NCBI RefSeq assembly: GCF_009914755.1
Contig: NC_060926.1
Reading direction: 5' to 3' (one strand)
Length of the DNA stretch: 64,000 nucleotides
Origin: the human T2T-CHM13v2.0 reference genome, Homo sapiens
Of the stretch, positions 1-64,000 are shown piece by piece. Under the pieces are notes generated by a model that made no database searches, had not been told where the DNA came from, and worked only from the letters and a program-made list of their open reading frames with translations. The position numbers and the translations under genes are program-made. Each line of letters begins with the position of its first letter. Position 1 is the first letter of the stretch.

Positions 1-260
1 CCTGTAAACCCAGCACTTTGGAAGGCTGAGACAGGCAGACCGCTTAAGCTCAGGAGTTCAAGACCAGCCTGGGCAAGATGGTGAAACCCCATCTTTACTA
101 AAATTACAAAAAATTAGCCATAGTTCCAGCTACTTGGGAGGCTGAGGTGGCAGGATCACTAAGCCCAGGAGTTCCAGGCTGCAGTGAGCTATGATCAAGC
201 CACTGCACTCCAGCCTGGGTGACAGAGCGAGACCCAGTCTCAAAAATAAAAAAAAAAAAT
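1..260 (+). mobile_element. AluJ-type SINE, cut by the window edge
   Basis: Alu left and right arms with J-type diagnostics (GAGCTATGATC, CTGGGCAAGATG), a ~20-bp deletion at the start of the right arm, and an A-tail at ~242-260. Confidence 0.9.
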
Positions 261-374
261 TGTCAGACATGAGACATGCAAAAATGGAAGAAAATAAAAT
301 CCATGAGGGTTAATAAACCAGTTAATGAAAGCCTACCCAGAACTGACAACAATGTTATAATAAACAGGCAATGA

Positions 375-1115
375 CCTTAAAACTATATTCAATGTTACAC
401 TGATGGTTTTAACCAGTGCAATAAGGCAATAAAAAGAAATAATAAGACTCCATATTGGAAAGGAAGAAGTAAAATTGTCTTTATTCATAGAAAATTTGAT
501 TATCTTTGTAGACAATCCAACAATTCTTTTAGATAACCTAAAAAAAAGCAAACTACTAGAATGGATGAGTTTAGCAAAGTTGAAGGACACAAAATCAATA
601 TACAAAATTCTATTGTTTTCTATTGTCTAGCAATGAAAAATTAGCAATGACAGCAGATGTCCTTATAAAAGACTTGTACACAAATGCTCACAGTAGCTAT
701 ATTTTTAAGAGCAGAAAATTAGAAACAACCTAAATGTTTCTCATCAAGCGAATGGACAAACTGTGGTATATCCACACAATGGAATGCTCCTCAACAAAGT
801 GAAAAGGAATAAACTACAGATGCACACTACAACATAAATTATAAAACAATTATCCTGAGAACACAAACAAAAAAAGAGAACATACTGTATGATTCCATTT
901 ATATAGCATTGTAGGAAATAGATCAATGGATAGTGACTGAGAGGAGATCAGTTGTTGCCTGGGGATAGTGAGGAACGAAGAGAGGAGAGTGAGGTACATG
1001 AAGAAAGCTTTGTGGCGATGGTCTCATGCAGGTTTACAAATATCCAAACCTACCAACTTGTGCACTTTACATATGCATGGTTTATTATATGTCGAGTATA
1101 CCTCATTAAAATTAT
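375..1115 (+). mobile_element. Ancient L1 (L1ME/L1MC-like): ORF2 RT fragment plus 3' end
   Basis: 375-650 is a degenerate match to ORF2 '[34 protein letters not shown]' (ATTGGAAAGGAAGAAGTAAAATTGTCTTTATTC). 660-1115 is an L1 3' end (ACAAACTGTGGTATATCCACACAATGGAAT). Confidence 0.75.
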
Positions 1116-1359
1116 TTTTCAGAGAAAAAATAGTTTCAAGTAATATGGCCCTTTAATTCATTCAAATGGCTTCATCTGATTGCTCAATGCTAGAGGGAAA
1201 ATTTGCTGAGTGGAACAGACTAAGAAATAAATTCTGACCTCTAACATGGTGCCTTCCTAAGAGATTCCCAAGTAAAATTTTGACTCTACATGATTTTAAT
1301 CTCCATGCTGACTTTGAAACTGAACTGTTGCATTGATATTACTCCCTATGAAATTAATA

Positions 1360-2515
1360 GTCAATGTCCTTCTCCTTGGATAAATGGCTAATTCTAGGAC
1401 TGGGGCAAGAAAAGCAAAAGATGATCCCAGGGCATCTTGTTGAGCTAGAAATGAAGATAGTGCTCATAAAATGATGAGGACTTGTCGGATGAACGCTGGG
1501 AATAACCTGAAATAGCTCTCAACTTGGCCAACATTAGACAATTTCAGTAACAATAAATAATGGTTGTAATGGATTATAACCCTAGACTAAAAAAAATATC
1601 AATGAACAGTACTGAAAAGAAAAGAAAGGAAGGGGAAGGGGAAGGGGAAGGGGAAGTGGAAGGGGAAGGAAAGGAAAGGAAAGGAAGGGAGAGAAAAGGA
1701 AGGAAGGAAAGAAAGGGAAAGAAGAAAAGAAGAAACGAAAGAAGGGAGGAAAGAAGAAACTCATCCTTACAGTAAAGTTATACTTTTATAAATATAGAAG
1801 AAATTATCAAAATCTAAAGTTACCATATTGCAAACACTATAGCAATGTTTCAGGCATGAATCATTGTTTAAGGCTAAAATTAGTGGGCTAAATATGATGA
1901 GAATGAAGATATTTATATTGTCTCAAAGAATCTTTCCAGAAGATAATTATTTTACAAAGAGAACTTTACTTTGGCAAAACCTGGCAGACATTACCTTGAC
2001 TAAGTGACCAAAATAACCATCTCTAACAATGAGAAATATTGACATAACTTGTCTCTAAATATAATATACTGAGAATGTTACAACGCCACTTCTGTAGTAG
2101 TCCTGCCAAAAAATGCATAACCTGAATGTGATCATTAGAAAATACAGACAAACCCAAACTGAGAGACACTGTCAAGAATAACAGGCCAGAACTCTTCAAA
2201 AACGTTACAGTTATAAAAGGCAGAGAATGGCAGTAGAACTGACCAGATTAAAGAATACTAAAGAGATATGACTACTAAATACAATATATGATCTTAAATT
2301 GACATATACCTCATAAAAAAGCATTGGTGGAACAACTGATAAAATATGAATCAGGTCCTAAAATTACAAAATAGTATTTTACCAATATTACTTTCCTGGT
2401 TTTTATTCTACTATGATTATACAAAATTTAATCATTTGGGGACGCTTGAAAATTATACTATTTTGTCACTATTGAAATCTAACATTATTTTAAAATGAAA
2501 AGTTTTAAAAATGGA
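1360..2515 (+). mobile_element. L1MC4/L1MC5-like 3' UTR fragment
   Basis: Motifs GGCTAATTCTAGGACTGGGGCAAG, AAACCTGGCAGACA and CCTGCCAAAAAATGCATAACCTGAAT. Confidence 0.6.
1616..1760. repeat. Polypurine GA-rich repeat with (GGAAGG)n and (GGAAA)n units
   Basis: Directly visible. Confidence 0.95.
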
Positions 2516-2659
2516 AAGTAGTCTTTGAATTTTTGAATTTTTATTTTAATTGTTGTTAAACATCACTTGTACATTTTCAAATAATACTTTTTAGAACTAA
2601 CTTTAGATTTAACTTGTGTTCATATTTTAGCATCATGCAGCTACTATTCCAGTGTAGAC

Positions 2660-4150
2660 TAAGTTATATTCTAGTTTCCGACAAGAAGTCTGTTATAATT
2701 CTTAATTTTGTTCCTTGTAATATGTCTTTTGTTTGTGACTGCTTTTAAGATTTTCTATTTATTTTTAGTTTTCAACTGTTTGGATATAATGAAGCCAGTT
2801 ATATAGCTTGTTTCAGTATTTGTCATGTTTAGTGTTATCTTGAATCCATAGATCTGTGGTTTGATATCTTCCATTATTTTTGGAAAATTTTCAGCCTTTA
2901 TGTCTTCAATAGTTCTTCCATCCCATTCTCTCTTCTCCTTCTGGCTTTTCAATTACATATATTTTAGACCATTTTATAGTATCCCACAAATCTTGTATGG
3001 TCTGTTCTAACTTTATACACTCTTTTTTCTTTTTGGATTTCAGTTTGGGTAATTTCTCTTGACCTATATTCAAGTTTACTTATTTTTCCTCTGGCTGTGC
3101 TGAATCTACTAATAAGCTCATTAAAGGCCTTCTTCATCCCTTTTACTTTGTTGTCATTGTTTCTGCTATTGTTACTGTTTTCCCCAGCAGTTACATCTGA
3201 CTGTTTCTTACATGGTTTTTATCTCTTTGCTGAAATTCCCTATATGTTCATGCATGCTTTCCACCTTTTCCAATAGTGTTTGATATATTAAATATTAATC
3301 ATCATTATTTTAAATTCCATATCTGAGTCTACTCAGAGTCTGGTTCTATCAACAGCTTTTTCTCTTCACAATAATTTTTTTTCCTTGTTTCTGTGTGTGT
3401 GCGTCTCATATATTTTGGTTGAATGCCGAGCATCATGTCCCATATAGTCTAAGGTAAATAGCATTTTTACATTGCATTCTTCTGCCCAAGTTAATTATTG
3501 TGGGGTTTCAAGTCAATCTAGTCTAGAACTGGGTTGAGTTTGGGTTTTATTGCTCTACCACAGGCTTCCATTTCTCTAGCATTAGCTTGTCCTTAAGGTG
3601 GAGTCTGGTTTGCTTAAAAGTAATCATCCATTATTGCCTCAATATTCCTATGCTACTCTCAGCTTTCTTTGTACTCCTGAGGCTAGGAGAAGGTCCCTCT
3701 CCTCACTCTTGCCTTGTCTCCAAAGGCTGACTGCAATTGCTTGATACTAGCCTGTGAGTTAGTATAAACTCTCCTTGGGCATCCAGCTCCCAGTGGTTCT
3801 ACACTCTCATGCTAGCCCACAATTGACTTTTAAAAATGTAATAATTTTAGCTGGATTTTTCTTACCCCTTTGTATTGCAGTCCATGGTCTTCCTGTGATT
3901 TGCCATGAGTGAGTCAGAATTCATTTGTAGCCTCTTTTGGGAGCCCCTGTTTTCTATATATCAGTCTAGTTGGATGTACTATATGATCCCAGATCATAGT
4001 ACATGATTTGATGGGTTCAAGAGAAGTTATGATTGTATAAATTATCTACATTTTTCTTTTTTAAGTTTTTAAACAGGCTCAGAAGGTATGGATTTTTCTT
4101 ATTGGTAAAATGAAAGCAATGCTTTCTCTAGCTTCCTACATCCTAGGCAG
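2660..4150 (-). mobile_element. Ancient L1 5'/ORF1 region fragment
   Basis: Minus-strand ORF 2755-2952 'IEDIKAENFPKIMEDIKPQI' resembles L1 ORF1p 'FEEIMAENFPNLMKDINLQI'. The plus strand is T-rich. Confidence 0.65.
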
Positions 4151-4489
4151 AAACTAGTAGTAAAATTCATATTTTTAATCAGTTAAAAATTAATACATTG
4201 AGGAATGCTATATGTTTGGCAGACACAAATAAAATGTTCTGAAATAGGCATTAGCATTACTTATCATTTCCAAAGGTCCTAAGGTCCTTTCTCTCAAATG
4301 CTGTCTCTTTCCAACTCAGATAATTACGTTTTCATGAATACTGACTATCTGGTTGTGGTCAGCTTCCTATCTGCCTTCTCAGACATCTCCTCTTACAGAT
4401 ATATTAACCCTATCCTCCCTGACAAATAAATGTGGAAACATGAACCCTGCAACTCTCTGTAGGAAAAACTACCCAGAATTGCAGAATAT

Positions 4490-4660
4490 TCAGAATAGAA
4501 GCAATGTTCCAGATGACTTAGACAAACTCCCTTATTTCACAGATGAAGAAACTAAAGCCCAGAGAAGTGAAGCAACGAGTCCAAGGTCATCCAGAGCCAC
4601 ACGCTTCAAAGAAAACTAGACTCACAACCCCAGACATCTGGTGACTGGCTCAGTTCTGAA
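4490..4660 (-). mobile_element. MIR
   Basis: TTTCACAGATGAAGAAACTAAAGCCCAGAGAAGTGAAG...CCAAGGTCA is the MIR core in antisense. Confidence 0.75.
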
Positions 4661-6164
4661 GACAGCATGCCATACCAGATCACTTCCGAACCCCTGTCAA
4701 GAGCTGACAAGGTAGCTGCTGCATCATCGCTTAGAACTATGAAACGGAAACCTTTATAATCAGAAAATCCAAACATTTGACTTTGGCCAAGTCGCATGTA
4801 CTTCCTGAGCTTTGGTTGCCAATAATACAAGGCCAATAATACCTTTCATGAAAAATTAATATAAATATGTGTGTGTATGTGTGTGTGTTTGAGAGACAGA
4901 GAGAGACAACATGAGTGTGAAAGATATCTTTCTCATCAACTGTCTGGTACTTTACAAGGATGTTGTTATTTACCTTCCAATAATACTCTAAAAATAGCAG
5001 GGCAGATTCATTTTGAGGCATTTGAACGTCAGAGCCCAGATTCTCTAACATCTTGCAACATTTCCCCCCACAATGTACATTAAGTACATAGAAGAGTAAC
5101 TGGCACATGCACGCATTTACAAAAATTTTTATTCTTTTCCCTCCTATTTTCTGCCATTTAAATATAGACAACCATTTAAAAATGTGTAAAAGCATATATA
5201 CAAAAGTGTTAACAGCAGCTATTATCAGGTTGTGGAATTGAATATAATTTTTTTCTCTTTTCTCTTTTGCTCTCTTCTTGATAATTTTTATTTTCTACCA
5301 ATTTAAAAAAAATGTGTTTTCATTTTATGGAAAGTTTAATGTAAGTGATTTGTAATTAGATGGAAGATGAGGCACAGATCAAGTAGACGCCTCTTCATGA
5401 CAGTCTTTGATGCACGCACGCATGGGAGTGCTGCAAGAAACACAAAGCAACCTCTGAAAACCTGCCCAAACCAAGTGCAGAGGGAGAAACAGCCCTGAGT
5501 GCTTATCTTCCTCCGAAGTAATAAATGAGGACACAGAGCAGAGAATAAAAACAAAACAGAGTAAACATACTTTCAAAAGAATGAAAGAAGTCAGACAAAA
5601 CAATGTAAGATTTAGAAACCAGACCAAATGTTATGAATTTAAGAATCCAGGGACTGTTTCTCATTTTGTCCCAAGGGACTTCATTCAGTCCCCAAGTATA
5701 GCCCAAGGGCACCTTGATTTGCAATTGGAAGTGCTCAGCTTGACAGTATCAGAGTGAATACCCCGCTCATCGGAACATAGCACGTACATGTTATAAACAC
5801 ACACATATTTATGTCCATGCACATTTGGTTTTGCTTTCATTTCACTTTTGCTAGACATAATTCCTTACAGGAATATGTTTTGGTTGATGCAGGATTGAAC
5901 ATCATCTTGGCAGTTTGGGAAGAAAGTAAAAATAATTTTATTCCAGGGCTTCAAGTGGTCAGGAAGGTGACATGCCAGAGCTTTGGCAAGCCAGAGTTCA
6001 CTTCAATAAAAGCTCAGTGGACAGCATTATGTCGCAAAGCCATCTATGGAGGACAGAATTTATCTGTTCTACACGTTATCTTTAGGAAGGTTAAACAAAA
6101 AGAGTAAAATTAATCTCCAACATCTAGGGAGACAGCAATTCTAATATTCTGTGGGCATTATCAT

Positions 6165-6390
6165 CATATCTAGAAAGGCTTTTCTGAAACTCCCAACCTA
6201 GAACTAACCCCTCTCTCTGTTTATGCCTGAACTGTACCTTGTGCAATAATTCATACTTTCATAGCATTTGTAACACCTGAATACATTGTTTAGATGATGT
6301 TTCTTCTTTGTATCCTCACTACCTACGAAATGTCTGGCACATAGTAGCTCCTAAATGTATATTTGATTAATAAATTAATGAATAGGTGAG
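6165..6390 (+). mobile_element. L2 3' end fragment
   Basis: TCTGGCACATAGTAG...ATTTGATTAATAAATTAATGAAT tail. Confidence 0.6.
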
Positions 6391-6954
6391 TGACAAAAAT
6401 ATCATTGGAATTTAAAAACAATGTCTTCAAACTAAACACATGCCTAAGCCATACTGTTCACATCTTGCCTCACTCCCTTCTGTTGCTTGACTATATACCA
6501 CTACTGGTTACCATCAACTCCATAGCTTCAACCTGGACACCATCTTGCAATGAGCTCTGGTCTAAATCCAGAGTCAAATATCCATGCTCTTTTGCAGGAT
6601 GTTGACAATCTTCAGCCATGAAGATTAACAGTGGCCACACTGGTTCCACTGAAATCATACAACTTTCCTTGGACAGAAAGGGCTCTGTGCCTGCAGTATC
6701 ATAGGGAGCTGTGCACAGGAGTTATGGCCTAGGCTCGTCTCAGCAAATTACAACAGCAGAAAGGGCTCCTTCCCGCCAGATCCTAGCAAAGAAGTCAAAG
6801 CATTCCAATGAGGAAAGTGACTTTCTTTGAGTAACAGCTAAAAGGTCCAAACATCTGAAGAAGGACCTCTCTACCCTCCTCCAAATAGTTTCAGGGTGGA
6901 ATGTCATTCCTGACCGGAGGGAATGCACAGGCAAGTTTGAAATATTGATCAATG

Positions 6955-7737
6955 AAGCATATATAAGAAAGTACCAAAAACCAGGTGGTTTAAAACAACA
7001 GAGTTATTGTCTAACAGTTCTAGAGGCTAGAAGTCTGAAATCAAGGTTCCAACAGTGCCATGCTCTTTTTGACGGCTCCAGGAGAGGCTGCTTCTTTGTC
7101 TCTTCTGGCTTCTGGTGCTGCTGGCAACCTTTGGCATTCCTGGGCTTGTAGCTGCATTGCCCCAATCACTTGCTGTCTTAGGCCTGCATTTCTTCACACC
7201 CTCTTTCCTCAGTGCACGTCTATCTCTGTGTCTTAATTTCCTTTTTTCTAAGGACAGCAGTCATATTGATTAGGGCCCACCCTAATGATCTCATTGTAAT
7301 CTCTTAATTACCTCTGTAAAGGCCTTATATCCAAATAAGATCATATTGTGAGGCTCTGGGGATTGGGACTTCAACATAATATTTTGTTTGTTTTTGTTTT
7401 TGTTTGTTTTGAGACAAGAGTTTCACTCTTGTTGCCCAGAAAGGAGTGCAATGGCGTAATCTCAGCTCACTGTAACCTCCACCTCCTGGGTTCGAGCAAT
7501 TCTCCTGCCTCAACCTCCTGAGCAGCAGGGATTACAAGTGCGTGCCACCATGCCCGGCTGATTTTTTGTATTTTTAGTAGAGATGGGATTTCACCATGTT
7601 GGCCAGGCTGGTGCCGAACTCCTGATGTCAAGTGATCAACCCAACTCAGCCTCCCAAAGTGCTGAGATTACAGGCGTGAACCACTGGCCTCAATGCACTT
7701 TTTGAAGGGGCTCAGAAGACACTATTCAGCCCAAAAC
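6955..7737 (-). mobile_element. MLT1C-like MaLR LTR interrupted by an Alu
   Basis: ACAGTTCTAGAGGCTAGAAGTCTGAAATCAAGG, GATTAGGGCCCACCCTAATGA and GGACTTCAACAT. It resumes after the Alu and ends ATTCAGCCCAAAACA. Confidence 0.8.
7382..7690 (-). mobile_element. AluS (Sq/Sp-like)
   Basis: (TTTTG)n tail followed by GAGACAAGAGTTTCACTCTTGTTGCCCA...CCTCCCAAAGTGCTGAGATTACAGGCGTGAACCAC. Confidence 0.92.
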
Positions 7738-8159
7738 AGAAAGGAAAGGAGCTCTCCATGTGAGCTCTCCATGAGTCCACCTCAGCATAGATATTTCACC
7801 AGCCACTGCCAATCATTATTTGTTTTCATTCCACCTAAACCCAACATAATTCCAAACAACCCAGGACTAGATATCAACCTACATGGGTAGGACCTAGCAT
7901 GGGGTCTGTCCAAATTCAGTGGACCTGAATTGACTCAAGGATGCATGGTCACCAAAATGCCAATGGTTTCGATAAGCAGTTCGGGCTACTCCCAGGCACA
8001 ATTCTACTTTGTGTTTGGTCTGTTTGTTTTCTAAGAGTCATGAAGGCAAACAGCACTTGACATCTGTCAAGTTCCATTACCAGCTTGTGTCTTACCTGCT
8101 CTGATCTATTTTGAATTGAAACACAATAAAGAACCTACCTCTTAAATCCTACTGCTGGG

Positions 8160-8295
8160 TTATTCAGCCATCTATTCATTAATCTTCTTATTAATACTGA
8201 GTCATGCGCTCTACTGAGTATGCAGTGTTGAATAAGACAGGCATGTTTCCTGCCTTCATGGAGCTGAACTTGAACCAGGGACACTGACATTGAGA
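8160..8295 (-). mobile_element. L2 3' fragment
   Basis: TATTCATT...TGAATAAGACAGGCATGTTTCCTGCCTTCATGGAGCT. Confidence 0.55.
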
Positions 8296-8369
8296 AAATA
8301 AGAGTTTCCTGTTTCAAAATAAAAGGCCAGTCATCACATTTCTTAGACCGTGTGCTAAGGAAGCCTAGA

Positions 8370-8780
8370 GCTGGTAGTATCAGTGCTCTTCCCTTATCCC
8401 TCAGGCCTCCCCACTTCGGTGTGCCCTGAAGCTTCTTCCAAAGCCAAGGGAGAAAAGTGCAGTGGAATTAACACCCCCTGGAAGCCCCAGTTCTCAATCA
8501 ATGAGTAGCAGAGTTAAAGTATAAACACCTCAGCTCCCTGGCCCTGCAAGTGGCTTAACTCTGAGTTGGGATGGGGAGGGGTGGTTGTTTCCATTTCTGA
8601 GAATTTCCACACAGGACTAAGCTCCACTTACCTCACTCCTGAGAGCTAACTAGGAGAGAGCACCTTCACTGGCCTCTTCCCCTTCCCTGCTCCACTTCCC
8701 TGACCTCCATCAGTGTTTCTGCATGCACAAAAGGCTACTTGCACATAATTCCTTATCTCAGGAGACCTCAAACTTAAGAA
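8370..8780 (+). mobile_element. LTR16-like (ERVL) solo LTR
   Basis: TAACTCTGAG, GGACTAAGCTCCA, CTTCCCCTTCCCTG...CACTTCCC, CTACTTGCAC...TCCTTATCTCAGG and an end resembling AAACTAAGACA. Confidence 0.65.
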
Positions 8781-8908
8781 TTTCTTGTTTACTCAGTGTT
8801 TGCTCAGGTTTCTTGGTATTTAAACATAGCCAGAAACAGGGAACAGAGCTTGATTCAGACTGTGGTGTAAGAATCTGTAGTGGACTTGCTGTGTGTGCAA
8901 TTTGGTAG
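8772..8908. repeat. Left arm of a 137-bp inverted repeat
   Basis: Manual alignment to the reverse complement of 9906-10042: 128/137 identical, no gaps. Confidence 0.95.
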
Positions 8909-9190
8909 GCCTGAGGGATAAAGACAAAACTTTACTTTCCCTTAGTCCATCTCAATTCAATTCAATAAGTAGTTTATGGACATTCCATGGGTAGATGATA
9001 GAGGTACCTACGGAGCTCACGGTCAGGTAATGTAGAAAGAGAAAGAAGCATTATACAACCAACATAAATACAATGCAGAATTACATGAAATGGTTGTAAA
9101 TGTAAAGTGAACAATTAATTCTGACTGCTGGGATTGGGCTGGGATAGGCATTATGGAAGAGAGGACTACAGATCTGGGCTTGGAAGTAAA

Positions 9191-9360
9191 GCAATGTTTC
9201 CCAAGTATTTTTTACATTATCACCCCCCAATGGGCCTTTTTAGACTGTCCCCATTACCTCCCCCAACCCATAAAATGTCAGTACCACAGATATACTGTGT
9301 ACCTATTTATGCTGTATGGTACAGAGATTTTTTTTGCCCCTCCCCAACCCCAGAACCAAG
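9191..9360. mobile_element. hAT-Charlie DNA transposon fossil (Charlie15-like, name uncertain)
   Basis: TGTTTCCCAA...ATCACCCCCC...GCCTTTTTAGAC...TACCACAGATATACTGT. The same family occurs in opposite orientation at ~25492-25720. Confidence 0.45.
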
Positions 9361-9502
9361 CTTCCTCCCACTGAAAATGCATGAAGAAAAAAAAAAAAAA
9401 AGAAAGAGAGTACAGGTTTAAATAAAACACTATGATAAATGCTAAAAGGTATGAAAGTGAACAACTCATAGAGGCAAAGGTAAACCGTCCAATTTGGCCT
9501 CT

Positions 9503-9884
9503 TGTAGATTAATAATGATTGCAACTTCTTTGATACTCCTACCTCAAGAGGAGATGTCTATGTCCCTTTCAGTTCAACCCTTAAGAGTCTGGCAGCTTCC
9601 ACTTGCTGAACACTAAGCCTTGGCATCCAGCCATGCTGTGAGGAAGCTCAAACATCCCCAAGGAGAGGTGTATATGGAGAGAAAACAGGGCAGCCCAGTT
9701 GCCAGCTTGCCAGCCATGGGAATAAGCCATCTTGAAGTGGATCCTTTAGTGCCAGTTGAGCCGTTCCTGCTGGCCCACATAGCCCTGTCCAAATTGTAGA
9801 TTTACAAACAGAAAAAAAGTTCTTGTTTTTTTGAGCAACTAATTCTGGGAGTGATTTGTAATAAAGCAATAAATAATCAGAACA
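9503..9884 (+). mobile_element. MLT1G/H-like MaLR LTR
   Basis: CCATGCTGTGAGGAAGCTCAA, GCCATCTTGAAGTGGATCCT, CCAAATTGTAGATT and an end GCAATAAATAATCAGAACA. Confidence 0.7.
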
Positions 9885-9905
9885 TGACACAGACACAACA
9901 CAAAG

Positions 9906-10042
9906 CTACTAAATCACACACACGGCAAGTCCACTACAGATTCTCATACCACAGTCTGAATCAAGCTCTGTTCCCTGTTTCTGACTATGTTCAAATACCA
10001 AGAAACCCGAGCAAACACTGAGTAAACAAGAAATTCTTAAGT
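9906..10042. repeat. Right arm of the 137-bp inverted repeat
   Basis: Reverse complement of 8772-8908. Confidence 0.95.
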
Positions 10043-11496
10043 GACTGATTCATTAATTAAAGTCACAAGGTCATACTTTGCTTGTCAAATACAATTTTTT
10101 AAATTTTAAGCAAGGCTGCTGTTGTTTATGAGTCAATTAGCTTGTAAACAAAAAGTACTGCAAGTCTCCCTGAACAACATTTTTGTATTTCCAAGAATCA
10201 GGAAGACACTGAATACATACTTTATCATAATAAATAAAATACACAGGCTGCTCTAAAAGAATTGTTCAGACCAGAACTGAATGAAGTGAAAACATTTTCA
10301 AATGCAAGTGGCAGGCAAACTGCCCCACCCTATCCTGGAAGACAATACAAAGAGGGATGGGGGAGAGAAGAAAATAAGTGATTCTCCTACACACCCAGCC
10401 CATGCCATGCTAATCCCTTTTTGAGGACCACTGGTTTTAAACAAACTCTCTTTTGCTGTAAAACAAAGAAGACCCTTTCTTATCATTGCATCCATTCGCC
10501 ACATTTAAATATCAACCTAAACATAGACTACGCAACACTAAGATTCGCAGTTACTAGAAAAGGTTTTTTTACAGTCCAAATGATCTGTGATGGACTTCAC
10601 CATCCCCACGGCTGCTGCCTCCCATAATCTGCCTCAAGTACAACACAGGCTCCCTGCACTTATTCCAAAAAGTAACATCTATCAAAGCTACAAATTTGAA
10701 ACAGGTGCATATTTAGCATGTAAATGTAGAACAACTTTATATTTCCTTAGCTGCATTCAACACGCTCATGAAATTTAGATTTCTACAGTTTAGTCCAAAG
10801 TTCCTACAACCTTCAAAAATTAAAAAAAAAAAACAAAACAAAACAAAAAAAGATTAGCAAATTGAATTATAAACAAGAAGGATATGGAAACTTGACTTCC
10901 CACCAGTGAATGGTCTCGGTAAACAAACCCTAAGTCCACATGCAAGCCTCCATTAATTGGTTCCTTTTGGCTCAGAGCTCCCCTGCTTGCCTCAGCTCAT
11001 AGTCACATGCCCAGCTGACTTTGCCCAGGGGGCATATGATTTTCAATCCCTGGATTCAGCACGCATTCCCCATATAGCCTGTGCTGTACATTGTTTCTAT
11101 TAGGGAACCAGGCCTCCAAGTTCAAAACCTTACATTCTTACAAATTTTGAAAACCCTAGTCAATGCTGATGATACTTAAAAATACAAGATCTTTTCCTAT
11201 AACATACAGTCTGCAGATTAGTCATGCCTGATTTCAACAATTCTTGATGGATGTCTACATCTACTATGTTGTCTGTTGCCATTAATATTGTTTTTCAACC
11301 TTATCATGAAAAAGAAGACGGCATTGTATAAGCCCTATGCTCCCAAATATTTCATTTGTACGACAGACATCATCATATGCTTTCTCCTTCACCATGTAGT
11401 TAACAAAGGGAAGCCAAAAAATCTACTGTGGGCCAGAAAGAATCCAGCAGTAGGTGAAGAAAGAATTTAAGAAGCTCTATTTCTTCCACAACAGCA

Positions 11497-12060
11497 AGGG
11501 TTGCCTGAATTTGAATCCTGGTTCCACCTCTTACTAGATGCATGACCTGGGAAGTGAACTTAACTTCCTGTATTAGTCTATTTCCACATGCTGATAGACA
11601 TACCCAAGACTGGGCAATTTACAGAAGAAAGAGGTTTAATGAACTCACAGGTCCATGTGGCTGTGGAGGCCTCACAATCATGGCAGAATGTGAAAGGTAC
11701 ATCTCACATGGCAGCAGACAAGAGAAGAGAACTTGTGAAGGGAAATTCCCCTTTAGAAAGCCATCAGATCTCATGAGACTTATTAACTACCACAAGAATA
11801 GCATGGTAAAGACCCACCCCCATGATTCAATTACCTCCTACCAAGCCCCTCTCACAACACGTGGGAATGGTAGGAGTTACAATTCAAGATGAGATTTGAG
11901 TAGGGACACAGCCAACCATATCGCCTCCCAAGCCCCAGTTTGTTCATCTGTAGATGGGGACGATTATATATAATACATGCACTTCACAGGGCTACATAAG
12001 GATTAACTGGGTAAAATAAGTAGAACAGGTAGCCCAGGTCCCAACATCAGGCAAGAGCTT
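11497..12060 (+). mobile_element. MIR split by a THE1B LTR
   Basis: TTTGAATCCTGGTTCCACCTCTTACTAG...ACTTAACTTCC resumes as CCCAGTTTGTTCATCTGTAGATGGGGA. Confidence 0.75.
11569..11923 (-). mobile_element. THE1B solo LTR
   Basis: TGTATTAGTC...GACATACCCAAGACTGGGCAATTTAC...CACAGCCAACCATATC, with degenerate 5-bp TSD CTTCC/CCTCC. Confidence 0.9.
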
Positions 12061-12387
12061 CAAAGTTAGCCATAATTGTTACGTGAATTATTCCTACATA
12101 ATTAATTGTTATTGTTATTTTCTTTTTTCGTTGTCTTTTGCTTTTCTCATTCTCTCAATTCTTCATCACATCTCTTTTCTCCCCCTCCTTATTTGCACTG
12201 ATTTCAACATGTCTACCTTTCATCACTCTCATCTCACCAAGTGACTTATTTTCATGAGTGACTTATTTATTCATGGGTGAATTCTACAGATTGTTGTTTT
12301 AGACTTCTGATAAGGAAAGGATTCATATGAAAAAATGTTGATCAGACAGACTAGGGGAACAACTATCCAGTTGAACCCCTGGCATCT

Positions 12388-12625
12388 TTCATCATCATCA
12401 TCATCATCATCATCATTGTCAGTCATTCTCTTGGCTAGCATCTATTGAGCTGCGCCTCCAGAGCTATGTCAGGTATAATGACTCAGGAAATGCTCACGAC
12501 AATGCTCTGAGGTAGGAACTACGGTTAAACCCATTTACAGTGGTCAAAACTGAGGAACAAAGAGGCTCAATAACTGAGCCCACAGGTGTGCAGCTCAAAA
12601 TCAAAATGCCCCAAACTGGGCCACT
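12388..12625 (-). mobile_element. MIR with a (CAT)n microsatellite at its tail
   Basis: (CAT)n at ~12390-12416, and CCCATTTACAG...AAACTGAGGAACAAAGAGG. Confidence 0.65.
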
Positions 12626-15285
12626 TGTCCTCCAGGGTCTCCCCACCGACAAACCTTCCCCTCTTTCCAGATTGTCTGTCAGCCCCAGCAGCAGCTTACA
12701 GGCCCAAGTCAGAGACTGGGGCTGCAGTTTTTACTCCCTTCTCTTTCTTAAACTGTACATCTACTTAATAAAAATAGTCAGCCAGTTATTTTAATCAAAT
12801 CCCCTTATTGCTATATTTTTATTTTATCAGAAGCTGAGGAAAAGAAATAGAAGCTTTCATACTTGAGGCGAACATGAATTTAAATTGCAATTTCCCCATC
12901 AGAGCTCTCTATCCTCAGGAGAGGGACCACAACAGAACCAAAACTTCCCAGTGGGGAAGGCCAGTGCTGTGAGCTGCTCAGGACAGGCATCTCCTGGGTG
13001 TGTCCCTCCTGGCAGGCGTTAGCAGTTGTCTAACAAAAACCTCCCCGTAAGCTCATGTCAAAAGGCATCTTAATCAAAAAGGTGTATATAGAAATTTTAG
13101 CTTATTTTCTTCAATTAGTTTTTTTTAAGAAAAAGAAAATACAGGTAATAATTCTTTTGTTGGTGATTATCTTATTGTCCCAACATTAATCTTGATTGTA
13201 GTCTTTCTCAGTGACTCTAATCCTCCTGGCCACTGTGCCATAAATTTTATGGTCATTTTCTATAATAAGCCACAATAAAAAAAAAGTCCATTTCTTCTGA
13301 ATGTTTACTAATTATATCCAATTAAATATATTTTATTATTTATAAAGGCATTTTAAATGACCCATATTGAAATTAACCTTTGCCATTAAGTGTCAAATTC
13401 TGTACAGAGCTAGACTATGTGATCGAGACTACACATCCTCTGACATTTCAGAGGCGGAAAGTGTCTCTTGTGGTCTGGAGGAATCAGAAAAAGATGTGAA
13501 GAAGGAAGTGGGACCGTCCCTATGCACCGGGCACAAGTCAAGAGAAGGAAGGACGGAGGACACATGGAGACCATGTGAAGAGCAGAGCTGACCCCAGGGT
13601 GAGGCCCCAACCCAAAGCCAGATCCTCTCTGGAAAGGTCAGATGTGAAAACTCAGTCCAAAGAAATTGCATGTGATCCCTTTAACCACTAACTCTTTCAC
13701 TACTCACCCCTCTGGTTTGCAAATGTTTAAAAAGAGAAGGTGCAAATTTCACTCCCCTCTTGGTCCCAAGACCATCAACAAATCTTACCCCTCATGATCT
13801 CAATTCTGTGTCTCCTCATACTGAGGCTCTGTGCCCCTCCCCATTCATACAGAGAAGCTGTGAAAGTCCTGGGTTTCCCACAAGCAGAGGCCAAAGAATG
13901 GCCAGTCCTCGCAGACAGAGCCTGCAGGCTAGGGACCTCCATGGCTCCCATCAGCCCCCAGCCCACCCAGCCTACAGAAAACAGAGCCCTTCCATGTATA
14001 TTCCCTTCTAAAGATGTTAGTGGATGTCTGGGTTCCTCTGGCTCCTAATCTTATACCACATTAGGAAAATGCTTCCCATTCAAAACACTAAAGCCCACTC
14101 TTAAAATGGAGTGATGAACAGGAACACCAAAAAGAAAGAGAGAATTTGGAGGAAAAAAAACTACTCAAAAGTAAGTTTTAAGTAAAAGATGCCCTCAAAT
14201 TTTCATACCATTTAAAAAGAGCTCATAGCGTCCATTTAGTAAGACTGAACCATTTTCATTACTAACCTATTGGAAATTGCATATGCCCTTTAATGCAAGA
14301 TTATAATAAAACCCAATCATGCAAGATTCCCAACAACAACAACAAAAAAAAGCAGCTCTCCTCAAAGCAAAGGTCGCCAGATACAAAGTAAATGCCAGAT
14401 TTTATCTAGCTGTTTGAGAACACAGTCTGCTGAGCTGATTTAAGCAAAGGCAGCTGCGTGTAGGTCATTTGTTTGTCCTGGATTTAGCCCTGAACTGAGC
14501 AGCACGAAGCAAAAAAGAGGCTGGACTCTCCTTGGCCACACGGACCTCTGCTCAGAAACAGGCCCATCTGCCCAGACTCACCTTGTCCCTTTTGTCCTCA
14601 ACTGAGTCCCTCATTGGACATATCCCCCACCCAGCACAAGACCAAATCTGCACCAACACAAGAGCCAAGTCAAAGGGACTGGCTAAATCTCCTGTAGTTC
14701 GAATAAATGCCAATAATTACAACCACATGCACTTCGTATACAGGTCCCAAATCTGAAGTCTCCTTCATCTTTTAAACCTCTGCTTGATGAGTCTTTGCAG
14801 AAAGTTCAAGTGACCTAATTTTTTCTAGAGTACCAGAAGTGATTGATGTTTATAAGGTACACCTTAGGCAATGCACAGAACAGAGATATTGGTCGACTCA
14901 TCAAAGATTAAATTATGTCCTACATAATTTTAAGTGTTATAAATATTGCAGTTAGTTGGGAATTAGTAATCCATCTAAAGTGCATATCTGTATGCGCATA
15001 GAAGACATTATTTGATAAATAATTATCGCTTAATAAGTATGTGCTAACATTATGCTTCCAGTGACAGAATGAAGCTTTAGGAAGGAAAAAAAAAGTCTCA
15101 AAATGTCAATGTAACTAAGAAAAAGATTTCAAACCTTCAGCATGGTAGTTCTCAAAGTCTGGATTCACAGCATCAGCATCATCTGAGAACTTACTGGAAA
15201 TGGAGGTTTCCATGATCCACCACAGACCTGCTGGATCAGAATCTCTGGGGATGAGGCCAGGTCTCCTGCCACCTAGCAAGCCCTC

Positions 15286-15308
15286 TGAAGGGGTGGGTTG
15301 CCCCTCCA
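15286..15308 (-). mobile_element. Terminal 23 nt of HERV-K LTR5 U5 (att site), inverted
   Basis: Reverse complement TGGAGGGGCAACCCACCCCTTCA is the LTR5B-type 3' terminus. Confidence 0.9.
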
Positions 15309-15432
15309 ATTCCATCACAGGCTTTTAAATACTCTGAGATTACATCTGAGCCTGCGGGAACCTTTCCTTTTAATGACTTAACGGCTGATTGACACTCAGG
15401 ATTGGCGTCTTCGTATGCCATCAACTCCACTA
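15303..15432 (-). pseudogene. gag: HERV-K (HML-2) gag fragment, capsid C-terminal region
   Basis: Translates VELMAYEDANPECQSAVKSLKGKVPAGSDVISEYLKACDGIGG, versus recalled HML-2 Gag VELMAYENANPECQSAIKPLKGKVPAGSDVISEYVKACDGIGG. Confidence 0.93.
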
Positions 15433-15579
15433 CGCCCATCTCCGCCACTCCGGATTCGGGGATCTGAACCCGACTCCCTTTCGATCCGCTGAGGGCAAGG
15501 GAGGCCATTGCCTGTCCCTTCGGAACGGCGCTCGCCCATCTCTCAGGACCGACTGACCCGTGTTCAACTGCTGTTTCAC
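15433..15579 (-). rRNA. 28S rRNA-derived fragment A (pseudogenic, upstream piece)
   Basis: Minus strand AACAGCAGTTGAACACGGGTCAGTCGGTCCTGAGAGATGGGCGAGCGCCGTTCCGAAGGGAC...GATCGAAAGGGAGTCGGGTTCAGATCCCCGAATCCGGAGTGGCGGAGATGGGCG matches mammalian 28S rRNA. Confidence 0.95.
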
Positions 15580-15691
15580 TGGACGCCGCCAGAACAGCGA
15601 CGCTTTCCAAGGCACGGGCCCCTCTCTCGGGGCGAACCCATTCCAGGGCACCCTGCCCTTCACAAAGAAAAGAGAACTCTCCCCGCGGCTC
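15576..15691 (-). rRNA. 28S rRNA-derived fragment B (pseudogenic, natively just downstream of A)
   Basis: Minus strand GGGGAGAGTTCTCTTTTCTTTGTGAAGGGCAGGGTGCCCTGGAATGGGTTCGCCCCGAGAGAGGGGCCCGTGCCTTGGAAAGCGTCGC...GGCGGCGTCC matches 28S rRNA. Confidence 0.95.
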
Positions 15692-15797
15692 ATTTTTCTT
15701 TCTCTACACTTTGTCTCTGTGTCTCTTTCTTTTCCAAGTCTCTCGTTCCACCTAACGAGAAACGCCCACAGGTGTGGAGGGGCAACCCACACCTTCA
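15690..15797 (+). mobile_element. HERV-K LTR5 (LTR5B-like) U5, last ~105 nt
   Basis: TTTCTTTCTCTACACTTTGTCTCTGTGTCTCTTTCTTTTCCAAGTCTCTCGTTCCACCTAACGAGAAACGCCCACAGGTGTGGAGGGGCAACCCAC.CCTTCA. Confidence 0.93.
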
Positions 15798-16554
15798 CCC
15801 TCCAGCTAATTCTGATATGGGATAATGTTGGAGAATCTCAGGACTAAAGGGAAGCCTTATTAGTGAGGAATCCTCTAAGCACGGCCTTGAAGGTCAGGTG
15901 AGATAACAGGATGCTAACAGATGAGGCCCCGAAGGGAGAAAGAGCCCAGGGGCAGAAAGCAGACGTTGTATTTGAGAACCAGCAAGAGTCTACTTTGGTT
16001 GAAATATACAATCCAAAAAGGTGAACAGCAGAAGTTGATGCTGGAAAAAAAAAAAAGATATAGCTCAGGTCATAAAAAACTATACTATATTCTGCAGGCT
16101 ATGAGATGTCAACGAGAATCTTACGAGAATCAACGGCAAGATCAAAGCTATCCATCAGCAAATATCTTTTGAAATCAGATTCACTACCACCTTATACATA
16201 ATACAAGATGACAGTGAAGTCAGGAAATTACACTGATCAGCCTTTTCTCCAAATATTCCTCTAAGGCTTTTCTACTGATAATCAAAAGATCCAAATTTAT
16301 AACTACAATATCCTTAGCATCTTAATTTTACATTTAGAAGTTCTGAACCATTTAACTGCAATAGAAAAGCTAGAAATGACATGCTGCTTTATTTCTCTTT
16401 GTAGACATTATCATTATCAGAGATGTCTCTCACTTAAGTGATGAAGACTTAAGAAAGCATCACCAGTATGAACAGATTACTTTTTTGTAATGAAAATTAA
16501 TAACCCTCTGAATTGCCTCCAGCAATAAGATTGAATGGCACAGTTAAAAGTAAT

Positions 16555-17065
16555 AAAGAGAAACTTAAATGTATATTACTAAGTGAAATGTATATTACTG
16601 AGTGAAGCCAATCTGAGAAGGCCACATACTGTATGATTCCAATTATAAGACATTCTGGAAAAAGCAAAACTATGGAGACAGTATAAAGATTAGTGGTTGC
16701 CAGGGGTTTGAAGGGAGGGAGGAATGAATAGGAAGAACACAAAGGATTTTTAGGGCAATGTAACTACTGAGTGTGATACAATAATGGTGGATACCTATCA
16801 AAACAAATGTGCCCAAACTCATAGAAGTACAACAGCAAGAGTGAACCCTAATGTAAACTATGGACTCTGGGTGTTAATGATGTATCAGTGCAGGTTCATG
16901 AAACATAACAAATGTGCCCCTCTGGTCCTCTGGTGAGAGACATTGATCAAGGGGGAGGCTGTGTGTTTTGAAGGAAAGAGGTAGAGAGTATATGGAACTT
17001 TCTATGCCTTCCACCTCAATTTTGCTGAGAACCTAAAACTGCTCTTACAAAATAAAACATATTTT
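16555..17065 (+). mobile_element. L1MC1/2-like 3' end
   Basis: TACTGTATGATTCCAATTATAAGACATTCTGGAAAAAGCAAAACTATGGAGACAG, GTGAACCCTAATGTAAACTATGGACT and CCTAAAACTGCTCT. Confidence 0.8.
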
Positions 17066-18025
17066 TTAAAGTATTAAAAAAAAGCCTCCCTAGAACAACA
17101 GTTGAGTGATTTTAGGAAATTTACTTAAAATCTTAGGTACTTAGAGGTCACTTGTCCACAGCTCCATTTTAAGCATCTAACTCCCTGACCATGAGCTTTT
17201 AGTTTTTCAGCTGAAGGCCACGGATTCCCACCATCTTCAACCAGACAGGGACCTCAGCCCATTCATCTGCCATCTGTTCCCTGTGACTCGCCCTCTCACG
17301 TCCCTTGGTCTTTCTTACCCAGCTTAATTTCCAAGGTCAATCATCATGACAGTTCCCTTTCATACACTACACTTTGATTGACTACTTCATCAGCTCTCTT
17401 GAAAATCAACCATGTAAAACTCACTTTCTGATCAAGTTGTGGATCTATGCCCAGGTCTGGGGAAATCCACATGACCAAGCTGGCTGTTAACGTACACTTC
17501 ATGCCTTAACCCCCAAGTGGGCAGTTCAGGCTGCTCAGCATTCTCACTGTAGTCCCTTAATGCACTCATTTACATGAATGTTTAATACCTTCTCCTCTTC
17601 CCCATTCTCATTCTCAGCTGAGGGCTTTGCTTCCCGCTATAGGTTGAACTATGTTTTCCAATGTGTTTGATGTTCTAACCATGGAACTCATGGATGCGAC
17701 CTTATTTGGAAATAGGGTCTTTGCACATGTAATCAAGTTAAGGTGAAGTTATACTGGGCAAGGATGGGCCCTAACCCAATGACTTCTGTCTTTATGAGAA
17801 GAGAGAAATTTGAACACAGAGACGCATGGGAGTACACCATGTGAAGATGGACGCAGAGGCTGGAGGCAAGTGTCTATTATGCAAGCCAAGTTTTCAGCAA
17901 CCCCCTGAAGCCAGGGAGAGGTATGGAACAGATTCTTCGTTAGGAACCAACCCTGCTGACACCTGGATGTGGGACTTCCAGCCTCCCAAACTGTGAAAGA
18001 ATCAATTTCTGTTGTTTTAAGCCCT

Positions 18026-19811
18026 CATGATAGTTAACTTAATGTGTCACCTTAATTGGGCCATGGGGCCCAGGTATTTGGTCAAACATTATTCTAAGTG
18101 TGTCTATGAGGGTGTGTTGGGTGAGACTCACATTTGAATTGGTAGACTGAGTAAAGCAGATTGCTTCTCCTAATGTAGGTGGGATTCATCCAATTAGTTG
18201 AAGGCCTCAATAAAACCAATGGGCTGACTCTCCATCAAGTAAGAGGAAATTCCTCCTTCCTAATCTCTTGGAGTGGGTACATCAGTCTTTTGCTGATTTT
18301 GGACTCACACTGAACCATCAGCTCTTCTTGGGTTTTGAGACTGCTGGCTTTTGGACTAGAACTCCTACCATCATTTCTGCTTCCCAGGGTTTTGGACCCA
18401 GACTGGAACCACATCATTGGCTATCCTGTGTCTCCAGCTTGCCAACTGTAGATCTCTAATATCACAGCCTCCATCACTGCAAAGCCAATTCCTTATAATA
18501 AATCTCTCTCCTTCTCTCTCTCCTCGCTCTCTCTCTTTCTATATATATATATATATCCCATATATATATCCCCTATATATATCCCATATATATATCCCCA
18601 TATATATCCCATATATATATCCCCTATATATATCCCATATGTATGTATATATCCCATATATATATCCCATATATATATATCCCATATGTATATCCCATAT
18701 GTATATCCCATATATATCCCATATATATATATCCCATATATATATATCCCATATATATATATCCCATATATATATCCCATGTATATATATCCCATGTATA
18801 TATATCCCATATATATCCCATATATATATATCACACATATATATCCCATATATATCTATCCCGTATATATCTATCCCGTATATATATATATCCCGTATAT
18901 ATATATCCCGTATATATATATCCCGTATATATATATATCCCGTATATATATATCCCATATATATATATATATCCCGTGTATATATATATCCCGTATATAT
19001 ATATATCCCGTATATATATATATCCCGTATATATATATCCCGTGTATATATATATCCCGTATATATATATATCCCGTATATATATATCCCGTATATATAT
19101 ATATCCCGTATATATATATATATCCCGTATATATATATATCCCGTATATATATATATATCCCGTATATATATATATCCCGTATATATATATATCCCGTAT
19201 ATATATATCCCGTATATATATATATCCCGTATATATATCCCGTATATATATATATATCCCGTATATATATATCCCGTATATATATATATATATCCCGTAT
19301 ATATATATATCCCGTATATATATATCCCGTATATATATATCCCGTATATATATATATCCCGTATATATATATATCCCGTATATATATATCCCGTATATAT
19401 ATATCCCGTATATATATCCCGTATATATATATATCCCGTATATATATATCCCGTATATATATATATCCCGTATATATATCCCGTATATATATATCCCGTA
19501 TATATATATCCCGTATATATCCCATATTGTATCCCATATATGTATCCTATATATGTATCCCATATATATCCTACATATGTATCCCATATATATATCCTAT
19601 ATATATAATCCCATATATATACTATATATATACTATATATATATCCCATATATATACACTATATATCCTATATGTATACTATATATCCTATATATATGCT
19701 ACATATATATATCCTACATATATATCCTATATATATATCCTATATATATCCTATATATATCCCATATATATATATTCTATTGGTTCTGTTTTCCCAGTGA
19801 ACCCTAATACA
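18026..19811 (+). mobile_element. MLT2B-like ERVL LTR containing an expanded minisatellite
   Basis: TATTTGGTCAAACATTATTC, GGTAGACTGAGTAAAGCAGATTG, TTCCTTATAATAAATCTCTC and an end CTATTGGTTCTGTTT...GAACCCTAATACA. Confidence 0.85.
18540..19775. repeat. Compound (TA)n-CCC[A/G] minisatellite, ~1.24 kb
   Basis: Units of ~11-21 bp. CCCA units on the left, ~40 CCCG units at 18860-19514, degenerate CCTA/CCCA units on the right. Confidence 0.97.
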
Positions 19812-20069
19812 GCCTCCCAGTTTGTGATACTTTGCTATAGCAGGCCTAGGAAACTAACACACATCCTATCTCTGAAAACACTTATGCACACAGAAGAGAG
19901 CTTTTCTAAGCTCACATCCCTCAGCATCTGTCTGCCAAGACTCCATCTTGCCTCATGTTTCTCTAGATGCCCTCGCTATACTCCTATGGATGGCCAATTG
20001 GTCCATGTGCACACTGATCCCATCCCCTCCTGTCTACTTAGGGATGCTGCTCCAGCAAGTCTTTCCCCC

Positions 20070-22307
20070 TGTATTAGTCTGTTTTCATGCTGCTGATAAA
20101 GACATACCCAAGACTGGACAATCTACAGAAAAAAAGAGTTTTAATTGGGCTTACAGTTATACATGGCTGGGGAGGCCTCACAATCATGGGGGAAGGTAAA
20201 GAGGAGTAAGTCACATCTTACATGAATGGCAGCAGGCATTCATGTAAAGAGAGCTTTGCATCCTGCAAAGAGAGCTTGTGGAGGAAAACCCCCCCTCATA
20301 ATAACCATCATATCTCATGAGACTTACTCACTATCACAAGAATAGCACAGGAAAGACCGCCCCCATGATTCAATTACCTCCCACTGGGTCCCTCCCACAA
20401 CACGTGGGAACTGAAGATGAGATTTTGGGTGGGGACATAGCCAAATCATATCATTCTACCCCTGGTCCCTCCCAAATCTCATGTCCTCACATTTCAAAAC
20501 CAATCATGTCTTCCCAACAGTCCTCCAAAGTCTTAACTGATTTCAGCACTAACTCAAAAGTCCATAGTCCAAAATCTCATCCAAGACAAGTCAGGTCCCT
20601 TCTGCCTACGAGCCTGTAAAATCAAAAGCAAGTTAGTTACTTCCTAGACACAATAGGGTACAGGCATTTGATACATACAGCCATTCCAAATGGGAGACAT
20701 TGGCCAAAACAAAGGGACTACATGCCCCATGCAAGTCTGAAATCCAGCAGGGTAGTCAAATCTTAAAGCTCCAAAATGACCTCCTTTGACTCCATGTCTC
20801 ACATCCAGGTCATGCTGATGCAAAAGGTGAGTTCCTATGGTCTTGGGCAGCTCCACCCCTGTGGCTTTGCAGGGCACAGCCTCCCTCCTACCTGCTTTAG
20901 TGGGCTGGCATTGAGTGTCTGCTGCTTTTCCAGGTGCACGATACAAGCTGTCGGTGGATCTACCATTCTGGAGTCTGGAGGATGGTGGCCCTCTTCTCAG
21001 AGCTCCATTAGGTGACACCCCAGTAAGGACTTTGTGTGGGGGCTTTGAACACACATTTCTTCTCTGCACTGCCCTAGCAGAGGTTCTCCATAAGAGCCCT
21101 GCTCCTACAGCAAACTTTGGTGTACTAGCAGGCTCAACACAAAGTGGAAGCTGCTAAAGCTTGAGGCTTTCACCCTCCGAAGCCACAGCCCAAGCTCTAT
21201 GTTGGCCCCTTTCAGTCACAGCTGGAGTGGCTAGGACACAGGGCACCAAGTCCCTAGGCTGCATACAGCACAGTGACCCTGGGCCCAAGCCACAACAACA
21301 TGTTTTCCTCCTAGACCTCTGGGCCTGTGATGGAAGGGGCTGAGATGAAGACCTCTGACATGCCCTGGAGACATTTTCCCCATTGGCTTGGGGATTAACT
21401 TTTGGCTCCTCATTACTTATGCAAATTTCTGCAGCCAGCTTGGATTTCTCCTCAGAAAATGGGACTTCCTTTTCTATTGCATTGTCAGGCTGCAAATTTT
21501 CCAAACTTTTATGCTCTGTTTCCCTTTTAAAGCTGAATGCCTTTAACAGCACCCAAGTCAACTCTTGAATGCTTTGCTGCTTAGAAATTCTTCTGCCAGA
21601 TACCCTAAATCATCTCTCTCAAGTTCAAAGTTCCACAAATCTCTAGGGCAGGGGCAAAATGCTGCTAGTCTCTTTACTAAAACATAGGAAGCGTCACCTT
21701 TGCTCCAGTTCCCAACAAGTTCCTCATCTCCATCTGAGACCATCTCAGCCTGGACCTTATTGTTCGTATCACTATCTGCATTTTTGTCAAAGCCATTCAG
21801 CAAACCTCTAGGAAGTTCCAAACTTTCCCACATTTTCCTGTCTTCTTCTGAGCCCTTCAAACTGTTCCAACCTCTGCCTGTTACTCAGTTCCAAAGTCAC
21901 TTCCTCATTTTTGGGTATCTTTTCAGCAGCACCCCACTCCTGGTACCAATTTACTGTATTAGTCCATTTTCACACTGCTGATAAAGACATACCCGAGACT
22001 GGGCAATTTACAAAAGAAAGAGGTTTAATTGGACTTACAGTTCCACATGGCTGGGGAGGTCTCATAATCATGGCAGAAGGCAAGAAGGTGCAAGTCACAT
22101 CTTACATGAACGGCGGCAGGCAAAGAGAGCTTGTGCAGGAAAACTCCCCCTTATAACAACCATCAGATCATGTGAGACTTACTCACTACCACGAGAATAG
22201 CATGGGAAAGACCAGCCACCATGATTTAATTACCTTCCACTGGTCCCTCCCACAATACCTGGGAATTCAAGATGAGATTTGGATGGGGACACGGCCAAAC
22301 CATATCA
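20070..22307 (-). mobile_element. Near full-length THE1A provirus (LTR 20070-20453, internal 20454-21954, LTR 21955-22307)
   Basis: Two TGTATTAG...CATATCA LTRs flank THE1-int. Minus-strand ORF remnants such as 'WESLELPRGLLNGFDKNADSD' are typical of MaLR internals. TSD CCCCC/CTCCC. Confidence 0.93.
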
Positions 22308-23103
22308 CTCCCTTATTTCATTTATGTTTTCCTCTCTCCAGGATCATTTCCATGAGCATAAAACAAGCTATAATTTCCCCTGGCTAAAAACAAAACAAAA
22401 ATCCTCTTTCGAATCCACACCTCCTAATCTCTCCTCCACCACAGCTATTTTCCCATTTCTCCCATCCCCTCTATAGAAAACCTCAGTTTTAAAGTTGCTT
22501 CACCCTCTTCTCCAGTATCCCTTTTGCCCCTCTCTCATAAACCCATGCTAATCTGGCTTTAGCCTCATCATCCGCTGAAATGACTCAAAAATATTTGCTG
22601 AATTACATACAGACTGGTACCACTGTGTCACTGAGAATATGTTTACCCTTCACATTCTTATCCCTACTTATTCCTATTGACTTTTAAACCCATAGTTACC
22701 CTCATCAATTCTGATCCATGACACAAATTATACATTACAAATACACATCATCAAAACAAAAAAAGCAGTGTGGCTGAGGTAAGACATTCATTCTCTCCAG
22801 GTTTCTTCATCTTTAAAACAGGGGCATTAAAAGAGTTGACTCTGACCTATCCTGCTTTGACCTTGTCCAACTGGCTTCCATTCATTTCTTGGTGGTCAGC
22901 TATGGTCTAACAGTGTCATGACAAATATTTGCATGATTTTTAAGACTTTGGGATGCATTTGCTTCTCCCCTGAAAAAAAAATTAAAAAAGGAAAAGGCAG
23001 AGAAAGAGAAAAGAGAGAAGGAAAGGGGAAGAAAGGGGAAGAGAGTGACTGGTGGAAGGAAGAAAAAGAACCAAAAAAGAAACAGAAGAGATTGTGTCTG
23101 TTA

Positions 23104-23403
<300 letters not shown>

Positions 23404-24026
23404 GAGAGAGAGAGAAGGAAGGTAACACCACTCAGAGCACAGTTCTGTTAAAGAAATATTGATTTTTAGATCCTTACTCTACAGCATAAGATGATTATGT
23501 GAACTAGCTGCTCCTTAAATCTCCTTGGTCTTTAGTAAGCATCTTTTTAAATATCTATATAAAGTCTGTTTTTCTTCTGTATTAAATTTTTCTCAATGAC
23601 AATTACTGGTAACGGCTCCTTAAGTGCTCCTCAGATCAAAGAGAATAAATACATCAAAGGCACGCCTGAAAAAAATTGAACTTCTTAGGTTACCCTTAAA
23701 TCATGAGAAGAACTCGTGAAGTGAAAATTCTCTTCGTGTCTATTAACCACATCTCATTTACCGTCATACACAGCAGCTGGGTGTGGTTGTATAGATTGTT
23801 CTTGCAAAAGAGTGCCTTTCAGTCAAGGGCAGGTAGAGGCTGAAATCCACTGAATCCTCTGCTCACCAAGCATGCACACATGGAGCTGCACCCAACCCTA
23901 AGTCACGCAGAATCAATTTACACACTACCTGGGCCAATGTGAGGTCAATGCACAGCCCCAGGTCCATTAGATCACGCAAGTGGCAGAGAAACACTGTGGC
24001 TGTGTCAAGCATGGTGCTTGGCACTA

Positions 24027-24442
<416 letters not shown>

Positions 24443-24461
24443 TTAACTGGACTTAGCTTAC

Positions 24462-24951
24462 CAGTGTTTCCCAAAATGTGGGAGTGCCTCATGGGGTGCA
24501 TGAGATGATTTAATCTAGCCCACAGATACAGAATTATATAGTATTCATCTCCCTTAAATAATGAGAAAGTTATTCCCGTTTGAATTATCTTTCAAATTGC
24601 TAATATCGGTATCAGTGAGAAAGCCTCAGTTTGATGCCAGTATACTTTCACCACCTTTCTTACACACTTATCTTCCTTTTAAGCTGAGTGATTACTGACT
24701 CCAGGCTCAGAGCCCTCAGAAAGCAATAACAGCTCATGAACTTTTTTTCCACTGTATTCATTTTTATTGTTTCCTTCTGGTTATGGCAAGTGACGTTGGT
24801 TCCCCTCTACGGCAACGGCATAAATATTCCCTTTTAAATAAATGTATTACCTAACAAGATGTGTCAATTTAATAAAAAGAGAGAGTAAATATTTCAGTTA
24901 CCATACAGCTATACAAAAATTGTGGAGATGGCATAAGGTATCAAAACACTG
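24462..24951. mobile_element. Charlie4a-like hAT transposon fossil
   Basis: Ends CAGTGTTTCCCAAA and AAAACACTG, with internal GAGATGATTT. Confidence 0.5.
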
Positions 24952-25491
24952 GCAACTGTATTATGCAAATGATAGAGTTGAACCAGCCCCGAGCTATACC
25001 CCAGGCTGCAGGAGGGGCAGGACCCAGTCTGTCTATCCCAATGGAATTCCTGGCATTTGGCATGAGCCAGACATGGAACAGGCATCCTTGAAGACTCCTG
25101 GAAGGAACTAGGGGAAACAGAGATGGTCACCCACTGATCAACTACAGAGGAGACGGGCACAGAGAGAGAGGATGTGAACATTAAGTCCCTGTCTATAGAT
25201 TGTTTCTGCAGAAGAAGAGTCCAGGGCAGGGGGCCTGCCTGTTGAGAGGCAGGAGAAAGACTGAGAATCTGTTTTATCGGTCTATCTACAGCTCATAGTT
25301 GACTGCTGATACTATATTGGGCAGACATTTTGCTTCCAAGCATCATTACTAATTTCCTAGGTATATCGGCTCTTCTTGGGTTTTTTCTTTTTCTATTGTT
25401 TTTTGTTTGTTTGTTTTTTCTGTCTCATTCAACAATTTGTTGTGGGCTGGGTTATTTACAAGCCTCTCACTTCCCAAGGAGATCCACTGGT

Positions 25492-25720
25492 ACATGCACT
25501 CTCAACAGGGACCACATCACCCCCATAGAGGCAAAAACTGGTTCTTGATAGCTAAAATAACCGATTATTTTTCTTATGTGTAAACCACAGATAAAACAAC
25601 AGTATATAAACCATTATAATGAAGCACATTAACATTTCATTGAGGAGTATGTTACTAGGGAAAAAATGTCTAAAAGGATCTTTAGGGGAGCAACAATGAA
25701 AACAAAAGATTGGGAAACCA
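25492..25720. mobile_element. hAT-Charlie fossil (same family as 9191-9360)
   Basis: GGGAAAAAATGTCTAAAAGGATCTTTAGGGGAG...TTGGGAAACCA. Confidence 0.45.
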
Positions 25721-25721
25721 G

Positions 25722-25921
25722 AGTTGGGTTTCTCAGCCTCAGTACTACTGAAATTTGGGCCACATAATTCTTTGTTGAGGGACCGTCCTGGATGTATTGG
25801 GTGTGTAGCAGCATCCTTGGCCATTACCCATTAGATGACAGCTGAATCTCCCAGCTGTCTTTAGAAAATGTCATGTGTCTTTTGGGAGGAGGGCAAATCG
25901 CCACCGATGGAGAACAAGTGG
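25722..25921. mobile_element. MER20
   Basis: TTTCTCAGCCTCAGTACTACTGAAATTTGGGCC...ATAATTCTTTGTTG...TAGCAGCATCCTTGGCC...GGGCAAATCGCC. Confidence 0.8.
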
Positions 25922-27289
25922 GCTAAAGGAAAGTGTTCACAGGTATCAAATGAAGGCAGCCAGCAAGTCAGCCACGTGGCCCAGTGCTCTGGAAAGAGGG
26001 AGCTTCTAAGGATGCCAACACCCTCTCTCAAGAGAAAGGAATGAAATGCTCATATAACCAGGGTCCTCTCTCAGGGCTCCCTTGGCATGGCACAGAGCAC
26101 AATTCCATATACAAAATGCTTCCCAATAGATACCATGAAGTGATACATCCATCAGTGCCTCAAAGAGATCTTCGTCATGAATAAATTTGAGTTCAGCAGC
26201 TAATACACACCCTGCAACTAAGCCCTAAAAGAATTAGGGGTATTTTTCAATCCACTCACAAGTTCATTCATGAGATTATATTTAGACATTCTTAATACTT
26301 CAACAAAAATTAACAGGTTCAAAGCACCAGGGAATGCTATGCAATATGTGAATCAGCACTCTTAAATTGGATTAAGATTTTTTTAAAAATTGGTTAGTCA
26401 AATTAAAGTAAAATAAATCTCATCAACTAAAGAGCAGGCTCATGAGAGATAGTGAGGAATATTGTATATCACAAACAGGTTTAGAAAATGGATTCAAATC
26501 CAATTTCACTTTTACTACCCAGGTGGCTTGGGAAAACCAAATCAATCTAAAATATTTACATGTTAAATGCTTAAAAATTTAAACCTGAAATAGCAAGCAC
26601 AAATTAAAGGCACCCAATTAATATTAGTGGTTTTCCTAATTTATTTTATTCCTTCCTTCCTTCCTTCTTTTTTAAGTGATAATGAACACACACTATATAA
26701 GTATAAAGGGAAAGAAAAATTATTAGAAGAAAATAGGGGGTATAAAAAAGAAAGCCAAACCAAAAAAATACAGAAAATGTAGGGCAATTTACTTTTTGCC
26801 AGTAATTAAGAGGAAGACTAGCTCTTTCAATACACAACACGGTTTGACAGTTGTCCTAGGAGTACCTTTTTTATCCTCTCTGCCAAGATCTGTTTCTTTA
26901 AAATATGTGTCAACTGTTGTCACTAGTATGTTCCCATTTGTAAGGTGCACCTACACTTTCTAGTATGACTTCCTTACAACCTGACTGGGGACCAAAAGAA
27001 GAACCTTTTGACATTTCTGGTTGCTTCTACTGTCCCAACATATCAAGAGTATCCGGATAAATTGTACTGTAGACCTTTGTGATCTCTTTATGTAACTGAC
27101 TTTGTCCTACTTCATAACTATAAAATTTATTTTGGAACAATAAAAAAGAAATTATTATTGAGCTATCACAAAAAGGAAATCCTAATTCACAAGCAATAAT
27201 TTGAAGAATCATAGACACCCAATAATCAAAGACTGAAGGTTAACAACAAAAGTATCTTATGGAACATACAGGAGAAGGTTCCTGCTATC

Positions 27290-27600
27290 TCCAAGCCTGT
27301 TTTTCCATCTTTAAATTGGTAATAATCATAGTGATACCTATAATTTACAAGGATGATGTGGTGTTTAAATTAGATAATGGATTAAAAGTCTTACTTCAGC
27401 ACCTGACACAATGGCGTTCAATAAATGTTTAGTTTTATTGCATTGAGGTTTATTCTTATTATTATTACTAGGCCAATTCTCTTTTATAACCAAAAAAAAA
27501 GTTGAGAGAAACAAGGTAATTTGCTCTCAGCCACACAGGTTATTAGGAACAATACCGGAACATAAATGTCCAAGCTCCTAATTCCATGCTGCTTCTTTAA
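27290..27600. mobile_element. Two MIR fragments in opposite orientation
   Basis: GCCTGTTTTCCCATCTTTAAATTGGTAATAATCATAG (+) and GTAATTTGCTCTCAGCCACACAG (-). Confidence 0.5.
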
Positions 27601-27654
27601 TGTGCTGTTTCAGTCATCATATCCAAATGGCACTTCAGAGATTAGTATAGATAT

Positions 27655-28200
27655 GCTATTTTGGTTATCTCTTATTGTATAATAAATTACTCCAACATTC
27701 AGTGGCTTAAAGCAGCATCCTTATTTTACTCTATCTTGTGATTTAATGGATCAGGAATATGGGCAGGGCTCAGCTGGGTGATTCTTTCACTGCACAAGGT
27801 ATTGACCAGGATCAACCGGTGATATTCAGCTGGTGGACAGGCCAGTTAAGATGACTTCATTCACAGTTGAATCTCTTGGCAGGGATGGGTTGAAGACTGA
27901 GTTCAAGTGAGATTCTTGGCTAGACCCCTTGTCCATGCCTTTTCCAGTGGTCTTGGGATAGTCAGACTTTGTTCATGGTGGCTCAGAGCTTCCAGAGAGC
28001 TGGGTTCCGAAAGGTCTGGGAAGAAGCTGATGCTGCTCTAAGGCTTGTTCTGAGCCAACATCAGTCTCAGAAAATCACTTCTGCCACATCCTGTTAGTCG
28101 TGTCACTAAAGCCAACCCAAATTCAAGAGGAGTGGAGTTAAACTCCATCTCCAAATGGAAGAAGTAGCAACAAATTTTCAAGCATTGTTAGTCTACCACA
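27655..28200 (-). mobile_element. MLT1G/H-like LTR
   Basis: CAGTGGCTTAAAGCAGCA, GGGCAGGGCTCAGCTGGG, TCACTTCTGCCACATCCTGTT and an end CTACCACA. Confidence 0.7.
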
Positions 28201-29789
28201 CACAGACCACATGTAAAGACAAAGGACAATATTGTTGTTCTTGTGAGTCAAGTCCCTAAGATATTACAGAAGAGGGCTGTATTTTTATTGTTATTGTTAC
28301 TATTTGTTATGTCGTGTGTGTGAGTGTGTGAGAGAGTATGTGTGTGTGAAGAACTTAAATGACACATAATTAATAAATAATATATACTTAATAGTATGTA
28401 CTTAATAAAAATTATATCGTAGCCTTATTGGGAAAAAAAAAAAAGACCTTTCAAAGTAATTTATCCGGAAAGAAAAACAAGTAAAATTGATGTCAAGTAA
28501 AATTTGCTCCCAGCCAAATTAAACACTGGCTTCACAAAATGAAGGGGAAAGCCATATGTTATTTTCAAAATGGCTTCCCAAGAGGGCAAGCAATAATGCA
28601 AAGAGGTATTGAAGCTGCAGAATGGGGGATATTGTCAAAGAGAATTTATTACCCCATGTATAACAAGAATAATCTCCAGTCCCTTGCCACCAAGTTATGG
28701 TTCAGAAAGCCTAATGAAAATTCTGGGAGGGAATTAAATTTAATTTGTTGTTCTGGGTTTAGAATTGACCCATAGTTATTCCAAGGATATACTGAACCTT
28801 CTGAGTTTTCAAAAAATAATTTCTAGATGGCTAGTTAATCTCAAAGTCAGAAGAGAAAAAAATGCACAGTTAAAAAACCCCATTAACTAATTGGATTGAA
28901 GCAACAGAAGACCTAAGATTTATTACTATCTCAATCCTTATGAATTTTAGGCAATTCTCTTTTAAAAAGAGAAGAAACCAACACAGAGCCTTTGAAAAAT
29001 ATTCTAGAATAAGAGAAAGACAATGTCATTCTAAAGACTTACTGTGGAGGCAAGCTTTCACATATCATTACTACAAGAACTTAAAAAAAAATAAAAATCA
29101 TTTTCAAATTCAATAGCACATAAGATGATATTACCTCTAAGAAACAGAATTTTTAAATTAAGGAGAATGTAAATTGAAAATACAATAAGATTACACTAAA
29201 TACAAAAATATTTCCAGATCAAATTTAGAATTACAGAATGTCCTTTTAATCCTGAGCTTCATATTAACTCTAGGTTCCTTAATAAAATGAACATAATCCC
29301 TATTTTTAAAAATTTCATAATGTATATGAAATACATATAACAGAATGCAATACATATCGGTTAATGTATGTGAGTGAGTGTGTGTACACACAGGATAAAG
29401 CAAATAAGTAATAGAGGATAGAATACTGCCTGATAGGATATTTTAGAATAAAACAATTAACATTCCTATATTACAAATATATACATATGCAAATGTACAT
29501 GTATATAGTATAGATATATACCCATAAACACACCCGAAAAAAGCTCAAAATAACAATGCCAATCTCATTGGTATAAAAAATTACTGTAAGCAAATGATTA
29601 CTACGAAGCAGTTTAATATATCTTTGCGGATTTTTTCTTTGTTTTTAGTTTATATCTTACTAATGACAGTCAGTGAATGTTTTACAGTTACTTGAAATAA
29701 TTCTTGTCCATGAGGTTGAATCATTAAATTAATACAAATTTATCTGCATCGTTTAAATCTTGATTTCAGGTTTTAGAGATTATATATTG

Positions 29790-30480
29790 TATTTTGCTTT
29801 AATTTTAATTATGGAAAACATTTACACGGTTTCACAAAATTTTGCTATATTTAGAAAATTCTAGTTTCTATACCAGTCCCCTCTACCCTTCTGCCCTGTC
29901 CCTTCCTTCCCCCATTGAAACCTCATTTTTTATTCTTCATATACATATGGTTTATCCTTCATATACATAGATAAATGAAGTATATATACACACACACACA
30001 TGCACATACACACATACATATAAACACACATGTATATACATATACATACATAACATGCATACATACATGTATAAACACATATACACATATTACACATACA
30101 TATACATACATATATTCATATTTTTCCATTCATATTGTGTCATTTTTTCCTTAAACACTAGGATACTGTGCACGATGTTCCCTACTTTGTTAATTTTTAG
30201 CTCAGTGATAGATACTGTACACAATCTTCCCTACTTTGTTAATTTTTAGCTTAGTGATATGTCCTAGAGATAATTATTTTTTTCATAACTGCACAATACC
30301 TAGAACATGGACAAGCATATAGACAAGCATATATACATGGACAAGCATACAGACAAAAAGTGTTTCATGGTTTACTAAATCAGTCCCCTTCTTATGGGTT
30401 GTAAGATATTCCCAGGCTTTTGCTAATACAGTGTTGTAATGAACAGCCCTGAGATTATGTCTTTTTACATTTTCAGAGCA
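29790..30480 (-). mobile_element. Ancient L1 3' fragment with a (CA/TA)n tract at ~29980-30120
   Basis: CATAACTGCAC...AATCAGTCCCCT...TTCCCAGGCTTTTGCTAATAC. Confidence 0.5.
30162..30259. repeat. Tandem duplication, 2 x 49 bp
   Basis: 30162-30210 vs 30211-30259, 4 mismatches. Confidence 0.9.
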
Positions 30481-30951
30481 TTACAGAGTCTTAATCAAAA
30501 CAACAAAGAATCCATCCAACACATCATTTTTATAGACTGCAAATGCTCAGAATATATAGAACCCACATTTCATTCTTTTCTAATAAATGTATTAAACGAT
30601 GCAAACTGAGAGAAGTACCAACACTAAGAATCCAAGAATTGTAAAAGTGTGATATAGGAGAACTGACCACTAAACCAGTTAAACATCGAGGTGAATATAA
30701 AGAGTTACTAATATATGTATACAACACTAAAAGTAAAAGTCAAAACTGTTTCTTGAAAGACACTATATGGAATCTAAAAATCATAACTCAGTAATAATAA
30801 CCTGGTTATAAAACCCTTCAGTTACATTTTCAAAGACTGTAAAATAGTGAGGGAGAAGGAAAAAGAAATTCATTATATTCTATTTTATACTCAGAGGCAG
30901 TAAAAAACATACAGTTTCATTGTTAACCTTGATAAAAGAAATATAGGTTAG

Positions 30952-31079
30952 CCTTTTCAAACATATTTTTCAAAGATAATCAAAGAATCTATGCCTTCAA
31001 AGACTAAAAGTTATCCCTTTTCAAAAATATTTTTCAAAGATAATCAAAGAATCTATGGCTTTAATGACTAAAAGTTATC
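30952..31079. repeat. Tandem duplication, 2 x 64 bp
   Basis: 30952-31015 vs 31016-31079, 4 mismatches. Confidence 0.9.
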
Positions 31080-31309
31080 TATACTTTCCAAATCAATGGA
31101 GAAAACAAAATTAAAAACAATTCATTAAAACATGCAGTATAAGAAATCATAAAAACAACAAAGCTCAAAATAAGATGATAAAAATGTTTCTAAGTACATC
31201 AGTTACAACAATGCATGTAAATCAGTCAAATTATCTTGTTAAAGCTTCTCAGACTGGGCTACATGTAATGCAGTGTCATATCGCTTATGAAACTGCCTGC
31301 AGGGAATGC

Positions 31310-31500
31310 AGGGCAGACTTTGTGGTCAGACAGACCTGGCTTAAAACCCCAGCTCCATCATTATTAATTACTTGATCCTGTGCACATCATATTTATGCTT
31401 TGGGTCTCACTTCTTTTATCCATAATACTGGAACTAATAATATTTACCTCTGAATGTTTTTGTAAGGATTAGAAAGAACGTATGTTACATGCATTTCCTA
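31310..31500 (+). mobile_element. MIR
   Basis: GGTCAGACAGACCTGGCTTAAAACCCCAGCTCC...TTGTAAGGATTAGA. Confidence 0.6.
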
Positions 31501-33059
31501 GGGCAGACAAAGATCTGTCTTTTATTAAAGGCTTACTATTAGAACATTAAAGTAAGTAAGTAGCATTGATACACTAGTATACCAATGAGCTAAAAATAAA
31601 TGGACAAGCATATAGACAAAAAAGTAAGACAATATCAACTGTAGAACACAAGGCAAACATATTTATCACTGTATACTGACAAAGGGCAAAATTTTCAATT
31701 AAACTGTAACAAGCATGCCCTTTTATGCCCCAGATAACATACTATCAAAATAGTCAACAAAAAACACATTAGGATACAAAGGTGAAATAACAAATAATAC
31801 TATGAGATACTAACAAGCCACTTTCCATAACTGAGAAATGAAGGCACACAAATTTGAATTATATAAGTAATAGTGGCAACTTAATTGATATAACCCAAAT
31901 CAAAGTTCATAACCCTTGATGGTACATAAAACCTTTGCAAGAAAAAAATGTAATAAAATTCCTAAAGAGAAGAAAAAAAATTTGACAGTATTTTTTGTGT
32001 TACAGCATAGTCTGGAAATCACACCTTCTATCCAGTAAAGTACCACTGGGCATTATCATCATATTAATCTAACTCTAATAAACTCAAAAAGAGAAGATAC
32101 ATTATACATAGCACCACTTAAAAATAGTAATTCAGGTTTATTCTATACCTATCTTATGTAATCGCATATTATGAATCACATATTTCTTTTTTTAAGGTGC
32201 AGATAAAAACAAAATTTTTATCATACGCTTCAAATGCAGCATAATTATATTATAGAAATAACGCATGTTTAGTGTTCTACATTGGGTGGTAAACAATTAC
32301 AAATTGGTACCAGGATAAAGTAAAAATTTCTTACTAAACCCTAACTGAGGTCAAAGCAATATAATCCCTCTTGCTTTTATTTCTGAGATTCACAGCATGG
32401 TGAATGACGACACCAATACCTTACCGAGGCTGTATATGTTTTTAAATTCTTCAAGCAATGGAATGTTGATATTTATTGGGTCATCATAATTTTCCTTTTA
32501 TGACTATGTTACAACCATTTCAAATGCATTTCATTCAAATGCATTCATCAAAGACAATGCTCTGAAAAACTCAACCAATTTAACATTAGTATTCCGGCTC
32601 AAAACCTAAAGTTTTAAAGTAGTGGTAGCAAAATGAACAACTCAAATAAAACTTTTTTGAGTTCTTGATGCAAATCCAACTAATTACAAAACCGCTGATA
32701 GCTTTCAGGCTTAAAGTAACAGGAGGCTGTAAAATATTGGCACTTTGAGAAATCAGTCTTAGCTTTTCAAACAAATATTTTTCTGGAAACTATATAGAAA
32801 AATCTTCCCGAAATTTATTGTCTTTCCCGTTGTACTAGAAAGATACAAAACAAAACACGTGAGGTTTTTGCACAGACTTCATAATTTAATTGGAATTTAT
32901 GTATGTAACATAAATACCTTTCAAACATTCACCAACTGTAAGGCAATTATCTGTTCTCAACATCTACCCTCAGAAGCAGTTGATACGATAGTCCACATTT
33001 CAAGGTCTCTGGTACAGAAGGAGCTCTGTCCTCTGCCCACACTCTCTCCTGATCTATGG

Positions 33060-34150
33060 CTTTAAATTCCAGCTATATTCCAATAACTCTCAAACACATA
33101 TGCCTAGATGAGACCTATCCTCTGTGATCCAGGTTCCTGTATACACTTGCCTTCTTCATGTCTTTAACTAGATACCTGAATCAGGATCTTGAAATTGATA
33201 TGTCCCATATGGAATACACATTCTTTCTCCAAAAACCATGTCATCCATCTCTTCCCTGGAATCCTTCCCATCTCAGTAAATGGTACCACCATTCAGCTAT
33301 TTGTTTCAGCTAAAATTCTAGGAGACGCCCTTGATTCCTCTCTCTGAGAGTTTACACCTTACCTACTGATAAGTCCTACTGGGTCTATATTCAAAACATA
33401 TTGCAAATGCAACCACTGCTTACTTTCTCCCATGCTATAGCCATAATCTCGTCTCTAAACCAAGTGCAATAGCCTCATAACTGGCCTCCTTGCATCCACT
33501 CTTGTTGACTACAATCTGTCCTCCAAAACAACAGTCAGAGATGTTCTTTCTGAAAGATCAGATTATATAATGTCGACTCTGTTTTAAGATCCACTACCAG
33601 CTTCCCATCACTCATGGGATAATATCCCAAACTCCGTACCATGGCTAACAAGGTCTAACTCCTGACTTTTCTAACCTCATTTTCCTCCTCTGTTCTGTTT
33701 CCTCACAATGTTCTAGATACTGTGGCCAAGCTTGTTCCCAAACTGACACCCTTGCCAGTGCTGATCCTTCTACCTGCAATGTAACCCCCACCCCAAATAT
33801 GCCTGAGACAACCTCCTTATCATCATCCATATTTCAATGAGCACCTTCTCAGAAAGGTCTTCCTTCTCCTGGGCTGAAACTGCCCCCAGCAAGTATCACG
33901 TTGCTTTCTTTTTATCTTCTACCCAATACTAGTACCAACTGATGTTATGTTGTTATACTATATTATATTACGTGGTATTTGATTTTAATTTTTGTTGGTA
34001 TATTTATTGTATGCCTTCCACCATGGGAAGGGCTCTCTCATCACCCAGAGAGCAAGAACTCTCTCATTCTCCACCACAGTTGGATGGGTACCATTGTTCT
34101 AGTACCTAGAGCAGTATCTGGCCCGTGGCCAACTTTTAATAAATGTGCCT
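33060..34150 (+). mobile_element. L2a 3' portion
   Basis: CTTCCCATCTCAGTAAATGGTACCACCATTC, CAATAGCCTCATAACTGGCCTCC and TAGTACCTAGAGCAGTATCTGGC...AATAAATGT. Confidence 0.8.
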
Positions 34151-34365
34151 TATTGTGGTGGCTACAGCAAAAGAACAAAACTATCTTTTTTCAAATAATA
34201 AGAACACACATAAAATAAAACTGAGGTGAATTAGAGGATATTTCCTTAAACTAGGAAGCATTGGATTTATGAAATCTATAAACTATCTCCATGATTGCAT
34301 TTAAAGGAAGCTGCTTAATGTTCCATGGAATATATATGTCTTCAAGACAAATGGGAAATATCTAA

Positions 34366-34367
34366 TT

Positions 34368-34399
<32 letters not shown>

Positions 34400-34443
34400 C
34401 ACACACACACACACATATATATATACACACACACATATATATA
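34366..34443. repeat. (TA)n(CA)n compound microsatellite
   Basis: Directly visible. Confidence 0.95.
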
Positions 34444-34840
34444 ACCCAATCTATCCCAACAGTTTTCAAGAATATTTGAGAATTCTGCAAGTCAGAGCTT
34501 GTCTGTATAATGAAACACATATAGCAAAGAAATTTAATTTTGAAATCAAATAACAAAAAGTTTCTACATATATGTGTGTGTGCATATACAGATACTTTTA
34601 ATAATTTTAACAATTGCTAATAATTGTATTTCACATCAAGACTTTCAGTAGGTCAACTTGAAACTCATGCCTTCTTCTCCTTGTTCTGAAAGAAGCACAG
34701 GTTCCGGCACTAAGAGAACTTGAAGAAGGCAATTTGGTTCGTTTGTGAGGCTATTGAACTAAGTGATGACTCCGCTGCTGCACTCCCCCGACTCATCCTA
34801 GGTCCAACAGGAAGGGAGGCCATGGCCATCTGAGGAGTTA

Positions 34841-34878
34841 TTTGGTTGGTGCAAAAGTAATTGTGGTTTTTGCCATTA
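34841..34878. mobile_element. MADE1/Hsmar1 single terminal inverted repeat
   Basis: TTGGTTGGTGCAAAAGTAATTGTGGTTTTTGCCATTA preceded by TA. The second half is absent. Confidence 0.85.
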
Positions 34879-35744
34879 ATACTAGAATTCCTTCTCAGGT
34901 TCTCAGGTAGGCACATCGCTTTGCCTCTCTATTCTTCAGAGGAGCCAATCAAGTGAATGTATACAGAGAATTGCTTGGGGGGAGTGCATCCCAATAGTTT
35001 GTTTTGCTTTGACCAAAAAGGCACTGAAAAAACAGTATGTGGCTGAAGTAACATTAATACGGGCCCCATGCCATTTAGCCACTATAAAGGAACCCTCCTC
35101 TGCCTGTTGAGTTAGCTGTTGAGATGCTGGTCAAATCTCCATGTATCATATATCCCACGGTAGCATAATTGTGAGCAACTGTATCTGCCACCCCCACTAC
35201 ACTGGCAGCTTGTCGGAGAAAAGGAAAATGTCTCTTCCTCCCAACCACTGAGCTCCCACTACGCTACCTGTCTACCCAGCACCTCCATCTTCTTCCATCT
35301 AGGGCTTTCAACCATGTTGCTCTTGTTTTTCATGATTTAATTTACCTCCACCACTAGAATGACATGATTTTCACAGAAACGTTTAATAATCTCTTCAATT
35401 CCTTCCCAGTCATTAAACAGGCAAATAGAAAGCTAAGCATATTATCATGGAATTACATGAAATGATACATCCTAAGTCAAATGAGCAGGTCACAAAGGGG
35501 AATGCCTCACCTGTTCCCTGCTGTGTGAAGGCATGTGGGTGCCCATGTATGTATGTATGGAGAACACAATGCAGAATGGACACCAACGCATTAACAGGAG
35601 AGTCTGAATTGGGTTTTGCTCTCTTTCTGATATGCTTCGATACCATGAAGCCTCTCACTATGAAAATACCACCATGTTCAAACCAAAACTAGGAAAGCCA
35701 TTTTTTAAAACTGTGTGAAAACCTCTAAATCATCTTCCCTTTTT

Positions 35745-36520
35745 CTATTTCTTTTATTATGGTAAAATACAAATAACTTAAAATTTAATATCTTCACCAT
35801 TTTTCAGTGTACAGTTCAGTGGTATTAAGTACATTCAAATTGTTGTGTAACTATTACCACCAACCATCTCCAGAACTGTTCATCTTCCCAAACTGAAACG
35901 CTATGCTTATTAAACAAAAACTCCCGTTTTCTCCCTCTCCCTAACTCCTAACACCATCATTCCGCTTTCTATCTTTAGGCTTTTGACCACTGTAAGAACT
36001 TCAGAAAAGTGGACACATACTTGTTCTTTTGTGACTGTCTTCTTTATTTCCCTTAGCATAATGCCCTCAAGGTTCATCCATGTCGTGGCATGTGTCAGAA
36101 TTCCCTTCCTGTTTAAGGCTGAAGGGTAGTCCACTGTATGGATTTACCACATTTTGCTTATCCTTTCACCTGTCAATGGACACCTGGGTTGCTTCCATGC
36201 TTTGGCTATTGTAAATAATACTGCTATGAACACGGGTATACAAGTATTTCTTTGAGATCCAGCTTTCGATTCTTTCGTGTACATATCCAGATGTGAAATT
36301 GCCGGATCATATGGTAACCCTATTTTTAGTTTTTTGAGGAACTGCCACGCTGCTTTCCACAGCAGTTGCATCATTTTACATTCCCACCAACAGTGCATCA
36401 GGTTTCCAATTCCTCTACATTCTTACCACCAATACTTACTTCTGGTTCTTATTAGTAGGCTTCCCAATAGGTGTCGGGTAGTATCTCACTAAAGTTTTTA
36501 TTCGCATTTTCCTTATAATA
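35745..36520 (-). mobile_element. L1MB-type 3' end
   Basis: GTGTACAGTTCAGTGGTATTAAGTACATTC. Minus ORF 'HCWWECK...LWK..WQFLKKLKI.LPYDPAI' is the ORF2 C-terminus. Confidence 0.9.
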
Positions 36521-37986
36521 AACCATATTCACTTTGGCTTCCATGGCATTTTTTTTCTTTCTGGCTGTGAAGATAAAAATTCTTCATGTCTCAACCAGCC
36601 AAAGCCACATTCCTATGGCTCCCACAATATTTTTTAGGCCTAGGCTTTCCTCCTGCCACCTATTATGTGAAAAGAAATAGAAGTGAAGCTAGTATTTAAA
36701 TTGTGTTTTTAAAATATTTTTTTAAAGTATTTCTTCACTCACAGAGAAAACTCTCACAATTCTGGGAATCAATTGTCAAACATTTCTTAAAGAGAAAAGC
36801 ACACGTAATCCCTAAAGAAAAACTACCCACTAATTTGACCGTCTGGAAGTGTAACAAAACACGTCTGAAGAATATGAGGTTCTTATCGCTACTCTGCAAA
36901 ATGTCCTCATTATCAAGAAGTTTTAGGGAACTGAAGAAGCTATGAATCCAGGGCGGGCATCGATTTGCCTTTTATTCACTCCTCTCATTGAGTCTTAAAG
37001 AATTTTTCTTGGAATTCAAGTCAATTACTTTGATAACATCATTATTTTATTTATACTTGCACCATGTCTGACCTGAGTTATCAATGCCTGCTTACCATTC
37101 CATTCCTATAGAATGAATGGCAGGTAAGGGGTTTGGCATGAGCTGAAAACTTCCAGGAGCATTGTACTGGGATGGCTAACTGAAAGAGTACTCCAGTTGC
37201 CTGATGTACTGTTCACAAGATACTTTCAGATTCCACCATACCAGCCTCAGGTAAGGCATAAATAATGTACTTCTGCATATATATAATATAAGCTAAATCT
37301 TCCTGTCACCTGGTCATCAACTATTATTATCACTTTTAAGTAATACTGACAAAGTACATAAAATGGCATTTCAAAAGCAGTACTTTTTATAAGCTTGTAA
37401 GCGGAAATGGTTTACTTTAATAGTGTTCCAATTACAATAGGATTTCATCACACTGTCTGTGAATTAATCCATTTATCTCCAGAGCTCAGAATAACAGATA
37501 TATGGTTACCATTAATGTCCTTCATTCCATCCTAAGAACAGTGATTCATAAATTCTTTTTGGATTTCAGGCCTCTTTAGAAATCTAAACAAAACCATGGA
37601 TCCTCTCCTCAGAAAATAAGCACAATTCAGATTTAGAAAACAGTTTCAGGGGTTTCTGCTCATGTCTCTTTGAAGTCCATATACATAGCCAGCCAATTCA
37701 GTATCAGAGTCCTTTGGGGTACCGGTTACAAAAGAAGATCATTCAGTAGGAGAAAGACATCTCCACTTTTTACAAAACGCCTGGTGATTCTAGTGAATAC
37801 CAGTACTTGAGAGCCAGTGTCCTTGAAGTTGATAGACTCCAAGTAAAACATTCCTGATATAGACGGTAGGGCTACAAAGTAATAGGATCAGTGTTCAGCT
37901 CTCATTGGCAGTCAATATTATTAGAGTTATATCTACAAAGGGGATGGGGGAAGGAAATCCTTAAGCCAAAATATATTAATAAAGTA

Positions 37987-38193
37987 TAGTAAGTCTTCAC
38001 CTAATGTCATCAATAGGCTCTTGAAAACTGCAACTTTAAGCGAAACATACAGCAGGTCCTCAAGCAGCATTGTTTTCTTTAACAACTTTTCTTTATAACA
38101 TTGATGAGAAAAAAAATGGTTTTACTATAAATCATTTCACTTAAAGTCACAGTTTCCAAGAATCCATTGACAATGTTAAGTGAAGACTTACTG
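37987..38193. mobile_element. MER6B (Tigger-family MITE, palindromic)
   Basis: Long TIRs AGTAAGTCTTCAC...GAAAACTGCAACTTTAAG and CTTAAAGTCACAGTTTCC...GTGAAGACTTACTG, with TA flanks. Confidence 0.85.
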
Positions 38194-41100
38194 TATAAGA
38201 AAAATAAATGATATAATTTCATATACCTTCTCTACCAGCAACAATATGCTATACTACTGTAATCTAGCATTTAGAGTCAAGTGTTCTTACCTTGAAATGT
38301 TTATTGTATCAAAATTCAAGGGACGGAAATGTGAGCAGCAGAATATGAAGTAGTCTGCACACAGGTGAGTCATGATCACCATCTACACACAGGTGGACAT
38401 ACCCAGCTCCTTAAGCATTTGGCCAAGGCTTTGCACATCTTCCCTTCTCCAAGCATGGAGACTAATGCCTTGTGCATGGTAGATGTTCAACATATTACCT
38501 TCAGATTTCATTTTAATGAGTCTCTGCTGACAACTCTATGCCAAATCCAACTGTTTGCTTAATGATAACTGGACCTTATTGTAATGGTCTAATGTTTAGA
38601 CCATTAGACCTATTTAGACCTATTAGACCCATAGGTCTAATGTAATAAACCTTACTGAGGTTTATTACAGTATTAAAATGAAATTTAATAGAGCTGAAAA
38701 TTTGGCAAACTAAACTTGTTTCTCTCTTAATGCTGGAAGAACCCTGATCAATACACACCATGCCTGAACTCAGTCCCTTCTACAGCTAATGAACTTTAAA
38801 ATGGCAAGAGGAGGTCAAGTCTATTTATCTGTTGTTTATTGCTAGAGCTGCTGATCAGGGGAGGAAACTATAGTTTATAGAGAGCGTGACAAGCAAGAAA
38901 TGAGAGTGACTTTTAAATGAGTACTTAGGAACATTAGTTTCTCAACTTCAGAATTATGTGTACTACATACAAAAAATGATGATGATAATGGTGAAAAAAC
39001 ACATCTTAATCCACTCTAGTATGATTAGACATATACTAAGTTAATAGTTTGAAACATGGTAAAATGATCTTTGCAGGGATCACTGACCTCTTGAAGAATC
39101 AGATAAAACCCAAAAAGCACAAAATTCATACAAGATTTTCACATCTTGTCAAGGAGTTCTCTGATCCCTGCAAGGCCATCTGTGCCCACCATTTTGTTTC
39201 AATAGTATTTGATTAGTTTGTCCACCTACCTAGAGAATCATGAGGGCAATTTAGACAAGAGGAGAAAACACGAGGGGTGAGGTCACACAGGCTTTGATCC
39301 TGCTGTATACTGTACAACGGAATGATCATGGGATCTGGACCCAAATGGTCCTGATGCGGGGCTCAACCTGTGGCTTTGTAACCTCAGAACAGTGAGGACT
39401 GCTATAAAGATCAAGTGAATGAATCATTATGGGTGGTACGGGTGGTCTTCAGTGAATGCATGCAGAGGTCATTGTTATTAAACGAATATATATTTTTTCC
39501 TGATTATCCAGGAGCCTAATGCTACTATTCTCTAGGTCAGATTTATGGTGTGAAACTTCTCAGATTACAATGAGAACTAGAACTTTACAAAAAAATGACT
39601 TTGGTATTTACGTTATTAAGACCTTTTGGATGAAATTCAAGAAAAACTTGACTTAGCTAATTCTATCCCAAAGTGAAAAGAAGAAGGTAATGTTTTTCTA
39701 CATAAATAGAATAACATTTAACTTTAAATCTCTTCTCAAGAGAAAGTCAACATCATCCTTCCTGAAAACATAAATGTTTAAAAAGTAGCTAGAATACACA
39801 TCATTAAATTGCATCCTAAACATTTATACAGCCAACCTACACAGACACATGCACACATGCTACACACACACAATCACACATACATACTACATACACACAC
39901 ACTACACACACACACAAACACACACATACTATATTTTTTACAGCTATCTACCTGTGTATCTTTCCATCTGTATATGTTTACATGTATGAATCACTAAGTA
40001 ATCTTGATTTATTTTTCATTTCCTAGACTCTACTTGGCAATAATTAACACTTTTATCTACCAATTAAAACCTGCCGCAAATTCACATCTTCCACAAATTA
40101 AAATACACTTCAAAAAGAACACACAATCTGGTGGGTGGAGGTCGTGGGCACTTTGCTCAGCGGGAGATTTAATTAAATTATTATTTTCTCACCACCTTTT
40201 ACACACACACACACAAAACCCAAATTATATTCAACCCTAAAAAGATATTCTTTCTCCATATTATGTCAACAAAATGTAGAGTTACAAGATCAGCAGCAGG
40301 GATCACAGGATTTGGGGAGGTCAATGCCACCATTTCAAATCTCAGAGTCAATTCACAGTAGCTACTTAAGAGATGCAAAAGGCCTGGCAAGAGTATTTAT
40401 TTCCTGCAAGAATCCTCTGCAAGCAAACTGTCCATTCAGCAGTTCTGCAGGCTACTGTTTCACCATGCGACAGGCCCACTTATTCATAAACAAATCATTA
40501 ACATTCTTGACATAAATCCATAGTGGACCATTAATCCCAGCTATGATAATGTTTTCGTACATTTGCTCTGCCCATCATGAATAGGAGTGTTGTTTCGTAG
40601 AACCCATCCCTGACAAATAAGAGACAAATTATGCCCCGTGAGAAAACTTGGAGAATGAACGGCTTACACACCAATTACTGTCTCATTATCTGGCTGATGC
40701 AGAAATAGATCCTGTGTGCTTTGGGTGAAATGTAGATTTTTCTTACTCAGACCAAAAAATATAAGTATACACAAAATCACTTGCCAAGGTAATTTTTGTT
40801 GCTCGGATTCATCTGAAGCCACACTCTGGGAACATTCCTCATAAAAACAAATCAATAATTATTGCTTAAGGAAAAAACAAACAAAACCCTAGTATAAGTA
40901 CAAAAACAAAAAACCCCAAAGATCCTAGCAACTATCAAGACTAATGGTTAATTTTTTTTTTTTAGCTTTTCAATGTTCATTGAATATTGAAATATTCTGC
41001 CCAAGAGTTATCAGGAAAGGGATATGAATGACAGAGAAACAATAAACAATGTATAAGAAAGTAAGAAACTCATTTAAGTGAAATAGACTCTATGGCCTGA

Positions 41101-41490
41101 CAAGACCCTTAAATTCAGTTTATAAATTCTCCCCACTGAACTTGAACAAGAAACCTCTTCATGATCAAAACACATTGGATAAGCACCCATACATAAGAAG
41201 GATTTGCTGTATGTTTTTATGTTCTAAGCTAAACAGACCCAATTCTAGCTCTTTAACCGTGACATCATAAGTTAAATAAATATACTAACAACTCCACAAA
41301 AGCGACCAACTCAAACATTTTATTTTATGTATTGGTACCCGTAGTTCTAGCTACAAACCATCTGCTGGGCTGAAGCCAAGGCTCATGCTCTGTCAACCAG
41401 CACTTCATATATTTGCATTGGCAGGGACAACACCAAGAGCCTATTTATTTCTCTGTAAGGTATCTGTCTTCCAACAGCTGTTGGGTAGAA

Positions 41491-41655
41491 CAATGCTTCT
41501 CAAACTTTATGTGTATAGGAATCACCGAGGGATTTTGTTAGAATGCAGATTCTGGGTCAGTAGGTCTGGGGTGACGCTTAATAGCTTACATTTCTATCAG
41601 GCTCCCAGGTGATGCAAATTCTGCTCTCCTGGGACTACACTTTGATAAGCAAGGT
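41491..41655. mobile_element. MER5B
   Basis: TGCTTCTCAAACTTT...AATGCAGATTCTG..TCAGTAGGTCTGGGGTG...GCTCCCAGGTGATGC...CACTTTGA. Confidence 0.8.
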
Positions 41656-41899
41656 GGGAGATGACTAAGTTTTGATTATGGCTTCGTAGACCAATAGCTT
41701 GGGTCTCTATAAGCATAAAATGGAAGCCTCCTCTTCTGTTCAATTTTGCTTTCCCTACTACTAATATAATTATTAATTTCATCAATAAGGATAAAATTTG
41801 AAGTCAAGTTTTACACAAGTCTTCATTTAGAGTAAGAACGAGAATGCAAAAATCTAGACAAATACTTGCATAACATTGGTGTAGGGGCAAAGCACCCTA

Positions 41900-42425
41900 C
41901 TAAGGACCTGGATTTCAATCTTATTCTACCCTTCCATAAAATAAAACCATGAGGCCATAAGTATGGGACTGAACCTCTCTTAGCCTCAGTACCTTGATCT
42001 GTAAAATGGGAACTGAAAATACTCACCACACAGTATTAGCACAGGATGAAATAAAACATGCAAAAAGCACCTTAGCACAACAGGCCCTCAACAAATATGA
42101 GTTTCTTCTCTTGCTTTCTTTGTTATCCAACATTAGTAGCATGGGTTGGATCTAGTAGGACGACCTCAATCTGAGGTAAAAGAGCCAGCTGGGTTTAAAT
42201 CGTTGCTCTGCTCCTTCTTACCTATTTATCTGTAGGCAGTCACTCAGCTGGCGGTTCTCAGATGCAGACGGTCAGACCCATACCAAGTTGTCTGTGTAAT
42301 GATCACTTGACAAAAATTCAGATTCTTCTGCCTGCCACCCTGTAATTCTCACACAACAGGCTTGAGATTTCAGTTTAGAATCCGTGTTTTCAAATGCCTC
42401 CCTAGCAAGGATTGAAACCACTGCC
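41900..42425. mobile_element. MIR fragments (~41900-42250) followed by a MER5A1-like element (~42250-42425)
   Basis: GCCTCAGTACCTTGATCTGTAAAATGGG and GGTTCTCAGA...TTGAAACCACTG. Confidence 0.6.
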
Positions 42426-43904
42426 TTCACCTTTAGAACCTCAGATGCCTTGAGCACAGTGATGCCCATGACAACAGTGATGCCCAACCACTTACTGCAA
42501 TGGGGCTCTGACAACACGGCTCGGTAAATGGAAAAAGGCTAACACTGTGTTGCCATTGAGACCCCTACACACAGGATGAGAGGATTAACTCAGTGACAGC
42601 CCTTAGCTGGAGACACTGCTTTCCCTGAATTTATCCTCCATTTTACAACTCAAGCAATAACTGGATCCAAAGCAACTGCAAGCTCCAGTTCCTGATTTGT
42701 TTTTCTCTTTTAATCACCACAAATAATCAGTTTGCTTTTCCCAGGCCTCTGGGTTGTAAAGGAGATGGCTTCATTGACTCTTCCTACCAGGTCAATGAAT
42801 GAGTCCATTTCTGGTTGCCTCCAGATCCTAGCTTTCTCTGATACTTCGTTGCAAAATAGAAGAGCAAGTGCCCAGTCACTACCTGGAAACTCAGTGCATA
42901 GCTAGTGCAGTAACTTCATCAATCACTATGAACAGCCTTCTCAATCAGAAGGGAAACATTTTTTTCTTAGATCACCACTTTATCTTGCATCTTTTACCAC
43001 TTCCCATCTGGTTTACCTTGGATATGTATAGAATCCAAGTAACAATTGTCTCAAAAAGAAACATATATCCCTGCCCTTTGGTTTCAGAGGATAAAGATCC
43101 CATTTGCAATTATAAATTTTAGATCAAACAGAATAGGGATTATGAAACATATTCATGCAAAAGGCAGCCACATTTTTATGCAGAGATCTAGGAGCTTTTC
43201 TCAAAAGCATAGAAGGCATTCCCTTCACTGTTTCCTTTATTCTCCTCTTTCCTTTCTGCCCTCCCTCCCTGCCTTCCTCTTTGTCTTCTTTCCTTCCAGT
43301 AGCATTTGTAATTCTATAAACTCATTGAAATATTTCTTAACGAACAAAACTATTATTTATTCATCCTCAGTTTCAAAGCAACATGTGTCCCTTAACTCCT
43401 GTGGTATAATGAGAGAGGGACGGAGGAGGCAGGAGGAGAAAGGGGAAGAGGGAGAGGGACAGGAAAAGGGAGAGAAAGGGTATTATCAGTGCTCTGGTTT
43501 CCAATCCTGGAGTCTCACAGTTAATGAAAATTAGAGAGGAGCCCTGGTGTAAGATGATAAATGGCAAATGATACTTGGCTTTCATGGCTGGAGAGTAAGA
43601 GTGGGGGGTGACAGGAAGTGGCCAGAACTGTGGCAAACAAAAGAAGTGCATGCTCCCTTTGAAGGTAGAGTTGCTGTTCAATTCTAGGCTAGAGTGGCAA
43701 ATAAAAAAGGGGGATTAACACTGTCAGACTGTCAAAGGTTTCAAAAAAGGCCACACCTGAGAGGGCCACATCTTATGCAAAATGTCCTGATCTTTTGGGG
43801 CTTGCTACAGTTTTAAAATTCTATAAGCACTGTGCTGGCCAAAGGAACTATACCAGCAAGGCAAATGTGGGTTGTGGGTCAACCACTTGCAAACCCTCAC
43901 CTAC

Positions 43905-44325
43905 ATAGTTTCTGTGGCTGGGATGCTGGCTGGTCACCAGAGTCTGCTTCTCTTTTTTGTGGGCACTCATCTGGGCCACAATTTCTCCACCTACTTTGTA
44001 ATTAGGTATGAAATGATGACTGAGTTCTAGCCAATGGAATGTGAGCAGAAAGAACATCTGCCTCTTATCAGCAAAATCTTTAAGGAAGTAGCTGTGCCTC
44101 CTCATGCTATCTTTCCACTTGTGCCAACTAGGTGCAGTCAATGAGGCCACAGGGGCAGTGGAACCACAGTGGGGAAGAAGCCTGGATCCCTGAATCACCA
44201 CATGGAAGACAGCCACCGAATTGTCCAGGAACACAACTTTGAATTAGGACTTGGAAATTAAACATTGATCATGTTTTGTCCATTTCATATATTACATCCT
44301 ATTAATTACTGCAACCTAGCCTGGA
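43905..44325 (+). mobile_element. MLT1J-like LTR
   Basis: ATGACTGAGTTCTAGCCAATGGAATGTGAGCAGAA and AGCCTGGATCCCTGAATCACCACATGGA. Confidence 0.7.
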
Positions 44326-44876
44326 ATCCTCTGGCTTTGAAAAATAGTGATCCTTCATCATCCTTGAGATGCCCTTACTTCAAATGTAAGTGGAATGCTA
44401 TTCTTTTTTCTCTCCTAGATAAGTTTATTTTTAATGCTAAGTATAATAGTCCCTCCATGCCTACTCAGGTTCATTTTTATTTGTCAATTGCTTAAGGGCA
44501 GAAATTCTGATCTTCCAGAGCATTCAAAATTCAAGCACTTAGGATCACATTGATAGCAGGCTACCATGATAGCTCTATCAAGGAAAGGTTATTACCAAGG
44601 AAAATGAACATACATGTTGAAAATCTTCACCATAATCACTTTTTTTCAAACCACAAAATATCTCCCAAGAGCAAGGTCATTACTTTTTATAAAGCCCGCT
44701 TCCCTAAATTTTTGTTTATTAACCTTTCTTTCTCTTGACATGACCTCTGAGATGGTTTAGTATCAGGCAGCGACTACTTGAACTTAAAAAAAAAAAAAAA
44801 AGTAAAATATGTAAAGGAGGGGGAGGATCCATTCCAAACAGGAAGCAAGGAGGTGACACAAAAACCTAGAAGGCAA

Positions 44877-45208
<332 letters not shown>

Positions 45209-47339
45209 TCAGAAGACTTCAAGTCACTTTTCTCAGCATCTTTTGCTACACAAGTAAAGATAAAATTCAAAGAATGTAGCTTTTTGTCTTATAAATTCTT
45301 TACGTGCAGATATTTTATTGAGAGCATAGGAAAATGAGTGAATGTGATGTGCCAATATGGTGCTAGAAGCCAGCAGTGAACTTTGGCAGTTCAGGAAAAA
45401 AGCTCCATCCTTCCAGGCAAGCTCTGGTATCTGCCAGCAGCAGCGGTCCCCTCCAGGGGAGACACCTAAAAGCTTAGGGAAAGCTTGGTGAAAGCTTGGC
45501 AAAAACAGTCAAGGACGGTTAATCACTTTTTCCATTTATTTTGAGCCAATAGGATTTAATTAAGTATACTTTAATTAAAATTTAATCAAGCTTTCTGTGG
45601 CTGCAGACAGTCAGTGCTAAAAACTGCATCGACTACTAGTTTCTAAAGCCCCTTTCCAAATAAAGCTGCCTTACAACGAAGAAATATTTACTGTGGCAAT
45701 GTTGTATTCTGTCCCCAAAAGTGAGAAAAGGAGAGCAACTTGGGGACAGTGAAATGATGATATATAAAAGAGATTATACAAAGAAATGTGTAAACAAATA
45801 GGAGAGGCTGGTTTAGGGGAATTAAGTTGAGCACAAATCAGAGTGGAGCAAAGGAGCATTTACTTGATTCAAAATTACAGTTAACACCTATTTTGTGCAG
45901 GTTGCTGAGAAATGGGGCGTCCCACATGATCTAATATGCCTATATCCCTTCTGTCCTTCACTCACTTGTTCATTCAGCACTTTGAATGGTAACTGTTCTG
46001 GGGACAGTAGTCTAAATGCAAAGCTGATCTCTCCCAATGCCAAGTCTTAAATTGACAGTGATGAATGAAAAATCTTTATTTGCATGCTTGTGGTTTTCTT
46101 AAACAGACTACACGAGTAAAATTTAGCTGTTTATTGGTCATATTTTTTACCCATTTGAACATAAATTTTGTTACTGGGCTAAAATGGAGAAATGCTCTCC
46201 AGGATATTGAGAAATGTATATACTCTGCCATTAGCCAAAAAAGCACCACATTCTCTTTTTAATGTACATGTGTGAGCTCTCTATCTCTTCTACAGAATGT
46301 GATGCATGGGCTTTGTGGCAGCTGTCTGAGTTCCAGAGGACTTTCCTTCCCACAATTGCCAGACTCTGGCTGTGTTCTGGATAAATGAGGTTGTCAGAAA
46401 AGAAAGTTTCTGGGAAAGAAAGCATCACAACACAGCTATACACATCCCTTCCAACAGTAGCCTGCAGTGAAATGTTTGGGACAATATATTCGCAAATTCC
46501 AATTAATCAGAATTTTAAGAAAATTGTATGTACTAGACTGAATTTCTTACTCATCTTAAGGCTGGACACAACTCTGAAAGTAATTGCATCTTTCTCCAGT
46601 AAATCAGAATCTTAGTTGATCTCAAAGTCATTCTTCTAAAATCAGTTTTAACTTTACAGTTGCACAAAGACAGGTGGTATCAAACTGGTTGAATGTATAA
46701 CAATTCCAGACCTACTCAGTTTGTTTGTAAAGTTAGGTCTTATTATGGTCTCTTTTTCTCTGAATTTGCATTTTTGGAGGGAGGGGGTAGGACAAAGAAA
46801 AAACACCTGTTTGAGGATTCTGCTTATTTTTTCCTAAGTCATGTTTAAAATACAATTTTCCTCAATGCCCTTGAATCAGGCATCTAAAAGTTTCTTCTGG
46901 AGAAATTTATAATTCCCTTTCAAAGAACAACTTTTTGAAGTTCACCAAGAGTAAGTAGAAATTCATCACAGAGAGATGTTACAGCTGCCACATGCTGCAC
47001 ACTGTCTTTATTTTTCCCTATTCTGTCAAAGGAAACACAACCCAGGTTCCCATACAGCAGGAACAGGAAATTCCCATGAGAATGACACTAAGAAATGAAG
47101 GCAAGTGTGAAGTAGGACTCTGTGTTCTATCTAGAGCTGAAAGGGCAGCTGGATTTGGAGAAGTGTCCTCTCTGATGTCCTATTTTAGATTGTTATTTCC
47201 ATGTTAAAGTATCCCTCTACAAATGCTCATAGGAGTAGGGCACAAAGATATAACAAAAGGTTTCTTTGACAAAGACTGGGCCTTGTGCTTATCCCTGCTA
47301 TCTGAAGGTTTAGAATGCGGTTGGGAGGTGCACAGATAC

Positions 47340-47905
47340 TCCCATTAGGTAATAATAGGTAGTTAATAATTAAGTAATATTGTCCCCATTTCACATGTGA
47401 GAAAATTGAGGATTCGTTACTGAACTCAAAGCACAGCAAGGCAGGTAGAAGAGACAAAATCAGAAGGCAGGAGCTCCCACCCCCAGATTCCAGCCATTCT
47501 CCTGTCCCACACGTCCCGGCTGACCCACCTGAAGTGCACCCTCTCACCCCATCCCCATCCCGTGACCCCAAGCTAGTTCCTCAAACTTACTCTCAAATTG
47601 AACCCCTTTTGTAACCAACAAAAATTAATGATGCTAGAGGAAGGGGTTAAAAAATATACTCTGTGATTCATGAAATAAAACAAAGTTAACCAAGGAGACC
47701 AGAGGTAGCGAGAAAAATGGAGGAGTTGAGGAACAGGTCAGGCCTGGACTTCAATCCAGGCTCTGTGACTTACTACCTTAAAGCTTCAGGTGGGGAAATT
47801 AAACCCTCTAAGCCTCCATTTGTCACCGGCAAAATGCCCAGCTTCCAAGATAATTCATGAGAATTAAGTTAGATAAACAGGCAGAGCATAGGGCCCAGCA
47901 CACAG
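47340..47905. mobile_element. Two MIR fragments (~47340-47500 minus, ~47730-47905 plus)
   Basis: CCCCATTTCACATGTGAGAAAATTGAGG and TTCAATCCAGGCTCTGTGACTTACTA. Confidence 0.6.
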
Positions 47906-49239
47906 AGGACAGCCCACCCCCTTGCCCTCCACATCCAATGCACCATCCAACCATAACCCTCATTCAACCGCACCAGGCTCTCCAGCCATTTTGAGTGTCA
48001 TTTCTTTCAAGGATGCATCTGTCTACATCACTCATCTGCATCCAAGGTTGGCTTTTTCCAATTAGGAAAATTAAATTCAGAGTATATGAGTCAAATACAA
48101 AGGCAAAACCTAGACTTCAGAAAGCTAGAACAAGCATTGATTCGGGGAAGGGTAGTTTCCATATTCTAAACTCTAGGGTTCCTTGCAAGAATAGCAAATT
48201 GCTCACAATTCTTCCAAGCAGTTTCTCAGTCAATAACATGTTGACCAAAACAGTCCATTTTATGATCAGTCCCTTTCCCAAAATTCTTTAAGTCATATAT
48301 CCCTGTGCCTCTCAAAGGTAAACATTATATCTTCCTTCTATTCTCAGTCTTCAGCACAATAGATATGTGACATTGACTTGGTACAGATGTATATAATTTC
48401 TGTCAATGAGAAAAGAACCCACAAATCATACAATATGTTGTCTTCATTTAAGCTACCCAAGGACCCTTGATTAAAAACACATGAAGCAGTAAATTCACAA
48501 TCAAATACCACAAACAACTCTACATAATCTTTAACTATGTAGAATTTAATTCAGAGTGCATCAGAAATACAAATATTACATCATTACACTTTGAACATGA
48601 AGAAGACCTTCCCTGTTATCCCATTCAGCTCTCTTTAATTACAGTTAAGGAAACCGAAACATGGAGCAGAGGTGGGCATGTCTATAAACAAACATAAATG
48701 AAAGGATGACAACATCTGATATAATCAGGACTGTGTTCCAGATTCCCTTCTAAGTAGTGTTTGTTAGGTAGCATAACTTTTCATTCATACCATTTTGTGT
48801 GGTTAACATCAGTAGTCCTGTTTTACAGTGTGGAACAGAGGCTGAGAAAGTAGCTTGCCCAACAGCATAACTCTAGCAAGTGGTAGAGCAAAGATCTAAA
48901 CTCAAGTCATCTTACTTGGGGGTATTTTCCTAACCACTGCTCTTGACCGAGAGCCTGGAGCAGAGGATCCCCCATCCGGAGCAAGCATGGTATTCTTCCA
49001 CCCTGCCCTTCCCTGCTGCTGAGGGTCCAGTGAGCTGTCAAGGCAAGTCAGCCAAAATATACTCACTTCTTAAGAAGTAGATCCTGAGGATATTGAAGGC
49101 TTCATCAATTAAAAACAAATCTACAAGTATTTGGATTTGAAAAAACAGGATTCTAGAATCAGATATGAGGGAAGATTAGGACATTATTAGAGAATGATTG
49201 AGAAAGAATCGAGCACTGTTTTATTAGTTAGTTTTCTTT

Positions 49240-50120
49240 TCACTAACTATCTACCTGTTCACTGTAAAAAATAAAATTAAAGTGATATAGAAGAACATAT
49301 AATGAAATACAAAAGATTGATCTTTATGCCCTGAATATCAATGTGCCACCCCAGAGTCAACCACCATCAGTAGGGTTTTCTGTTGTTGATTTGTTTTATT
49401 TTGCTTTTGTTTTTGTTTTACATCTCACTGCAGAAATTTCAATGCATTTGTAAGCACAGGAAGACTCTTCTTTCATTTTTATATAGATACACACACACAC
49501 ACACACACACAAATATATATAAATGTGATCATACCATATGTACTATTTTACAGCTTACTTTCTATTTTTACTATATATCCAAAATTTTTCCCTAACAGCA
49601 TATCCCCCCTTTCTCTCTCTCTCCTTTCCTTAGGCTCAATAGTGTTGTGATAAATCATGATACAATTTTACTAATCACATATGGATATTTAGAAAATTAA
49701 CACTCCCACAAATAACAACAATGTGGGAAAGCACCTGTTATCCCTCATCCATCAGCATAGGCTTTATCCTACTTTTTAACTGCTACTTGCCTGATACGAT
49801 AGTTGGGTCTGCAGCAGAGGGGAGTGGTGGGCAGGGGAACTCTAACTATTGTTATATTTTACAGTTTATTAACTGAATGAGGCTGAACACTTTTATGCAT
49901 GTTTATTGAAAATCGGTACTTTCTGTGACTCTATTTGAGTCTTTTGCCCATTTTTCTACTGGATTGCTTGTCTTTTTCATATTGATTGTGAAAGCACATT
50001 GCATATTAAGAGAACACAACCTTTGTTAGTCAAATGTCTTGCAATACATTTTCTTGAATGTATCATTTATTCATTTATCTTTTGGTGCTGTTTAGGGTAG
50101 TTCTGCCTGAAAGTTTTAAA
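49240..50120 (-). mobile_element. Ancient L1ME 3' fragments
   Basis: CACTCCCAC...CAATGTG, TGAGGCTGAACACTTTT and TTTTGCCCATTTTTCTACTGGATTG. Confidence 0.55.
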
Positions 50121-53100
50121 TGCTTACTTAAAATACACTAGGTTGCAGCATGTTTCTTTATTCTCACAATTCCCCTTGACCATAAGCAGAGCAGTGACCA
50201 AGCAGGTGCACCTGGGCGTTCCTACACTCAACTGAGCACTCAAACTACCACCATGGGGAGTTCCCATGAAAAGGGTATGTATAGACAGGTGTAGGCTTGA
50301 CTCCAAAAACAAACAGTGTTAGCATCTAATCGGGAATATGTTTTATCATAAGTTCAAATATGTACACAGATATGGCAGAGAAATGTTATGATAAAATCAG
50401 AATAAAGTAAATAAAAGAATTAAATTCTTACCCATGATCTCCAATTAATGTACTGGTGGTTTACCAACCAACCTGTTCAAATGTAATGCATAACACAGTA
50501 AACGATTTGTGTTGCCTTGTATTATGGTTTCCAACTAATGAAAAGATACTTTAAAAATATAATCAAAATCAAAATCAAAATCGTTTGTGAGACAGCAGAA
50601 TCACCTCTGCAGAACGTGGTCTGGAAATCACTGAATACCAGGAGGAGTTCAGCAAAACCTCATATTTCCTGCAGAAGAGGATGTCCCCCTCAGTGACCCA
50701 AGCCTTCCTGGCTTGATAGCCAGACACTCGGCTTTAAGAAGAAGGGCTCTCGGAAGGTGAAGCTGTCAATACTTGGCCTTGTGATTCCACTGGCAGACTC
50801 CTAGGCAGCAGAAGAATGAACTACAAAGACAGCTTTTTAAAATAGCTAACAGCAACTATGATGCTTGCCACGTGGTCCCCCTCAACATGCCCGGGGGCAC
50901 GTGCATCTACAGCTGTGGAGGAGAAGTGGACGCTCAGACTCATTGGAAGGTTTCTCCTCCCAATTCAGAGCTTGATACTGACAGTCTGCTTCTCACCTCC
51001 AACATCCAGCATCATTGTCTTGGGTGTTCTGATGGTTTTCCTTTCCAAAACAGTGGGATGAGAAAGCTGCATAGATAAGAACTCACAGGAAGAAGAATAT
51101 ACTACCACCATGATGACCAGCAGCTAAATGACCATGTCTCAGAGAAAAGAGCAGAAAAATGATGGAGATGCTACAAATTAGAGTTGGTAGATTAGGGTCT
51201 TAGGTTTTAACCTTTTAAAAACACATGTGAGTAATCCTCGAGTTATCAAGCTCTTAAAAAGTAAAAAAATAAAAAAAACTATACAGGTTTTTACAAAGTA
51301 TTTCTTAAATATGCTTCTCATATGAGGAGGAAATAAACCAGAAATAAAACCCATAAACAAAACCAAGAACGTGGTATGCCACTTTCAAAAGAGAAAACTA
51401 ATACAAAACAGTGACTGTCCCAGAGCTGCAAATGATGTTATTACTGTCACTGTCCTTTTAATTTTCAAAATTCTCTCCTGAAAAAGGCACTTTAGAACTC
51501 TCATTTTATATATACATATATTTTTTTAAAAAAAAGCAAAGGAGAAGGAAGATTTCTTAAATAAGCAGATAACTGTTTTTGTTTACTTAGAATTTTATTG
51601 GGGTATAATTTACACAGTGAAATGTACACATCTCAAGTACTTTTAAATAGATAAGTAGATAAAATCACTATACAACCATGGCCCAGAGGTCCACATTCAA
51701 GGCTGCTGGAATTGGCTACCAGTGTCCTTTACTTTCCATTAGCCTCCTTGCTGGAGCAGCCAACTGGGGACAGAGCCCATTTTTGTCCAGGATCTACAGG
51801 GAGCCCTGTCTGAGCTTTGGATGACTTCAGACGATTCTATCCAGAGCATAGAACACTCCATCAAAATGAAAGTGTGCACTTGGTAAGCTCCAAATTTAAT
51901 TTATTTTATGCTGATGAGGTTTATGGGTCTTTTAAAATATGAAGCTCAGCTGCTTAGGATTTGCTTTGTTTACTTTGCTTTAATTAATGATAGTGCCTTT
52001 CTGGAGAGAAAACAGCATCAAGAAGAAATTCAGTCAGAAATTATTCATTCAAAGCCTCTCCTTTTCCCTGGCTGTGAAGTAAACAAGATTCATTAATCTC
52101 ACTTGGGATCAGAAAATGGAGAGAGATGGAGGGTGAGAGAGGAGCAGGTGGCTCCACCTGTAGACAGGGAGGATGCTACAGAAAACATGAGACCCAGCTC
52201 AAACGCAGGGCTGGTTGGAGAAGGTCAGTGTATAATTGGTAATTTACAAAGAGGAGCCAGAATTACTAGTCCTATAAAGAAGGTCTCCAAAAGCTTCAAA
52301 TAATACAGAGATACTCAATGTGAAATGAACAATCATTATTTCCCAAGTTCCTCATGGTAAAAAGTCACTTAAAGTCAATTCATTCTGATTTTGTAAGAAT
52401 TTCCTATCACCACCAGACAATCTGCTTCTCATGGCATTCCAAGGTAGGTCTAAACATGGTCCTTAGTTCTACCCTTCTTGCTTAATCTTCTCCTCATGCA
52501 CCCTCCAACTATCCCAAACCAGTCAATTTCTAACACATATTTCATTCCTCTGAGCCTTTCACTATACTGTGCTCTCCATCTATAATGACCTGTAAGATTC
52601 AGCCTAATGGTCACTTCTGATGGGAATCCTCCCCAAGCCTAACTCCAGACAACTGAGTGTTTCCTCGGCTGTGCAGCCCAAAATCTTTATACATATCTAT
52701 CTCTGTAATAGTCCTTTACTTTCATTAACCGGTTATTATTTTTATCCTCCACTAAAGTACTAATTCTTTTTCAATGAACCAAAGAGGGCCTGTGAGAGTG
52801 ACTGGAATATGGCAGCTGATTGAAATGATTCAACATGAACTAATACAAAAGTTCACAACATAAGTTTGTATAGATTCATGAATTTTTTATCACTTGAAAT
52901 AACTTCTCTACAATTTTGTTTCCTGAGCAAAAAAAAAAAAAAAAAAAAGCATGACAACAAAAGAAATATAGAAAAGAAATCACTGACAATCTTCACTTGT
53001 TTTACTTCTTTTTGTGCCCATTCAACCCCTGTCCATATACTGTCAAGTTGCACAAGTCGTAATCACAGAGTAACTCTTCCCGCACACGTTGCAGAAATCA

Positions 53101-53769
53101 ATAATGGAACCAAGCTGAAGCTTTGCCAGCAACAGCACAAGGCAGGATAGAGGCCAAAACCAGGGTCAGCAATTACCTGGAGGATAGAAATGTCACCCAA
53201 AAGCAGGATGGTGCAGACAGGTCTCAGAGGACAGGTAAGCAAATAGGCAGGATGTCCAGCATTTGAGAGAAAGTGCATGAGCTCAGTCTGAAAGCAGATT
53301 CCATATACAGAGTCCAGGTTAGGAGCCCTGGGATTTAGGGAAGAAAGAAGGAGTGGACTGATGGACAAAGTCCAAAGACACAGGCCAGACTGCAGAGTGG
53401 GCAAGAAGGAGCTATGGTAACAAACAGAAGACAAGTAGCAGGGATGCAGGCAAACAAGCCCACACTCTGCCCAATTTATTGATTTACTCAACAGAAACCC
53501 TCTGTATGGATCTGCATAAAGACAGACTAATCTTGATCCATACTCCTTTCTTTGTAGACCCTCTTAAAGTCTTTCATCCTCAACTAAATTCTCACTTTCA
53601 AAGGTCAGGATATGCTAAATTGAAATCTTCTCCTGAAGCCAGTCTCTCAAGCCACCACACTAATACACATATATTAACCCTCAGCCCAAGCTTCAGTTGA
53701 TGGTACAGAAAACACAATGTTCAAAAACTGGGCAAGACTCTACAAATTACCTAGTTCAGGCCCTTTTAA

Positions 53770-54452
53770 TTAACTTATTTACTTACTTATTTATTCTTTA
53801 CAGACAGGGTCACTGTATTAGTCCATTCTCACACTGCTAATAAAGATACACCCGAGACGCGAGACTGGGTATTTTGTAAAGGAAAGAGATTTAACTGACT
53901 CACAGTTCCACAGGGCTGAGGATGCCTCAGGAAACTTACAATCATGGCAAAAGGGGCAGCAAACATGTCCTTCTTCACATGGCAACAGCAAGGAGAAGTG
54001 CAGAGAGAAGTCCGGGGAAGCCCCTTATAAAACCATCAGATGTTGTGAGAACTATCACGAGAACAGCAGCAAGAAGGAAACCGCCCCCATGATTCAATCA
54101 CCTCCCACTGGGTCCCTCCCACAAAATGTGGGGATTATGGGAACGACAGTTCAAGATGAGATTTGGGTGGGGACACAGCCAAACCATATCAGCCTCGCTT
54201 TGTTGCCCAGGCTGGAATGCAGTGGCACAATCATAGCTCATTGCAGCTTCAAACTCCTAGGCTCAAGTGATCCTCCCACCTCAGCCTCCCAAGTAGCTAG
54301 GAGGACTACAGGTGTACACCACCACACCTGGCTAATTTTTTTTTATTTTTCATAGAGACAGAGTCTCAATAAGTTCTACTGGCCTCAAATGATCCTCCCA
54401 CCTGGACCTCTCAAAGCACTGGGTTTATAGGCATGAGCCACTGTGCCTGGCC
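53770..54452 (-). mobile_element. AluJ split by a THE1C LTR (itself within a MIR)
   Basis: ACAGACAGGGTCAC|...|GCCTCGCTTTGTTGCCCAGGCTGG...ATCATAGCTCA...GGCTCAAGTGATCCTCCCACC. Confidence 0.88.
53814..54191 (-). mobile_element. THE1C solo LTR
   Basis: TGTATTAGTCC...GCAAACATGTCCTTCTTCACATGG...CCAAACCATATCA. TSD GTCAC/GCCTC derived from Alu GTCTC. Confidence 0.9.
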
Positions 54453-54657
54453 AAGCCCCTTTTATTTTTATTTTTTTTTTGTCATTGTTGTAGATAAGGA
54501 AATAAAGAGCAAGGAAGACACTTGTCTAAGGTCACATGCTAGTAAATGGTTGAAGAGGGACTAAGAATAAAAATGTGGGAACACTGAGCTAAGCACTGTA
54601 TATATGTGATCGACTGTAAATTCCATGACACCATTTGTCCTTTTGTTTTGGGGACTC

Positions 54658-54864
54658 TTTTTTTTTTTTGAATCAAGGCCTCATTCTGTCACTCAGGCTG
54701 GAGTGCAGTGTCACAGCTGTGGCTCACTGCAGTCTCGATCTCCCCAGCTAGAGTGATCCTCCCACCTTAGCCTCCCAAGTAGCTAGGACCACAGGTACAC
54801 TCCACCATGCCCATCTAATTTCCTATTTTTTGTATAGACAGAGTCTTACTATGTTGCCCAGGCT
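54658..54864 (-). mobile_element. 5'-truncated AluJ
   Basis: Poly-T, right arm and part of the left arm. Flanking direct repeat CCATGACAC at 54623-54631 and 54866-54874. Confidence 0.85.
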
Positions 54865-55772
54865 CCCATGACACTTTAAACCTCATTTACAGAGAAAACT
54901 GAGGCATGGAAATGTTGGGTGACTTGTCTAGAACTAGCAAGTGGCAAGCAGCCAGGTGAGAGAGCCCCAGATGGAGGGGCATCCTTACTGCACAAACATT
55001 GCTTTTAATTTTCACAAAAGGACTGTACAACTGATGAGGAAAATGAGTCACAGAGACCCAGAAGTTGGCCCCAAGCCCACATGGGTTGGACGTCAGGACT
55101 CCAACGGCCCATGCTCTCCAGTGAACCAATAGGCAATGTGATTGGGAGCCTGTGCCAGGAAACTGAACCACGGGTAGGAACTCCAACACCCAGGGATGGC
55201 AGCAGGCAGGGCCCAGCCTGGCAAACAAGGAGGTGATTCTATGAGTTCAGTCGGCCCCCCTGCACAACCTGGGTCTTTTCTAGGATGGAGGGGCTATTAG
55301 CATTGAACTTCTGTAAACTCAGTGTTTGCCCGTATCAAATAGCACTCCACCTCCGCATTAATGCAAATTAATGTTGTTACAGGTTTTTATTCCCTTTGGA
55401 GTAAAATTAAAACTAAATAAATCAAACAGTAATTAGAAAACTCAATAAGAAAGCTATTTAGCTTAAAACTGACAATGTTTATACCAGTGCTTTATTCACT
55501 ACAGTTTTATTGTGCTATTCTGTCTTGATATTTTAGTGAAAAAAAAAATTAAAAAAAAATTCAGCTTATTTTTGCCAAAATTTCACCAAATTGCTTTAAC
55601 CCATAAATATTTTCAAAAACATTCCCAAACTGTCTGTCCCACTGAATTGGCCGATCAGTGTAGACTTGCCCCCTTGTATTGCTGTTTAACTGCATCACGT
55701 ACATACATCTGGTATCCCCATCCAGCTTTAACCTCTTAGAGAACAGATATGTTAGCTTACATACTTTTGAGT

Positions 55773-55884
55773 AGGGTGGCCAACTTGTCTTGGTATGCCC
55801 AAGACTTTCCTAATTTGGGGAATGAAAGGTCCACATCCAGGGAATGCCCTTAGTATCAGGCATAGTGGGATAGTTGGTCACCCT
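55773..55884. mobile_element. MER81 (hAT-Blackjack MITE)
   Basis: TIRs AGGGTGGCCAACT and AGTTGGTCACCCT, ~112 bp. Confidence 0.8.
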
Positions 55885-56079
55885 ATGTTTAAGCCTCTGA
55901 AAGTCCTGAGTACTTTAGAGCCATGTATCTACTGCATCACTTTCCTTTAGCTTCTCACTCCATGTTCCCTGGTTCCTTCCTCCACTTCTGTCCCCACTCC
56001 ATGCTCCACTGTAACCTGCATGGTCCAAGATACAACAGGCTATCCAAAGCCATCTAAAGACTTTAGCCTTCTAAATCTG

Positions 56080-56900
56080 CAGCCCTCTTTGGCTCCACCC
56101 TCTTCTTGAGACCTTCTCTTCATTCCATCTGCACATCTACCTCAAACTACTCCTTCCCCAGCTGTTCATCAATGCCTCTTTCCATCTTTAAACCTTAGAT
56201 TTCCCCCACGGTACTGCCCTCAGTCATCTTCTTTCCTCCTGATATTCAGTTTCCCTAGGCATCCCACACTCTCCCAATTTCATCTACGGCCACAGATAAT
56301 CATGCTCAAGTTCCACCACCATTCCCTCTCTCCCAAGGAAAAGACCTATATTCCAACTGTCTCTTGGAAGAAACACAGGATGCCTCTTGATGACCTGACT
56401 CCCAGTAAACTCAACACGGAACCTGGCATGTTGCCTCCCTCCCCATTCCTCTTAACCACATCCATCCAAGCCAAAAGAGTGGCAGTCCTGCTTCCCTCCT
56501 TCCTTTCCCACATGTCCACATCTGAGCACTTGGCAAATGCCGGGGATCCCCCCTCTGACATTCCTGTCAAGCAACTCCACTCCTCTCCATCACCACATTG
56601 CCATTACTAGTTGAGGTTCTCACTTCCTGCCTAGACCATTACAAAGTCCTCCTAAGCACCCCTCTCCCACTCGGAAGCCTTCAGTGCTGTCAGAATTCCC
56701 CAAATATAAATTTACTTATAACATTTTCAATGGCTTTCCAATGTCTATAAGAACAAAGTTCAAACTCTTTAGGATGGCATCAAACAATTTTCCTTACTTA
56801 CCTCTAACTTCTATTCAACCTGATCTTGGAACACTCCCCTTCATGCACCCAGAACTCCACTTACCCTGAATCACATGCCAGTGCCACAAAAAGCCCATGT
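56080..56900 (+). mobile_element. L2 fragment
   Basis: CT-rich L2 ORF2/3' motifs (AAACTCAACA, CTTCCTGCCTAGACCATTAC, TTCAATGGCTTTCCA...AACAAAGTTCAAACTC). Confidence 0.6.
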
Positions 56901-56949
56901 GTTCGCGGGTCTACATGAGCCATAACCTCCCCATCCTGTTATGGTCACT

Positions 56950-57493
56950 ATTGTTATTTTTATTTTTCCGTACTTACTCTTAATACCAATCTACATGTGG
57001 ACATGTTTGCAATTAAAAGCATAGTATAAATATAATTTTTCTTCCCTTTTTCAATTAACATCATTAGTATTTCATACTACTATGTGGCTTTTATAATTAC
57101 TTTGCTGGTTACACAGACTGTAAGAGTTAATTTTATGTGTCAACTTGACTGGACCACAGGGTGCCCAGATGTTTGGTTAAACATTGCTCATGTCTATGAG
57201 GGTGCTTCTAGATGAGACTAATATTAGAGTCAGTAAAATTGAGTGAAGCAGGTTGTCCTCCCCAGGGTACACAAGCCTCACCCAACCTGTTGAAGGCATG
57301 AATAGAATGCAAGGTTGAGTAGGAAAGAATTACTGTCTCCACCTGACTGTCTTTGAACCTTAGACATCAGTCTTCTCCTGACTTAAAACTAGGACTTCTA
57401 AGGAACCTACACCATCAGCTCTGCTGGGTCCGGATTTCTCAGCCTCCAAAATCACATAAGCCAATTCCTAATTTTAAAAAGTCTCTTCACACA

Positions 57494-57535
<42 letters not shown>

Positions 57536-58160
57536 CCCTATTGGTTCTGTTTCTCTGGAGAACCCTAATACACAGAACCATAATTTACCAAATCACTTCC
57601 TGTTATGAGACCTTTAGGTGACTTCCAATTTTTACTATTATAAATACTATTGCAGTTAACTTTTTCCTACACATGGCTTTCGTTGTCTTTTTAATAATTG
57701 CCTCAGGACAAATTCCCAGGAGTGGGATGGCTGGGTCAAAGTATGTAGAAATTTTATGATTCCTTAAAATTGTGGCCAAATTGCTTTTCCAAAGTGGCTG
57801 TTCAAATTCCATTGCCACCATACCAAGGGCCTAGTAATTTCCCTAGTATTAGCCTAAAAAACAACCAAAAAGCCCCAAAATTATCCATTTGAAATATGCA
57901 AAATGCTATCTCATCATTATTTTAATCTGCATTTCTTTTATTATTAATAAGCTTAATTTTTCTCAAATGTGTTTACTAAGCATATTCTAATGTTTATTCA
58001 TATCCTTTTGTCCATTTATCAACATGGTGTTTCTTATGCATTGGTTAAAACCTTTGTTACAAAGTTTAACCCTTTGACTGTCATATTCAATGCAAATATT
58101 TTCCCGGTGTCTTTTATTATTTGCTTTCAGCTACACTATTCACCTTATGGAAATCTAACA
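56950..58160 (-). mobile_element. Ancient L1ME 3' fragment split by MLT2
   Basis: Minus ORF 57603-57821 'QPLWKSNLA...YFDPAIPLLGICP' is the ORF2 C-terminus. Confidence 0.7.
57119..57572 (+). mobile_element. MLT2B/D-like LTR with (CA)n
   Basis: TTAATTTTATGTGTCAACTTGACTGGACCACAGGGTGCCCAGAT...CCTATTGGTTCTGTTTCTCTGGAGAACCCTAATACA. TSD CAGAC/CAGAA. Confidence 0.9.
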
Positions 58161-58409
58161 AGTCTATAAAACAAAGTGCTAATTTCTTCCTTCACTGTAT
58201 TCTAACAGTCAGGATGGAAATTATTCTAAGAGCACAGGGTGGTTAGCGATGTGGAGTCTGGAGTCAGAACAGTGAAGGCTCCTACTGGGCTACAACACTG
58301 TCTGCCATGGGGCTCTAGACAGGATTCTGCACCTTGGTTTTCTCATCTGTGAAGCCAATAGTAACCTCCAGCTAAAGCTGTGGCAAGTGTTAGATGGACA
58401 AACACTCTC

Positions 58410-58985
58410 TATTTTTCTTTGATTTTAGATTCAGGGGATACCTATTCAGGTTTGTTACATGGCTATGTTGCATAATGCTGAGGTTTGGGTTTCTAGCGGA
58501 CACATCGCCCAAATAGTGGACATAGTACCCAATCGGTACTTTTTCAACCCTTGATCCCCTTCCTCCCTCCTGGCTTTTGAAGACCCCAGTCTCTACTGTT
58601 TCCACCTTTATGTCCATATGTACCCATTATTTAGTTCCCATTTATAAGTGATAACATGTGGTATTTGATTTTCTGTTTCTGCATTAATTCACTTAGGATA
58701 ATGGCTTCCAGCTGCATCCATGTTGCTACAAAGGACAGGATTTCATTCATTTGTATGGCTATGTAGTATTCCAAGGTCAGAATAGCTATTATTAAAAAGT
58801 CAAAAAATAACCAATGTTGGCGATGATGCAAAGAAAAGGGAATGTTTATACACTGTTGTTGGGAATGTAAATTAGTTCAGCCCCTGTGGAAAGCAGTTTG
58901 GAGATTCCTCAAAGAACTAAAACTAGAACTACCATTCAACCCAGCAATTCCATTATTGGGTATCTACCAGAAGAAAAGAAAACTC
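58410..58985 (-). mobile_element. L1PA15/16-like 3' end with 5' inversion
   Basis: 58410-58772 is an antisense 3' end. 58773-58985 is the sense ORF2 C-terminus ('HCCWECKLVQPLWKAVWRFLKELKLELPFNPAIPLLGIY'). Confidence 0.88.
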
Positions 58986-59469
58986 TTTCTGAGCCCCTAC
59001 ACTGCAACTGGTGTCCAGGAAACACAGACCAAACAATGTCGGCTGTTTCCTTCACATTATCTTTTGGGTGTCTCTCCATCTATTAAGCATTTACATTTAA
59101 CTCTGTATCTGGAATTAATTCTGGTATTTGGTATATTATATAAATTTTTAATTAACTTTTTTAAGAAATTGCTACCCATTTATTCAAACATTTTCCTTCC
59201 TCTTATTTTTGAGTCATCTATTATTTATTCACTTCTTTTACAATGGACCGTCATTGTTGGTAGGCTTTTCAAAATGGACAAAATTAAAAATAGCGATCCA
59301 TAAGGTAAAACAGATATTAGTACTCCACCAGAATATCTACATAAACATGGCTTTTGTTTTCCATTTGGTTTGGGGTTTTGGCTTAATTTAATTAAACTGT
59401 CCTGCTGCCAGCATTTTCTAATTAGCAATGTGGTATACTTGACTGACTGATGGATTCAGAATAAAAAAA

Positions 59470-59940
59470 AAAAAACCTATATTCAAATGCCAGCCCTGAG
59501 ATACTGTTTTGTAGCAAGTCATTTGGCCTGAACCTTTGCTGTTTTTCATCTGTAAGGTAAAGTTAACAATACCTAACCTTTTTAACTCCCAAAAACATTG
59601 TGAGATTCAAGTGAGATAATGTCTCTGAAATGTCAGGCAGGGGTATTCTTCCCATTACTATGACTATAATTGATACTATAAGGTTAGTTTCTATATTCCC
59701 TCTACTTCTGATAAATCTCCACATCCTTCTCATACCATAAAGGTAAGAGCTTGGACTGGGAGTCTGAGGACAGTTCAGGCTACTGACTTGATGATTAACC
59801 AGCAGCTAGATTCGAGGAAATTTGCATAACTTCCCTGAGCTTCAGTCTTCTCATTAGTAAAATGGAGATTGTAGTGGGAATGAAATTAGCTAATGTGTAT
59901 GGAAGTATTTAGCAGCCTGTACCCACAGAGAAGCACCGGA
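59470..59940 (+). mobile_element. Two MIR fragments
   Basis: TTTTTCATCTGTAAGGT...GTGAGATTCAAGTGAGATAATG and CTGAGCTTCAGTCTTCTCATTAGTAAAATGGAGAT. Confidence 0.6.
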
Positions 59941-60235
59941 TAAATTACAGTAATGCATGGGTTATTCTCCTTGACCCTCAAGGGTCATTCTCCATCCTCT
60001 ATGGATTGGATCCTTCACTTGCTCTCAGGCTTCTGAGAGGTGCCAGACAATAGGAGACATGGGAAAAACAAAGAAGCAACTGGAGAAAGACATAAGGGTG
60101 TTATTTATTCTCCCACCCCTACTCCAGGGCCAGGGTGTATTCACTTGGATGCTTCTCCTGCACCCAGGGACATAGCTCCTCTTTGGTGGCCTCTCTTCCA
60201 AAACCAAGGCTCTACTGAACCCTTTTCAGGATGAG

Positions 60236-60620
60236 TGGATTAGTCCCTTCCCATGCTGCTAATAAAGACATACATGGGACTGGGTAATTTATAAAGGAAA
60301 GAGGATTAATTGACTCACAGTTTAGCATGTCTGGGGAGGCCTCAGGAAACTTACAATCATGGTGGCAGGGGAAGCAAACAGGTCCTTCTTCGCATGGTGA
60401 CAGCAAGGACAGGAATAAGAGCCAAGAGGGAAAAGTTCCCTATAAAACCATCAGATCTCGTGAGAACTAACTCACTATCATGAGAACAGCATGGAGGTAA
60501 CCAGCCCCATGATTCTGTTATCTCCCACTGGGTCCATCCCAGAACACGTGGGGATCGTGGGGATTACGGGAACTACAGTTCAGGATGACATCTGGTTGGG
60601 GACATAGGCAAACTATGCCA
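60236..60620 (-). mobile_element. THE1C solo LTR inside an older LTR33-like element (~59960-60790)
   Basis: GGGAAGCAAACAGGTCCTTCTTCGCATGG and ATAAAACCATCAGATCTCGTGAGAACT. Perfect TSD ATGAG. Confidence 0.88.
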
Positions 60621-61823
60621 ATGAGAGACCATAAGAATGTCCCATTTATGCTGGCCTTCAGTGCTTCATTATCTCCTATTAATTCCCTTAATCCTATCCA
60701 CACATCTGTAAATAGTCTCCTCTTAAAGTCACTTCAGTTGATCTTTGAGTATGCCATCTGTTTCCAGCCAGGATGCTGATGCAAATCTTAGTTCTTGTTT
60801 TAATTGGTGAGCCAACCCTTCAGGGTTCATTGAGTAGTATGAGTCTGACACTTAGGCAGCAGTATCCACAACCCACCTAGATCTGTGGCCCAGTCCAAAA
60901 GTAAGCACTTCTCACACTTCCCAACTTTCCAGAATTGGTTTAACAGTTGCTTTTAAAGGTACAGAATTTCCCACTAGAGCATTTCATGGCTTTTGTTCTG
61001 AATATCACATAAAGCAAAAGATGTTGCTGAATCCAGCAGTAAAATGAACATTCTAACTGGAAGATAAATTGACTTGTTGATGTCATATCTCCTGACAAAA
61101 CTTAGCACAGGATGACACCTCCCAAACCCATGGGACACCACCCAAGATGCTGGACTTCCAAGCTCCAGTGATGTTTCCTATTAGCACATTTGAGATCTGT
61201 ACTATTCCAGCTTGGCCATGTTCATTCCATCAGAGCTTTGGCCAAAGAGCACTGCCAGAATGTTCACCAACACCCAAGTGTACGAGGAAATCAGAGCCTG
61301 GAAGGACTCGTGATACTGAAAGTTCCCTGATCTCCTCTGATATTTCTTTCTCATGAAACTTGCCAGAAATAAAATTAAATCCAAAATAAACTCACACATT
61401 TCAGAGATTGAACCATTTCATGACGGAAAAATGCATTTACAGCTTATACAACAGCAGACAGAAAGGAGGTAAACTGTTAGATGACCCCCTTTAAAAGTCA
61501 TTTTGTTCTACTGCCACTGAAATAGTACTGTGAAAGAAAATGGGGTGTTTAGAATTTTTTTAAAAAATTCTGTAGTGTCAAACTTTCACAACTATAAAAG
61601 AGCAATCTCCATGCAAAATTTTCAAGAAGTCTGTGTTTAGGCAGAGAAATTGTTCTTCTGGTTGACTTTGTGAAGAAAAAACAAATAAACGCAAACTAAA
61701 CACATATGCACAAGGAAATAACATTTTGATATTTTGATTTTTTAATGAAATAATCATAAAAGGACTTGACCTCCCAAATGTCAACCTTCCTCTCCTCGAT
61801 AACTCAGATGATCAAACTTATAT

Positions 61824-62027
61824 TGCCTAATATGATAGCCACTAGCCTTGCAACATATGACTACTTAAATTTAAATTTACTAAAGCTAAATTTTAAAATC
61901 TGCACTTCAGTCACAATAGGCACGTTTCAAGTGCTCATTAGTCACCTATTGCCAGTGGCCACTATACTGAACAGTGTGGATTATTGAACATTTTCATCAT
62001 CACAGATAGTTCTAATGGACAGCATTG
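61824..62027. mobile_element. MER3
   Basis: AATATGATAGCCACTAGCC...TTTCAAGTGCTCATTAGTCAC...AGTTCTAATGGACAGCA. Confidence 0.8.
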
Positions 62028-62327
62028 GGTCAAATTACTTATGTCTATGCATCTCAACTATTTCCAGTGACAGCAGATCAGTACCAGCTATCACAAGTTA
62101 CTGAAGTTACAGACCTTTCAGGGGTAGCAATTATCCATTCCCTTAACCTCAGCCTTCCTCTTCAGAGGCTGGAAATGCTCAAGAGGCTTGGTAAGCTTGC
62201 TACAGAACTCTGGCAAGCCCACCATCAAACAGGTGCAGATAGAATTCTACTGGGACCTCCTAGAGAAAGTTTTATTTCCCTCATAAGGGTACTGCACCTT
62301 GCTCTTTCTTCATCCCTAAACATAAAT

Positions 62328-62664
62328 ATAGTTGGCCCTCTGTACCTGTGGGTTCTGCATCAGTGGATTCAAGCAACCAGAGATCAAAAGTACTGGGGAA
62401 AAAATTGCACGTGTACTGAACAGGTATGGACTTTTTTCTTGTCATTATCTCCCAACCAACACAGGGTAACAACGATTTATATAGCATTTACACTATATTA
62501 GGTATTGTAAGTAATCTAGAGATGATGGAAAATATACAGGAGGGTGTGCATCAGTTGTATGCAAATACCATGCCATTTCATACCACGGTCTTGACTATCT
62601 GTAGATTTTGGTATTCACAAGAGGTCCTGAATCGATTCCCCAGGGATACTGAGGGACAAGTGTA
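62328..62664. mobile_element. MER2 (Tigger family)
   Basis: AGTTGGCCCTCTGTACCTGTGGGTTCTGCATC...GGATACTGAGGGACAAGTG, with TA flanks. Confidence 0.85.
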
Positions 62665-64000
62665 TTGTGACTGGAGTTGCAGCAGCCATCCTGCAACCAA
62701 AAGGCAAATGCGTGAGAATAAAGGTCAACACACCAAATCCAAGAGAATCGAGATAAAGAACCTGCAATTTTGATGGGATCTTTGTGGAGCAAATAAAACT
62801 GATACAAGCAATTATTCATCTCTACTTTTCATTAAATGAGAACTTGTGTCCCTACTTGTTTATATGACTATGAAAAGGATTTCTATTAGGAGCAGTCATT
62901 TTCTGTTACAATTATTAATTCACAAAAGGGACATTCTGTAAACTAAGTATCCTAAAATCAAAGATAATCATTACATCTAGAACAATCCAACTGGTAATAA
63001 CAATTTATATTTATATTTACTTTCATGTCAAGCCTCACATATATTTAAGCAGATAACATAATCACAAAAAGAATTTGATTGATTTTACCATTATGTAATA
63101 TACGTGTGTGGAAATATATATCCTGCAAATATATAAATTTACATTTTTTAAAAGCATGGTGAGAAATTATAGGTTGAATGGCAATATACTGAAGAGTTTT
63201 AACAAATAGCTTTGGATGTGAGTGTATGGATAAATTTTCTGCTTTAAATGTGTCTTTTAATGGACACATCCTCCTTTTGTGTGTATATATGTGTAGTTTA
63301 TAAACATCCAGAAACATATGTGGATAGATAATTTAACACTCTTTCAGATTTAAACAAAAAGGTATCTGCTAAAACCATGTCGGTAGTTGTTTTCCTGAAA
63401 AGATATTAGAGGTTAATGAAAATATCCTTTTATCCACAAAAATACCATTTGTTCCTAAAATCCCACCATAAGAGATACTTCTAGCTTAAGCAACACAGGA
63501 GTTTTGAAGCCTGTGAAAAATACAGTTCTCTCTGAGGAGAGAACATATTCCTTGTTGGTTCTCTACATGACCTGGTGTGAGAAATATACCTTATCTCAAA
63601 GAAATGCCTTTGAGATATGGAAGGCTGTGGCTTGGAGTCTCATCAAATTAGATAATGGAGACACGGTCTGCTGACTTCCCTTTCCAACCCAGTCCCAATG
63701 TCATCTAGGACAGCTTGGAGCTATCACTAAGTCTATGTGTGCAGTAAAGACTGTGACTTTTAGTGGGAGCTGAGTAACAATTTGTGAGTAAGTGAATGAA
63801 GGAATAAATGACCGGCAATAAAGTCCACCCTTGGCTCTAGAGCACACACTTTCTCCAGCAGTACCACCTTCTCTCAGAATGTTGCCAGCAACCTCACCTT
63901 GAAGCTACTGTGGCCTCCCAAACTCCACATTGCAATGCATTTTTTTGATGCCATACATCATGTTTATTTTCACTCCAACTTGTAACTGGATTGCAATTGG

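What the first reader, a model, noticed from the sequence alone, without database searches (positions are those of the whole stretch)
15281..15802. HERV-K 'double-U5' capture element: host 28S rRNA and a gag piece integrated between two inverted LTR5 U5 ends
Seen: a 512-bp insert (15286-15797) begins TGAAGGGGTGGGTTGCCCCTCCA and ends TGGAGGGGCAACCCACACCTTCA. These are 23-bp terminal inverted repeats (22/23), and both are the U5 tip of the HML-2 LTR5. A perfect CCCTC direct repeat flanks it, and removing the insert plus one copy restores the host MER5A. There is no poly(A) tail, no long L1-type TSD and no U3 end. Established: retroviral integrase joins ends terminating in CA-3' and makes short TSDs (HML-2 usually 6 bp, sometimes 5), and a normal provirus has one U3 end and one U5 end. 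Inference: this is neither a provirus remnant nor an L1 retrocopy. It is an aberrant cDNA with two U5 att sites, integrated by HERV-K integrase and carrying cellular RNA. That would be an L1-independent route to pseudogene formation that outwardly resembles a MITE. Repeat annotation would split it into unrelated LTR5, HERVK-int and LSU-rRNA hits and hide the architecture. I cannot confirm that it is undescribed.
Basis: partly seen in the sequence, partly recalled or inferred. Interest (0 to 1): 0.93.

Follow-up and report, generated by a model that had tools for sequence, protein, structure and literature searches.

The report
Retroviral double-U5 insert carrying ribosomal RNA
A 512-base insert in a human PID1 intron is a scrambled HERV-K reverse-transcription product, made of a capsid-gene piece and two 28S rRNA pieces between two outward-facing U5 ends, that the viral integrase apparently pasted in, and the same genome holds several other U5-ended HERV-K misproducts.

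Summary
A 512-bp insert (15286-15797) has 23-nt inverted ends (22/23) that are both the HML-2 LTR5 U5 tip, and it lies between CCCTC repeats. 17 of 18 paralogous host-repeat copies fit a single CCCTC, so the 5-bp duplication is real.

On the top strand the insert reads: antisense U5 tip (23 nt), antisense gag capsid piece (~130 nt), two antisense 28S rRNA pieces in permuted order, then sense U5 (106-118 nt). There is no U3, PBS or poly(A). Three of the four junctions carry 4-6 nt of perfect microhomology. The element is single-copy.

Best reading: a multi-template-switch HML-2 cDNA whose two ends are natural U5 termini, joined to the chromosome by HML-2 integrase.

The same genome holds three snap-back R-U5 integrants with 5-6-bp duplications, one of them replacing the 5' LTR of the 10q24.2 provirus. 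So U5/U5 DNA was integrated repeatedly.

HERV-K-mediated capture of host RNA is already in print (FAM8A1; LTR-mediated retroposition). The LTR-less double-U5 architecture and the rRNA cargo turned up in none of my seven literature searches.

Verdict: new variant of a known kind. Orthologous empty sites could not be tested.

The parts
15138..15285 (.).
   Evidence: 39 paralogous matches at 71-81% identity; the paralogues run on into the right flank.
15281..15285 (.). Left copy of the 5-bp target-site duplication CCCTC
   Evidence: 17 of 18 paralogues fit a single copy.
15286..15308 (-). Last 23 nt of LTR5 U5, inverted, with the terminal CA facing outward. This is the natural 5' start of minus-strand DNA.
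   Evidence: 23/23 to four LTR5 ends. LTR reference positions 967->945.
15303..15432 (-). HML-2 gag fragment (capsid C-terminal domain), sense on the minus strand. Bases 15303-15308 (CCTCCA) are shared with the U5 tip as microhomology.
   Evidence: PDB 6sai and 6ssj, E about 1e-24 to 1e-23.
15433..15583 (-). 28S rRNA piece A (the upstream piece in the rRNA; Rfam model about 1534-1623)
15576..15691 (-). 28S rRNA piece B (lies 50 nt downstream of A in the rDNA; Rfam model 1682-1785). It sits on the wrong side of A for a colinear cDNA. It overlaps A in TCAC.
15680..15797 (+). Sense LTR5 U5 ending in CA. It is unambiguous from 15692. Bases 15680-15691 are imperfect microhomology with 28S piece B (TCCCC perfect).
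   Evidence: LTR reference 865-967, 95%.
15798..15802 (.). Right copy of the target-site duplication CCCTC
15803..15856 (.). Right half of the interrupted host repeat

Best explanation
The insert is a fossil of a failed HML-2 (HERV-K) reverse transcription that was nevertheless integrated.

Shown by the anatomy: read 5'->3' on the top strand, four of the five segments have minus-strand (cDNA) polarity and the last is plus-sense. They are the first 23 nt of tRNA-primed minus-strand DNA, then copies of gag RNA, then 28S rRNA piece A, then 28S rRNA piece B, and finally plus-sense U5.

Inferred order of events:
1. A nascent minus strand left U5 after 23 nt and hopped onto gag RNA through CCTCCA.
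2. It hopped onto co-packaged 28S rRNA.
3. It hopped to a second place in 28S through TCAC.
4. Its 3' end (TCCCC...) paired with the G-rich stretch of a second, ordinary minus-strand strong-stop DNA, made from the other genomic RNA of the particle.
5. Each strand was then extended on the other.

This gives a short duplex whose two ends are both natural, tRNA-defined U5 termini. Integrase trimmed both ends to CA-3' and joined them to the chromosome 5 bp apart, giving the CCCTC duplication.

The element has no PBS, no promoter and no packaging region, so it could never move again. It is single-copy. It has no evident function.
For: - Exact U5 ends in CA on both sides, with no extra bases.
- A real 5-bp duplication. 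This length is usual for the group: 4 of 11 neighbouring solo LTRs have 5 bp and 7 have 6 bp.
- Polarity of the parts.
- Perfect microhomology of 6, 0, 4 and 5 nt at the four junctions, imperfectly 8/9, 3/5, 7/8 and 10/12.
- The acceptor site in U5 (LTR reference about 850-865) lies where three independent snap-back strong-stop DNAs restarted (858).
- Those three snap-back elements have U5 tips at both ends and duplications of 5, 6 and 6 bp, so U5/U5 DNA was integrated in the germ line more than once.
- The element is single-copy. No other place matches the whole 512 bases or the first 160 bases across the tip/gag junction among the 40 best candidates scored in each search.
- Cellular non-coding RNAs are packaged into retroviral particles (PMC5086612, one passage read; it names 5S rRNA, 7SL, U6, Y RNA and some tRNAs as enriched, not 28S).
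Against: - Integrase action is inferred from end structure only.
- The gag/28S junction has no perfect microhomology.
- The permuted order of the two 28S pieces needs an extra jump to a downstream site, and I cannot explain why it happened.
- One junction must use a DNA template or end joining, because strand polarity changes once. The order of events cannot be read from the product, and mirror-image models with plus-strand jumps give the same DNA.
- 28S rRNA packaging by HML-2 was not shown here.
- The orthologous empty site in other primates was not examined, because no primate genomes were held.
Confidence: 0.75

Rival explanations
1. Integrase-independent capture: a chimeric HML-2/rRNA cDNA fragment was ligated into a chromosomal double-strand break by end joining. 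The 5-bp repeat would come from filling in a staggered break.
For: Microhomology at the internal junctions fits end joining as well as template switching. One orphan U5 tip elsewhere (L099) keeps the two extra bases TC and has a 7-8-bp duplication, which suggests non-canonical insertion does occur.
Against: Both ends stop exactly at the CA that integrase exposes, with no TC left and no bases lost. The duplication has a length typical for the family. Eight other aberrant U5-ended inserts show 5- or 6-bp duplications.
Confidence: 0.1
2. Stepwise origin or later rearrangement: either a provirus or solo LTR integrated normally and was later deleted or inverted, or the rRNA and gag pieces arrived in separate insertions.
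For: None from my calls. It remains formally open because no orthologous loci could be compared.
Against: No U3 remains. Both U5 tips abut the duplicated CCCTC exactly. No internal part has its own duplication or poly(A). 28S sequence is not part of any provirus, yet it is fused to gag and U5 at microhomologies. At least four precise rearrangements would be needed.
Confidence: 0.06
3. L1-mediated chimeric retrocopy formed by template switching of the L1 reverse transcriptase.
For: L1 is the main maker of retrocopies in mammals (PMC5131818, passages). L1-made chimeras are known to me from recall only.
Against: There is no poly(A) tail and no long duplication, and the target GCCCTC/CAGC is not AT-rich. 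Both ends are viral U5 termini, which L1 has no reason to produce.
Confidence: 0.02
4. Assembly artefact or chance resemblance.
For: None.
Against: The parts are 94-97% identical to their sources, not identical to them, as expected for an old fixed insert. The reversed control pattern gave 0 hits against 353.
Confidence: 0.02

Closest known systems
LTR-mediated retroposition (Tan et al. 2016, PMC5131818), including the HERV-K capture of FAM8A1 that it cites (Jamain et al. 2001; seen only as a citation)
   Same: Host RNA is copied inside a retroviral or LTR-element particle by microsimilarity-driven template switches. The chimeric cDNA is inserted without poly(A). Several switches can occur in one product.
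   Different: Those products keep 5' and 3' LTRs around the cargo, and the paper argues that both should coexist for integration. Here there is no LTR, no U3, no R and no PBS, only two U5 ends. The cargo is rRNA, not mRNA. One segment has the opposite polarity.
[quoted passage not shown]
   Same: The 3' end of a nascent minus strand pairs with a strong-stop DNA and is extended back to the U5 tip, creating an inverted U5. In this element the acceptor site lies where three genomic HML-2 snap-backs restarted.
   Different: In the focal element the invading 3' end belongs to a different, cargo-bearing cDNA rather than to the strong-stop DNA itself. The review calls self-primed products dead ends and says they were not detected in endogenous reactions. 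Here, related products were integrated in the germ line.
Concerted integration of two U5 oligonucleotide ends by retroviral integrases in vitro (my recollection; no paper read)
   Same: Two U5 ends serve as the donor pair.
   Different: That is a test-tube substrate. This would be a natural germ-line event.
L1-made processed pseudogenes and chimeric retrogenes
   Same: Dispersed copies of cellular RNA made through reverse transcription and template switching.
   Different: There is no poly(A), no long duplication and no AT-rich target, and the ends are viral.
MITE-like DNA transposons
   Same: Short, with terminal inverted repeats and a short duplication.
   Different: The repeats are retroviral U5, the interior is gag plus rRNA, and the element is single-copy.

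Membership tests
Integrase-mediated HML-2 integration event | The inserted DNA begins TG and ends CA at the exact viral DNA termini | tested here: met
   both ends are the U5 terminus, and no TC dinucleotide is left.
Integrase-mediated HML-2 integration event | Target-site duplication of the family's length (5-6 bp) | tested here: met
   CCCTC is 5 bp and is single in 17 of 18 paralogues. Among 11 solo LTRs, 4 have 5 bp and 7 have 6 bp.
Canonical provirus or solo LTR | One U3 end and one U5 end, with complete LTR(s) | tested here: not met
   only LTR reference positions 865-967 and 945-967 are present. There is no U3, no R and no PBS.
LTR-mediated retroposition (chimeric retrocopy) | Host RNA-derived sequence fused to retroelement sequence at microsimilarities | tested here: met
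   perfect overlaps of 6, 0, 4 and 5 nt at the four junctions.
LTR-mediated retroposition (chimeric retrocopy) | Cargo flanked by 5' and 3' LTRs | tested here: not met
LTR-mediated retroposition (chimeric retrocopy) | Cargo is a spliced mRNA | tested here: not met
   The cargo is 28S rRNA.
L1-mediated retrocopy | 3' poly(A), a 7-20-bp duplication and an AT-rich nick site | tested here: not met
Snap-back (self-primed) minus-strand strong-stop DNA | Antisense U5-R running to the RNA 5' end, followed directly by its own sense copy | tested here: not met
   The focal element has 23 nt of antisense U5, then cargo. Three other loci do meet the feature.
DNA transposon / MITE family | Many copies sharing the inverted repeats and the interior | tested here: not met
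   no second copy of the tip/gag junction or of the whole element among the 40 candidates scored in each call.

The most novel reading that the evidence does not exclude
The PID1 insert is one member of an undescribed class of HML-2 integrants whose ends are U5-derived on both sides. In this one genome I found three kinds besides the focal element.

(a) Three snap-back strong-stop DNAs, one of which stands in for the 5' LTR of the 10q24.2 provirus.
(b) Two proviruses flanked by duplications whose whole 5' end is the last 23 nt of U5, plus a third of the same kind whose 3' end I did not examine.
(c) An inverted 23-nt tip closing a truncated provirus, and two inserts of 25-36 bp made of the tip alone.

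If this reading is right, these are fossils of reverse-transcription intermediates, and three things follow:
- The integrase accepted any duplex that offered the U5 tip in either orientation. In the young LTR type the tip is a 23-nt near-palindrome.
- The snap-back turning point marks the 5' end of the genomic RNA at about LTR position 822-826, which bears on the 793-versus-826 start-site question.
- Such misproducts are a minor L1-independent source of dispersed rRNA and viral fragments.
Probability: 0.45. Interest if true: 0.75.

Novelty: new variant of a known kind. Interest (0 to 1): 0.6.

Why it matters
Reverse-transcription errors are normally studied in the test tube or in single-cycle vectors. 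Here a germ-line insertion preserves one, with every junction readable.

It gives natural evidence that HML-2 integrase could join two U5 ends. It also shows that a retrovirus, not only L1, scattered a piece of rRNA in the human genome.

Routine repeat annotation would probably split such elements into unrelated LTR5, HERVK-int and rRNA hits, so the class is easy to overlook. I did not test this.

The related snap-back integrants independently mark where the viral RNA began (about LTR 822-826). HML-2 start-site studies disagree on this point: 793 is the canonical site and 826 is seen by RNA-seq (PMC4379556).

The element itself has no PBS or promoter and no sign of function. Its value is mechanistic and historical.

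Tried and rejected
I listed all 353 exact tips in four partitions instead and paired them by script.
- The pair at C3:189704634/189711953 looked like a 7.3-kb double-U5 element. It is two independent solo LTRs, each with its own 6-bp duplication.
- Of the 14 places flagged as possible orphan tips, 6 are ordinary LTRs with a point change or a 2-bp deletion. One of these, C12:122746263, I judged only from its 118-nt LTR alignment.
- Three 3-mismatch hits to the snap-back junction are at the level of the control (2 control hits) and were not pursued.
- The 23-nt tip of the focal (older) type does not fold unusually well: -4.8 kcal/mol, z -0.8. The right-hand copy is worse. So a hairpin-driven jump is not supported for this element. 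The young-type tip does fold well: -7.8 kcal/mol, z -3.0.
- Seven literature searches gave no paper describing a U5/U5 or snap-back HERV-K integrant or an rRNA capture by HERV-K. The library lacks most subscription journals, and no supplements were opened, so this is not proof of absence.
- The pair scan needs an exact 19-mer at both ends, so diverged examples are missed.
Full report
**Observation.** The window is T2T chromosome 2, inside a PID1 intron.
- One search shows CCCTC at 15281-15285 and again at 15798-15802. Between them lies a 512-bp insert with 23-nt inverted ends (22/23). This is the top inverted repeat of the region.
- The left 23 nt match the last 23 nt of four of the six fetched LTR5 copies at 23/23, and a fifth at 22/23.
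- The tip 19-mer GGGGCAACCCACNCCTWCA occurs 353 times in the genome and the reversed control 0 times.

**Anatomy (top strand).**
- 15286-15308: U5 tip, antisense.
- 15303-15432: HML-2 gag, antisense. Its minus-strand translation matches the HML-2 capsid C-terminal domain (PDB 6sai E 3.5e-24, 6ssj E 1.9e-23). Its DNA is 94-95% identical to proviral gag, with the best match a provirus at C1:159.83 Mb.
- 15433-15583: 28S rRNA piece A, antisense.
- 15576-15691: 28S rRNA piece B, antisense. Support comes from Rfam LSU_rRNA_eukarya (49.8 bits, E 1.3e-10, against a gathering score of 50) and from 96% identity to 40 listed rDNA units on contig 13.
- 15680-15797: U5, sense, 95-97% identical to LTR5 copies.
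- In the rDNA, A lies 50 nt upstream of B. A colinear cDNA would therefore read B then A, but the element reads A then B, so the two pieces are permuted.
- Against a natural 967-bp solo LTR used as a ruler, only positions 865-967 and 945-967 are present. There is no U3, no R and no PBS. There is no poly(A).

**Junctions.** I extended each parental sequence past its junction.

| Junction | Shared bases | Perfect overlap | Imperfect overlap |
|---|---|---|---|
| U5 tip / gag | CCTCCA | 6 nt | 8/9 |
| gag / 28S A | none | 0 nt | 3/5 |
| 28S A / 28S B | TCAC | 4 nt | 7/8 |
| 28S B / U5 | TCCCC | 5 nt | 10/12 |

At the gag/28S junction, 11 of 11 proviruses read TG where the element reads CG. For a random junction, an overlap of k or more bases has a probability of roughly (k+1)/4^k. 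That gives about 0.002, 0.02 and 0.006 for the three positive junctions. This is my own arithmetic and makes no correction for G+C content.

**Is the duplication real?**
- The left flank belongs to an old host repeat, with 39 paralogous matches at 71-81% identity.
- I removed the insert and one CCCTC by computation and aligned the result to 29 paralogues. 18 align across the join, and 10 of these have no indel within 12 nt of it.
- 17 of the 18 score better with one CCCTC than with two. The family reads ...AACAAGCCCTC|CAGGTGATTCTGAT....
- So the target was a single CCCTC, and the 5-bp duplication arose with the insertion.
- Five base pairs is normal for this LTR group. Of 9 independent solo LTRs closest to the element's U5, plus 2 more, 4 have 5-bp and 7 have 6-bp duplications, several with one mismatch (read by eye).

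**Copy number and age.**
- No other place in the genome matches the whole 512 bases or the first 160 bases across the tip/gag junction. Only the best 40 candidates were scored in each call.
- The two 28S pieces differ from present rDNA at 10 of 251 aligned bases, and 5 of these are CpG transitions.
- With usual primate neutral rates (recalled, not computed here) this suggests very roughly 10-40 million years. That fits the older TTCA-ending LTR5 type that both tips carry.

**Mechanism.**
- What the sequence shows directly: four segments have cDNA polarity, one has plus polarity, and both outer ends are the natural U5 terminus.
- What I infer: a tRNA-primed minus strand left U5 after 23 nt, copied part of gag RNA, then copied two parts of co-packaged 28S rRNA. 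Its 3' end (TCCCC...) then paired with the complementary G-rich stretch of an ordinary strong-stop DNA, made on the second genomic RNA. Mutual extension gave a duplex with two tRNA-defined U5 ends.
- Integrase removed the two extra bases. These are TC in proviruses, as seen next to the PBS. It then joined both CA ends 5 bp apart.
- Mirror-image models, with plus-strand jumps onto the 5' end of strong-stop DNA, give the same product, so the order of events cannot be recovered.
- At least one junction needs a DNA template or end joining.
- I cannot explain the permuted order of the 28S pieces beyond an extra jump. Piece B corresponds to a helix domain whose two ends pair in the Rfam model (positions 1682 and 1785). 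That may have helped entry and exit, but this is speculation.

**Related loci that bear on the mechanism.** Pairing all 353 exact tips gave four outward-facing pairs within 15 kb.
- The first is the focal element.
- The second (C3) is two unrelated solo LTRs.
- The other two, plus one same-strand pair, are snap-back strong-stop DNAs:
  - C10:100138019-100138271 is 253 bp: antisense LTR 964->822 followed by sense 858->964. Its duplication is AGATG.
  - C15:25927434-25927693 is 260 bp with the same core plus an extra tip-PBS piece. Its duplication is ATCTAT.
  - In the 10q24.2 provirus (C10:100703746-100711134) the 5' LTR is replaced by antisense 967->822 joined to sense 873->967, then the PBS. 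Both arms share the same small deletion. The whole provirus is flanked by CACCTG.
- The snap-back junction 24-mer occurs exactly three times in the genome. The three further hits at 3 mismatches are matched by 2 control hits.
- The restart site (858) lies where the focal element's U5 begins (about 850-865).
- In print, 10q24.2 is described only as lacking the 5' LTR (PMC2525661, passage) and as having no LTR-based age (PMC3228705, table passage).
- The turning point at LTR ruler 822-825 fits the start site at 826 reported from RNA-seq, as opposed to the canonical 793 (PMC4379556, passages). Equating the two numbering systems is my inference.

**A 23-nt module.** Two patterns asked for a tip whose upstream bases differ from the LTR. 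They flagged 14 places. Six are ordinary LTRs with small changes, and eight are orphan 23-nt tips, including the focal one. The other seven are:
- Proviruses whose entire 5' end is the sense tip followed by the PBS: C19:30156120-30165006 (duplication AGGTAT) and C8:140580372-140583481 (duplication TTTCT).
- A third such element at C2:130394690, whose 3' end I did not examine.
- The left end of the C15 snap-back.
- A truncated provirus closed on its right by an inverted tip: C12:110547733-110549238 (duplication GTATT).
- A 36-bp insert at C14:59249747-59249782 (duplication CATGG).
- A 25-bp insert at C19:38754095-38754119 that keeps TC and has a 7-8-bp duplication.

In the young LTR type the tip is a near-perfect 23-nt palindrome: 9-bp stem, -7.8 kcal/mol, z -3.0. 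Either orientation therefore offers the same terminal 8 bases. In the focal, older type the fold is unremarkable (z -0.8). There the length 23 may simply reflect where the CCTCCA/TGGAGG microhomology lies.

For the sense-tip proviruses, a later deletion between the similar LTR start and tip start cannot be excluded.

**Comparison with what is known.**
- Microsimilarity-driven template switching that captures host RNA into LTR-element cDNA is established (PMC5131818, abstract and passages). That paper cites a HERV-K capture of FAM8A1.
- Self-priming of strong-stop DNA is established in vitro for HIV-1. It is described there as a dead end that was not detected in endogenous reactions (PMC6088434, section 5.1 passages).
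- The focal element differs from both. It has no LTRs, it has two U5 ends, its cargo is rRNA, and its cargo order is permuted.
- Seven full-text searches found no description of such HERV-K integrants. Subscription journals and supplements were not covered.

**Verdict.** The claim of a new route to pseudogenes is only a variant of a known route. The double-U5 architecture, and the wider set of U5-ended misproducts, appear to be undescribed. They are of mechanistic interest, with no sign of present function.

Noticed in passing
L076:1220-1472 (G000:C10:100138019-100138271) and L078:1435-1694 (G000:C15:25927434-25927693): Two elements of about 250 bp made only of antisense U5-R followed by its own sense copy (snap-back strong-stop DNA). 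They are flanked by duplications of 5 bp (AGATG) and 6 bp (ATCTAT). The C15 copy also starts with a sense 23-nt tip plus TC plus 8-9 nt of PBS.
   Followed up: partly
L077:1595-1835 with L086:735-800 (G000:C10:100703746-100711134, the 10q24.2 provirus): The provirus described in print as lacking its 5' LTR has a snap-back R-U5 hairpin in that place. Both arms share the same small deletion. The whole provirus is flanked by a perfect 6-bp duplication, CACCTG. It therefore seems to have integrated with two U5 ends.
   Followed up: partly
L093/L094 (G000:C19:30156120-30165006), L089/L095 (G000:C8:140580372-140583481), L087/L096 (G000:C2:130394250-130394712): Proviruses whose whole 5' end is just the last 23 nt of U5, followed by TC and the PBS. 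The first two have matching duplications (AGGTAT, TTTCT). The third jumps from PBS nt 8-9 straight into what I read by eye as pol/env sequence (no tool match), and its 3' end was not examined.
   Followed up: partly
L079:734-2239 (G000:C12:110547733-110549238): A complete LTR plus 517 nt of PBS/leader, closed on the right by an inverted 23-nt U5 tip. The junction reads CCAGA, which equals the antisense of TC plus the first PBS bases. The element is flanked by a 5-bp duplication, GTATT.
   Followed up: partly
L098 (G000:C14:59249747-59249782) and L099 (G000:C19:38754095-38754119): Tiny inserts made of the 23-nt U5 tip alone. One is 36 bp (the tip plus a 13-nt repeat of its end) between CATGG copies. 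The other is 25 bp and keeps the TC dinucleotide, with a 7-8-bp duplication.
   Followed up: partly
L045:1036-1996 and 7406-8372 (G000:C3:189704635-189711971): Two full LTR5 copies in inverted, tail-out orientation 7.3 kb apart and 96.8% alike. Each has its own 6-bp duplication (GGTAGT, AGAAGA), so they are independent solo LTRs and not a double-U5 element.
   Followed up: yes
G000:C8:91808973-91810686 (not fetched): Three U5 tips on the same strand at an exact 847-bp spacing, which suggests a tandem array of LTR pieces.
   Followed up: no
window 15374-15668: The RefSeq 'silencer' feature given with the task lies wholly inside the antisense gag and 28S part of the insert. If that activity is real, it comes from captured viral and rRNA sequence.
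   Followed up: no
window 15581-15684: 28S piece B corresponds to Rfam LSU model positions 1682-1785, whose first and last positions pair with each other. The captured piece is thus one closed helix domain of the rRNA.
   Followed up: no

What the first reader, a model, noticed from the sequence alone, without database searches (positions are those of the whole stretch)
15286..15797. Segment orientation and junction microhomologies reconstruct a four-jump reverse-transcription path
Seen: read on the + strand, the order is antisense U5 (23 nt), antisense gag (~130 nt), antisense 28S A, antisense 28S B, then SENSE U5. The U5/gag junction shares TGGAGG (15303-15308: recalled gag ...GGAATTGGAGGAGC vs U5 ...TGTGGAGGGGC). 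The 28S A/B junction shares GTGA (15576-15579). The 28S B/U5 junction (~15680-15692, TCCCCGCGGCTC) resembles the recalled LTR5 CCCC.GGG.CC stretch. The gag/28S junction (~15432-15434) shows at most 1-2 nt of overlap. Inference: tRNA-primed minus-strand synthesis began at the U5 end, hopped through three RNA templates (hence all antisense), and finally copied or annealed to a second minus-strand strong-stop DNA (hence sense U5). This one model explains every orientation and the second att end. It implies that 28S RNA was co-packaged in the particle.
Basis: partly seen in the sequence, partly recalled or inferred. Interest (0 to 1): 0.8.

Follow-up and report, generated by a model that had tools for sequence, protein, structure and literature searches.

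The report
Chimeric HERV-K/28S cDNA insert, two U5 ends
A 512-base insert in a human PID1 intron is a fossil of a retroviral reverse transcription that went wrong: it hopped from HERV-K RNA onto ribosomal RNA and back, and was still pasted into the genome by the viral integrase.

Summary
Window 15286-15797 reads, on the + strand: 23 nt of antisense LTR5 U5 end, about 124-130 nt of antisense HML-2 gag (capsid C-terminal part), two antisense 28S rRNA pieces in permuted order, then 106-118 nt of sense U5 ending at the LTR terminus. The ends are TG...CA. They are flanked by an exact 5-bp duplication (CCCTC) of an old host repeat, so the viral integrase inserted it.

Junction homology exceeds chance at two junctions. 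U5/gag shares 5-6 nt (p about 0.001). 28S-B/U5 shares 10 of 12 nt (p about 0.0002). The 28S A/B junction shares 4 nt only if a 1-nt indel is allowed. The gag/28S junction shares none. At both significant junctions the homology lies on the donor side, which fits synthesis left to right.

I also found related inserts:
- ERVK-17 (10q24.2) has an inverted U5 cap and a 6-bp duplication.
- Two inserts of about 250 bp are snap-back strong-stop DNA.

All enter the second strong-stop DNA within about 1 nt of the same site. Packaging of 28S rRNA in the particle is inferred, not shown. Its parts are known from experiments; I found no report of a natural two-U5-ended insert (limited search).

The parts
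15281..15285 (.). Left copy of the 5-bp target-site duplication CCCTC
   Evidence: Sequence. Paralogues of the host repeat have one CCCTC where the left and right flanks overlap (L057, L063, L068).
15286..15308 (+). Antisense LTR5 U5 terminus, 23 nt, starting TG. It is read as the 5' end of a tRNA-primed minus-strand DNA.
   Evidence: Inverted repeat I1 with 15775-15797, 22/23. 23/23 match to the antisense 3' ends of LTR5 copies.
15303..15308 (+). Junction 1 microhomology CCTCCA, shared by antisense U5 and antisense gag (8/9 and 11/15 when extended leftwards)
   Evidence: p=0.0012 against random junctions. Only 5 nt with 8 of the 11 gag copies.
15309..15432 (+). Antisense HML-2 gag, capsid C-terminal domain region
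   Evidence: 39 proviral matches at 76-94%. Opposite strand to ORFs with Gag_p24_C and zf-CCHC.
15433..15575 (+). Antisense 28S rRNA piece A (about nt 1242-1387 from the start of the Rfam LSU match). Its junction with gag has no overlap.
   Evidence: 95-96% to 39 rDNA units. LSU orientation. Coordinates. Junction.
15576..15691 (+). Antisense 28S rRNA piece B (about nt 1438-1553). The first 4 nt (TCAC) are shared with the end of piece A if one extra T is an indel.
15680..15691 (+). Junction 4 imperfect homology TCCCCGCGGCTC: 28S has TCCCCGGGGCTC and LTR5 has TCCCCTGGGCCC (10/12). The window keeps the 28S variants.
   Evidence: p=0.0002.
15692..15797 (+). Sense LTR5 U5, the last 106 nt of the LTR, ending CA. 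It is read as a copy of a second minus-strand strong-stop DNA.
   Evidence: 39 LTR5 matches at 92-97%. Entry point is 106 nt from the LTR end. The snap-back elements enter at the homologous point.
15798..15802 (.). Right copy of the 5-bp target-site duplication CCCTC

Best explanation
The insert is an integrase-mediated insertion of a dead-end HERV-K(HML-2) reverse-transcription product. Only the final sequence is observed; every step below is inferred from it.

1. Minus-strand DNA was primed at the primer-binding site and copied the last 23 nt of U5.
2. The growing 3' end then switched templates four times:
   - to gag RNA, guided by 5-6 nt of homology
   - to 28S rRNA near nt 1387, with no homology
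   - to 28S rRNA near nt 1553, with 0-4 nt of homology
   - onto a second minus-strand strong-stop DNA, at a G-rich patch 106 nt from its 5' end (10/12 homology)
3. It ran off the end of that second DNA.
4. After second-strand synthesis the duplex carried a U5 attachment end on both sides. Second-strand synthesis was perhaps simply extension of the second strong-stop DNA along the first strand.
5. Integrase processed both CA ends and joined them to the target with a 5-bp stagger.

The product has no promoter, primer-binding site or polypurine tract, so it could not move again.
For: - Integrase signature: TG...CA termini, 23-nt inverted U5 ends and an exact 5-bp duplication of a single CCCTC in the host repeat.
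- All RNA-derived pieces are antisense when read from the left U5 end. The only sense piece is U5, which can be copied from an antisense DNA.
- Homology exceeds chance at J1 and J4 and in sum.
- Homology lies upstream of the crossover only. At J1 the 12-nt upstream window has 9 matches and the downstream window has 7, of which 6 are the overlap itself. At J4 upstream has 10 and downstream has 4. The donor variants are kept.
- Only one full-length copy exists in the genome (of 40 of 1114 candidates scored, self plus rDNA rows only).
- Independent parallels:
  - ERVK-17 is flanked by a 6-bp duplication CACCTG and ends in an inverted U5 cap.
  - The ERVK-17 cap arms differ from each other at 1 of 95 positions. 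They share two substitutions and a 5-nt deletion relative to the same element's 3' LTR, so a second strong-stop DNA from another template was used.
  - L078 (253 bp, duplication AGATG) and L079 (260 bp, duplication ATCTAT) are snap-back U5 palindromes.
  - All four elements enter U5 at ...CCC|(A/T)T(T/A)TTTC, 106 nt from the end.
- Template switching with microhomology and patching-in of host RNAs are established for retroviruses (passages of PMC4997597, and PMC5131818).
- Self-priming of strong-stop DNA is known in vitro (passage of PMC4668388 citing Guo 1997).
Against: - Two of the four junctions give no clear homology: J2 has none, and J3 has it only with an indel.
- The target duplication is 5 bp. 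All 5 ordinary solo LTRs whose flanks I read unambiguously had 6 bp. L078 also has 5 bp.
- The parents used for the statistics are present-day copies, not the real templates.
- The 12-nt test window was chosen post hoc.
- No orthologous empty site from another primate could be examined. The empty site is inferred from 71-81% identical paralogues.
- No direct evidence shows that 28S rRNA was inside a particle.
- How the far end lost any copied tRNA/PBS tail before integration is unexplained.
Confidence: 0.8

Rival explanations
1. Opposite polarity. The first strand began at the right-hand U5 end (118 nt of strong-stop DNA). It then copied pre-existing cDNAs of 28S and gag as DNA templates, and ended on the 5' end of another strong-stop DNA.
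For: The structure is formally symmetric, with a U5 end on each side. The 6-nt overlap at J1 fits either direction.
Against: - It needs separate antisense cDNAs of 28S (two) and gag to exist first.
- At J4 it would use only 1 nt of homology and leave the 10/12 match unexplained (p about 0.0002).
- The window keeps the 28S variants in the homology block, not the LTR5 variants.
Confidence: 0.07
2. The same first strand, but the last step was not an invasion of a finished strong-stop DNA. Two growing minus strands annealed by their 3' ends over the 12-nt patch and primed each other, completing both strands at once.
For: It explains second-strand synthesis without a polypurine tract. The right arm needs a strong-stop DNA of only about 118 nt. 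It uses the 10/12 complementarity.
Against: The snap-back relatives show strong-stop DNAs of 143-146 nt being entered internally at the same patch, so internal invasion clearly happens. The final sequence cannot distinguish the two. This is a variant of the best explanation, not a contradiction.
Confidence: 0.3
3. DNA-level patchwork. An ordinary LTR5 or provirus insertion was later rearranged (inversion, deletion, filler DNA at a break) and picked up rDNA and gag fragments.
For: Complex filler insertions at breaks do occur. Two junctions lack clear homology.
Against: - Both outer ends are exact LTR termini abutting one 5-bp duplication of an uninterrupted target.
- A normal insertion has a U3 end on one side.
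- No U3 or R sequence is present.
- Every RNA-derived piece has the same polarity.
Confidence: 0.03
4. A LINE-1 made the chimera, by template switching of ORF2p during target-primed reverse transcription, as in U6/L1 or 5S chimeric retrogenes.
For: L1-made chimeras of small RNAs are known (from general knowledge, no call).
Against: There is no poly(A) tail, no T-rich target and no long duplication. The ends coincide to the base with the retroviral att ends TG...CA, and the duplication is 5 bp.
Confidence: 0.02

Closest known systems
LTR-mediated retroposition, i.e. chimeric retrocopies made by template switching of LTR-retroelement reverse transcriptase (Tan et al. 2016, PMC5131818, passages read, which also cite the HERV-K/FAM8A1 case of Jamain 2001)
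   Same: Host RNA copied inside a retroelement cDNA. Microsimilarity at the fusion points (median 6 bp there; 5-6 nt and 10/12 here). Several templates can be combined. Integration is by the element's own integrase.
   Different: Those chimeras keep two direct LTR-element flanks and can be transcribed and move again. Here there is no LTR, only two inverted U5 ends. The cargo is rRNA plus gag in antisense. The product is a dead end.
Non-homologous retroviral recombination and 'patch repair' with packaged host RNAs (review PMC4997597, passages read: Linial 1987, Hajjar & Linial 1993, Duggal 2007, Zhang & Temin 1993 as cited there)
   Same: Tertiary host templates with chance microhomology are spliced into minus-strand DNA. 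Packaged non-coding RNAs serve as templates.
   Different: Those are experimental recombinants that stay within an otherwise normal provirus. In the passages shown by my term search of that review, the only rRNA named among packaged host RNAs was 5S; '28S' has 0 occurrences in its main text. Here 28S is the patch and the product is a natural germ-line insertion.
Self-priming (snap-back) of minus-strand strong-stop DNA, described for HIV-1 in vitro (Guo et al. 1997, as cited in PMC4668388, passage read)
   Same: A strong-stop DNA serves as template for a 3' end that pairs with it. This yields sense U5 joined to antisense sequence.
   Different: In vitro it is an artefact that nucleocapsid protein suppresses. 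Here the invading 3' end came from a 28S copy, not from the strong-stop DNA itself, and the product was integrated.
ERVK-17 (10q24.2) and two U5 palindromes of about 250 bp in the same genome (L071, L078, L079)
   Same: U5 att ends on both sides, target duplications of 5-6 bp, and entry into U5 at the homologous position 106 nt from the LTR end.
   Different: In those three, the invading end is the 3' end of a 143-146-nt strong-stop DNA (identical turn in all three) and there is no host cargo. The chr2 element has only 23 nt of the first U5 and carries gag and 28S pieces.

Membership tests
Retroviral integrase-mediated insertion (HML-2) | Element ends TG...CA | tested here: met
   15286 TG and 15796-15797 CA.
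Retroviral integrase-mediated insertion (HML-2) | Short target-site duplication of fixed length (5-6 bp for HML-2; the range is recalled) | tested here: met
   CCCTC on both sides. Paralogues show a single CCCTC. All 5 solo LTRs whose flanks I read unambiguously had 6 bp. L078 has 5 bp.
Retroviral integrase-mediated insertion (HML-2) | One U3 end and one U5 end (a normal provirus or solo LTR) | tested here: not met
   Both ends are U5 and no U3 or R is present. It is therefore an aberrant substrate, not a provirus or solo LTR.
LTR-mediated retroposition chimera (Tan 2016) | Host-derived retrocopy flanked on both sides by discontinuous parts of one LTR element in direct orientation | tested here: not met
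   The flanks are U5 fragments in inverted orientation. The cargo is rRNA, not mRNA.
LTR-mediated retroposition chimera (Tan 2016) | Microsimilarity at fusion points beyond chance | tested here: met
   J1 p=0.0012, J4 p=0.0002, sum p=0.002 and 2.5e-5. J2 has none and J3 is ambiguous.
L1-mediated chimeric retropseudogene | Poly(A) tail, 7-20 bp duplication, T-rich nick site | tested here: not met
   None is present at 15270-15810.
Snap-back strong-stop DNA integrants (ERVK-17 cap, L078, L079; a class defined here) | Sense U5 arm entered at the G-rich patch about 106 nt from the LTR end | tested here: met
   chr2...GGCTC|ATTTTTC, 106 nt from the end. The others...TCCCC|TTATTTC.
Snap-back strong-stop DNA integrants (ERVK-17 cap, L078, L079; a class defined here) | Long antisense U5 arm (143-146 nt) turning directly into the sense arm, with junction ATGGAGGATCCCCTTATTTC | tested here: not met
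   Only 23 nt of antisense U5 here, then gag and 28S. That junction occurs exactly 3 times in the genome, and none is at this locus.

The most novel reading that the evidence does not exclude
The human genome holds a small class of integrase-inserted dead-end products of HML-2 reverse transcription that carry a U5 attachment site at both ends.

- Members found so far: this chr2 gag/28S chimera, the 5' cap of ERVK-17, and two snap-back strong-stop DNAs of about 250 bp.
- All were made by a 3' end priming on a second strong-stop DNA at one G-rich landing patch 106 nt from the U5 end.
- The long arms (143-146 nt) end where an alternative LTR start site (position 826) has been reported. This suggests the strong-stop DNAs were copied to the end of RNAs begun there. 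Whether such RNAs lack the repeat needed for the normal first jump rests on LTR region boundaries that I recalled and did not check.

If so, strong-stop self-priming and cross-priming happened in the germ line. HML-2 integrase accepts U5/U5 DNA in vivo. 28S rRNA was within reach of the reverse-transcription complex.
Probability: 0.45. Interest if true: 0.7.

Novelty: new variant of a known kind. Interest (0 to 1): 0.6.

Why it matters
Retroviral template switching, host-RNA patching and strong-stop self-priming are known mainly from cell-culture vectors and test-tube reactions. This insert is a natural, fixed record of all of them in one molecule. Each jump is readable to the base.

It shows four things:
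- The integrase of an endogenous retrovirus joined a DNA with two U5 ends to a germ-line chromosome.
- Two minus-strand initiations can contribute to one integrant. The ERVK-17 cap, whose arms differ from its own 3' LTR, shows this directly.
- Large-subunit rRNA can be a template.
- Annotation pipelines will see such inserts only as scattered LTR5, HERVK-int and rRNA fragments.

It also gives a simple search signature: outward-facing U5 ends sharing one target duplication. That signature makes the frequency of aberrant reverse transcription in past retroviral activity measurable.

For the host locus it is probably neutral. A RefSeq 'silencer' feature (15374-15668, from the supplied annotation) overlaps the gag and 28S-derived parts.

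Tried and rejected
- Rfam scan of window 14000-17000 at E<=1 found nothing, although the 28S pieces are real. The short, permuted fragments escape the LSU model. The rDNA identity came from a search of the window's own genome and from Rfam run on the rDNA locus.
- The search of earlier findings was not open.
A 30-nt gap range found only this locus.
- I listed the exact 14-mer of the U5 end: 302 hits, 296 listed, 6 of the 'A' class not shown. I then looked by eye for outward-facing pairs.
  - Three candidate pairs turned out to be unrelated. C20 (L072) and C3 (L073) are two solo LTRs each with its own 6-bp duplication and no HML-2 sequence between them; C1 (L074/L075) is two unrelated LTR ends 22 kb apart whose outer flanks share no duplication.
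  - Both arms must keep the 14-mer exactly, so old elements are mostly missed. This census is a lower bound.
- The 20-mer of the snap-back turn, with up to 2 mismatches, gave 3 exact hits. The 7 two-mismatch hits are no more than the reversed-pattern control gave (10).
- Literature: ten full-text searches found no description of a natural two-U5-ended insertion, of a HERV-K/28S chimera, or of the inverted U5 cap of ERVK-17.
  - In my term searches, PMC3228705 had 0 occurrences of 'inverted' or 'hairpin', and PMC3590776 had 0 of 'palindrom'; the latter calls ERVK-17 'lacking the 5' LTR'.
  - Several format errors were corrected and resent.
  - Three older papers were not held. Subscription papers, supplements and Dfam/Repbase notes were not seen, so 'not in print' is not established.
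- APOBEC-type editing was considered. Of the 11 substitutions in the 28S parts, 9 are at CpG sites and occur on both strands, so there is no editing signal.
- No orthologous primate locus could be examined with these tools.

Full report
WHAT IS THERE

Window 15286-15797 (512 bp, human chr2, PID1 intron according to the supplied annotation) begins TGAAGG and ends CCTTCA. Its terminal 23 nt form an inverted repeat, 22 of 23 complementary. Both arms are the 3' terminus of the HERV-K(HML-2) LTR (LTR5).
- The left arm matches the antisense end of fetched LTR5 copies 23/23.
- The right arm continues as sense LTR5 for 106-118 nt.

Three pieces lie between the arms.
- 15300/15303-15432 matches 39 HML-2 proviruses at 76-94%. 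In two of them (L032, L041) the matching stretch lies inside an ORF with Pfam Gag_p24_C and zinc-knuckle domains, on the strand opposite to the window's + strand. It is therefore antisense gag, from the capsid C-terminal part.
- 15433 to about 15579 and 15576-15691 match the rDNA repeat at 95-96% (39 units each). Rfam places LSU rRNA on the + strand of the rDNA locus L002, and the window matches its minus strand. Both pieces are therefore antisense 28S.
- Counted from the first base of the Rfam match, the pieces are about nt 1242-1387 and then 1438-1553. The order is permuted and 50 nt are skipped.

A search with the whole element found no second copy in the genome (40 of 1114 candidates scored).

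IT IS AN INSERTION MADE BY INTEGRASE

CCCTC lies directly before 15286 and directly after 15797. The flanks belong to an old interspersed repeat, with 39 paralogues at 71-81%. I aligned six paralogues to the two flanks separately.
- In three of them (L057, L063, L068) the left-flank alignment ends, and the right-flank alignment begins, on the same single CC(C)TC.
- In two more (L060, L067) the right flank aligns from that point, but the left alignment stops short.
- One (L064) was uninformative.

So the target was continuous and exactly 5 bp were duplicated. TG...CA ends plus a short fixed duplication are the integrase signature. Having two U5 ends, rather than one U3 and one U5, is abnormal. 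All 5 ordinary solo LTRs whose flanks I read unambiguously had 6-bp duplications, so 5 bp is the less common length.

THE JUNCTIONS

- J1 (antisense U5 to antisense gag). CCTCCA at 15303-15308 is shared with gag copies L032, L033 and L034. Eight other copies carry G at 15308, leaving 5 nt. Leftwards the two parents also agree at 8 of 9 and 11 of 15 positions.
- J2 (gag to 28S A). No shared base.
- J3 (28S A to B). TCAC is shared if the extra T in the window's TTT run is an indel. Otherwise nothing is shared.
- J4 (28S B to sense U5). Only 1 nt is a perfect overlap. However, the last 12 nt of the 28S piece (TCCCCGGGGCTC in rDNA) match the LTR5 sequence just before the entry point (TCCCCTGGGCCC) at 10 of 12 positions. 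The window keeps the two 28S-specific bases.

I compared these with 200,000 random donor/acceptor positions taken from the same parent sequences:
- J1 overlap of at least 6 nt: p=0.0012
- J3 overlap of at least 4 nt: p=0.03
- J4, at least 10 of 12 upstream matches: p=0.0002
- J2: not significant
- summed overlap of 11 nt: p=0.002
- summed upstream matches of 28 of 48: p=2.5e-5

The 12-nt window was chosen after I had seen J4, and the parents are modern copies. The values are therefore approximate.

DIRECTION

At J1 and J4 the extended homology lies only to the left of the crossover, and the left-hand parent's variants are retained. A growing 3' end that anneals to a new template keeps its own sequence through the homologous patch. 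The + strand therefore grew from left to right.

This agrees with polarity. From the left U5 end every RNA-derived piece is antisense, as in a minus-strand DNA primed at the primer-binding site. The only sense piece is U5, for which an antisense DNA template (a strong-stop DNA) exists in every reverse-transcription complex.

The reverse reading would need pre-made cDNAs of 28S and gag. It would also leave the 10/12 match unexplained.

RELATIVES IN THE SAME GENOME

The exact 14-mer of the U5 end occurs 302 times, of which 296 were listed. Outward-facing pairs within 25 kb were this locus and four others.
- Three of them (C20, C3, C1) are unrelated LTRs; in C20 and C3 each LTR has its own 6-bp duplication, and in C1 the outer flanks share none.
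- The fourth is the provirus at C10:100703746-100711134. By position and description it is ERVK-17 at 10q24.2. It is listed as human-specific and without LTR age in PMC3228705 (table passage), and is called 'lacking the 5' LTR' in PMC3590776 (passages).

The structure of ERVK-17:
- It has a complete 3' LTR, the viral body and the primer-binding site.
- After the primer-binding site come 95 nt of U5, and then a turn into 143 nt of inverted U5 that ends at CA.
- The whole element is flanked by a perfect 6-bp duplication, CACCTG.
- The two cap arms differ from each other at 1 of 95 positions. They share two substitutions and a 5-nt deletion relative to the element's own 3' LTR.

The cap was therefore copied from a second strong-stop DNA made on a different template.

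A search with this cap found two more palindromes.
- L078 is 253 bp, has the duplication AGATG, and its arms are identical at 106 of 106 positions.
- L079 is 260 bp, has the duplication ATCTAT, and its arms are identical at 81 of 81 positions. It carries an extra 23 nt of sense U5 plus a 7-nt primer-binding-site fragment at one end.

The turn sequence is identical in the three loci and occurs nowhere else (3 exact hits; 7 two-mismatch hits against 10 for the reversed control).

In all three loci, and in the chr2 element, the sense arm starts at the homologous point, 106 nt from the LTR end, just after a C-rich run.

The long arms (143-146 nt) end in GGGATCC, 140-146 nt from the LTR end. An alternative LTR start site at position 826 of the 968-nt LTR, which is 143 nt from the end, is reported in PMC4379556 (passages). 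That these long arms are full-length strong-stop DNAs of such RNAs is my inference.

MECHANISM, AND WHAT IS SHOWN VERSUS INFERRED

Shown:
- the segment identities, strands and breakpoints
- the target duplication
- the excess and the sidedness of homology at J1 and J4
- the existence of other two-U5-ended integrants that use a second strong-stop DNA

Inferred:
- tRNA priming
- the order of the four jumps
- whether the last step was invasion of a finished strong-stop DNA or mutual priming of two 3' ends
- how the second strand was completed
- how any copied tRNA tail was removed before integrase acted
- that 28S rRNA was inside the particle rather than met after entry

In the passages shown by my term search of PMC4997597, 5S is the only rRNA named among packaged host RNAs ('28S' has 0 occurrences in its main text), and it describes microhomology-guided patching of host RNA into retroviral DNA.

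AGE

The 28S parts differ from present rDNA at 2 of 203 non-CpG sites and 9 of 56 CpG-site positions. This suggests roughly ten million years, with a very wide error. No outgroup could be checked.

COMPARISON AND NOVELTY

The nearest described processes are LTR-mediated retroposition (PMC5131818), non-homologous retroviral recombination with host-RNA patches (PMC4997597), and in vitro self-priming of strong-stop DNA (PMC4668388 passage).

The chr2 element works like these but is not a member of the retroposition class as defined. It has no direct LTR flanks and no mRNA cargo, and it cannot move again.

Ten literature searches found no description of a natural two-U5-ended insertion or of a HERV-K/28S chimera. 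Subscription papers, supplements and repeat-database notes were not seen.

I rate it a new variant of a known kind. It is of real interest to retrovirologists as a readable molecular fossil, but probably without effect on the host.

Noticed in passing
L071 347-7735 (G000:C10:100703746-100711134; ERVK-17, 10q24.2): This provirus is described in print as lacking its 5' LTR. In fact it ends in an inverted U5 cap (95 nt of antisense U5, then 143 nt of sense U5) and is flanked by a perfect 6-bp duplication, CACCTG. The cap arms differ from the element's own 3' LTR by two substitutions and a 5-nt deletion, so they came from a second strong-stop DNA.
   Followed up: yes
L078 1501-1753 (C10:100138019-100138271) and L079 1469-1728 (C15, ends at 25927693): Two stand-alone U5 palindromes of 253 and 260 bp have their own target duplications (AGATG, ATCTAT) and identical arms. 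They look like integrated snap-back strong-stop DNA. Both carry a variant (TGTAGGGG...CCCCTACA) that makes the last 23 nt of U5 itself palindromic. In L079 the left end appears to use this internal look-alike of the att end.
   Followed up: partly
L072 (C20:25298400-25307600), L073 (C3:189704200-189712400), L076 (C3:104412600-104417400): These are pairs of inverted solo LTR5 copies 3-6 kb apart that are 94-97.5% identical to each other. The two outward-facing pairs each have separate 6-bp duplications and no proviral sequence between them. Why such similar copies sit so close together in inverted orientation was not explained.
   Followed up: partly
window 15374-15668: The RefSeq 'silencer' feature in the supplied annotation covers the end of the antisense gag piece and most of the CpG-rich 28S-derived pieces of the insert.
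   Followed up: no
window 15130-15285 and 15798-15860: The insertion target is an old interspersed repeat with many paralogues at 71-81% identity. I did not name the family with a tool.
   Followed up: partly
window 14000-17000: The Rfam scan at E<=1 does not detect the two antisense 28S fragments. Covariance-model screens would therefore miss rRNA-derived patches of this size.
   Followed up: yes
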